IMG/VR virus record: IMGVR_UViG_3300016474_000192
Span: 1-37,692 of that record
Direction: 5' to 3' (one strand)
DNA: 37,692 nucleotides
From: a virus
The notes below the pieces were generated by a model that saw nothing but the letters and a program-made list of their open reading frames with translations, was not told where the DNA came from and made no database searches. The translations under genes were made by a program, and so were the position numbers. Position 1 is the first letter of the stretch; each line of letters starts with the position of its first letter. Shown here piece after piece: positions 1 to 37,692 of the stretch.

Positions 1-22
1 TGGGGCGGTTCGCTGGGGCGTC
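1..22. repeat. 22-bp terminal overlap, identical to 37671-37692 (circular closure / assembly overlap)
   Basis: tggggcggttcgctggggcgtc is present at both ends of the window. The PolA reading frame is continuous across the junction. Confidence 0.9.
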
Positions 23-1646
23 AATGCGCAAAGACCATCGCGGCAGCCAGCTAATTCGCCTGTTGTCTATCCCGCAGGCCGATGGCACTTTCCGCGAGGA
101 CGCCGCTTTGATGGCCGAAATGGTGGCGTATTGCGAAAGCGACGTGCGCGCCATGCGGGCTATCAGTCAGGCGCAGCGGGAGTTGTCAGCCGATGAACTG
201 CGCGACTATCACGTCAATGAGCGTATTAACGACCGTGGCGTCCTGCTTGATAAACCTCTGGCTTTGGCGGCGGTACGTTACGCAGAAAAAGAAGCTGTCG
301 AAATTCAGGACATCGTTAGCGAAGTCACTGAAGGCGCGGTCACGTCGGTCCGCAGCCCGAAGATGCGTGAATGGGTACTATCGCGGGTCGGACCCGAAGC
401 ACTAAAGATTGCCACGGTCCACAAGGACGGCGAAGCCAAGCTGTCCATCGACAAGAATGTTCGCGCCAATCTGCTGGCGCTTGCGGAGGAAAACCCTGAT
501 GAAGTCCCGGCTGAAGTGGCGGAAGTTATCCAGTGCGCGGATGATCTCTGGGCCTCGTCCGTTGCGAAGTTTAGTCGCGCCGCAGCGCTTGCTGATGAGG
601 AGGATAGCCGTGTTAGAGGTGCGTTTGTATTCGCAGGAGGCAGTGCTACAGGCCGCGCTTCATCATTTGGGCTTCAGGTCCATAATTTCCCCCGCAAGTG
701 CGCCGCCGACCCTGCACTAGCACGCCAAGCTATCGTACGCGGGCACCAAATCGTTCCGCAGTTCGGCAAGCGCGTGACCGACGTGCTGAAGGGTATGCTC
801 CGCCCGGCGCTGATGGCCGACAAGGGTAAGGCGCTGGTCGTGGCCGATTGGGCGGCTATCGAAGCGCGCGTGACGCCGTGGGCGTCGAACAGCAACAGCG
901 GCGCGGCCAAGCTGGGTATCTTTGAACGCGGCGAGGACGTGTACAAGCACAACGCCGCTGCGACGTTTCGCGTCGGGTATGATGAGGTTGACAAAGACCA
1001 ACGCCAGATTGGCAAGGTGCAGGAGTTGGCCTGCGGCTTCGCTGGCGGCGTCGGCGCGTTCAACGCAATGGGGCGCATCTACAACATCTTTCTGGCAGAA
1101 AGCGACAGCCGCCGCATGGTCGATGGCTGGCGTCGCGCTAATCCGTGGGCGCCGGTCTATTGGGACGCGCTGGAACGCGCCTATACTGGTGCCATGCGCA
1201 ATCCCGGCATGGAGTTTACTGCCGGGCGCGTGACTTATTTATATGACCGCCTGCATCTTTGGTATGCCCTGCCAAGCGGTCGTGTGCTATGCTATCCTTT
1301 CGCCCGCTTCGATGAGGAGGGCAACATCACATACGCGAAGGCGTCGTGGAAGCCTGCGGCTGACGCTAAGGAGTGGCCAAGGGCGCGGTTGTGGCGCGGT
1401 CTGGCCTGCGAGAACATCACGCAGGCTATCGCCAACGACCTGCTGCGCTGGACGCTGCTGCGGCTGGAAGAGGAAGGGCTTGACGTAGTGCTGCACGTTC
1501 ACGACGAAGTTGTGCTGGAAGTGCCGGAAGCGGACGCGCAAAGCGCCGCTGACCGGCTGGTCGGCATCATGTGTAAAACGCCCGATTGGGCGTACGGACT
1601 GCCGCTGAACGCGGAAGTCACGACAATGACCCGTTATGGTAAGTAG
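1..1646 (+). CDS. DNA polymerase, family A (Pol I-like), C-terminal part. The gene wraps from 37349..37692, giving about 655 aa in total.
   Basis: ExoIII-like YCESDVRAM, motif A VVADWAAIEARV, motif B RQIGKVQELACGFAGG and motif C LHVHDEVVLEV. Position 24 is in frame with 37349 once the 22-bp overlap is removed. Confidence 0.93.
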   Translation, partial: GRFAGASMRKDHRGSQLIRLLSIPQADGTFREDAALMAEMVAYCESDVRAMRAISQAQRELSADELRDYHVNERINDRGVLLDKPLALAAVRYAEKEAVEIQDIVSEVTEGAVTSVRSPKMREWVLSRVGPEALKIATVHKDGEAKLSIDKNVRANLLALAEENPDEVPAEVAEVIQCADDLWASSVAKFSRAAALADEEDSRVRGAFVFAGGSATGRASSFGLQVHNFPRKCAADPALARQAIVRGHQIVPQFGKRVTDVLKGMLRPALMADKGKALVVADWAAIEARVTPWASNSNSGAAKLGIFERGEDVYKHNAAATFRVGYDEVDKDQRQIGKVQELACGFAGGVGAFNAMGRIYNIFLAESDSRRMVDGWRRANPWAPVYWDALERAYTGAMRNPGMEFTAGRVTYLYDRLHLWYALPSGRVLCYPFARFDEEGNITYAKASWKPAADAKEWPRARLWRGLACENITQAIANDLLRWTLLRLEEEGLDVVLHVHDEVVLEVPEADAQSAADRLVGIMCKTPDWAYGLPLNAEVTTMTRYGK

Positions 1647-1656
1647 GAGCAAAGCG

Positions 1657-3999
1657 ATGAGTGAGGATCGCACTAAATTTATCGAATTTATCACGGGGCT
1701 GGCCGACGCCGAAGGCGAAACGGCCCTGTTGCTGCGTCAGACGCCCGCGCTGGTGGATGGCCAGATTGTCTATCACGGCGACGGCGTGCCGAAGGCAACC
1801 TTCCCGGCGTTCCTGCCGCACAAGGCCCGCATCAAGGACGGCGAGGCATGGTATGTCAACACCGGCTCGTTCATCGTGGACCGCTTCAACGGCAAGCCAA
1901 GCGCCAAGGGCGAGAACACCGAATACGTCCTGTTCATGATGCTGGACGACGTGGGCACCAAGTCGAAGGTGCCGCCGATTGACCCGACGTGGATTATGGA
2001 AACGTCCGAGGGGTCGTTCCAGTGGGGCTTCGCGTTCAGCGAACAGCCGACCAAGCACCAGTTCACGGCTGCCATCAAGGCGATTGCCGACGCAGGTTAT
2101 ACCGACCCCGGCGCGACCAACGCGGTGCGCAACTGCCGCATTCCGGGCAGCGTCAATCTGAAGCAGGGCCGGAACAACTTCGAAGCGCGGCTGGTCGAGT
2201 TCCACCCCAAGCGCGAATACACGCTGGACGACATTTGCGCGGCGCTGGGCGTGACGCCTGCCGAAGCCGACACGGCGGAATACCGCAGCGTCAATCTGCG
2301 CGACACGGGCGGCGACAACGTCCTGAAGTGGCTATCGGACAACAACCTTGTGCTGTCGAAGGTTAACAATGAAGGATGGTGCGGCGTTGTTTGCCCTAAC
2401 CACGCCGAACACACCGACGGCAACATTGAAGGCCGCTACAAGCCGCTGGACCGCTCGTTCTGCTGCTACCACGGGCACTGCCAGCATATCGACAGCCGCA
2501 CGTTCCTTGATTGGGTAGCGGAGAACGACGGGCCGCGCGTGACGCCGGGGCTGCGGGACGAATTGATTGCCGAGCGCATGAAGATCATGGCCGACAAAAT
2601 CCAGCCGACCGAAGCGTTCCCGGACGAAGCGGCGGCTATCGTCAAGGAAGTCGAACGCAAGGAAGCCGGGCGGCTGGAAAAGTCGGAGTGGTTCGCCCGC
2701 TTCGCCTATATCCAGTCCGACGACAGCTATTTCGACATGGTGACGCGCCGGGAAACGCCGCGCAACGTGTTCAACGCGCTGTTCCGTCACGTCGAATGCA
2801 AGTCGATGCACGGCGCGAAAAAGAACCGCATCCAAGCCAGCGTATATTTCGACGAACGCCGCCAAGAAAACGGTGCCAAGGCGCTGGTCGGCGTAACCTA
2901 CGCACCGGGCGAAGACGTGCTGGTGGCGCGTGACGGGCTGGTCTACGGCAATACGTGGATTAACTACCGTCCAGACGTGTCTGGCAGCGACGTCATGGCA
3001 GACAGTGACATCCAGCCATGGCTGGACCATTGCCGCCTGCTGGTGCCTGAAGCCGACGAACTGGAGCACGTCCTGAACGTCATGGCGTTCAAGGTCCAGA
3101 CGCCGAACGTCAAGATCAATCACGCCGTGCTGCACGGCGGGGACGAAGGTTGCGGCAAGGACAGTATGTGGGCGCCGTTCTTGTGGGCGATTGGTGGCGA
3201 GCATCAGCACAACCGTTCTATCATTGAGAACAAGGGGCTGGAAAGCCAGTGGGGCTACGGTCTGCAAGCCGAAGTCGTCATTCTGAACGAGTTGAAGGAG
3301 CCGGAAGCGAAAGAACGCCGGGCGCTGGCCAACAAGCTGAAGCCGATCATCGCCGCGCCGCCTGAAACGCTGACGATCAACCGCAAGGGCTTGCATCCGT
3401 ATGAAATGCTGAACCGTCTTCAGGTCATCGCCTTCACGAACGACCCGGTGCCTATCTCCATTCCGTCGCAAGACCGCCGTTGGTTCTGCTTGTGGTCGAA
3501 TGCTCCGCGCATGGACCCGCACGACGCAGACAAGCTGTGGAAGTGGTATAAGAACGGCGGCTTCCAAAAGATCGCTGCTTGGCTGCACCAGCGCGACGTA
3601 TCGGCGTTCAATCCTGCGGCTGCGCCGCCGGTCACGGACTGGAAGCTGAACATGGTCGAGCAGGGTATGAGCATGACCGAAAGCCATCTGGTCGATATGA
3701 TTACGCGGCGCATAAAGCCGTTCGACAAGGGCGTGGTCGGTGCGCCGTTCCATCGTATTTGCGATGTGGTGGCGACGGAAATGTCGCTGCCTGCCTCCAA
3801 GGTGCCGCAAGCTGCCCTACTGCACGCGCTGAAGGAAGCGAAGTGGGTTGACTGTGGGCGCGTGGCGTCTGGCGAGTTTCAGACCAAAAAGCAGATTTAC
3901 GCCGCGCCAGAGGTCGCAAAGAAATATAGCAAGTCTGAATTGCGGAGAATGATTGAAGGGGTTGCATCCGACGACGGAAAGGTGGTAAGCATCCGCTAG
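1657..3999 (+). CDS. Primase / SF3 (D5/P4/VirE-like) helicase fusion protein
   Basis: ATG at 1657 is preceded by TAGGAG (the ORF is open from 1636). Cys/His zinc cluster CPNHAEHTD...CCYHGHCQH. P-loop GGDEGCGKDS and Walker-B-like VVILNELKE. Sits immediately downstream of PolA, as in DUF2800-PolA-VirE phage modules. Confidence 0.85.
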   Translation: MSEDRTKFIEFITGLADAEGETALLLRQTPALVDGQIVYHGDGVPKATFPAFLPHKARIKDGEAWYVNTGSFIVDRFNGKPSAKGENTEYVLFMMLDDVGTKSKVPPIDPTWIMETSEGSFQWGFAFSEQPTKHQFTAAIKAIADAGYTDPGATNAVRNCRIPGSVNLKQGRNNFEARLVEFHPKREYTLDDICAALGVTPAEADTAEYRSVNLRDTGGDNVLKWLSDNNLVLSKVNNEGWCGVVCPNHAEHTDGNIEGRYKPLDRSFCCYHGHCQHIDSRTFLDWVAENDGPRVTPGLRDELIAERMKIMADKIQPTEAFPDEAAAIVKEVERKEAGRLEKSEWFARFAYIQSDDSYFDMVTRRETPRNVFNALFRHVECKSMHGAKKNRIQASVYFDERRQENGAKALVGVTYAPGEDVLVARDGLVYGNTWINYRPDVSGSDVMADSDIQPWLDHCRLLVPEADELEHVLNVMAFKVQTPNVKINHAVLHGGDEGCGKDSMWAPFLWAIGGEHQHNRSIIENKGLESQWGYGLQAEVVILNELKEPEAKERRALANKLKPIIAAPPETLTINRKGLHPYEMLNRLQVIAFTNDPVPISIPSQDRRWFCLWSNAPRMDPHDADKLWKWYKNGGFQKIAAWLHQRDVSAFNPAAAPPVTDWKLNMVEQGMSMTESHLVDMITRRIKPFDKGVVGAPFHRICDVVATEMSLPASKVPQAALLHALKEAKWVDCGRVASGEFQTKKQIYAAPEVAKKYSKSELRRMIEGVASDDGKVVSIR

Positions 4000-4028
4000 T
4001 CATCGTTTGCTCCGATGGTAAAAATAAA

Positions 4029-4064
4029 CCCCCGGCGTCCTCACCCTTGCGCCGGGGGTTTTTT
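4029..4064. terminator. Bidirectional intrinsic terminator between convergent operons
   Basis: 9-bp GC stem CCCCCGGCG(4029-4037)/CGCCGGGGG(4050-4058), a T6 run downstream and AAAATAAA upstream (a T-run on the other strand). Sits between the primase stop and the stop of the 4070 minus-strand gene. Confidence 0.85.
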
Positions 4065-4069
4065 AGTGT

Positions 4070-4270
4070 CTAGCGAATGCGGGTGATTGTCATTATCCGT
4101 GTGCGCATATCAGTGCGGCAGCGATAGAAGCGGTCATGCCTTGCGCCGTACTGGCTGACGTTGCGGGCGATGCGCTTCACGTCTGCGGCGGTGTCGGCTT
4201 CCATCTGCACTTCTTCGCCGACTTCCATACCGCGCAGCGGATAGGAGACTGGCCTGCCGAATTGGCTCAT
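4070..4270 (-). CDS. Hypothetical protein, 66 aa (last gene of the leftward operon)
   Basis: ATG at 4270 overlaps the upstream stop (ATGA). A G-rich SD (GGGGGTGGCGGA) lies upstream. The ORF is open from 4291. Confidence 0.6.
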   Translation of the reverse strand: MSQFGRPVSYPLRGMEVGEEVQMEADTAADVKRIARNVSQYGARHDRFYRCRTDMRTRIMTITRIR

Positions 4271-4479
4271 TCCGCCACCCCCAGCAGCCATGCGGGCTGC
4301 ACTTGCAGCGTTTCGGCCAGCGCGGCGACGCAGGAAAGCGTAGGGTTGCTACGCTGGCCCTGCGCCAGCCGTTGCAGGTAAGACGCGCTGTAGCCAGACT
4401 TTGCGGCCAATTCTGGCCACGTCATGTTTTGGTTATCAATCGCTGCCCGCAAGCGGTCGCGGAACAATTCAGGCGTCAT
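4267..4479 (-). CDS. XRE/Cro-type helix-turn-helix DNA-binding protein, 70 aa
   Basis: MTPELFRDRLRAAIDNQNMTWPELAAKSGYSASYLQRLAQGQRSNPTLSCVAALAETLQV is a typical HTH_3 pattern. GGAGGA SD lies 5 nt before the ATG at 4479. Confidence 0.8.
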   Translation of the reverse strand: MTPELFRDRLRAAIDNQNMTWPELAAKSGYSASYLQRLAQGQRSNPTLSCVAALAETLQVQPAWLLGVAE

Positions 4480-4645
4480 TGCTTTCCTCCGGGTCCATGC
4501 ACAGCTCAACCTTGAAGCGCTTGCCGCACCACATGAACCAAAACTTGCCGTAGTGGTCCGGTATGAACAGGTGAATATTGTCGGCATCATCCAGCAGACG
4601 GTTGCCCAAATCCAGCGCTAGTTCGTCTTTATCTTTCAGTTCCAT
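4469..4645 (-). CDS. Hypothetical protein, 58 aa (below the ORF-track size cutoff)
   Basis: Hand translation gives MELKDKDELALDLGNRLLDDADNIHLFIPDHYGKFWFMWCGKRFKVELCMDPEESNDA. The stop overlaps the start region of the HTH gene. Confidence 0.5.
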   Translation of the reverse strand: MELKDKDELALDLGNRLLDDADNIHLFIPDHYGKFWFMWCGKRFKVELCMDPEESNDA

Positions 4646-4721
4646 TGTCTAAAACCTTATGTCGTCAGGGTGCCAGTCAATCAGTTCCCAGCCGAAGTTG
4701 TCCCAGAGCCAGTTGCGCAGG

Positions 4722-4904
4722 TCAGTCAGCCACATCGCGGGGTTTCTTTCGCGGGTCGGTAATGCTTATTTCGGTATGAAATCCATTGAAACGCCGCCAC
4801 GTCCATTGGAGCCAAACCAGCGTTTTTGTCCGCCCTTCAGTAAGAACTATAGGGAACAGCGCGAAGCGTTTGCGCCACCCATCGTCACGCCATTTTATTA
4901 TCAT
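4722..4904 (-). CDS. Hypothetical protein, 60 aa
   Basis: MIIKWRDDGWRKRFALFPIVL... AAGGAAG SD lies before the ATG at 4904. Overlaps the stop of the upstream gene. Confidence 0.6.
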   Translation of the reverse strand: MIIKWRDDGWRKRFALFPIVLTEGRTKTLVWLQWTWRRFNGFHTEISITDPRKKPRDVAD

Positions 4905-5334
4905 CGCAGGCTTCCTTGTATTCGCGCAGGGCTTCGTTGAAGCGAAACCACACGCCGTTTCCAGCTTCAACAACAATGTCGTCGTCTTTGCGGCGCGCAG
5001 CAGCCCATTCGGCGCGGCAGATCATGTCTGCTTTCAAGTCTTCTCCGGCTTTTGCCAGCGTCTCGGCCAGCGCCTTGAACTTGGCGAGTTCGGCAGCTTG
5101 CTCGGCGCGGACTGCTTCACGGTCGGCTTGCATAAGCTGGCGCACACTATCCAGATACAGGAAGCCAGCGGAAAACCAGCGGTTAATGTCAGCCTTCATC
5201 TGTTCGCAGACGTTGGGGTCATCAAGCGCGGCAGACAGCCACCCGCCAACGTCAACGCTTGCTTGGACTGCTTCGTGTTCCGCCAACAGAATGCTCTCTT
5301 CCCAGATAGGGGCGAAGTCATCTTCACTGGTCAT
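4885..5334 (-). CDS. Hypothetical protein, 149 aa
   Basis: AGGAGA SD before the ATG at 5334. Protein-like acidic/helical composition. Chained with its neighbours. Confidence 0.75.
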   Translation of the reverse strand: MTSEDDFAPIWEESILLAEHEAVQASVDVGGWLSAALDDPNVCEQMKADINRWFSAGFLYLDSVRQLMQADREAVRAEQAAELAKFKALAETLAKAGEDLKADMICRAEWAAARRKDDDIVVEAGNGVWFRFNEALREYKEACDDNKMA

Positions 5335-5572
5335 GGCTGTCTCCTGCGAGTGCTGCGCGGGCGATGTCGGCCATGCGCTTGGTTAGTTGAAGCAGATACC
5401 CTTCTGGCGCAGTCTCAGGGATGAAGCCTTCGCTGCCTGCCCACTCCTCGAACACTTCACGCAATGCAGCTTCAAGGGTTTCAATGCGGTCGGCGGCTAG
5501 GTCAATATCCTCTGCGATTACAAAGTCCCGCAGCCGCTCCACCAGATCACCGCTGCGGCTTGTGTCCGTCAT
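5324..5572 (-). CDS. Hypothetical protein, 82 aa
   Basis: GGGAGAG SD. TAATG overlap with the upstream gene. Confidence 0.7.
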   Translation of the reverse strand: MTDTSRSGDLVERLRDFVIAEDIDLAADRIETLEAALREVFEEWAGSEGFIPETAPEGYLLQLTKRMADIARAALAGDSHDQ

Positions 5573-5835
5573 TACTTCTCTCCCAGTGCGGCGCGGAATA
5601 GTTTTACAGCGTAGTTAAAGCCTTCATCCCATTCGCTGTCGCGGGCCTCTGCCCAAATACGATTTGGAGTATCTCGCAGCCGCTCGATCTCGCGGGCTTG
5701 GGTTTCGATTAGGTCGGCGGCTTCCTCGCGCTGTTTGTCGATGGCATCGCTGTCCATCATCCAGTGCTTCTCGACCAGTATCTCAGGCCAGTCACCCCGC
5801 AGCCGCTCCACCAGCGCCTTTGCTTCGTCAGTCAT
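5572..5835 (-). CDS. Hypothetical protein, 87 aa
   Basis: ATG at 5835 lies 6 nt after GGGAGGG. The GTG at 5838 is too close to the SD. Overlaps the upstream TGA. Confidence 0.7.
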   Translation of the reverse strand: MTDEAKALVERLRGDWPEILVEKHWMMDSDAIDKQREEAADLIETQAREIERLRDTPNRIWAEARDSEWDEGFNYAVKLFRAALGEK

Positions 5836-6200
5836 CACTCACCCTCCCACACAATGCGACCGCCACGGGCTTCGATGGCTGCGCGTAGGCGTTTGGCGTC
5901 CTCGTCACCGATTACTAGTTCCAGCGTTTCTTCTACCGCCAGAGCAAGTCCCGCAGTCGCTTCGTCGGGCTTGGCGATGATGAAGCGGGAAAGATGCGCT
6001 TCCGTTTCTGGCGTTAGGACACTGCTGTCTATCGCATCGCTAACCTCGCGCTTGAAGGCTTCGTGCTGTTCGATGGCGCGGGCATGGGCAACGATGGAGG
6101 CGCGCAGCGGCAAGTCCAGAGCCATGCGGTCGAAATGATGCACTGCACGTCCGGCGCACTGGCAGGCGTGTTCTAGCGCCTTGGGGTCAATGTCATTCAT
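5835..6200 (-). CDS. Hypothetical protein, 121 aa
   Basis: ATGA overlap with the upstream gene at 6197-6200. Coherent helical protein sequence. Confidence 0.7.
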   Translation of the reverse strand: MNDIDPKALEHACQCAGRAVHHFDRMALDLPLRASIVAHARAIEQHEAFKREVSDAIDSSVLTPETEAHLSRFIIAKPDEATAGLALAVEETLELVIGDEDAKRLRAAIEARGGRIVWEGE

Positions 6201-6400
6201 GCCTGTATCGCCTTTCCATAAACCACCCGGTCCACCCGGCGGCGCTTGTCGTTGCGTAGTTGCTTCTCTGCGATGTCCAGTGCCAGATCGGCGGCTGGGG
6301 CGATGGTGCGGTGATGCGATTGGCGGCGGTAGCCGCTGGCCGTGTAGTATATCAGCAGACAGTTGTAGCGGTGCCGGGGCATATTGCGCAGCCAGTTCAT
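6197..6400 (-). CDS. Hypothetical basic protein, 67 aa
   Basis: MNWLRNMPRHRYN... AAGGAA SD before the ATG at 6400. The longer ORF (to 6694) overlaps better-supported genes in other frames. Confidence 0.55.
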   Translation of the reverse strand: MNWLRNMPRHRYNCLLIYYTASGYRRQSHHRTIAPAADLALDIAEKQLRNDKRRRVDRVVYGKAIQA

Positions 6401-6558
6401 TGTGCGTTCCTTTCCCGTTCGTCTAGCAGGGCCTTTGTCGCGCAGGTGGTGCGCAGGCAGCCGCGCACGTTGTGCGGCGTGATGTGCGTGCCGCAGTGAT
6501 CGCACCAGATCGGCGGACCCTTGGCACGTGGCGGCTTGTGCTTGCGCGTGGTGGTCAT
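6397..6558 (-). CDS. Cys4 zinc-ribbon-like mini-protein, 53 aa (below the ORF-track cutoff)
   Basis: Hand translation gives MTTTRKHKPPRAKGPPIWCDHCGTHITPHNVRGCLRTTCATKALLDERERNAQ, with CxxC-x11-C-x4-C. ATGA overlaps at both ends (6555-6558 and 6397-6400). Confidence 0.5.
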   Translation of the reverse strand: MTTTRKHKPPRAKGPPIWCDHCGTHITPHNVRGCLRTTCATKALLDERERNAQ

Positions 6559-6782
6559 AGCAGCCCCCGCGCCTTGCAGGCTTGCGCCAAATGGTGCGGT
6601 GCCACGCCCCAGACGCGCGCAGCATCCCCATACTGGCGGCAGAGCAGCCGCAGGCGGTCATCGCTGGCACGCATGGCTTGGCGTAGCCGCTCATGCTCTT
6701 GCAGGGCGTCAGCGGCTTCGCGCAGCACGTCCATTTCGGACATGATAGCGACAGGCAGACGCTTTTCGATGGTATCAGGCAT
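6555..6782 (-). CDS. Hypothetical protein, 75 aa (possible C-terminal HTH)
   Basis: MPDTIEKRLPVAIMSEMDVL...AARVWGVAPHHLAQACKARGLL. Chained in the operon. Confidence 0.6.
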   Translation of the reverse strand: MPDTIEKRLPVAIMSEMDVLREAADALQEHERLRQAMRASDDRLRLLCRQYGDAARVWGVAPHHLAQACKARGLL

Positions 6783-7002
6783 TGCGGCGGTATCCTTTCA
6801 TGTAGCGGCCTGTTTTCGGGTCGCGCTGCACGCTGTTGCGGCGCAGGTCGTCATATAGCCTGCACCAGTCGTTCGCGCTGTCGCGCCAATAGTGAATGTC
6901 AGCGCGCAGCAGGGCGGCGCGATAGCTTGCGTCGATCAGTTTCCAGATCAGGACCAGATTGGTCAGCAGTGAGCCAGCTAGTGCAATTGCGGCGGGGTCC
7001 AT
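6775..7002 (-). CDS. Small membrane protein, 75 aa
   Basis: GGAGGA SD before the ATG at 7002. N-terminal hydrophobic helix AAIALAGSLLTNLVLIW. Confidence 0.6.
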   Translation of the reverse strand: MDPAAIALAGSLLTNLVLIWKLIDASYRAALLRADIHYWRDSANDWCRLYDDLRRNSVQRDPKTGRYMKGYRRNA

Positions 7003-7004
7003 AG

Positions 7005-7064
7005 TCAGTCCTCCATCATCAGGGTTATGACGGCCAGCAGGGCCGCGAATAGCAGCGCCATCAT
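7005..7064 (-). CDS. Possible 19-aa hydrophobic micro-ORF
   Basis: MMALLFAALLAVITLMMED. ATGA overlap with the stop of the 7061..7303 gene. Carries the SD of the next gene. Might only be a coupling spacer. Confidence 0.25.
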   Translation of the reverse strand: MMALLFAALLAVITLMMED

Positions 7065-7303
7065 GGCGCTGCGTCTCCCAGTTCATAGGCGTCCAGTTCT
7101 TTGCGCAGATAGTCCACCCGGCGCGACAGTTCGGCAATCTCTGCCTTTGCATCGTGCAAATCGTCAGCCGTATCGGATAGCATTCCTAGTCGTTCGCCTA
7201 GTGCTATCGCCAGTTCGTGCCCGCTATCGCGTGCAGCTTCGATCAGGCGGCGGCTATCTTCGCGGCGCCAGTAAGTGCGGTCTTCGTTCGGGTTGTACAT
7301 CAT
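7061..7303 (-). CDS. Hypothetical coiled-coil protein, 80 aa
   Basis: GGAG SD 8 nt before the ATG at 7303. Helical acidic sequence. Confidence 0.7.
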   Translation of the reverse strand: MMYNPNEDRTYWRREDSRRLIEAARDSGHELAIALGERLGMLSDTADDLHDAKAEIAELSRRVDYLRKELDAYELGDAAP

Positions 7304-7304
7304 G

Positions 7305-7688
7305 TCACCGGCTCCGTTTGATTGCGATTTTATAGGCTTCGATGGCGGCAGGGCACAATCCCACGGCGCTGCGGAATAGAGGCCCGGTATAATCGCTATC
7401 GGCGCGTTCCACGGCGTGCCGCACGCCTAGCAGGTACGCGCGCAGATAGCCGGGGCGGAAATAGAACATATCGCGGACTGGCTTATCAGGGCCAGTCGCG
7501 CCTTCGTGCCATGCAAGTGCGCAGTTGGCCTTGGCGGCGGTCACGGATAGCCCTTGGCGGCGTTCCAGCTTGATAGCTTCGGCCCATGCGCCAGCGTCTG
7601 TCCAGTTGGTCGTTTCGGATAGGTACGCGATAGCGCGCGCAGCGGCGTCGATGGTGGCGCGTTCGGCTTTGGTGAATTCGATGGTCAT
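7305..7688 (-). CDS. Hypothetical protein, 127 aa
   Basis: Conserved leader CACACGGAGCAACTGACA before the ATG at 7688. Confidence 0.75.
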   Translation of the reverse strand: MTIEFTKAERATIDAAARAIAYLSETTNWTDAGAWAEAIKLERRQGLSVTAAKANCALAWHEGATGPDKPVRDMFYFRPGYLRAYLLGVRHAVERADSDYTGPLFRSAVGLCPAAIEAYKIAIKRSR

Positions 7689-7711
7689 TGTCAGTTGCTC
7701 CGTGTGATGTT

Positions 7712-7734
7712 GGGGCGGCAGTCAGCGCCGCCCC
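7712..7734 (-). other. Intercistronic GC hairpin (8-bp stem, 7-nt loop)
   Basis: GGGGCGGC(7712-7719)/GCCGCCCC(7727-7734), between the DnaN-like stop and the next SD. There is no U-run, so it is more likely an mRNA stability or processing element than a terminator. Confidence 0.4.
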
Positions 7735-7748
7735 TAGGTTTAAGGATC

Positions 7749-8345
7749 TTATTCGCCAGTGCCGATCGGCGCGGTGCGCGTGGCCCACACGTCGGTCGGA
7801 TCCTGATATGTCGCCCGGATAGGCATAAGGACCGCAAATGCGTCCTCGCAGGATCCGAAAGTAACGCCCGCCGGGCCTTCGCCGTTATGGTGGATTTGGG
7901 CGGACAGGACAGGTTTACCGCGCCCGAACAGGATCTCGCCAATCTTACCCATGTCGGCCACATATGCAGGATTGAATTGCGCGGTTTCGCCGGTCAATTC
8001 GGTCGGCACTACACGCCGCCAATCGGGAAAAGATCCGTCTATCGACCGACACGCAAGATCCCCAACGTGTGCCGGGCTGATGGCAATCAAATCCGCCTTA
8101 TGGCCGGTCAACGCGCGCTTGATTGCGTCGCGCGGCAGGATCCACCCGTCGAACGGCGGTACGTCGGAAATGTCGATCTTGCCACAAAACAGGCGGTGCC
8201 CATCGGTCGAAACGAGAAACCCCTTGGGATCCACGTAAACGCCGTTCAGATAATACCGCGCTTGTTCGGTAGACGCGCACACAAGCGCGGCCTTCAGCAT
8301 GGCGGTGGGAACGGCAAACGAATTTGGGTGTGCAATAGCGGTCAT
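7749..8345 (-). CDS. Truncated DNA polymerase III beta-clamp (DnaN)-like protein, 198 aa
   Basis: ARYYLNGVYV...STDGHRLF, GSFPDWRRVVP, FNPAYVADM and AFAVLMPIRA line up with E. coli DnaN VRYYLNGMLFE...ATDGHRLA, GRFPDYRRVLP, FNVSYVLDV and AYVVMPMRL. GGAG SD before the ATG at 8345. Confidence 0.8.
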   Translation of the reverse strand: MTAIAHPNSFAVPTAMLKAALVCASTEQARYYLNGVYVDPKGFLVSTDGHRLFCGKIDISDVPPFDGWILPRDAIKRALTGHKADLIAISPAHVGDLACRSIDGSFPDWRRVVPTELTGETAQFNPAYVADMGKIGEILFGRGKPVLSAQIHHNGEGPAGVTFGSCEDAFAVLMPIRATYQDPTDVWATRTAPIGTGE

Positions 8346-8346
8346 A

Positions 8347-8457
8347 TTAGTTGCTCCGGTTAAAAGCGCGCCAGATACGCACGGCGCTGTTTGCGATGGA
8401 AAGGGTCGCGGCGATTGCCGCCGCGACAAATAGCAAAGTGGTTGCAGCTTGCAGCAC
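8347..8457 (-). CDS. Possible 36-aa single-pass membrane peptide (GTG start)
   Basis: (V/M)LQAATTLLFVAAAIAATLSIANSAVRIWRAFNRSN. Fills the gap between two genes. Its 3' end carries the SD of the DnaN-like gene. Confidence 0.35.
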   Translation of the reverse strand: MLQAATTLLFVAAAIAATLSIANSAVRIWRAFNRSN

Positions 8458-8461
8458 GGCG

Positions 8462-8713
8462 TTAATATCTCGCCTTATCGCCAAACACGGCGTTCGGCAT
8501 AAGCGCCTTAAGCGCGGTTTGCAGGTGGGCGTCTTTATAGTCAGGATAGCCGCCGACAAAGTCGTCACCGATCGCGCGGTATGCGCCGGAGCGGTGCAGC
8601 ACCGTCCAAGCGTCGCGCCCGGTCTTTACATCCTCAAAAGTAAAGCCATGGCGGTCCAGAAAGGCCGCGCCCATATCGCGGATGATTGCAAGGTGACTGT
8701 CTGATACTTTCAT
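8462..8713 (-). CDS. Hypothetical protein, 83 aa (first gene of the leftward operon)
   Basis: Leader CACAACGGAGCAACTGAC before the ATG at 8713. MKVSDSHLAIIRDMGAAFLDRHGFTFEDV... Confidence 0.75.
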   Translation of the reverse strand: MKVSDSHLAIIRDMGAAFLDRHGFTFEDVKTGRDAWTVLHRSGAYRAIGDDFVGGYPDYKDAHLQTALKALMPNAVFGDKARY

Positions 8714-8744
8714 GTCAGTTGCTCCGTTGTGTTGTCTGACATTC

Positions 8745-8773
8745 GTTCTAGTGACTTTGTAGGTAAGTGTCAA
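8745..8773 (-). promoter_or_regulatory. Candidate sigma70-type leftward early promoter
   Basis: On the minus strand: TTGACA (8773-8768), a 17-nt spacer, then TAGAAC (8750-8745). Lies about 30 nt upstream of the first leftward gene. The palindrome TGTCTGACA (8733-8741) sits at the predicted start site. Confidence 0.45.
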
Positions 8774-8794
8774 CACAAAAAGTGTTATAAAAGC

Positions 8795-9130
8795 TTTGGG
8801 TCATAGCCTACCCACAAAATACCCAAGAATGACCCAAGAATGACCCAAAAATTAACCCTCAAAAGCCAGAGAAAAAAATGTATGTTAGGAGGCGCTAATG
8901 TAAGGGCTGTTTTTGGGTAGTTTTGGGTGCCTAATTGGGTAGTTTTGTGGGTAGGGGATGACCCAAAGAAAAACGACGGAAATCTGCGCCGGGGCTGGGC
9001 TTTTGGGTCATTTGGGTAGTGTAGTGTTAAAAATTGAAAAGCTATCTTATTATTGAGAATGGTTCGCAATAAGGTTAGTTTACGGAGCGATTGAACTTTT
9101 GGAAATGATGACCCAAAAAACCCACAAAGT
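8795..9130. repeat. Iteron array, 14 or more copies of TTTGGGT(A/C)(G/A) or TTTGTGGGTAG in both orientations (putative ori, or terminase/regulator binding array)
   Basis: Plus-oriented copies at 8795, 8911, 8921, 8933, 8943, 9001 and 9011. Minus-oriented copies at 8808, 8820, 8830, 8841, (8853), 8959, 9109 and 9121. Tandem copies are spaced 10-12 bp apart. An AT-rich patch lies at 9020-9060. Confidence 0.8.
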
Positions 9131-9208
9131 AGTCCCCGCGCTTTCAGCCCACGCGCCCCGCGCAAAACGCCGCCGCGAAAAAAAATTCGCGCCACGCAAA
9201 GAAAAGTG

Positions 9209-9237
9209 TTGCGTTCGGTTTCGGCCTATGTCATACA
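9209..9237 (+). promoter_or_regulatory. Candidate rightward promoter for the hub transcript
   Basis: TTGCGT (9209-9214), a 17-nt spacer ending in TGt (extended -10), then CATACA (9232-9237). The predicted start near 9244 coincides with the 5' arm of the 13-bp helix. The same GTTGCGT -35 occurs at 35416. Confidence 0.3.
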
Positions 9238-9243
9238 GTTTGT

Positions 9244-9560
9244 GTCAAGGCCGCAAGGCTAGAGGCAGCGGGAACACGTTCCAACGACCCCAAGGGGCGG
9301 TAAGACGAAACGGAGATACAGTCTCCTACCAAGCGGGCCAGCGGTTGCGGTCTTGACGCCCAAAACAAAACGGCAATGGGTTCCACCCGCCGCCAGCAAT
9401 ATGTGTTTTGCATGGCCCAAACTGCCCAAGGGGAAATGACCCCGCGCAAAGCTGGCGGCAAATCGTTATTGCGAACGGTTCGCGGCTTGAGGGGGGAGGG
9501 GTAGGGCCTTGGCCGGTGTGTCTGACACGGGCTGGTACCGCAGACAATTTTTTTATTTTT
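9244..9560 (+). ncRNA. Candidate structured non-coding RNA, about 310 nt, of unknown family
   Basis: No credible ORF on either strand. 13-bp helix 9244-9256/9345-9357 (one G-U), 9-bp GC helix 9389-9397/9451-9459, hairpins at 9312-9326 and 9430-9443, and a G-tract at 9489-9506. Ends at terminator T1. Confidence 0.35.
9519..9560 (+). terminator. Intrinsic terminator T1
   Basis: TGTCTG(9519-9524)/CAGACA(9541-9546) plus inner CGG/CCG pairs, followed by TTTTTTTATTTTT (9548-9560). Confidence 0.65.
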
Positions 9561-9638
9561 GAAAAAGTGCTGTCCCATCCCGACACATCAGATGGCTTTT
9601 CGGTATAGGAACAGCATGGCAAGTCCATGTCGGGGGAG

Positions 9639-9681
9639 GCGGCGGCGTATTCGGGGATACGTCGCCGCTTTTTTATTTTTT
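9639..9681 (+). terminator. Intrinsic terminator T2 (strong)
   Basis: 12-bp stem GCGGCGGCGTAT(9639-9650)/ATACGTCGCCGC(9657-9668) with one G-U and the loop TCGGGG, followed by TTTTTTATTTTTT (9669-9681). Confidence 0.85.
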
Positions 9682-9713
9682 GAAATTTGCAAAACCAGAC
9701 CGCATCATTTAAT
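9680..9713 (+). promoter_or_regulatory. Candidate late promoter giving a leaderless or near-leaderless terS mRNA
   Basis: Either TTTGCA(9686-9691)-N16-TTTAAT(9708-9713) or TTGAAA(9680-9685)-N17-CATCAT(9703-9708). The terS ATG (9722) has no SD and lies 8 nt after TTTAAT. Confidence 0.3.
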
Positions 9714-9721
9714 GTAGCAGC

Positions 9722-10225
9722 ATGACCTTCTACTCCCTGCCGTTCACGCCAGAGCGCCCAGAAGCCACTGAGGCGCGTCTGGAAGCGATCTACGAAGCTG
9801 CGCGCTGCGGCCTGAAGGGCGACAGTCTCGCGCTGGCCGCTGGCTTGACCCCGGCGCAGTACCGCCGCCTGCACGAATTCGACCCGCTGGTGGAGATGGC
9901 CGAAATGAAGGGCCGCGCCGACGGGGAACTTACGGCAGCCAAGGCGCTATACGACGCGGCAGCCGCTGGCGACACCAAGGCGGCGCTGGACATCCTGAAG
10001 CATCAGCACGGCTGGGTCGCCAAGCAACAGGTCGAAGTCAGCATCGACCAGCAAATCAGCATTACGGGCGCGCTGGAGAAGGCCCAGCAGCGCGTCATCG
10101 AAGGGCTGTACACCGAAGTACCCAGCCTGACCCATTCAGAGGAACACCATGCAGACGCCGATTTACGACGCCACAGGCGAGATGGAACTGATGGCGCGGC
10201 TGTGGTCGCCCACGATCAAGGATGA
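9722..10225 (+). CDS. terS: Terminase small subunit (putative)
   Basis: First gene of the late operon, directly upstream of terL. HTH-like segment GLKGDSLALAAGLTPAQYRRL. The 3' end overlaps terL by 77 nt. Confidence 0.65.
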   Translation: MTFYSLPFTPERPEATEARLEAIYEAARCGLKGDSLALAAGLTPAQYRRLHEFDPLVEMAEMKGRADGELTAAKALYDAAAAGDTKAALDILKHQHGWVAKQQVEVSIDQQISITGALEKAQQRVIEGLYTEVPSLTHSEEHHADADLRRHRRDGTDGAAVVAHDQG

Positions 10226-11684
10226 CCCACTAGCCTTCGTCCTGTTGACTTTTCCGTGGCGCGAACCGGGCACGCCGCTGGAACACTTTGACGGGCCGCG
10301 CAAGTGGCAGCGGCAAATCCTTGCTGACATCCGCGACCACATCAAGGCCAACCAAGGCAAGGTGGACTTCGACACATTTCGTGAAGCGGTGGCGTCCGGG
10401 CGCGGGATCGGCAAGTCGGCCCTAGTGTCGTGGCTGGTCATCTGGATGCTGACCACGCGCATTGGCTCGACGACCATCGTGTCGGCCAACAGCGAGGCGC
10501 AGCTACGGTCGGTAACATGGGCGGAAATTACCAAGTGGTTGGCCATGTCGCTAAACAGCCACTGGTTCGAGATTGCCGCCACGCGCATCATGCCCGCCAA
10601 GTGGCTGACTGAACTGGTCGAGCGCGACCTGAAGAAAGGCACGCGCTACTGGTCGGTCGAAGGCCGCCTGTGGTCCGAAGAGAACCCTGACGCCTACGCA
10701 GGGGTCCACAACTTCGACGGCGTGATGCTGGTATTCGACGAAGCCAGCGGTATCCCCGACAGCATCTGGTCCGTGGCGGATGGTTTCTTCACGGAAAACA
10801 CGCCGCATCGCTTCCATTTGGCGTTTTCCAACCCGCGCCGCAACACAGGGTATTTCTATGAAACATTCCACGGAAAACGGGCGTTTTGGCGTCAGCGTAA
10901 CATTGACGCCCGCGAAGTCGAGGGCACTGACAAGAACGTATACCAACGAATTATCGACGAATATGGGCCTGATAGCTATCAAGCCAACGTTGAAGTATAC
11001 GGTCAGTTCCCGTCGGAAGGTGACGACCAGTTCATAGCGTCCAATCTGGTCGATGACGCGATGAAACGGCCCAAGCACAAGGATGAAACGGCGCCGATTA
11101 CGGTCGGCGTGGACCCGGCGCGCTTCGGGGCCGACGCTACCGTCATCGCCGTGCGGCAAGGCCGCGACATCATCACCCTGAAGCGTCACCGGGGCGCCGA
11201 TACGATGGAAGTGGTCGGTCACGTCATCGACGCGATAGAGGAATACAAGCCCGCGCTGGTCTGCATCGACGAAGGCGGGCTAGGCGCAGGCGTCGTGGAC
11301 CGCCTGAAAGAGCAGCGCTACAAGGTGCGCGGCGTCAACTTCGCCAACAAGGCCAAAAATCAGCTAATGTGGGGCAACAAACGCGCCGAAATGTGGGGCG
11401 CGATGCGCGACTGGCTGAAAGACGCCAGTATTCCCGACGACAGGTTCCTGAAAACCGACCTGATCGGCCCCATGACCAAGCCAGACAGCAAGGGAACGCT
11501 GTTTCTGGAAAGCAAAAAGGACATGAAGTCGCGCGGGCTGGCCTCACCAGACGCCGCAGACGCGATTGCGCTGACTTTTGCCTTCCCGGTGGCGTCACGC
11601 GAGTTCCGCGCGGATCGAATTGACAAAACGCGCCCCCGCAGCTACTCTGGGGCTGGGATTTCTACATCTTGGATGGGCAGTTAA
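10149..11684 (+). CDS. terL: Terminase large subunit
   Basis: Walker A GRGIGKSALVSWL and Walker B MLVFDEASGIP, with a C-terminal nuclease-like region. GAGGAA SD before the ATG at 10149. In-frame ATGs at 10182 and 10191 are alternative starts. Confidence 0.9.
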   Translation: MQTPIYDATGEMELMARLWSPTIKDDPLAFVLLTFPWREPGTPLEHFDGPRKWQRQILADIRDHIKANQGKVDFDTFREAVASGRGIGKSALVSWLVIWMLTTRIGSTTIVSANSEAQLRSVTWAEITKWLAMSLNSHWFEIAATRIMPAKWLTELVERDLKKGTRYWSVEGRLWSEENPDAYAGVHNFDGVMLVFDEASGIPDSIWSVADGFFTENTPHRFHLAFSNPRRNTGYFYETFHGKRAFWRQRNIDAREVEGTDKNVYQRIIDEYGPDSYQANVEVYGQFPSEGDDQFIASNLVDDAMKRPKHKDETAPITVGVDPARFGADATVIAVRQGRDIITLKRHRGADTMEVVGHVIDAIEEYKPALVCIDEGGLGAGVVDRLKEQRYKVRGVNFANKAKNQLMWGNKRAEMWGAMRDWLKDASIPDDRFLKTDLIGPMTKPDSKGTLFLESKKDMKSRGLASPDAADAIALTFAFPVASREFRADRIDKTRPRSYSGAGISTSWMGS

Positions 11685-11687
11685 ATC

Positions 11688-11945
11688 ATGGCCAAGTACC
11701 CTATCTCCGTTACGATCAAAAAAACACCGCTGAAAGCCGCTGCCCCGAAGGTTGTAGCGCCTAAGCCGAAGCCCATGCCAGCGCCAAAGCCGAACAAGGC
11801 CGCTACGCAGGCAACTCTGGGCCGTGCAGAGCGCGTGCAACGCGAAGAAGCTGCCGAAAGCCTGCTGATGCGCCGCCGTCCAGCTGCCAAGGACGTGATT
11901 AGCGTCACGACCCGTATGCGCGAAACTCCGACCAAAAAGAAGTAA
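11688..11945 (+). CDS. Lys/Pro/Ala-rich basic protein, 85 aa
   Basis: AAAPKVVAPKPKPMPAPKPNKAA low-complexity basic sequence, between terL and portal. Confidence 0.6.
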   Translation: MAKYPISVTIKKTPLKAAAPKVVAPKPKPMPAPKPNKAATQATLGRAERVQREEAAESLLMRRRPAAKDVISVTTRMRETPTKKK

Positions 11946-11946
11946 C

Positions 11947-14184
11947 ATGGCTGATCCTACAGGCATCAATAGCGCTGGCAGTGTTGCCAATGTAGGCTCT
12001 AACCCGTCCACGGGTAAGCGCGACGACGATACGATGGCCACCATGCGCAGCCGCCTGCAAATGGCGATGGCCGCGTATTCGGACAGCCGCGAGGATGAAC
12101 TGGACGACCTGCGCTTCATGGCCGGGTCGCCCGACAACCAGTGGCAGTGGCCCGCTGACGTGCTGGCGACGCGTGGTGCGGTGCAGGGGCAGTCAATCAA
12201 CGCCCGCCCCTGCCTGACGATCAACAAGCTGCCGCAGCACGTCCGGCAGGTCACGAACGAGCAGCGCCAGAACCGCCCCAGCGGCAAGGTCATCCCGGCG
12301 GACGACAACGCCGACGTGCAGGTAGCGGAGATTTTCAACGGCGTCGTGCGGCATATCGAGTATATGTCCGACGCTGACGTGGCCTACGACACGGCCTGCG
12401 ACAATCAGGTGACGTACGGCGAAGGCTACATCCGCCTGCTGACCGAGTACTGCAACGAAGACAGCTTCGACCAAGACATCCGCATTGGCCGCATCCGCAA
12501 CGCGTTTTCGGTCTACATGGACCCGACCATCCAAGACCCGTGCGGCGCGGACGCCAAGTGGTGCTTCATCACCGAAGACATCTTGAAGTCCGAATACGAA
12601 GAGATGTTTCCTGACGCTACGCCCGTCTCGACGCTGATGGCGCAAGGCGTCGGCAACGAAAGCATGGCGCAGTGGCTGGCGGAAGACACCATTCGCATCG
12701 CGGAATACTTCTACTACACCCACGAACGCACCACGCTGCACCTTTACCCGGACAACCAGACCGCGTTCACGCGCACGCCCAAAGACAAGCAGCTTATGGC
12801 GCTGTTTGGCAAGCCTATCCGCACCCGCGAAGTGACCCGCAAAAAGGTCATGTGGATGAAGACCAACGGCTTCGACGTTCTGGAAGAGCGCGAATGGCCG
12901 GGCAAGTGGATACCCGTCGTCCGCGTCGTCGGTAACGAATGGGAAGTCGAAGGACGGATGTACATTTCGGGCCTTGTGCGCAACGCCAAGGACGCCCAGC
13001 GGATGTACAACTATTGGGTCAGCCAAGAGGCAGAAATGCTGGCGCTGGCCCCCAAGGCACCGTTTATTGGCTACGGTGGGCAGTTCGAAGGCTACGAAAT
13101 GCAGTGGAAGACTGCCAATACGACCAACTGGCCGTATCTGGAAGTCAATCCCGACGTAACGGACGGCGCTGGTAACGTCCTGCCCCTCCCGCAACGCGCC
13201 GCACCGCCGTTGCCCCAGACGGGCCTCATTCAGGCCAAAATGGGGGCTGCTGACGACATTAAGTCCACCACGGGGCAGTATGACGCCAGCTTGGGCGCGC
13301 AGGGCAACGAGCGGTCCGCCAAGGCCATCGTAGCACGCGAAAAGCAGGGTGACGTTGGCACCTATCACTACGTCGATAACCTTGCCCGCGCCATCCGCCA
13401 TATCACGCGACAAATCGTGGATTTGATCCCGAAAATTTACGACACCCAGCGCATTGCCCGTATCATCGGCGTCGATGGCGAGGTGGACATGGTCAAGTTC
13501 AACCCGATGCAGCCAGAGCCGGTCAAGGAAATTAAAGATCCGATCACTGGCGCGACCATCGAAAAAATCTACAACCCCAGCGTCGGCACTTACGACGTTA
13601 TGGTTACGACCGGCCCCGGCTACATGACCAAGCGTCAGGAAGCGCTGGACGCCATGAGCCAGATTTTGCAGACCAATCCGCAGCTTTGGACCGTGGCTGG
13701 CGACCTGTTCATCAAGAACATGGATTGGCCGGGCGCGCAGGAAATGGCGCAGCGGTTCAAGAAGATTTTGGACCCGAAGGTTCTGTCGCAAGGCGACCAA
13801 TCGCCTGAAATGATGGCCGCGCAGCAGCAGATCGAAGCGATGACGCAGGAACTAAACCGCGTCACCGACATCTTGGAGAATATCCAAGACAGCGCTGAAC
13901 AGCAGAAGGTCGAAATTGACCGCTACAAGGCCGAAATTGACGCGTACAACGCCGAAACCAAGCGCATTGCGGCAGTTCAGAACAGCATGACGCCGGAACA
14001 AATCCAAGACATCGTCATGGGTACGATTGCCGCTGCTTTGGACACTGGCGACCTGATTGGTGGTGCGCCTGAAATGCGCGAAATGCCGGAAGCCGAAGAA
14101 CCAAACGAAGCGTCGGAAGCACCGGAAATGCCAGAGATGGCGCCTGAAATGCCCGAAGGAATGGCCGAAAATGAGCAAATGTAA
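11947..14184 (+). CDS. Portal protein (P22 gp1-like)
   Basis: 745 aa, directly after terL. DTIRIAEYFYYT resembles P22 portal DTIQIAEFYEVV. Long helical C-terminus with an acidic PEM-repeat tail. Confidence 0.88.
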   Translation: MADPTGINSAGSVANVGSNPSTGKRDDDTMATMRSRLQMAMAAYSDSREDELDDLRFMAGSPDNQWQWPADVLATRGAVQGQSINARPCLTINKLPQHVRQVTNEQRQNRPSGKVIPADDNADVQVAEIFNGVVRHIEYMSDADVAYDTACDNQVTYGEGYIRLLTEYCNEDSFDQDIRIGRIRNAFSVYMDPTIQDPCGADAKWCFITEDILKSEYEEMFPDATPVSTLMAQGVGNESMAQWLAEDTIRIAEYFYYTHERTTLHLYPDNQTAFTRTPKDKQLMALFGKPIRTREVTRKKVMWMKTNGFDVLEEREWPGKWIPVVRVVGNEWEVEGRMYISGLVRNAKDAQRMYNYWVSQEAEMLALAPKAPFIGYGGQFEGYEMQWKTANTTNWPYLEVNPDVTDGAGNVLPLPQRAAPPLPQTGLIQAKMGAADDIKSTTGQYDASLGAQGNERSAKAIVAREKQGDVGTYHYVDNLARAIRHITRQIVDLIPKIYDTQRIARIIGVDGEVDMVKFNPMQPEPVKEIKDPITGATIEKIYNPSVGTYDVMVTTGPGYMTKRQEALDAMSQILQTNPQLWTVAGDLFIKNMDWPGAQEMAQRFKKILDPKVLSQGDQSPEMMAAQQQIEAMTQELNRVTDILENIQDSAEQQKVEIDRYKAEIDAYNAETKRIAAVQNSMTPEQIQDIVMGTIAAALDTGDLIGGAPEMREMPEAEEPNEASEAPEMPEMAPEMPEGMAENEQM

Positions 14185-14536
14185 CGAGTTCGTCGGTATG
14201 CTGTTTCTGGCGCGGGATGTGGCCCATTCCGCGCACTTGAACACGCGCAGCTACGCCAAGCACGTTGCGTTAAACGGTTTCTATGACAGTGTCATCGACT
14301 TGGCGGACAAATTTGCGGAAGCCTATCAAGGTAAATACGGCCTGATTGGCCCGATTGCGCTCATGTCGGCCAAGAAGACAAACAACGTGGTCGAATTTCT
14401 GGAAGGGCAGGTAGAAGACCTAGAAGCCATGCGCTACAAAGTCGTAGACAAGGATTGTACGCCGCTTCAAAACATCATCGACGAGATTTTCGGGCTATAT
14501 TACTCGACTATCTACAAACTCAAATTTTTGGCGTAA
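14171..14536 (+). CDS. Dps/ferritin-like four-helix-bundle protein, 121 aa (putative)
   Basis: ATG at 14171 overlaps the portal 3' end. H19, H31, D46 and E50 reproduce the Dps ferroxidase ligand spacing H-x11-H-x14-D-x3-E. Confidence 0.45.
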   Translation: MSKCNEFVGMLFLARDVAHSAHLNTRSYAKHVALNGFYDSVIDLADKFAEAYQGKYGLIGPIALMSAKKTNNVVEFLEGQVEDLEAMRYKVVDKDCTPLQNIIDEIFGLYYSTIYKLKFLA

Positions 14537-14546
14537 GGACTAGCTA

Positions 14547-14948
14547 ATGGCTAACGCACTGTACCCTAAGTGGAAGGAGCAGTTGCTCCAATTTACGGCG
14601 AACAACGACCTGTCCGCCGGAACGGTCAAGGTTGCGCTGGTCACGTCCGGCTACACCTATTCCGCCACACACCAATTCTATAGCAGCGTCAGCGCGTCGG
14701 TTGTCGGTACACCACAGACTATCGGCAGCAAAACTTTCACCAACGGCGTCTTTGACGGCGCGGACGTAACGTTTTCGGCGGTAACAGGTTCCCAAGTGAC
14801 CCGTTTGGTCATCTACATCGACACCGGCAGCGCGGCGACATCGCCGCTGGTGGCGTATCTAGACACCGGCGTCACCAACCTGCCTGTAACCCCCAACGGC
14901 GGCGACATCGCGATTACGTGGAACGCCTCCGGTATCTTTGCTTTGTAA
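14547..14948 (+). CDS. Conserved phage virion-associated protein, 133 aa (function unknown)
   Basis: MANALYPKWKEQLL...VKVALV...ATHQFYSSV...DVTFSAV...PLVAYLDTG...PVTPNGGDI. I recall this pattern from many phage structural modules. AAGGA SD. Confidence 0.75.
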   Translation: MANALYPKWKEQLLQFTANNDLSAGTVKVALVTSGYTYSATHQFYSSVSASVVGTPQTIGSKTFTNGVFDGADVTFSAVTGSQVTRLVIYIDTGSAATSPLVAYLDTGVTNLPVTPNGGDIAITWNASGIFAL

Positions 14949-14969
14949 TCAACAACTTAGGAGCGCGGC

Positions 14970-15611
14970 GTGACCGTAAGTCTCAAGCACTCCTTCCAGT
15001 CGGCCAAGGCGGACGGCGGCGACACCAGCATCGTCCGGCCTTCCGACTGGAATGCCGAGCACGCGCTGACCATGGCGGCGGACAGGCTGCTCGGACGCAC
15101 GACGGCGGGCACTGGATCGGCGGAGGAGATCAGCGTCGGAACCGGGTTGTCGCTGTCCGGCGGCAGCCTGAGCAACAGCGGCGTAACCAGCTACCCCGGC
15201 GCGGGCCTCGCGGTGTCTACCGGCTCCGCATGGGGGACATCCAAGACCTCGCCTACCGGCGACGTGGTCGGCACGACCGACACGCAGACGCTGTCCGGCA
15301 AGACGATCACCGGCACCAAGGAGACGGTCTTCACGATCACCGATGGTTCCTCGGTGGACCTCGATCCGGCCAACGGCGGCATCCAGACGTGGACGCTGGG
15401 GGCCTCGCGCACCCCGACCGCGACGAACTTCACTGCCGGGCAGAGCATGACGCTGCTGGTGGATGACGGCTCGGCCTACACAATCACTTGGACGACTATC
15501 GGCGTGACGTGGCTCGACAGCGCCTCGGCCCCGACGCTCCAGACGAGCGGCTACACGATCATCGAGTTGTTCAAGGTCGCCTCGACCGTCTACGGCTTGG
15601 CGAGGCGCTGA
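14970..15611 (+). CDS. Fibre-like protein, 213 aa
   Basis: GTG start after TAGGAG. PSDWNAEH motif, which I recall as common at phage fibre N-termini. Gly/Ser/Thr-rich beta sequence. Confidence 0.65.
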   Translation: MTVSLKHSFQSAKADGGDTSIVRPSDWNAEHALTMAADRLLGRTTAGTGSAEEISVGTGLSLSGGSLSNSGVTSYPGAGLAVSTGSAWGTSKTSPTGDVVGTTDTQTLSGKTITGTKETVFTITDGSSVDLDPANGGIQTWTLGASRTPTATNFTAGQSMTLLVDDGSAYTITWTTIGVTWLDSASAPTLQTSGYTIIELFKVASTVYGLARR

Positions 15612-16684
15612 TGTCGCACCACAGCCGCAGGGGTATTTTGGCGCGTGGCGCGGGGGCCGGTGTAACCACGTACTACGTGGCTGTTAGCGCCACAACCACA
15701 CCTTACATCCATGCGTATCCGTGGGACGACACGACAGGATTTGGAACTAAATTCGCGAACCCTGCGTCACTGCCGACGACCTATACTGCGGGCTTGGCGT
15801 TCACGAACAGTGGCAATGCGCTTGCTGTGGCATGTAGCAATATCTCAACAACGAGGGCCATCTCGGTATATCAGTGGTCCACATCGGGGTTCGGGACGTT
15901 ATACACAAACCCGACGACACCTTTGGGGTTTGACGCACAGCCAACCTATTGCTGCGCTTTCAGCCCATCGGACGATGCTATCGTCATGGGTGCTTATAAT
16001 GCTCCATATGCACTTGCTTATGCGTGGTCGTCATCCGGCTTCGGCACGCAGTACGCTGACCTTACCATTGGAAACAGTGCGCGGGTATACAGCGCGGCGT
16101 TTACCCCCTCTGGAAATGCGGTTGCATTTGCACATGCAGGAACAAGCCGAATAGCGGCATTCCCGTGGTCTTCCTCTACGGGTTTCGGAACAAAATTCGC
16201 CAACCCAGCCACGATTCCGACTGGATCACCTTTCGACGTAGCATTTAATTCAGCGGGAACTGCTGTAGCCTTCGCGCACAATACTTCACCGTGGGTATCA
16301 GCATACCCTTGGTCCTCATCTGGTTTCGGAACAAAATTCGCCAACCCAGCCACTCTTCCGACCGGGACGGGGCGCGGCGTAGCCTTCAGTCCGGCGGGAA
16401 CTGAAATCGCTGTCGCACATGCGATCACGCCGTTTGTTTCCGCCTACGCATGGTCTTCGTCAGGATTTGGCTCAAAATTCAGCAATCCTACGACCCTTCC
16501 GGCGGGTGATGGGTACGGCGTGTCGTTCTCTCCGACCGGCAACGCAATTGTAATTACCCACCTCAACACACCATTCGTCGCCGCTTACGCTTGGTCGTCA
16601 TCTGGGTTCGGGGCGAAGTACAGCAACCCCAGCACCGTTCCCACCAACGCGAACAAGGTCGCATTTGGAAAGATCACAGCATGA
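15611..16684 (+). CDS. Seven-bladed beta-propeller repeat protein, 357 aa (putative receptor-binding or fibre-distal module)
   Basis: Seven units of about 47 aa with the signature (A/P)W(S/D)SSGFG(T/S/A)K(F/Y)(A/S)NP. ATGA-type overlap with the upstream gene. Confidence 0.8.
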   Translation: MSHHSRRGILARGAGAGVTTYYVAVSATTTPYIHAYPWDDTTGFGTKFANPASLPTTYTAGLAFTNSGNALAVACSNISTTRAISVYQWSTSGFGTLYTNPTTPLGFDAQPTYCCAFSPSDDAIVMGAYNAPYALAYAWSSSGFGTQYADLTIGNSARVYSAAFTPSGNAVAFAHAGTSRIAAFPWSSSTGFGTKFANPATIPTGSPFDVAFNSAGTAVAFAHNTSPWVSAYPWSSSGFGTKFANPATLPTGTGRGVAFSPAGTEIAVAHAITPFVSAYAWSSSGFGSKFSNPTTLPAGDGYGVSFSPTGNAIVITHLNTPFVAAYAWSSSGFGAKYSNPSTVPTNANKVAFGKITA

Positions 16685-16941
16685 ACCTTGAACAGGAACG
16701 CCTCGACATCCTCACGCAGGCCGCAGATGCCCGCGAGCGCGAAGTCATGCACTACCAGATCAACATCGACAACTATGAGCGCGCCATCGCTGAGATCATG
16801 GCGAACCACCCTGAGATGGGCGAGTTTGCCGACCGGCTGCGCGAACTGCTGGCGTCGAGCCGCGTCGAGCAGGCCAAGGAGCGCGTCATGCTCAAGGTCA
16901 TCCGCGACCAACTGGAGGAAGCCGCATGTACGTCCTCGTAA
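16681..16941 (+). CDS. Hypothetical helical protein, 86 aa
   Basis: ATGA overlap with the propeller gene. Coiled-coil-like sequence. Confidence 0.65.
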   Translation: MNLEQERLDILTQAADAREREVMHYQINIDNYERAIAEIMANHPEMGEFADRLRELLASSRVEQAKERVMLKVIRDQLEEAACTSS

Positions 16942-17399
16942 CCGGCGATACCGCCATCTACTACACGGTCACCGACCTGCGGCGCGACAACCCGGATGTG
17001 TCGTTCCCGGTGCCGACGCCCGACAGCACGTTGGCCGAGTTCAATGTCTACCCGTGCCAATCGGTTCCCCCGCCGAGCGTGGACTACACCCAGAACCTGA
17101 CGATGGGGCCTCCGGCGCCCAACAATGGTGGGTGGGAACAGACTTGGATCGTGGCCCCGGCATCGCCCGAGGAGATCGCGGAGCGCGAGGACGCTATGCG
17201 GCAGGCGAACAAGCAGGAGGCCTCTCAGCTCCTGACCGAGAGCGACTACACTGACCTGCCCAACACGGCGGACAAGATCGAGAACATCAACGAAATCCTC
17301 GCCTACCGCGAGGCCCTGCGCGTGATCGCGGTCAATCCGCCGGTCACCGTAGACACTTGGCCGACGCGCCCCGCGACCGTGTGGAAGCCGCCGCTCTGA
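16926..17399 (+). CDS. Tail-fibre assembly chaperone-like protein, 157 aa
   Basis: GGAGGAA SD. C-terminal LLTESDYTDLPNTADKI...YREALR resembles the fibre-assembly/chaperone motif (ESDW..LPD). Confidence 0.5.
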   Translation: MYVLVTGDTAIYYTVTDLRRDNPDVSFPVPTPDSTLAEFNVYPCQSVPPPSVDYTQNLTMGPPAPNNGGWEQTWIVAPASPEEIAEREDAMRQANKQEASQLLTESDYTDLPNTADKIENINEILAYREALRVIAVNPPVTVDTWPTRPATVWKPPL

Positions 17400-17421
17400 T
17401 CTGATATAACTGGAGGCGGCC

Positions 17422-17964
17422 ATGGTAGATCAAGCCTTTCAAACGGACGCCTTCCAAGGTGACGCCTTCCAAGTCGGCACGTCTACCCAGACGCTGCTGC
17501 CTTCGCTGTTCAGCAACACGAACACGTTCTACAGTGCCACGGTGACGCCCGGGGCGGTGACGCTAGCGCCCAGCCGATATGACAACACGAACACGTTCTA
17601 TGCGGCGACCATAACGCCGGGCGTAGTTACGCTGCTGCCCGTAACCTACAGTAATACAAACGTTTTCTTTGGCCCCTCGATACAGCCGGGCGCCGTAACC
17701 TTACAGCCCGCGCTGTATGCCAATGACAACGCATTGTACGCGCCGACCGTTTCGGCCAGCAACACGCTGCAACCAGCACGGTTAGATAACGTAAACGCGT
17801 TCTACAGCCCGGCTATTTCGGCTGGCGGCGTCGTGCTGGCGCCGTCTTTATACACCAACGACAATACACTGTTTCCCCCGACGGTTACGCAGTTATTGCC
17901 ACCGCCCGATTCTTTCGATATATTGGTGCAGATACGCTCGTTCACAGAGCGGAGGAGATTTTAA
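17422..17964 (+). CDS. Repeat protein, 180 aa (six repeats of 22-23 aa)
   Basis: The unit L.P..Y.N.N.FY...(V/I).PG.VT occurs six times. GGAGG SD. Confidence 0.75.
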   Translation: MVDQAFQTDAFQGDAFQVGTSTQTLLPSLFSNTNTFYSATVTPGAVTLAPSRYDNTNTFYAATITPGVVTLLPVTYSNTNVFFGPSIQPGAVTLQPALYANDNALYAPTVSASNTLQPARLDNVNAFYSPAISAGGVVLAPSLYTNDNTLFPPTVTQLLPPPDSFDILVQIRSFTERRRF

Positions 17965-18269
17965 TGGCTATCAACCTGAAGGCCGTAACTGACTGTTTTG
18001 GCTACCAGCAGATCACCAGCCTTAGTTCTGCGGTCGGTCTTACTGTCCCCCAGCGCGACGCTACGGGCCTCAACGCAAAGCCGGTCATCGCGCTTATTAC
18101 CGCTGAAACGCAGGGCGTCCGTTGGCGCGATGACGGTGTGGACCCAACTGCTTCGGTCGGTATGCCTCTCGCCGCTGGCGTAACGCTCCAGTACGACGGT
18201 GACTTGAACAAAATCAAGTTCATCGAACAGACCGCCAGCGCCAAGCTGAACATCTCCTATTATTCGTAA
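17964..18269 (+). CDS. Hypothetical protein, 101 aa
   Basis: TAATG overlap with the upstream gene. GGAGGA SD. Confidence 0.7.
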   Translation: MAINLKAVTDCFGYQQITSLSSAVGLTVPQRDATGLNAKPVIALITAETQGVRWRDDGVDPTASVGMPLAAGVTLQYDGDLNKIKFIEQTASAKLNISYYS

Positions 18270-18278
18270 GAGGGTGCC

Positions 18279-18767
18279 ATGAACGTCTCCAACGACACGC
18301 CCGCCACTGACTTCGTAGACTACTTCACGAAGCAACTACCCATCGACCTAGCCAACATGGCCGCGCTGCGCGACGAACTGGCCAAGCGTCAGGGCGCCAT
18401 GAGCGCTGTCGAAGCGTCTCTGGCGGACCGCGCCAAGGCTGCTGACGAACTGGCCGCTGCCAAGGAGCAGGCCGCAGGTCTGGTCGCAGACGCCAAGGTG
18501 AAGGCCAAAGAAGCTGACGACGAACTGGCCGCTGCCAAGGCGCAGGCTAAGGATATGGACGCCAAGGCCAAAAAGAAGCAGGCCGAACTGCTAGCCCGCG
18601 AAGAAGCCGTTGCAAGCGCTGAAAAGCGTGCTGCTGACGCGGCTGCGGCGCTGGAAGGCCGCGAACGCAACTTGGCCGACGCTGAAGCCAAACTGGCCGC
18701 AGACCGCGCGGCGTTCGATCAAAAGTTTAAGGAATTTCAGGCAAAGGTCGCTTCGATCACTGCCTAA
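18279..18767 (+). CDS. Ala/Lys/Glu-rich coiled-coil protein, 162 aa
   Basis: Long heptad-like AAAKEQAAGLVADAKVKAKEADDELAAAKAQAKD. AGAGGG SD. Confidence 0.7.
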   Translation: MNVSNDTPATDFVDYFTKQLPIDLANMAALRDELAKRQGAMSAVEASLADRAKAADELAAAKEQAAGLVADAKVKAKEADDELAAAKAQAKDMDAKAKKKQAELLAREEAVASAEKRAADAAAALEGRERNLADAEAKLAADRAAFDQKFKEFQAKVASITA

Positions 18768-18818
18768 CAACAACCGTACTAGTGCGGTTCACTAGGTGAC
18801 TTGAGAGGTCAAAACCAC

Positions 18819-19610
18819 ATGGACGATAATGTCCCCATTGAAGCGGAAGTGCCCGCGCCGGAACTGGAAGCCACGGCAGCAGTCCAGCCCGAAGAAAACG
18901 TAACGCCGGAAACGCCTGTCGAAGAAGAAGCTACCAAGACTTTCACACAGGAAGAATTGGACGCGATTGTCGGCAAGCGTCTTGCAAGAGAACAGCGCAA
19001 ATGGGAGCGCGAACAGCAGCAACGTCTAGCTGAACAGGAAGCCCGTCAACGTGCGCCAGCGCCCGCTGACCTAACCCCTGACCAGTTCGACACCTACGAC
19101 GACTACGCAGAGGCTTTGGCCGAACGTAAAGCGGAGGAATTGCTGGCGAAGCGGGAAGCCGCCCGTCAGCAGGCAGAACTGCTCGAAGCCTACCACGACC
19201 GGGAAGAGGTTGCGCGGGACAAATACGATGACTTTGAACAAGTCGCGTACAACCCCGAACTGCCTGTAACGGAAGTAATGGCGCAGAGCATCCAAGCCTC
19301 GGATGTTGGCCCCGATGTCCTTTATTGGCTCGGCTCCAATCCCAAGGAAGCTGCGCGTATTTCCCGTCTACCTACGATCTTGCAAGCAAAGGAAATCGGA
19401 AAGATTGAAGCCGTTATGACTTCAAATCCGCCGGTCCGTAAGACTTCAACCGCCCCGGCACCGATTGCACCTGTCACTGCTCGTTCCAACGGAACGCCGC
19501 GCTATGACACTACCGATCCTCGGTCTACCAAGACCATGAGTACGTCGGAATGGATTGAAGCGGAACGGCAGCGGCAGATCAAGAAGTACGAGGCACAACG
19601 TAACCGCTAA
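18819..19610 (+). CDS. Scaffolding protein (positional call)
   Basis: 263-aa acidic/helical protein immediately upstream of the coat gene. ATG at 18819 follows GAGAGG. Confidence 0.65.
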   Translation: MDDNVPIEAEVPAPELEATAAVQPEENVTPETPVEEEATKTFTQEELDAIVGKRLAREQRKWEREQQQRLAEQEARQRAPAPADLTPDQFDTYDDYAEALAERKAEELLAKREAARQQAELLEAYHDREEVARDKYDDFEQVAYNPELPVTEVMAQSIQASDVGPDVLYWLGSNPKEAARISRLPTILQAKEIGKIEAVMTSNPPVRKTSTAPAPIAPVTARSNGTPRYDTTDPRSTKTMSTSEWIEAERQRQIKKYEAQRNR

Positions 19611-19625
19611 TTTGGGATTACTACC

Positions 19626-20834
19626 ATGTCGAATTCAATTCTTACGATTGACATGATTACTCGCAAGGCTCTTGAAATCCTTGAGAATAATCTTGTCCTG
19701 ACCCGCAACGTGAACCGCCAGTACGACGACAGCTTTGCTGTTGAAGGCGCCAAGATCGGTTCGACCCTGCGTATCCGCCTTCCCGACCGCGCTCTCGTCA
19801 CCGACGGCGCTGCCCTTCAGGTGCAGGATGACAACGAGCAGTTCACGACCCTGACCGTTGCCAGCCAGAAGCACATTGGCGTTAACTTCACCACTGCTGA
19901 AATGACCATGCAGTTGGATGACTTTGCTGACCGCGTTCTCAAGCCGCGTATTTCGCAGCTTGCCGCCAGCATCGACGCTGACGTTGCCAACGCGTTCAAG
20001 ACCGTCGGCAACTCGGTCGGCACCCCCGGCACCACGCCGTCCACTTCGCTGGTTCTGCTTCAGGCCCAGCAGAAGCTGAACGAAAACGCTGCTGTGATGT
20101 CGCCGCGCTACGCAACCGTTAACCCGGCTGCTAACGCTGGTCTGGTCGAAGGCATGAAGGGCCTGTTCAACCCGACCGACACTGTCAGCCGCCAGTTCAA
20201 GAACGGCATGATGGGTACGGGCGTACTTGGTTTCGACGAAATCAATATGTCGCAGTCCATCAAGCAGTTCACCACTGGTTCGCGTTCGGCTACCGGCGGC
20301 ACCACCTCGGCTGCTATCACGTCGGAAGGCGCCACCACCATTTCGATCACTGGCGCTGGCAACGGTGCTACGGTCAAGGCTGGCGACGTGTTCACTGTGG
20401 CTGACTGCTACGCCGTCAACCCGCAGACCCGCGAAACCACCGGCTCGCTGTTCCAGTTCGTTGCTCTGGCGGACGTGACCCTGAACGGTTCGGGCGCTGG
20501 CGACATCACGGTTGCCCCGATCTATTCGGCTGGCCGCGCTCTTGCCACCGTCAACACCCTGCCGGGTAACAGCAAGGCTGTCGTGTTTACGGGTGCCGCC
20601 AGCACTCCGTACGCGCAGAACCTTGTCTACCACAAGGACGCCATCACCTTCGCAACCGCCGACCTTCTGCTGCCGCAGGGTGTCGATATGGCGTCGCGTC
20701 AGGTGCACAACGGCATCTCGCTCCGCGTTGTCCGTCAGTACGACATCAACAACGACCGCCTGCCCTGCCGTATCGACGTTCTGTACGGCTACAGCACCAT
20801 TCGTCCGCAGATGGCCTGCCGCGTCTGGGGTTAA
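19626..20834 (+). CDS. Major capsid protein, P22 coat (gp5)-like
   Basis: 402 aa. The C-terminal VYHKDAITFATADLLLPQGVDMA...LPCRIDVLYGY parallels P22 gp5 VFWADDAIRIVSQPIP...LCRIALWYGV. Followed by a hairpin terminator. Confidence 0.9.
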   Translation: MSNSILTIDMITRKALEILENNLVLTRNVNRQYDDSFAVEGAKIGSTLRIRLPDRALVTDGAALQVQDDNEQFTTLTVASQKHIGVNFTTAEMTMQLDDFADRVLKPRISQLAASIDADVANAFKTVGNSVGTPGTTPSTSLVLLQAQQKLNENAAVMSPRYATVNPAANAGLVEGMKGLFNPTDTVSRQFKNGMMGTGVLGFDEINMSQSIKQFTTGSRSATGGTTSAAITSEGATTISITGAGNGATVKAGDVFTVADCYAVNPQTRETTGSLFQFVALADVTLNGSGAGDITVAPIYSAGRALATVNTLPGNSKAVVFTGAASTPYAQNLVYHKDAITFATADLLLPQGVDMASRQVHNGISLRVVRQYDINNDRLPCRIDVLYGYSTIRPQMACRVWG

Positions 20835-20842
20835 TCAGACAA

Positions 20843-20875
20843 CGGCCCCCGGTTCGCCGGGGGCCGTATTCTTTG
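20843..20875 (+). terminator. Post-capsid intrinsic terminator or attenuator
   Basis: 10-bp stem CGGCCCCCGG/CCGGGGGCCG with a TTCG loop, then TATTCTTTGT. Confidence 0.6.
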
Positions 20876-20885
20876 TGAGGTTTAC

Positions 20886-21092
20886 ATGGCCGTCATCTAT
20901 CTTGTTCACCCTAAACATGGCGCGAAAGTCGCTATTTACGAAGAAGAAGCGATTTGTGATGAAATGAACGGCTGGGAACGCTATAATCCCGACACGCCTA
21001 CGCAAGAGGCGGACGTTGACGACGAAGAACCCGTCAACGAAATGGCGGTACCCAAGCGCCGTGGACGCCCGCGCGCTACGCAGGATAGCTAA
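20886..21092 (+). CDS. Hypothetical acidic protein, 68 aa
   Basis: GTGAGG SD. Coherent sequence. Confidence 0.65.
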   Translation: MAVIYLVHPKHGAKVAIYEEEAICDEMNGWERYNPDTPTQEADVDDEEPVNEMAVPKRRGRPRATQDS

Positions 21093-21094
21093 AC

Positions 21095-21805
21095 ATGACG
21101 ACCGCAGGCGATCTGATTAACGGCTCTCTCCGGCTTCTAGGTGTGCTGGCCGAAGGTGAAACGCCTTCGGCTGAAACGTCGCAAGACGCGCTTGCCGCCA
21201 TGAACCAGATGATTGATAGCTGGAATACTGAACGTCTGTCGATCTTTTCCACGCAGGACCAAGTTTTCACATGGCCTGCCGGTCAAGCCAGCCGCACGCT
21301 TGGCCCTAGCGGCGATTTCGTAGGAAATCGCCCAATTCTGCTCGACGACGCAACGTATTTCCGCGACGCGTCCACCAACGTCAGCTACGGCATCAAATTC
21401 ATCAACCAGCAGCAGTACGACGGGATTGCGGTTAAGACCGTGACTTCGACGTACCCGCAGGTCATCTTTGTGAACAATACGTTCCCGGACGTAACGATGT
21501 TCGTGTACCCGGTCCCGATCCGCGCACTCGAATGGCATTTCGTTTCGGTCGAAGAACTGACAAAGCCCGCTCTGCTTAACACCGTGCTGTCTTTTCCGCC
21601 GGGTTACCTGCGTGCGTTCCGCTATAATCTGGCCTGCGAACTGGCACCTGAATTTGGCATGGAGCCGACGCCACAGGTCATGCGCATCGCCATGACCAGC
21701 AAGCGCAACCTGAAGCGCATCAACAACCCCGACGACATCATGTCCATGCCGTACAGCCTAATCGCTACGCGGCAGCGGTTTAACGTCTACGCAGGGAACT
21801 ACTAA
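21095..21805 (+). CDS. Head-to-tail adaptor (P22 gp4 / T7 gp11-like)
   Basis: AGDLINGSLRLLGVLAEGETPSAE...MIDSW parallels P22 gp4 GDLVRAALRKLGVASD...MMAEW. FRYNLACELAPEFG parallels FHNLACRIAPDY. Confidence 0.8.
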   Translation: MTTAGDLINGSLRLLGVLAEGETPSAETSQDALAAMNQMIDSWNTERLSIFSTQDQVFTWPAGQASRTLGPSGDFVGNRPILLDDATYFRDASTNVSYGIKFINQQQYDGIAVKTVTSTYPQVIFVNNTFPDVTMFVYPVPIRALEWHFVSVEELTKPALLNTVLSFPPGYLRAFRYNLACELAPEFGMEPTPQVMRIAMTSKRNLKRINNPDDIMSMPYSLIATRQRFNVYAGNY

Positions 21806-23235
21806 TGAAAACGCCGATCCTTGGGTCGGCGTATGTCGCCCGCAGCGTCAACGCCGCCGACAGCCGCATGGTAAATTTGTTCCCGGAAATCGTACCCGAA
21901 GGCGGCAAAGAGCCTGCCTTTCTACAGCGCGCACCCGGTCTTACTGAACTGACTACGGCAGGTATTGGCCCTATTCGCGGCGCGTGGGCGTTTGGCAATA
22001 ACGCGTACGTTGTATCAGGGAATACGCTTTATCAGATAAACGACCAATGGGCGTCGTTTGCGAAAGGTATTGTGGCCGGTACTGGTCCGGTCAGCATGGC
22101 TGATAACGGGACGCAGCTATTCATAGCAGCCAACCCGCAGGGCTACATATACAACGCTGTCACGGACACGTTTCAGCAGATTACGGACCCAGACTTCCCC
22201 GGCGCTGTCACCGTAGGCTACATAGACGGGTATTTTACCTTCAACGAGCCAAACAGCCAAAAAGTATGGGTTACGGCGCTATTGGAAGGCACTGCGGTGG
22301 ACCCGCTAGAATTTGCCAGCGCCGAAGGAAACCCTGACAACGTAGTCGCCGTGTTTGTGGACCACCGCGAAGTTTGGGTGTTTGGTAACACCTCTACCGA
22401 AGTGTGGTACAATTCCGGCGAAACCGATTTTCCGCTGACGCGCATTCAAGGCGCGTTCAACGAACTAGGTTGCGCGGCTCCGTACAGCATAGCCAAAATG
22501 GACAACCAGATTTACTGGCTTGGTAAGGACGCGCGCGGTCAAGGTATCGTGTACCGCGCAGCCGGATATATAGGTCAGCGCATTTCGACGCACGCTATAG
22601 AATGGCAGATGCAGAAGTACGCCGATATGTCCGACGCGGTCGGCTACACATACCAGCAAGACGGCCATAGCTTTTATGTGCTAAACTTTCCTAGCGCGGA
22701 TACGACTTGGGTGTTCGACGTAGCGACGGGGGCGTGGCACGAACGCGCGTCGTTTGAAAACGGTCAGTTCAACAGGCATCGCGGCAATTGCCAGATGTTT
22801 TTTAACGGCCAAACGGTCATCGGCGATTATCAAAACGGCAAACTGTACAAGTTCGACCTAGACGCATACGACGACGACGGGCAGCCGCAAAAATGGCTGC
22901 GTTCGTGGCGCGCGTTACCGACCGGCGCTAACAACCTCACCCGCACCATTCAGCATTCCCTGCAACTTGATTGCGAAACGGGCGTGGGCATCAGCGTAGG
23001 ACAGGGCAGCAACCCCCAAGTCATGCTGCGCTGGTCGGACGACGGGGGGCATACATGGTCTAATGAGCGCTGGGCGTCTATGGGGCGTATCGGTAGGTCT
23101 GGCACCCGCGTTATCTGGCGTCGTCTTGGCGCGACTACAAAAATCCGCGACCGCGTCTACGAAGTATCTGGCACCGATCCAGTACGCGTCTACATCATGG
23201 GTGCCGAGATTAACCTTAGCGGGACACGCGCCTGA
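21805..23235 (+). CDS. Tail hub / packaged-DNA stabilisation protein (P22 gp10-like)
   Basis: 476 aa (P22 gp10 is 472 aa). FLQRAPGL, YVVSGNTLYQI and the C-terminal RVIWRRLG parallel gp10 YLRSFPGI, VYRVCGGKLYK and RVLWKRVG. Follows the adaptor as in P22. Confidence 0.75.
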   Translation: MKTPILGSAYVARSVNAADSRMVNLFPEIVPEGGKEPAFLQRAPGLTELTTAGIGPIRGAWAFGNNAYVVSGNTLYQINDQWASFAKGIVAGTGPVSMADNGTQLFIAANPQGYIYNAVTDTFQQITDPDFPGAVTVGYIDGYFTFNEPNSQKVWVTALLEGTAVDPLEFASAEGNPDNVVAVFVDHREVWVFGNTSTEVWYNSGETDFPLTRIQGAFNELGCAAPYSIAKMDNQIYWLGKDARGQGIVYRAAGYIGQRISTHAIEWQMQKYADMSDAVGYTYQQDGHSFYVLNFPSADTTWVFDVATGAWHERASFENGQFNRHRGNCQMFFNGQTVIGDYQNGKLYKFDLDAYDDDGQPQKWLRSWRALPTGANNLTRTIQHSLQLDCETGVGISVGQGSNPQVMLRWSDDGGHTWSNERWASMGRIGRSGTRVIWRRLGATTKIRDRVYEVSGTDPVRVYIMGAEINLSGTRA

Positions 23236-24803
23236 TGGTTGCAGTGACCAACCCGACGCAGATAACGCCGCCGCGCGTCGATTTTATCGACCCTCGGACC
23301 GGCGCAATCAGCCGTGAATGGTATCGTTTTTTCCTTTCGTTGACTACGTCCGTTACGACAGAGCAGTCAGCGTCCGATAATGCGCCGGATGCGAACACTC
23401 TGCTGGCTTCGTATGACGCCATGCTGCAATCGCTTTCCGACACTGTTTCGACGGCGCCCGACGCGAATTCGTTGTCGGCGTCGAACAGCGCAGACTTGCA
23501 GTCGCTTTCTAAAGCTACCTTTTCTACGCCGCGCGCTGAATTGGGGACGATGTCCATTCTTCAGCAGGACAACGTGCCTTGGCTGGCTTTCAGCCCGTCA
23601 CCAGACTTTGTACCTACCAAAGTGGGCAGCGCTTATTGGGACGGCGGAACAACACTGAATATAGTGATGACGCCGCACGTCACCCAAAAAATAGGCGAGG
23701 ACCAATTCTACTACGTTAAAGCGTCCAGCGCCATCAGCCGGGGGCAGTTGGTCATGTTTACCGGCGCGGTTGGCGCTAGCGGCATCATTACCGGCGCCCC
23801 CGCTTCAGGTCTTACCGACGGCCAGTATATCGTCGGTGTAGCCGCTGAAAGCATAGCCTTGAATGGTTTTGGGCTAGTGCAAAGTTTCGGCACACTTCGG
23901 AACGTGAATACCAGCGCGTTTGCTGACGGCGACATACTTTTCTACGACCCGACCACCCCCGGCGGTCTGACTAAAGTACAGCCTTCAGCGCCTAACGTAA
24001 AGGCTACCATAGCCGCCGTGACAAAAGGCGGTTCCGCTGGCGGCGGGTCTATTCTGATACGCATAACCGTAGGGTCGGTACTCGGCGGCACCGACAGCAA
24101 CGTACAGTTCGGCACGCTCACGGACGGCAATATCATACAGTACGATGCGGCCAATGGTTATTGGAAGAACATTAGCACCCTTAACGTCGCGCACGGCGGC
24201 ACGGGCGCTAACTCGCTAAGTTCCGGGTATTTGCTAAAAGGTAACGGTACTTCGGCGATTTCTACGTCGATTATACGGGATAACGGTACGGAGGTAGGTG
24301 TCGGCGCGGCGCCCATATCTACGTTCCGGCACTTTATTCAAGGGATAGGTACTTCGTCCAGCACCTACGCGCAGGTCATCCGTAACAGCGCAAGTGATAA
24401 CTTGTTTTTCATACAAGACGACGGGAAGATGTTTACCGGCTCTGCGGCAAATTCCCCGTACAATAATACCACGGCAGCCGCTGCCAACTGCGTACTCGGC
24501 ATCGTAGCAGGTGAACTGCTGCGCTCCACGTCGTCCATAAGGTACAAAACGGACGTTACGGAATACACGAACGGGCTGAACGAAGTTAACAAGCTGCGGC
24601 CTGTGTTTTACAAAGGCGTCAACGACGGCGACAAGGTCTACGCAGGTCTTATCGCGGAAGAAGTAGACGCAGCGGGCCTCAAAGAATTTGTGACTTATGA
24701 CGCCGAAGGAAGGCCGGACGCACTGGCGTACGCCAATATGATCGCGCTGCTTATAAAGGCCGTCCAAGAGTTATCAGCTAAGTTAGACGCGCTTACCGCC
24801 TAA
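23235..24803 (+). CDS. Tail fibre with a C-terminal peptidase S74 intramolecular-chaperone domain
   Basis: The C-terminus SIRYKTDV...LRPVFYKG...YAGLIAEEV...ALAYANMIALLIKAVQEL is the S74 autoproteolytic chaperone signature. Confidence 0.85.
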   Translation: MVAVTNPTQITPPRVDFIDPRTGAISREWYRFFLSLTTSVTTEQSASDNAPDANTLLASYDAMLQSLSDTVSTAPDANSLSASNSADLQSLSKATFSTPRAELGTMSILQQDNVPWLAFSPSPDFVPTKVGSAYWDGGTTLNIVMTPHVTQKIGEDQFYYVKASSAISRGQLVMFTGAVGASGIITGAPASGLTDGQYIVGVAAESIALNGFGLVQSFGTLRNVNTSAFADGDILFYDPTTPGGLTKVQPSAPNVKATIAAVTKGGSAGGGSILIRITVGSVLGGTDSNVQFGTLTDGNIIQYDAANGYWKNISTLNVAHGGTGANSLSSGYLLKGNGTSAISTSIIRDNGTEVGVGAAPISTFRHFIQGIGTSSSTYAQVIRNSASDNLFFIQDDGKMFTGSAANSPYNNTTAAAANCVLGIVAGELLRSTSSIRYKTDVTEYTNGLNEVNKLRPVFYKGVNDGDKVYAGLIAEEVDAAGLKEFVTYDAEGRPDALAYANMIALLIKAVQELSAKLDALTA

Positions 24804-24880
24804 GCGCAACGGTGATTTATGTTATGTGGACATGGCAGCGCATCATCGTGTATATATCCTGACCAGATAAGGATCGACGT

Positions 24881-26869
24881 ATGACGGTAGACATTTCTGT
24901 TTTGGGCGGCGCGGGGTGGCAGTTCTTCGACGACAACGGCAACCCGTTGTCTGGCGGAAAGCTATACACCTACCAAGCCGGGACTACTACGCCTTCTGCC
25001 GTCTACACTAGTGAGGCAGGGACGACGCCGCACGCGAACCCTATTGTTCTTGACAGCGCCGGTCGCATACCGGGCGAAGTATGGCTGACATCCGGTCAGC
25101 AGTACAAATTCGTTCTGACGACCAGCGCAGATGTGCTGTTGTGGACGCAAGACAATGTCAGCGGCGTGCCCGCGTCTATCGCTTCGTCCTTGGCGGCGTT
25201 GACCGGCGCGGGATTGGTTGGGTTTTCGCCCAGCTTGTCCTATTCTATGAACACCGTAGGGCAGTGGCTGGTTTGGCTGTCGCAGAACAACGATATTCGG
25301 TGGTACGGCTATGTCGGGGACGGCAGCAGCCACCCCCTTTCTACCGTTACGCAGTTCAAGGGTATGGACGTAACCGGCTATACGCTGGCCCAATGGCAAG
25401 CGTTGGTCCCGCAGGTTACGTCGCTGTCTAACCAGATAGACGCCGTGTCGGTGCAGGCATGGTTTAACGACCGCCCCAGCGGCGGCGAACTTAATCTACC
25501 GGCTGGCGTCGGCATTTTCGACATTGGCATTCAGACCGGCGAAAACCAAAATGTAAACCTGTGGGGCGCAGGGCGCGACCTGACTGAAATCAAGTACACT
25601 GGCACAGGGACATTCTGGTCGCACGGGTTTACCAACTCCGTAGCCGCTACAGGCACGTTTTATGTGCAGAACTTGCGCGTCACCCCGTACGCGGGCACCG
25701 CTGCCGCCTGCTGTTTCAACGTTCGTTTTTCAGGCGATCAGCCTGCGTGGTGTCATGTCATCGACAACGTGATGGTTCTGGCGCGCGATACCAGTTCGTA
25801 TTTCGTGAATTGCACGATCACACGGAACATTCAGCGCGGTCTGGATTGGCGCAACTTCACCGTGTTCGGGCGCAACTTCTTCTACCTGACCACTAACGCC
25901 CATGTGTTCCCTTCGAACTCTGCGTCTGACCCTGACTGCCCTCCGGGCAAGGCCGGGACGGGCGCTGGCGATAGCTACAACTTCGATAACTGCATGGTTG
26001 TCGGCTATAAGTACGGCTGGGATTTTCTGTGGACCGGGTTTACGTCGCTCGTACATTCGCACGAGCAGGGCCGATGGGCAAACAGCCAAGCCTATTCAGG
26101 CACTGGCTTTGCGCAGATTTTGGACACGAACACCGCGTACGCGCCCGCCGACAATTGGATTTTTGACACTTGCGGGTGGCAAGGTTCCGGCCCTGCTTTC
26201 AACTTCCAGCACCTTGAATTTGTCCGCATCCGCGACGGCCTGTTCGTAGCTGACGCTACTTCTACAGACAACATCACGCGCATAGGGTCATTGATTGACT
26301 GTATCGACACGATCATTGACGGAAACGAGATATTTGCGGAAGGCGCGTGGACGCTGGGCAACGCTTTTGCCATCGGCGGCGCGTCTTCTTCGACTATCCG
26401 TATTACCGAAAACATGACGGTTAGCTACGCGTCGTTTTCAGAATGGCTGTATGTCGCTCCAACAGTCCTAGACAGGCAGATTATTGAACGCCAAAATACG
26501 TTCCGTGGCTCTGGAACGTACACGACCGCAAAGGTAGTGGACGCTTCGGGTTACGCTATCAGCGAAACCCGCGTAAAGGATATTGTCGAGGCATTGCCGG
26601 GGACTAACTGGTCGTGGAACGTCTCCGCCGACGGTACTATCATATACCGTAACGTAGTGGTGCAGACATCTGACGGTAGCGGTAACATCACCATCGCGTT
26701 GCCCACTAACCTATTCCGCGCGATTAAGGGCGCGCTCGTCACCAGCGGCAACTCGGCTGTCACCGTGCCCGCGAACGTGGGCGTCGTGACGACGACGATC
26801 CTTCCTATCCGGTATCCCGGCGTTGCGACCACGCAGCTTACAACCACGATTGAGGTAACAGGACGATGA
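24881..26869 (+). CDS. Tailspike, right-handed beta-helix (pectate-lyase-like) putative depolymerase
   Basis: 662 aa. N-terminal GKLYTYQAGTTTPSAVYTS...NPIVLDSAGR particle-binding-type domain. A central repetitive beta-helix-like region (LNLPAGVGIFDIG, NLWGAGRD). Confidence 0.75.
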   Translation: MTVDISVLGGAGWQFFDDNGNPLSGGKLYTYQAGTTTPSAVYTSEAGTTPHANPIVLDSAGRIPGEVWLTSGQQYKFVLTTSADVLLWTQDNVSGVPASIASSLAALTGAGLVGFSPSLSYSMNTVGQWLVWLSQNNDIRWYGYVGDGSSHPLSTVTQFKGMDVTGYTLAQWQALVPQVTSLSNQIDAVSVQAWFNDRPSGGELNLPAGVGIFDIGIQTGENQNVNLWGAGRDLTEIKYTGTGTFWSHGFTNSVAATGTFYVQNLRVTPYAGTAAACCFNVRFSGDQPAWCHVIDNVMVLARDTSSYFVNCTITRNIQRGLDWRNFTVFGRNFFYLTTNAHVFPSNSASDPDCPPGKAGTGAGDSYNFDNCMVVGYKYGWDFLWTGFTSLVHSHEQGRWANSQAYSGTGFAQILDTNTAYAPADNWIFDTCGWQGSGPAFNFQHLEFVRIRDGLFVADATSTDNITRIGSLIDCIDTIIDGNEIFAEGAWTLGNAFAIGGASSSTIRITENMTVSYASFSEWLYVAPTVLDRQIIERQNTFRGSGTYTTAKVVDASGYAISETRVKDIVEALPGTNWSWNVSADGTIIYRNVVVQTSDGSGNITIALPTNLFRAIKGALVTSGNSAVTVPANVGVVTTTILPIRYPGVATTQLTTTIEVTGR

Positions 26870-27000
26870 CCCACGCGCACAGACCCGTCAGCGGCAAATC
26901 GCTGGATATGTTTGAAAAGCTGCTGGGGCCGAAATCAGCGTTCCCGGAAAAGCCGGACCCTATTCCTCAAGCGCCCAAGCCTAAAGCGCGTAAAAAGTAA
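26866..27000 (+). CDS. Possible 44-aa Lys/Pro-rich peptide
   Basis: ATGA overlap with the tailspike stop. MTHAHRPVSGKSLDMFEKLLGPKSAFPEKPDPIPQAPKPKARKK. Confidence 0.4.
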   Translation: MTHAHRPVSGKSLDMFEKLLGPKSAFPEKPDPIPQAPKPKARKK

Positions 27001-27012
27001 CAGGGGATTTCC

Positions 27013-27348
27013 ATGTCTGTTTCTATCAGCAACATCATTCCGGCAAAAACCGCAGAGGCGGCGCAGACAACGCAGTACACCTCTACGGGCGTGCAGACGA
27101 TCATCGACAAGTTTACGGCTACGAACTACAGCGCGTTAGCGGCTACGATCAGCGTCAATCTGATTTCGCCCGCTGGCAGCGCGGGCAGCGACAATCTTAT
27201 CGTCAAGACCAAGACGCTTCAACCTTCCGAAACATACACGTTTCCCGAACTGGTCGGCCACATCTTGCCTGTTGGCGGTTTTATTTCGACTGTCGCGGGA
27301 ACCGCGTCCGCCATTAACATCCGCGCGTCTGGCCGTCTGGTAAGCTAA
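27013..27348 (+). CDS. Hypothetical virion-module protein, 111 aa
   Basis: AGGGGA SD. Beta-rich sequence. Confidence 0.7.
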   Translation: MSVSISNIIPAKTAEAAQTTQYTSTGVQTIIDKFTATNYSALAATISVNLISPAGSAGSDNLIVKTKTLQPSETYTFPELVGHILPVGGFISTVAGTASAINIRASGRLVS

Positions 27349-27782
27349 TGCTGGAAAGGTGTTTCGACGTAGACCTGATAAACCTTGCGGCGAACCATCC
27401 CGATGTGCGCCCGTATCTCGGCCCCGCATCGCTCGGCGAACTAGACTTTACTGACGCGGTCAACGACGAAAAAAACTGGTTTTTGATGGGTGAATACGGC
27501 GGGTTTGCTTTGGCGTGGAGCGCACCCGGCGTTTACGAAGTCCATGTATTTGTGCTGCCGCAAGGGCGCGGCGCATGGGCGGCGAAAGCGCGTACGGCTA
27601 CCATAGAATACGCCGTGTCGAACGGCGCTGATAGACTGTGGGCGCGGATAGCGCCTAACGCTAAATTCGTGTCGTGGTTTGCTCGGCGTGGGGGTATGCA
27701 ACCTACGGGCGAAGTGATATACTCGCTTGGAGCCGCTTACGACGTGTTCAAGATGGAGTTACCGAAATGCCCCCAGCAGTAA
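27348..27782 (+). CDS. GNAT-fold acetyltransferase-like protein, 144 aa (putative)
   Basis: VHVFVLPQGRGAWAAKARTATIEYAVSNGADRLWARI resembles the GNAT motif A (Q/R-x-x-G-x-G/A) beta4-alpha3 region. TAATG overlap with the upstream gene. Confidence 0.4.
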   Translation: MLERCFDVDLINLAANHPDVRPYLGPASLGELDFTDAVNDEKNWFLMGEYGGFALAWSAPGVYEVHVFVLPQGRGAWAAKARTATIEYAVSNGADRLWARIAPNAKFVSWFARRGGMQPTGEVIYSLGAAYDVFKMELPKCPQQ

Positions 27783-28543
27783 TTGCAGCCGGTATCGGAG
27801 CCGTCGGCGCGGTCGGCGGTGGACTAATCGCCAGCAGCGGCGCTAAGAAGGCCGCAAAAGCGCAGGAGAACGCCGCGCGGGAAGCGCAGGCTTCGCAGGA
27901 ACGTATGTTTGAGCGGCAGACGGAACTGCAAGAGCCGTTCCGTCAAGCTGGCCTAACTGCGCAGCAGCAGATTATGCAGTTGCTTGGTATCGGCGGCGAT
28001 GCGGGCGCGGCGGGCTACGGCAGTCTGGCCAAGCCGTTTGGCAAGGATCAATTTGAAGCCGACCCCGGCTACGCCTTCCGGCAGTCCGAAGGTATGAAGG
28101 CACTGGAACGGTCGGCGGCTGCGCGCGGCAATCTGATGTCCGGCGCCACCATGAAGGGTATTCAGCGTTTCGGTCAGGACTTGGCCAGCCAAGAATACCA
28201 GAACGCGTTTAACCGCTATCAGGTCGAACGCGCCGCGCGCCTTAACCCGCTTCAGTCGCTTATGGGCGCGGGGCAGTCTTCGGCCAATACGCTGACCGGC
28301 GCGGCTGGCCAGTTTGGTCAAGCGTCGGCTACGAACGCGATGAACGCAGGCGCCGCCCGCGCGTCGGGCTATGTCGGTAGCGCCAACGCGCTGGCCGGTG
28401 CACTTAGCGGCGCCGGACAGATGGCGATGCAGTACCCGATGTATCAGGCGCAGACGAACTATCTTAATTCCATGGCGAACAGCGGCAGCAGTCTGCCGCC
28501 CGGCACTATGTCGTATGGCGGCTATGCGGGGATGAAGGGTTAA
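27767..28543 (+). CDS. Internal virion / ejection protein analogue (P22 gp7 position), 258 aa
   Basis: GGAG SD. N-terminal Gly/Ala hydrophobic segment PPAVIAAGIGAVGAVGGGLIA. Gln/Ala/Gly-rich. Call is syntenic. Confidence 0.6.
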   Translation: MPPAVIAAGIGAVGAVGGGLIASSGAKKAAKAQENAAREAQASQERMFERQTELQEPFRQAGLTAQQQIMQLLGIGGDAGAAGYGSLAKPFGKDQFEADPGYAFRQSEGMKALERSAAARGNLMSGATMKGIQRFGQDLASQEYQNAFNRYQVERAARLNPLQSLMGAGQSSANTLTGAAGQFGQASATNAMNAGAARASGYVGSANALAGALSGAGQMAMQYPMYQAQTNYLNSMANSGSSLPPGTMSYGGYAGMKG

Positions 28544-28546
28544 AAC

Positions 28547-30241
28547 ATGGCCAACCAAGCAATCGCTCTGCAAGCCCGCGCCCCGCAATCCGCTGGTCTG
28601 GGCAGCGCCATTCAGCAGAACAGTATGCTCATTAACCAGATGATGCAGATGCAGAACGCGCAGCGTCAAACGCAGCAGGCGCAGCAGCGCATGGACTTGG
28701 ACCTTGCTCAAGAGGCGCGTGCTGCTGAAAAGTTCAATCTCGACAAAGAAGCGTTGATGTACGCCAAGTACCGCAATATGGCGCCCGCTGTCATTCAGGG
28801 CGGGCCTGCGGTGTACGCAGCTTGGCTGGACGGAATTCAGCAGGAGGCGCCAGAACAGGCGCAGCTTCTGCGTCAGGCCATGCCGCCAGAAAAGTTCAAC
28901 AAGGATAGCTTCATCCTCATGATGGGGACGATGGACCAGAACTTTGAAGCGCGGTACGGTAAAGCTATCACCAAGGAACTTATCACGCCCGAAGGCGGCG
29001 TCATGGGTGCCAACATTTCCGGCATTCCCGGCGCTACCTACGCGGTTCCTGTGCCTGATATTTCGCGTCCGGTCGGCGGTAAGGCGGCGCCTGCTGTCGC
29101 GCCGTCAGCGCCCGCGCTCGCACCGTCCGCTGGCGGTGTGTCCGCGCGGCCCACACGCGGCGCTAATACCGGACCGCAAGACCTGCTGCGTCGGGGCGTT
29201 GACCCCCGGTCGATCCCTATGGGCAACCCGCTGGTCAAGCCTATTTCGGCTGAGCAGAGCGGCGTAGAACCACTGACGATGGAAAACGCGCCGCAGATCG
29301 TGCAGGCCGCGCTGGACAGCGGGTTTATTGACCCGGTCCACGTCGAACAACTGAAGCAGATGCTGCCGCCGGAAAATCAGGCAGCGGTTGACCAGTGGGT
29401 CCAGCAGAGCGGCCTGAAGATGGGCAGCGGCGTACCCGGCGCGCAGTCGGCGGTTTACCGCCCGCAGCAAGCCGACTTTGGCCCTGCTGTAGCCGACGAC
29501 GGTATGTCGTTTGAAGGCCCGCAGGCGCCGATGGGCCAGCAGGTGCAGTACAACCCGAACGATTACGCACCTGTTCGCGTCAAGTCGCCCATGCAGGCGC
29601 CAGAGACGGCTATTCCGGGGTCCGCTAAGGTGCCGATCAAACGGGTACGCGAAGAAGCGCAGGCACAGCGGCGGTCGCCGCAGGAAATCTATCAGGAAAA
29701 GCGGACTGAAAAGCAGGCTGAAGCAGACGTAGACTTTCTTGAGAAGTACGGCGCTGCCAAGGACGCGGCGCAGAACACGCTGTCGGTCATCGACCAGATG
29801 ATTGGCGACTTGCGCGTGCAGGACGGTAAAATCGTGCGCGGCAAGCGCCCGCCGCACCCCGGCTTTGAAAGCGTTATCGGCGCTGGTATTCCGGGCTTGC
29901 GGTTCATTCCCGGTACGCAGTCCGCTGACTTTGACGCGTTGGTTGACCAGATCGAAGGCGGCGCGTTCTTGAAGGCATACGAAAGCCTGAAAGGCACCGG
30001 CCAGATTACCGAAGTCGAAGGTCAGAAAGCTACGCAGGCTCTGACCCGTATGCGCCGTTCGTCGTCGGAAGTCGGCTTCATCAAGGCCGCACGCGAATTC
30101 GAAGGCATCGTCCGTCGCGGGCTTGAACGTGCTGAACAGCGTCGTGCGAGACTAGAAGGTGGCGAAGCGCCGCGCGCTACCGGCACGCCGACCAAGCGCG
30201 GGCGCAACATTGACGACTTGCTGAAAAAATACGGGGGCTGA
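28547..30241 (+). CDS. Internal virion / ejection protein analogue (P22 gp20 position), 564 aa
   Basis: Synteny and size. Gln/Ala-rich sequence. Confidence 0.6.
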   Translation: MANQAIALQARAPQSAGLGSAIQQNSMLINQMMQMQNAQRQTQQAQQRMDLDLAQEARAAEKFNLDKEALMYAKYRNMAPAVIQGGPAVYAAWLDGIQQEAPEQAQLLRQAMPPEKFNKDSFILMMGTMDQNFEARYGKAITKELITPEGGVMGANISGIPGATYAVPVPDISRPVGGKAAPAVAPSAPALAPSAGGVSARPTRGANTGPQDLLRRGVDPRSIPMGNPLVKPISAEQSGVEPLTMENAPQIVQAALDSGFIDPVHVEQLKQMLPPENQAAVDQWVQQSGLKMGSGVPGAQSAVYRPQQADFGPAVADDGMSFEGPQAPMGQQVQYNPNDYAPVRVKSPMQAPETAIPGSAKVPIKRVREEAQAQRRSPQEIYQEKRTEKQAEADVDFLEKYGAAKDAAQNTLSVIDQMIGDLRVQDGKIVRGKRPPHPGFESVIGAGIPGLRFIPGTQSADFDALVDQIEGGAFLKAYESLKGTGQITEVEGQKATQALTRMRRSSSEVGFIKAAREFEGIVRRGLERAEQRRARLEGGEAPRATGTPTKRGRNIDDLLKKYGG

Positions 30242-30243
30242 TA

Positions 30244-32565
30244 GTGCCGACACTGAAGCAGCTAGAAACCGCGCTGATTAATGCCGATAGGGCTGGCGAC
30301 GAAGACGCAGCGCGGGCACTGGCTGCGGAGATCAAGCGCGTGCGTGCGCAGCAAGCGCAACCGCAGCAACCCCCGCCGTCTCGCACGCAGTCGTTTTTGT
30401 CCGGCATCGGCGAAGCTATCCCCCGCGCCATCGGCGGAATTATCGAGTTTCTAGACCCGGAAGGGCGCAAGCTGCTTACGCCGGAACAGAAAGCGGCTTA
30501 CGAACGTCAATATCAGCCCCAGCGCGAAGCAAATCCGAACTTCTTTACCGCAGGTCAGATTACCGGAGAAACGGTTGCAACGGCGCCTTTGGTGTCGGGC
30601 GGCGGACAGTTGCTGGCCAAGGGCGGCCAAAAGTTGGCGCAAGTGGCGCCCAAGTTGGGGCGTGGTGCTAATGTAGCCAAGCGTACCGGACGCGTTCTGG
30701 AACAAGGCGGTAAGGCCATCAGCAGCGGCGGCGTCGGCGTGCGCCCCGTCACCAAGGCCGCCGTAAAACGCGGCGCACCTGTAGCGGCCAGCAAAACCGG
30801 ACGGGCTGTCCTGCGCGCTGGCGGCGGTGCTGGCGCTGGCGCCGCCACTGCGGCGCTGACCGATCAAGATATTGATACCGCCGCCGCAACGGGCGCCGTC
30901 ATTCCGATTGTCGGGTCGATGGCCCGCAATGGCATTGGCTGGACGTACGACCTGCTGGCCAAGCGTCTGGGAGAAACCAAGGCCGCTGACATTCTGCGCA
31001 ACATCATCGCGGACAACCCCGCGCAGATTGCGAATGCGCTGCGTAACGCGCCGAAGAACGTCAAGGCTAATACGGCAGAGTTTCTGGCTGAACGCGGTCT
31101 GCTGACGCCGGAATTTGCAGCCGCCACGCGTATCGTCAGCGGTAGCAAGGCCAGTAAGCTGCTGGAACAGTCAGCCAAGGCCCGCGCCGAAGCGCAGGAC
31201 GAGATGCGCGCGTTTATCCGTGGCGGCGAAACGCAGACCGCTGCGGTGGGCGGCATCGCGTCGGCCAAGCAAGCTGTGCGTGCAGCTACTGCGCCGATGC
31301 GCGAAGAAAATCTGATGCTGGCCGACATTGGCCGCACGCAGATCATTCCCGCCGAACGGAACGCCATGCGTCTGCGTGACGCTGCGTCGGCTGAAGTTGA
31401 ACGCGCGCGCCGGTTCATGGGCGCTGCCGACAATCAGGCGATGGCGCTGGGTCAGATGGACGACCTTGGCGATGCGTTTAACGCGGCTGCCATCAACCGC
31501 CAGCGCGGCGTCGTCGGCGGTCTGGAGCAGCGCGCAGGTCAGGCGGCTGACAAATCCTTGCAGTACGGTGCTGAAGCGCGGGCTGCTGAAGAGGTGGCGG
31601 CTAATCTCCGCGCGCAGGGCCTTCAGCCGCTGGATATTGGCAGCGTCGTCGGAAACCTACGCCGCGCGGCAGACGAGGCAGAGTTCGTCAACCCGGCGCG
31701 CTTCCGCGTGCTGTCGGAGTTTGCCAACAATCTGGAACGCCGCGCCGCCAAGTTCGGCGGTGTCATCGACGCTACCGGGCTGTACGAACTGCGCAAGAAC
31801 ATGGGTTCGGTCATCTCCGACCTGCTGGGGCCGACCGACCCCAAGACGCTTCAGGCGTATACCGCGCAGATTATTGGTGAGACGCAGCCGCTGATTGACG
31901 ACGCCATCAAGGCGGCTGGCGGGCGCGGCTGGACTGATTATCTGGACGCGTTCTCGCAGGGCATGAAGAAGGTTGAGCGTCAGCAGTTCGAACGCGAACT
32001 GACCAAGCTGCCTGAAGCGCGCTACGCCAAGGTCATGGCGGGCGATGACCCTGACTTCGTCAAGGACTTCTTCGGTCCGGGCCGATTTGACATCAACGTC
32101 GAACTGATGGGTCCGAAGCTGCCGACCGCGCACAGTCTGGCCAAGCAGATTGAAGCTACCCGCGCCGTGGCGCAGACCGGCTTGGAAGACCTGACGCCGT
32201 CGCAGCGCCTGTCGCTGCCGGGCGGTGCACGGTCCCGCGTCATGGAAGCGCTGGAGCCGGGCGTGCCAAACGTGTTCATGCGCGGGCTGTCGCGCATTGC
32301 TGGTGGCGCCCCCCGCATCTACGGCGGCGGCGCTATGGCAGAGCAGCTTGAACGCGAATACGCCAACAAGCTGGCCGAAACCGTGCTGAAGCGGCTGGCG
32401 CCTGCGCTGGCGTCGCCAACCGAAGCGTCGCGGCTGCTCGGCGTGCGCCCGACTGCCGACACGCTGGGCGGCATCACGGCCCAAATTCCGCCCGGCGCTA
32501 CCAACGCGATGACACAGTATCTGCGCGAACTTCTTACGCGTCCATCCTACAGCCCCAACCAGTAG
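30244..32565 (+). CDS. Internal virion / ejection protein analogue (P22 gp16 position), 773 aa
   Basis: GTG start after GGGGG. The largest Ala-rich protein, at the end of the structural block. Call is syntenic. Confidence 0.6.
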   Translation: MPTLKQLETALINADRAGDEDAARALAAEIKRVRAQQAQPQQPPPSRTQSFLSGIGEAIPRAIGGIIEFLDPEGRKLLTPEQKAAYERQYQPQREANPNFFTAGQITGETVATAPLVSGGGQLLAKGGQKLAQVAPKLGRGANVAKRTGRVLEQGGKAISSGGVGVRPVTKAAVKRGAPVAASKTGRAVLRAGGGAGAGAATAALTDQDIDTAAATGAVIPIVGSMARNGIGWTYDLLAKRLGETKAADILRNIIADNPAQIANALRNAPKNVKANTAEFLAERGLLTPEFAAATRIVSGSKASKLLEQSAKARAEAQDEMRAFIRGGETQTAAVGGIASAKQAVRAATAPMREENLMLADIGRTQIIPAERNAMRLRDAASAEVERARRFMGAADNQAMALGQMDDLGDAFNAAAINRQRGVVGGLEQRAGQAADKSLQYGAEARAAEEVAANLRAQGLQPLDIGSVVGNLRRAADEAEFVNPARFRVLSEFANNLERRAAKFGGVIDATGLYELRKNMGSVISDLLGPTDPKTLQAYTAQIIGETQPLIDDAIKAAGGRGWTDYLDAFSQGMKKVERQQFERELTKLPEARYAKVMAGDDPDFVKDFFGPGRFDINVELMGPKLPTAHSLAKQIEATRAVAQTGLEDLTPSQRLSLPGGARSRVMEALEPGVPNVFMRGLSRIAGGAPRIYGGGAMAEQLEREYANKLAETVLKRLAPALASPTEASRLLGVRPTADTLGGITAQIPPGATNAMTQYLRELLTRPSYSPNQ

Positions 32566-32580
32566 CCGAGTGATCTACCA

Positions 32581-32757
32581 ATGACTTCTATCGACCAGAC
32601 TGAAGCGCGCTTGAACACGCATGAGGAAGTTTGCGCGCTAAGATACGAAAGCATTTGCGCACGCCTGAAGCGTTTGGAAGGTCTTGGCATGACCGTGGCC
32701 GGGACGATTATTCTGCTGCTGATTGGTATTCTGCTTACTATGCTGGGACTGAAATGA
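32581..32757 (+). CDS. Small C-terminal-TM membrane protein, 58 aa (holin/lysis-associated candidate; below the ORF-track cutoff)
   Basis: Hand translation gives MTSIDQTEARLNTHEEVCALRYESICARLKRLEGLGMTVAGTIILLLIGILLTMLGLK. ATGA overlap with the endolysin start. Confidence 0.5.
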   Translation: MTSIDQTEARLNTHEEVCALRYESICARLKRLEGLGMTVAGTIILLLIGILLTMLGLK

Positions 32758-33185
32758 GCATCATCCTAAGCCAACGGTCACTGGCGCGGCTGGAAGGCGT
32801 GCACCCCGATCTCGTCCGCGTCGTCAAGAAAGCCGCCGCCATGTCCGACATGGACTTTACGGTGCTGGAAGGGTTGCGCACGGTCGAGCGGCAGAAACAG
32901 CTTTTGGCCAACGGTGCTACCAAGACAATGAATTCGCGGCACCTGACCGGGCACGCGGTTGACCTAGCACCCGTCATCGACGGCAAGGTGTCATGGGATT
33001 GGCCGCTGTATCACCGGCTGGCAGACGTAATGCGGTCTGCGTCTATTCGGGAAAACGTCCATATTAGGTGGGGTGGAACTTGGAAGCTGCTTACGGCTAT
33101 ACAAGGCCCCATAACAGCTAAGGTTCTAAGCAGGTCTTTTCCTGACGGGCCTCATTTTGAACTCCCAAGGAGCGCGTACCCATAG
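32754..33185 (+). CDS. Endolysin, peptidase M15 (VanY / L-Ala-D-Glu peptidase-like)
   Basis: SRHLTGHAVDL (S-x-H-x-x-G-x-A-x-D) and the C-terminal DGPHFEL zinc-ligand motifs. Confidence 0.85.
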   Translation: MSIILSQRSLARLEGVHPDLVRVVKKAAAMSDMDFTVLEGLRTVERQKQLLANGATKTMNSRHLTGHAVDLAPVIDGKVSWDWPLYHRLADVMRSASIRENVHIRWGGTWKLLTAIQGPITAKVLSRSFPDGPHFELPRSAYP

Positions 33186-33217
33186 GCGGTATGCGCAAAC
33201 ACAAAAGGAGAAGTAAT

Positions 33218-33376
33218 ATGCTGAAGGGCTACCGCACCTATATCATGGCCGGTCTGGGCATTCTGTCCGCTGTGGCCAGCTATCTGGTAGGTGACACGGA
33301 CCTGCTGACGGCGGCTAACGCTGCGTTCAGCGCCGCCGCCGTCGCTTTCTTACGCGCAGGCATCCCGCGCTTGTAA
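33218..33376 (+). CDS. Small two-TM membrane protein, 52 aa (holin candidate)
   Basis: AAAGGAG SD. MLKGYRTYIMAGLGILSAVASYLVGD...AAFSAAAVAFLRAG. Confidence 0.55.
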   Translation: MLKGYRTYIMAGLGILSAVASYLVGDTDLLTAANAAFSAAAVAFLRAGIPRL

Positions 33377-33625
33377 GCGGTCTGCGACCAACTTGGCATA
33401 CCCGGCTATATCGACCCAACTGTCGTCATAGTCGGGGTCGCCATTGATGATACGCCCGATCTTATGGACGATCATTTCCAACGCTTCTTTTTGATCCGGC
33501 GCCATCCTATGCCAGCTATCGCCGCGCGTAAGCACCTGTTTCATTCTTTGCGTTACCTCGGCGTGGCCTTCAAACGAGCCGTAACGGTTTCCGCGCTGTT
33601 CCAGCGTGGCGCTTATATCGCTCAC
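33350..33625 (-). CDS. Conserved phage protein, 91 aa (function unknown)
   Basis: GTG at 33625 follows AAAGGA and forms a GTGA overlap with the upstream stop. The ORF is open to a GTG at 33679, which has no SD. ...RGNRYGSFEGHAEV...QKEALEMIVHKIGRIING... Confidence 0.65.
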   Translation of the reverse strand: MSDISATLEQRGNRYGSFEGHAEVTQRMKQVLTRGDSWHRMAPDQKEALEMIVHKIGRIINGDPDYDDSWVDIAGYAKLVADRLQARDACA

Positions 33626-33813
33626 TTCTTCATCCTTTCTGACAATTCGCGCCTTTCGCGCATCATACGCAGCTTGCACAGGCGCTGGTGCAATCGCAGA
33701 CCGATTGCCGTGCGCTTGTGCAAGTTTACTTCGTCGTCCAGCATCTGCTGAATTTCAGCCTCGCTGTAGTTCGGCAGGTTCGCTGCCAGCGTCTGCCATG
33801 ATACTTTAGCCAT
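33622..33813 (-). CDS. Hypothetical protein, 63 aa
   Basis: GAGGAA SD. Overlaps the SNF2 stop. Confidence 0.65.
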   Translation of the reverse strand: MAKVSWQTLAANLPNYSEAEIQQMLDDEVNLHKRTAIGLRLHQRLCKLRMMRERRELSERMKK

Positions 33814-35122
33814 CTTTCAATTCCTCTAGGGCTATGTCGGACACCGCGCGCTTGTCGTGCAGCGCTGCCCAGATACGTTCATCAATCGTCTTTTCCGTCA
33901 GCATGACGTATACCCAAACGTCGTGGCGCTGCCCGCTGCGGTGCAGGCGCCCTACGGTTTGTTCGTATAGTTCCAGCGACCACGGCAGCGACAGAAACAC
34001 CATGTGGCAGCCGCCATGCTGTAGGTTCAGGCCGTGCCCGGCTGACTTGGGATGCACCAGCAGCAGTTCAACTTCGCCACGGTTCCAGCGCTCAATGACG
34101 TTCTCGTCGTCAATCGTCTGCGCGTGCGGGAAGCGGCGCTTCAGTTCGGCCAATTCTTCCTGATACGAGTAGACGACAATCGTGTTGGCGCGCTGGTTTT
34201 CGTCCAGCAGTTCGGCCAGCCGGTCGAACTTGTGCTGGCTGAACCAGATAGACCCCATTCCGCCGTCGCGGTTGTAAACGAAGCCGGACGCCATCTGTTG
34301 CAGCTTGGTCGTGACCGACGCGGCGTTCTGCGCAATGACGCGTTCGTCGCCAAAGCGGACAACGTATTCGGCCTTCATCTTGGCGTAGGGCTTGGGGTCC
34401 GCAAAAGCTGACCGCACTTCCACGACGTTGCACGGCGGCAGCTTATCCTTGTACTCGCCCGGCTCCAGCACATACGTTGCCGGGCGAATGCGTGCCATAA
34501 CCTGTTCCAGCGCCCCGGACGCTGGCGTCCACTGGCCAAAGTCACGGTTGGCGCAGATAAAATACTGCTGCAAGAACGCCCCCTTGGCACGGCCCAGCAG
34601 CGCTTGGTCGATGATCTTGCACTGGCCGAACACGTCTTCAAGGCCGTTTGACGTGAATGACCCGGTCAGGCCCCAGCGCACCTTGACCGGCGCAATCAGC
34701 TTCTCCAGCGCCTTGAAGCGCTTGCCGCTAGGGTTCTTCAGCCGCGTCAGTTCGTCGAACACGATCCCGTCGAAGCCGGTCAGGTCGGTCAGCTTGTTGA
34801 GGTTGTCGTAGTTGATAACGACCACGTCGGCATCGCTGGCCAGCGCTTCCTGCCGCTGCTGCGGTGTGCCGACGGCCAGCGCCAGCCGCAGCATCGGCGC
34901 CCACTTCGGCGCTTCGACCGGCCAGACATCCGTGCAGACGCGCTTGGGGGCGACGACCAGCCAGCGCGACGCGTGGCCGTGCGCCACCATATCGGCCATC
35001 GCCGTCAGCGCGATCATCGTTTTCCCCGCGCCGACCGGCGCAAGGATCATCGCCCGGTCACGCTCGAACAGAAAGTCTGCGGCGTCATCCTGATACGGCC
35101 TTAGCTGAAGCGTTTGCACCAT
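33806..35122 (-). CDS. SNF2-family (SF2) helicase
   Basis: Motif I LAPVGAGKT, motif II VFDELTRLKN, motif V-like SAGHGLNLQ and motif VI QTVGRLHRSGQ. Confidence 0.9.
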   Translation of the reverse strand: MVQTLQLRPYQDDAADFLFERDRAMILAPVGAGKTMIALTAMADMVAHGHASRWLVVAPKRVCTDVWPVEAPKWAPMLRLALAVGTPQQRQEALASDADVVVINYDNLNKLTDLTGFDGIVFDELTRLKNPSGKRFKALEKLIAPVKVRWGLTGSFTSNGLEDVFGQCKIIDQALLGRAKGAFLQQYFICANRDFGQWTPASGALEQVMARIRPATYVLEPGEYKDKLPPCNVVEVRSAFADPKPYAKMKAEYVVRFGDERVIAQNAASVTTKLQQMASGFVYNRDGGMGSIWFSQHKFDRLAELLDENQRANTIVVYSYQEELAELKRRFPHAQTIDDENVIERWNRGEVELLLVHPKSAGHGLNLQHGGCHMVFLSLPWSLELYEQTVGRLHRSGQRHDVWVYVMLTEKTIDERIWAALHDKRAVSDIALEELKDG

Positions 35123-35376
35123 TCGTCCACGTCATCCTTCGACCAAAGGCAAGCGTAGTGCTGCTTGGCGTGCTGCATCTCTTCGGCAAATATCTCTTGC
35201 AGCGCCGACAGGCGGCCGCCCGGCTTCTTCAATTCAACAAACCATGCTTCGCCGTTCGGCATACACGCAATCCGGTCCGCAACGCCGCGCTGCGTCACGC
35301 TGCGGAACTTGTACGCGTAGCCGCCCAGCGCCTTAACGCGTTTGACGAAATAAGCTTCGATCTCTTTCTCGGTCAT
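35101..35376 (-). CDS. VRR-NUC domain nuclease
   Basis: RGVADRIACMPNGEAWFVELKKPGGRLSALQ matches the VRR-NUC PD-(D/E)xK core (D...ExK...Q). Confidence 0.85.
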   Translation of the reverse strand: MTEKEIEAYFVKRVKALGGYAYKFRSVTQRGVADRIACMPNGEAWFVELKKPGGRLSALQEIFAEEMQHAKQHYACLWSKDDVDEWCKRFS

Positions 35377-35383
35377 GGCTTGT

Positions 35384-35412
35384 GGAATAGTGAAACATTT
35401 TTTGTGTGTCTA
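35384..35412 (-). promoter_or_regulatory. Candidate promoter for a leaderless VRR-NUC/SNF2 transcript
   Basis: On the minus strand: TAGACA (35412-35407), a 17-nt spacer, then TATTCC (35389-35384). The ATG lies exactly 7 nt downstream and has no SD. Confidence 0.3.
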
Positions 35413-35416
35413 GGGG

Positions 35417-35444
35417 TTGCGTAACAATTTTTGTCGTGTAAGGT
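35417..35444 (+). promoter_or_regulatory. Candidate promoter of the replication operon
   Basis: TTGCGT (35417-35422), a 16-nt spacer, then TAAGGT (35439-35444), about 35 nt upstream of the DUF2800-type gene. Confidence 0.3.
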
Positions 35445-35477
35445 GAGCGCTCCAAACAGTACAGTGGAGTAAACGAG

Positions 35478-36599
35478 ATGGCTCAACATAGCCGTATTGT
35501 CGGCGGCTCGACCGCCAAGCGCGTCATCGCCTGCCCCGGCAGCGTGGCGCTGGTGGACAAAATGCCACCCAAGCCCAGCAGCAGCTACGCAGACACCGGC
35601 ACTCTGCTGCACGACACCATCGCAGACGTGCTGACCAAGGATATGCACCCGGCTGCGTATCTGGGCCGCAAGTACGCCGAAATCGAACTGACGCAGGACT
35701 TGCTGGACAGCAAGCTGCTGGTCGCGCTGCAAGCGCTGGACGAAATCGACCCTGAAGGGAACTTGGACTATGCGGTCGAAGCTGTGGTGGACTTTGGCGA
35801 GTTGCTGCCTGATGTGTTCGGCAGCGTGGACCTTATTGGTCGCCTTGGCGACCGCGCCATTGTTCTTGATTGGAAGTTTGGCGACGGCGTCGCAGTCGAA
35901 GTCGAAGAGAACGCCCAGCTACTCTTCTACGCTGCGGCTGCTATGCGTACGCAGAAAACGAAGTGGGCGTTCGACGGTGCGAAGGATGTAGAACTGGTCA
36001 TCGTCCAGCCGCCCTACGTCAAGCGCTGGATGACCACCATCGACCGCGTCAAGGCGTTTGAGGAAGAACTGGTCCGCGCCGTCCGCGTGGCGCTGAAGCC
36101 GGACGCGCCGCTGTCTGCTGGCGACCATTGCAAGTGGTGCGCCGCCAAGCCGGTCTGCCCGCTGATGACTGGCGCCATCGACCGCATCACCAAGGCCAAG
36201 GTCGAAGCGCTGCCGGTCGAACAGATCGCGCATTACCTTGACCAAATCCCGCTGGTCGAAAGTTTCCTGAAGGACTTGCAGCAGTTGGCGCACGGCCTTA
36301 TCGAAGAGGGCCAGAAGGTGCCCGGCTGGAAGCTGGTTAACAAGCGCGCGACACGCCAATGGACGGACACCGACAAGGCGGTAGCGTACCTTACGCTGGC
36401 CGGTGTTGAACCGTTCGAAGAAAAGATCATCTCGCCCGCAGCGGCTGAAAAGCTGCTGAAGAAGGCGAAGCAGAACTTGCCCGACGACCTTGTGGTCGCC
36501 GTGTCAAGCGGCTCTACTCTCGCGCCGGAAAGTGACCCGCGCCCGGAAGTAGTGTCAATCGGCCAGACGCTGAAGAAGGCAATGGCTAAAATCCAGTAA
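35478..36599 (+). CDS. PD-(D/E)XK nuclease with a Cas4/AddB-like Cys4 cluster (DUF2800-type)
   Basis: GSVDLIG...VLDWKFGDG...NAQLLFYA nuclease core. N-terminal Cys (ACPGS) plus the C-terminal CKWCAAKPVCP (C-x2-C-x5-C). Confidence 0.85.
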   Translation: MAQHSRIVGGSTAKRVIACPGSVALVDKMPPKPSSSYADTGTLLHDTIADVLTKDMHPAAYLGRKYAEIELTQDLLDSKLLVALQALDEIDPEGNLDYAVEAVVDFGELLPDVFGSVDLIGRLGDRAIVLDWKFGDGVAVEVEENAQLLFYAAAAMRTQKTKWAFDGAKDVELVIVQPPYVKRWMTTIDRVKAFEEELVRAVRVALKPDAPLSAGDHCKWCAAKPVCPLMTGAIDRITKAKVEALPVEQIAHYLDQIPLVESFLKDLQQLAHGLIEEGQKVPGWKLVNKRATRQWTDTDKAVAYLTLAGVEPFEEKIISPAAAEKLLKKAKQNLPDDLVVAVSSGSTLAPESDPRPEVVSIGQTLKKAMAKIQ

Positions 36600-36622
36600 C
36601 GTACAACCAAGGAGTTAAAGTT

Positions 36623-37282
36623 ATGTCTGATGTAGTGAAGTTCGGTGGTGCCAATCTGCCGTCGGTCAAGTCCCTGTCGTCCGCTCTGCGCTCAATTGAG
36701 GCGGAAGTCGGCGGTTCGGGCGGTATGGTCATCCTCAAGATGGACAAGACCGGACATTGGGTATTCGGCGCCGATCAGACCGAAGTAGAAGACGACAGCA
36801 TCTGGGCGGTAAACCCGTTCTCGTTCATCCACGGCTATATTGCGTGGGGCGAGGGAACTGTATTGGGTGAAAAGATGGTGCCGGTTCATGAACCGCTGCC
36901 GGAAACCGGCCCTTCCCCTGACGGCGCTAAGCGCGGCTGGGAAATGCAGGTCGGTATGTCGCTGGCTTGCACGACCGGCGAAGATGAAGGAATGCAGGCG
37001 CGCTACACTGTCACTTCGGTCGGCGGTAAGCGTGCGGTGCAGGCGCTGGCTCTGGCCATTGCCGATCAGGCCGACAAGAACCCGGACAAGCCGGTTCCGC
37101 TGGTTCGTCTGAAGAAGGAACACTACCAGCACAAGTCGTATGGCCGTATTTACACGCCGGTCTTCGATATTGTAGATTGGGTGTCTCTTGACGCAGACAG
37201 CGTGAGCGAAAGCGAAGCGCCGGAAGCCGACGACGATACCGAAGCTGGTGACGCTCCGCGCCGCCGCCGCCGCGTATCGTAA
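36623..37282 (+). CDS. Hypothetical protein, 219 aa, with an acidic C-terminal tail (occupies the SSB/DUF2815 position of the module)
   Basis: AAGGAG SD. The C-terminus is DADSVSESEAPEADDDTEAGDAPRRRRRVS. The function call is positional only. Confidence 0.8.
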   Translation: MSDVVKFGGANLPSVKSLSSALRSIEAEVGGSGGMVILKMDKTGHWVFGADQTEVEDDSIWAVNPFSFIHGYIAWGEGTVLGEKMVPVHEPLPETGPSPDGAKRGWEMQVGMSLACTTGEDEGMQARYTVTSVGGKRAVQALALAIADQADKNPDKPVPLVRLKKEHYQHKSYGRIYTPVFDIVDWVSLDADSVSESEAPEADDDTEAGDAPRRRRRVS

Positions 37283-37296
37283 CAGGGGGCGCGAAA

Positions 37297-37323
37297 GCCG
37301 GGGCGGGGTTGGGCCGTCCCGGC
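37297..37323 (+). other. GC-rich intercistronic hairpin
   Basis: 10-bp stem GCCGGGGCGG/CCGTCCCGGC (one G-U) with a 7-nt loop and no U-run. Confidence 0.35.
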
Positions 37324-37348
37324 GAGTAGCGGATGAAGTGAGGCATCC

Positions 37349-37692
37349 GTGGCTATCTTATATTGTGATTTCGAGACCCGCAGCCGTTGCGACCTGAAGG
37401 CGCACGGCGTTTACAATTACGCGCAAGACTTAAGCACCGAAGTGCTGTGTATGTCTTACGCCTTCGACGACGAAGACGTGCGGACGTGGCTGCCCGGTCA
37501 GCCTTTCCCGCCAGCCGTCAAGAACCATCGCGGCCAGATACGCGCGCACAACGCGGCGTTCGAACGCCTGATTTTCTGGTACGTCCTGCAAGTCAACTTC
37601 GACCTTGAACAGTTCTACTGCACCGCAGCACAGGCCCGCGCCAACTGCGCGCCGGGCAGTCTGGAAGACGTGGGGCGGTTCGCTGGGGCGTC
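37349..37692 (+). CDS. DNA polymerase family A, N-terminal 3'-5' exonuclease part (continues at position 23)
   Basis: GTG at 37349 lies 5 nt after GAGG, and an in-frame stop lies at 37334. ExoI ILYCDFETRS and ExoII AHNAAFERLIF. Confidence 0.9.
   Translation, partial: MAILYCDFETRSRCDLKAHGVYNYAQDLSTEVLCMSYAFDDEDVRTWLPGQPFPPAVKNHRGQIRAHNAAFERLIFWYVLQVNFDLEQFYCTAAQARANCAPGSLEDVGRFAGA
37671..37692. repeat. Second copy of the 22-bp closure overlap
   Basis: Identical to positions 1-22. Confidence 0.9.

Follow-up and report, generated by a model that had tools for sequence, protein, structure and literature searches.

In phage lambda, a short non-coding transcript, the 6S RNA, is made from pR' and ends at a strong terminator, tR', directly before the late genes. 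Lambda also makes a leaderless mRNA, that of cI transcribed from PRM. Outside phages, mitochondrial CSB II is a primer-forming terminator in which a G-run is followed by a T-run. Under the spacing rules that relate the hairpin to the 3' end for E. coli RNA polymerase, a hairpin that lies 6 nt back from the U-run does not have the geometry of a canonical terminator. A further system is that of phage HK022, whose put RNAs, about 70 nt long and folded into two stem-loops, are present as a related pair downstream of PL and PR and make the polymerase resistant to termination through its β' zinc-binding domain (PMC9378689).

The locus described here belongs to a podovirus genome recovered from a metagenome; the window, i.e., the whole stretch of DNA analysed (37,692 bp), is the complete virus record. 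Scans of its ORFs identified genes for a primase and a family A DNA polymerase on the + strand. Small genes in a leftward block (4070-8776) are separated by a 940-bp gene-free region from terS, which is followed on the + strand by terL, a P22-like portal gene, and structural and lysis genes. Neither a phage RNA polymerase nor a sigma factor was detected among the ORFs scanned (a subset of the total), so transcription should depend on the host polymerase; the same ORFs yielded no Q/N-like protein, in agreement with an initial annotation of the locus, whose positions and sequence strings all proved correct when checked against the window. No tRNA or tmRNA genes were found in the window, and Rfam searches returned nothing relevant at gathering or permissive thresholds, either in the window or in the loci of eight relatives. 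The nearest deposited relatives are the uncultured freshwater phages MW202483 and DSL-LC05; additionally, more than 595 terS relatives are present in a viral contig collection, and 80 loci were fetched via terS. A physical genome end at the record termini was considered and rejected: the 22-bp direct terminal repeat (1-22 and 37671-37692) lies inside the DNA polymerase gene and is the overlap of a circular assembly. A coding reading of 9099-9717 was likewise discarded, as the tblastn matches in relatives are frame-broken echoes of nucleotide conservation.

Two other features of the genome deserve mention. Dense repeats of ATGACCCAAA / TTTGGGT(A/C) occupy 8795-9130 in both orientations; at one mismatch or fewer, 16 matches occur genome-wide, 8 of them in 8795-9130, against 6.1 expected. 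An analogous array, of TGACCCACTGGGT, is found at the same place in DSL-LC05, and the window array likely represents an origin or an operator array. Further upstream, a hairpin followed by TTTTT (4043-4059, +), likely a terminator, is found where the primase gene and the leftward operon converge.

In the stretch 9484-9721, a short rightward non-coding unit probably comes to its end, and a late promoter that is independent of it follows; a probability of roughly 60% can be given to this reading. Host RNA polymerase would start near 9246, at a candidate promoter, and transcribe a non-coding region together with the conserved T1 block, which, judging from its folding and spacing, would provide a weak termination or pause signal. 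Transcripts that continue would carry an accessory RNA module of about 110 nt (9571-9668), and a hairpin and U-tract would then act as a strong intrinsic terminator, T2. By ending the upstream RNA, T2 would shield the adjoining downstream promoter from incoming polymerases, and that promoter, TTGCAA-17-TAATGT, would initiate late transcription at the A of the terS ATG, so that the mRNA of the late operon would be leaderless.

The late promoter (9687-9715, +) comprises a -35 element, TTGCAA (9687-9692), a 17-nt spacer and a -10 element, TAATGT (9710-9715). The T2 tail and the terS ATG are 40 nt apart, as the initial annotation had it, and the -10 ends 6 nt before the ATG. The pattern TTGnnn-17-TAnnnT, ending 6-8 nt before the terS ATG, was found in 66 of 68 distinct relatives, against a rate of 0.3% in shuffled sequences, a count that overstates independence because these relatives are phylogenetically related. 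Their promoters comprise 23 different hexamer combinations, always with a spacer of 17 nt. In the window, the two hexamers match the consensus at only 7 of 12 positions, and the promoter reported by the scan was an alternative one, TTGAAA-17-CATCAT. With a conserved promoter just downstream of T2, no read-through mechanism is needed for late gene expression. The comparison thus favours one of the two readings offered by the initial annotation, namely that the upstream RNA is insulated from a separate late promoter, which is of the sigma-70 type and has a fixed geometry between T2 and terS. The other reading, in which rightward transcription must pass two terminators, lacks support in the relatives, where the tandem arrangement is not conserved and where most loci lack both the spacer and T2. 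The same annotation regarded this stretch as the decision point for late gene expression, which is plausible in location only.

The position of the promoter also bears on how terS (9722-10225, +; 167 aa) is translated. Because an in-frame TAA (9710-9712) lies inside the -10 element, 9722 is the first possible start of the gene. No Shine-Dalgarno-like motif is present upstream of terS, although most other genes have one, and this, together with the position of the -10 before the ATG, suggests that the terS mRNA is probably leaderless, starting at the A of the ATG at 9722 or 1 nt before it. In relatives, the 17-nt spacer of the late promoter usually contains an inverted repeat of varying sequence, such as TTGCAA-N6-TTGCAA, CTGCGCGCAG, CTGCACC...GGTGCAG or TGCACG...CGTGCG (L009, L054, L008, L007 and L004 are examples), which could serve as an operator or, in read-through transcripts, as a hairpin masking the AUG. 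Within the late operon, the sole strong internal hairpin (20842-20867, +; 11 bp, 10 of them GC, with a poor U-tract) lies just 3' of a 402-aa ORF (19626-20834), a putative capsid gene outside the set of ORFs scanned.

T2 (9639-9681, +) has a GC-rich stem of 13 Watson-Crick pairs (9639-9651/9656-9668), or 19 pairs if G.U pairs are included (9633-9674), followed directly by the U-tract TTTTTTATTTTTT, i.e., UUUUUUAUUUUUU (9669-9681), which leaves 5 nt to the -35 element of the late promoter. Its folding energy is -27.9 kcal/mol (z = -5.5), none of 200 shuffled sequences folds as well, and a terminator scan ranked it as the strongest terminator-like site in the genome. By its hairpin and U-tract, T2 is a canonical intrinsic terminator, at which transcription is predicted to end. 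The hairpin is present in all 20 variants of the locus that were compared: the stems differ but always pair (-24 to -36 kcal/mol), and G.U pairs, which fit only + strand RNA, make up 81 of the 368 pairs. These values come from folds of the individual sequences, since MAFFT offsets the 3' arm and makes alifold uninformative there. Besides the window, only L019, L101, L135, L172 and L219 have a U-tract after the hairpin; in the remaining relatives with the module the hairpin abuts the -35 element. Since most module-bearing relatives have no U-tract, insulation cannot be the conserved role of the module.

At the other end of the proposed unit, the candidate rightward promoter (9209-9239, +) consists of TTGCGT (9209-9214), a 19-nt spacer and TACAGT (9234-9239), is preceded by an A-tract and has a predicted start near 9246-9247. 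Two relatives that are otherwise divergent, L284 and L044, retain the motif AAAAAAGTGTTGCAATC.GTTT...CATAC.GT; in L284, a small ORF that has a Shine-Dalgarno sequence follows it. The promoter assignment is tentative because the 19-nt spacer is unusual. This promoter could be the source of the transcripts that reach T1, the module and T2.

Between the two promoters, the T1 block (9484-9547, +) comprises a G-run (9491-9506), an invariant GGGCC (9504-9508), a conserved hairpin (9511-9533) and CGCAGACAA (9539-9547), all on the + strand. The 78 nt that end in the T-run form the best-conserved non-coding stretch among the relatives, GGGCC and CGCA(A/G)ACAATTTTT being the invariant parts. The initial annotation had described two tandem intrinsic terminators; T2 stands, and T1 as drawn is weak. 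The T1 stem that it drew (TGTCTG/CAGACA, 9519-9524/9541-9546, +) reaches only -10.2 kcal/mol over 9519-9546 even with three inner pairs, and at equilibrium it is occupied at about 12%, against 86% for the competing hairpin at 9511-9533, which is part of a -20 kcal/mol fold of the whole block. That fold ends 6 nt before the U-run. Folding of 9510-9562 is no better than that of shuffled sequences (z = -0.83), and the terminator scan of the window did not report T1. Across 34 relatives the stem is 67% paired: the four outer pairs are kept, the central pairs hold in only 9 and 6 sequences (they are unpaired in 25 and 28), and no covariation is present in the stem. RNAalifold found no consensus structure for the T1 block of the relatives (consensus energy, -0.04 kcal/mol). 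For the inner hairpin, pairing reaches 75.7%, covariation is weak or marginal, and U.G pairs, which fit + strand RNA, are frequent. When folded one by one, the sequences form a large stem-loop (-8 to -22 kcal/mol) whose last bases are ...CGC, so that AAACAA separates it from the U-run; when folds were constrained to place the hairpin end at the U-run, artificial single closing pairs were all that resulted, and this option was dropped. Given the 6 nt between hairpin and U-run, the T1 block would be at best a pause-type signal or a weak, leaky stop. Such leakiness matters for the module: no consistent promoter lies directly upstream of it in the window or in most variants, so its transcription would need T1 to be leaky, which this reading assumes.

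Conservation of the T1 block in its sequence, and not in a hairpin, also speaks for a role at the level of DNA, in replication priming or packaging, which is a live alternative, if an improbable one. In one version, the block and its T-run would act mainly as a primer-forming site, at which a G-rich nascent RNA hybrid or quadruplex ends transcription in the T-run and primes leading-strand synthesis beside the iteron array; in another, the block would be a pac/cos-like terminase recognition site just upstream of terS. In line with these proposals, the block lies 350-400 nt from the array and immediately precedes terS, the genome has genes for both a primase and a family A DNA polymerase, and the succession of G-run and T-run resembles CSB II. 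However, the G-run is replaced by a C-run or GC hairpin in L078, L128, L005 and L003, the contig ends of the relatives are not piled up at one base, the U.G pairs of the inner hairpin fit + strand RNA, and nothing links the block to TerS or to the polymerase. A C-run or a C-run/G-run hairpin takes the place of the G-run also in L050 and L055, and its replacement in these few relatives argues against a strict requirement for a G-quadruplex. A physical genome end at the T1 block was considered separately and rejected, given that the starts of the relatives' contigs are scattered over the variable region.

Returning to the preferred reading, in which a non-coding unit ends before an independent promoter, the spacer between the T1 block and T2 holds a structured RNA module (9571-9638, +; 63 bits and E = 2e-15 with covariance model R1). 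It consists of a closing helix, H2 (CCCGAC 9579-9584 / GUCGGG 9629-9634), and two hairpins, H4 (GCUUU 9595-9599 / GGAAC 9608-9612) and H3 (AUGG 9616-9619 / CCAU 9625-9628), all on the + strand. A nested model with the corresponding elements (a CCCGAC/GUCG(A)GG closing helix, a GCUUU/GGAGC hairpin and a CAUGG.../...CCAUG hairpin) is 97.7% paired in 17 variants, with four pairs changed on both sides, and none of 500 shuffles scores as high. Together with the terminal hairpin, the module (9571-9668) forms a three-way junction plus a long GC hairpin of about 110 nt in all. In most relatives H3 carries a 14-nt nested extension with compensatory changes, which the window and L019 lack. The unpaired sequences of the module are invariant, as are its 5' 15 nt. 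Two divergent copies, in L121 and L130, have dropped or replaced the third hairpin and keep the 5' strand, the GGCUUU...GUAUA segment, GUCGGGGG and the terminal hairpin. A pairing of the H3 loop (CUCCAG) with CUGGAG before the G-run was examined by eye and discarded, as it shows no covariation.

The initial annotation had seen in this spacer two interleaved helices with the topology of a pseudoknot, helix A (TGCTGT 9568-9573 / ACAGCA 9611-9616) and helix B (CCCGACA 9579-9585 / TGTCGGG 9628-9634), and had treated CATGG/CCATG as a mutually exclusive alternative to them. Both interleaved helices are present in the window, and an interleaved pair of perfect helices of that length (at least 6 and at least 7 bp) arises in 0.6% of dinucleotide shuffles of the spacer, the overall folding energy of which is ordinary (z = +0.2). 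Helix B does not vary, and its pairing is 85.6% as drawn, or 98% if one A is allowed to bulge. Helix A lacks such conservation: it is 69.6% paired across 17 relatives, and its central pairs hold in 4 and 6 of the 17. CATGG/CCATG, far from being a mere alternative, is the best-supported helix and shows covariation. Pattern and covariance model searches placed all true copies of the module, about 21 variants, upstream of terS in this lineage; the exact-pattern scans returned mostly chance matches. The module is single-copy in the window (model R1) and occurs in about 6 of the 80 fetched relatives (L002, L004, L007, L011, L019 and L030). It has no Rfam match at gathering or permissive E-values, and matches no known riboswitch aptamer class in Rfam, in the window or in the loci of five relatives. 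Inspection by eye revealed no module segment that is complementary to either arm of the T2 stem and could compete with it, and the free variation of that stem next to an invariant module argues against a riboswitch expression platform. By comparison across its variants, the module is an uncatalogued structured RNA with invariant loops.

A conserved structured RNA directly before a strong terminator and downstream of a candidate promoter raises the prospect of put-like processive antitermination, in which the module would act in cis on the polymerase that transcribes it, so that T2 and later signals are read through and transcription from the upstream promoter supplements or replaces that from 9687-9715. 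The invariant unpaired sequences are what would be expected of a surface that binds a protein or the polymerase, no protein antiterminator was found among the ORFs scanned, and the hairpin after the putative capsid gene (20842-20867) would be an internal signal to pass. This reading is nevertheless very unlikely. More than 90% of the relatives do without the module yet have the same late operon and promoter, and most of those that carry it have no U-tract to read through. In addition, the module is a single-copy three-way junction and not a pair of stem-loops, and helix A of the proposed pseudoknot is not conserved. When model R1 was run with filters off on HK022 22,000-40,751, a range in which put was placed by gene order, the best match reached 7.1 bits (E = 2.3).

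The patchy distribution of the module, bounded by cassette tails, points in another direction, that of an independent gene for a trans-acting small RNA (an RNA "moron") made up of the module and T2 and expressed from its own weak promoter in the T-rich tail. T2 would then be the terminator of the small RNA, whose U-rich 3' end would suit a chaperone such as Hfq and whose C-rich 5' end (UGUCCCAUCCCGACA) would base-pair with mRNAs of the host or the phage. The invariance of the first 15 nt is consistent with this proposal, as are the sibling cassettes that occupy the site in other relatives and also end in a hairpin and T-run; in L092 and L200, moreover, a good promoter, TTGCAA-16-TAAAAT, lies 7 nt before ACUGUCCC. 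Against it stand the lack of a consistent -35/-10 pair upstream of the module in the window or most variants, the missing U-rich 3' tail of most variants and the fact that no target was identified. A small RNA gene of this kind is thus conceivable but unlikely.

The near-identity of the T1 and T2 tails, which the initial annotation had pointed out, holds: the first copy (9548-9570, +; TTTTTTTATTTTTGAAAAAGTGC) is a direct repeat of 9669-9690, and the two form a 22-nt repeat with 82% identity, 120 nt apart. The tail motif occurs nowhere else in the genome, and as many matches were obtained in 1 of 100 shuffles. In relatives, the conserved T-run lies between 47 and 464 nt from the terS ATG. The simplest of them have a T-run that leads straight into the -35 element; in others, a short hairpin is followed by another copy of the tail, or the interval between the T1 block and terS contains structured non-coding inserts that end in the same kind of tail, or homing-endonuclease (HNH) or small genes. 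The near-identical tails are therefore best explained as shared boundaries of interchangeable cassettes, the module of the window being flanked by two such copies. The inserted protein genes of five relatives (L006, L017, L064, L070 and L326) have their own promoter, TTGnnn-16/17-TAnnnT, 6-7 nt before the start codon, so that genes after the T1 block seem to be independent of upstream transcription and of read-through at T1. Leaderless starts thus seem to be a habit of the T1 block-terS locus in this lineage. The T-run was also considered as an UP element of the late promoter, and a general role of this kind was rejected: only 13 distinct relatives have it next to the -35, and in others it is 25 nt or more upstream.

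The non-coding inserts are varied. One example is L072: some 290 to 50 nt ahead of its terS lies a structured insert of about 200 nt that is closed by a long helix, GAGAAGATAGG/CCTATCTTCTC, has CAAACAATTTTTATTTTTTTTT at its end and is not matched by any Rfam family. Further distinct inserts are present in L020/L036/L055, in L074, in L171 and in L283.

One more speculative proposal concerns the module and the T1 block together. The T2 loop (UUCGGGG/A) is invariant and, according to RNAalifold, complementary to the 5' strand of the module, UCCCGA (9578-9583). This strand could pair with GUCGGG or with UCGGGG in the T2 loop, giving a switch or a long-range pseudoknot; as both partners are invariant, covariation cannot decide between the two pairings. 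It would be a long shot to take 9571-9668 as a new class of cis-acting RNA that reprograms host RNA polymerase or its own transcript and, separately, the G-run/T-run block as a replication-primer-forming terminator. If this were true, the UCCCGA switch would decide whether upstream transcripts stop at T2 or enter the late operon, and a universally conserved G-run/T-run block would be a primer-forming terminator beside an iteron origin.

Set against the known systems, the locus that is read here as a terminated non-coding unit before an independent promoter is closest in outline to an insulator terminator placed upstream of a promoter, as the GC-rich hairpin and U-tract of T2 lie just before the -35 element. 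It differs in that the T2 hairpin is also the conserved 3' stem of an RNA module, mostly without a U-tract in relatives, and in that T1 would be at best a weak or pause-type signal. With the pR'-6S RNA-tR' arrangement of lambda it shares a non-coding transcript that would end at a strong terminator before the late genes. In contrast to lambda, no Q-like protein was detected among the ORFs scanned, and a separate conserved promoter follows the terminator; because of this promoter, read-through is not required, unlike in lambda late control. The likeness to HK022 put lies in a structured nascent RNA of similar size, in its position between promoter and terminator and in the absence of a recognisable protein antiterminator from the scanned ORFs. 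The module differs from put in being single-copy, in its fold, where a closing helix encloses two hairpins and a long hairpin stands apart, and in being absent from most relatives of the phage. Collectively, the comparative evidence points to familiar parts, i.e., one good terminator and a host-type promoter, rather than to an RNA gate for the late genes.

The site between the T1 block and terS also invites comparison with phage morons, since it holds varied inserts that end in T-rich tails, among them protein genes with their own promoters. In this case, however, several of the inserts, including the module of the window, are structured non-coding RNAs that lack a clear promoter, and the site appears to be one at which non-coding RNA cassettes and homing-endonuclease genes are swapped. 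Lastly, terS resembles lambda cI transcribed from PRM in that the -10 element ends 6-7 nt before the ATG, no Shine-Dalgarno sequence is present and the predicted transcription start falls at the start codon. It differs from cI in being the first gene of a structural operon of about 23 kb and in that the arrangement is conserved across a large uncultured lineage; in this large and abundant group of phages, the first gene of the structural operon is apparently leaderless.
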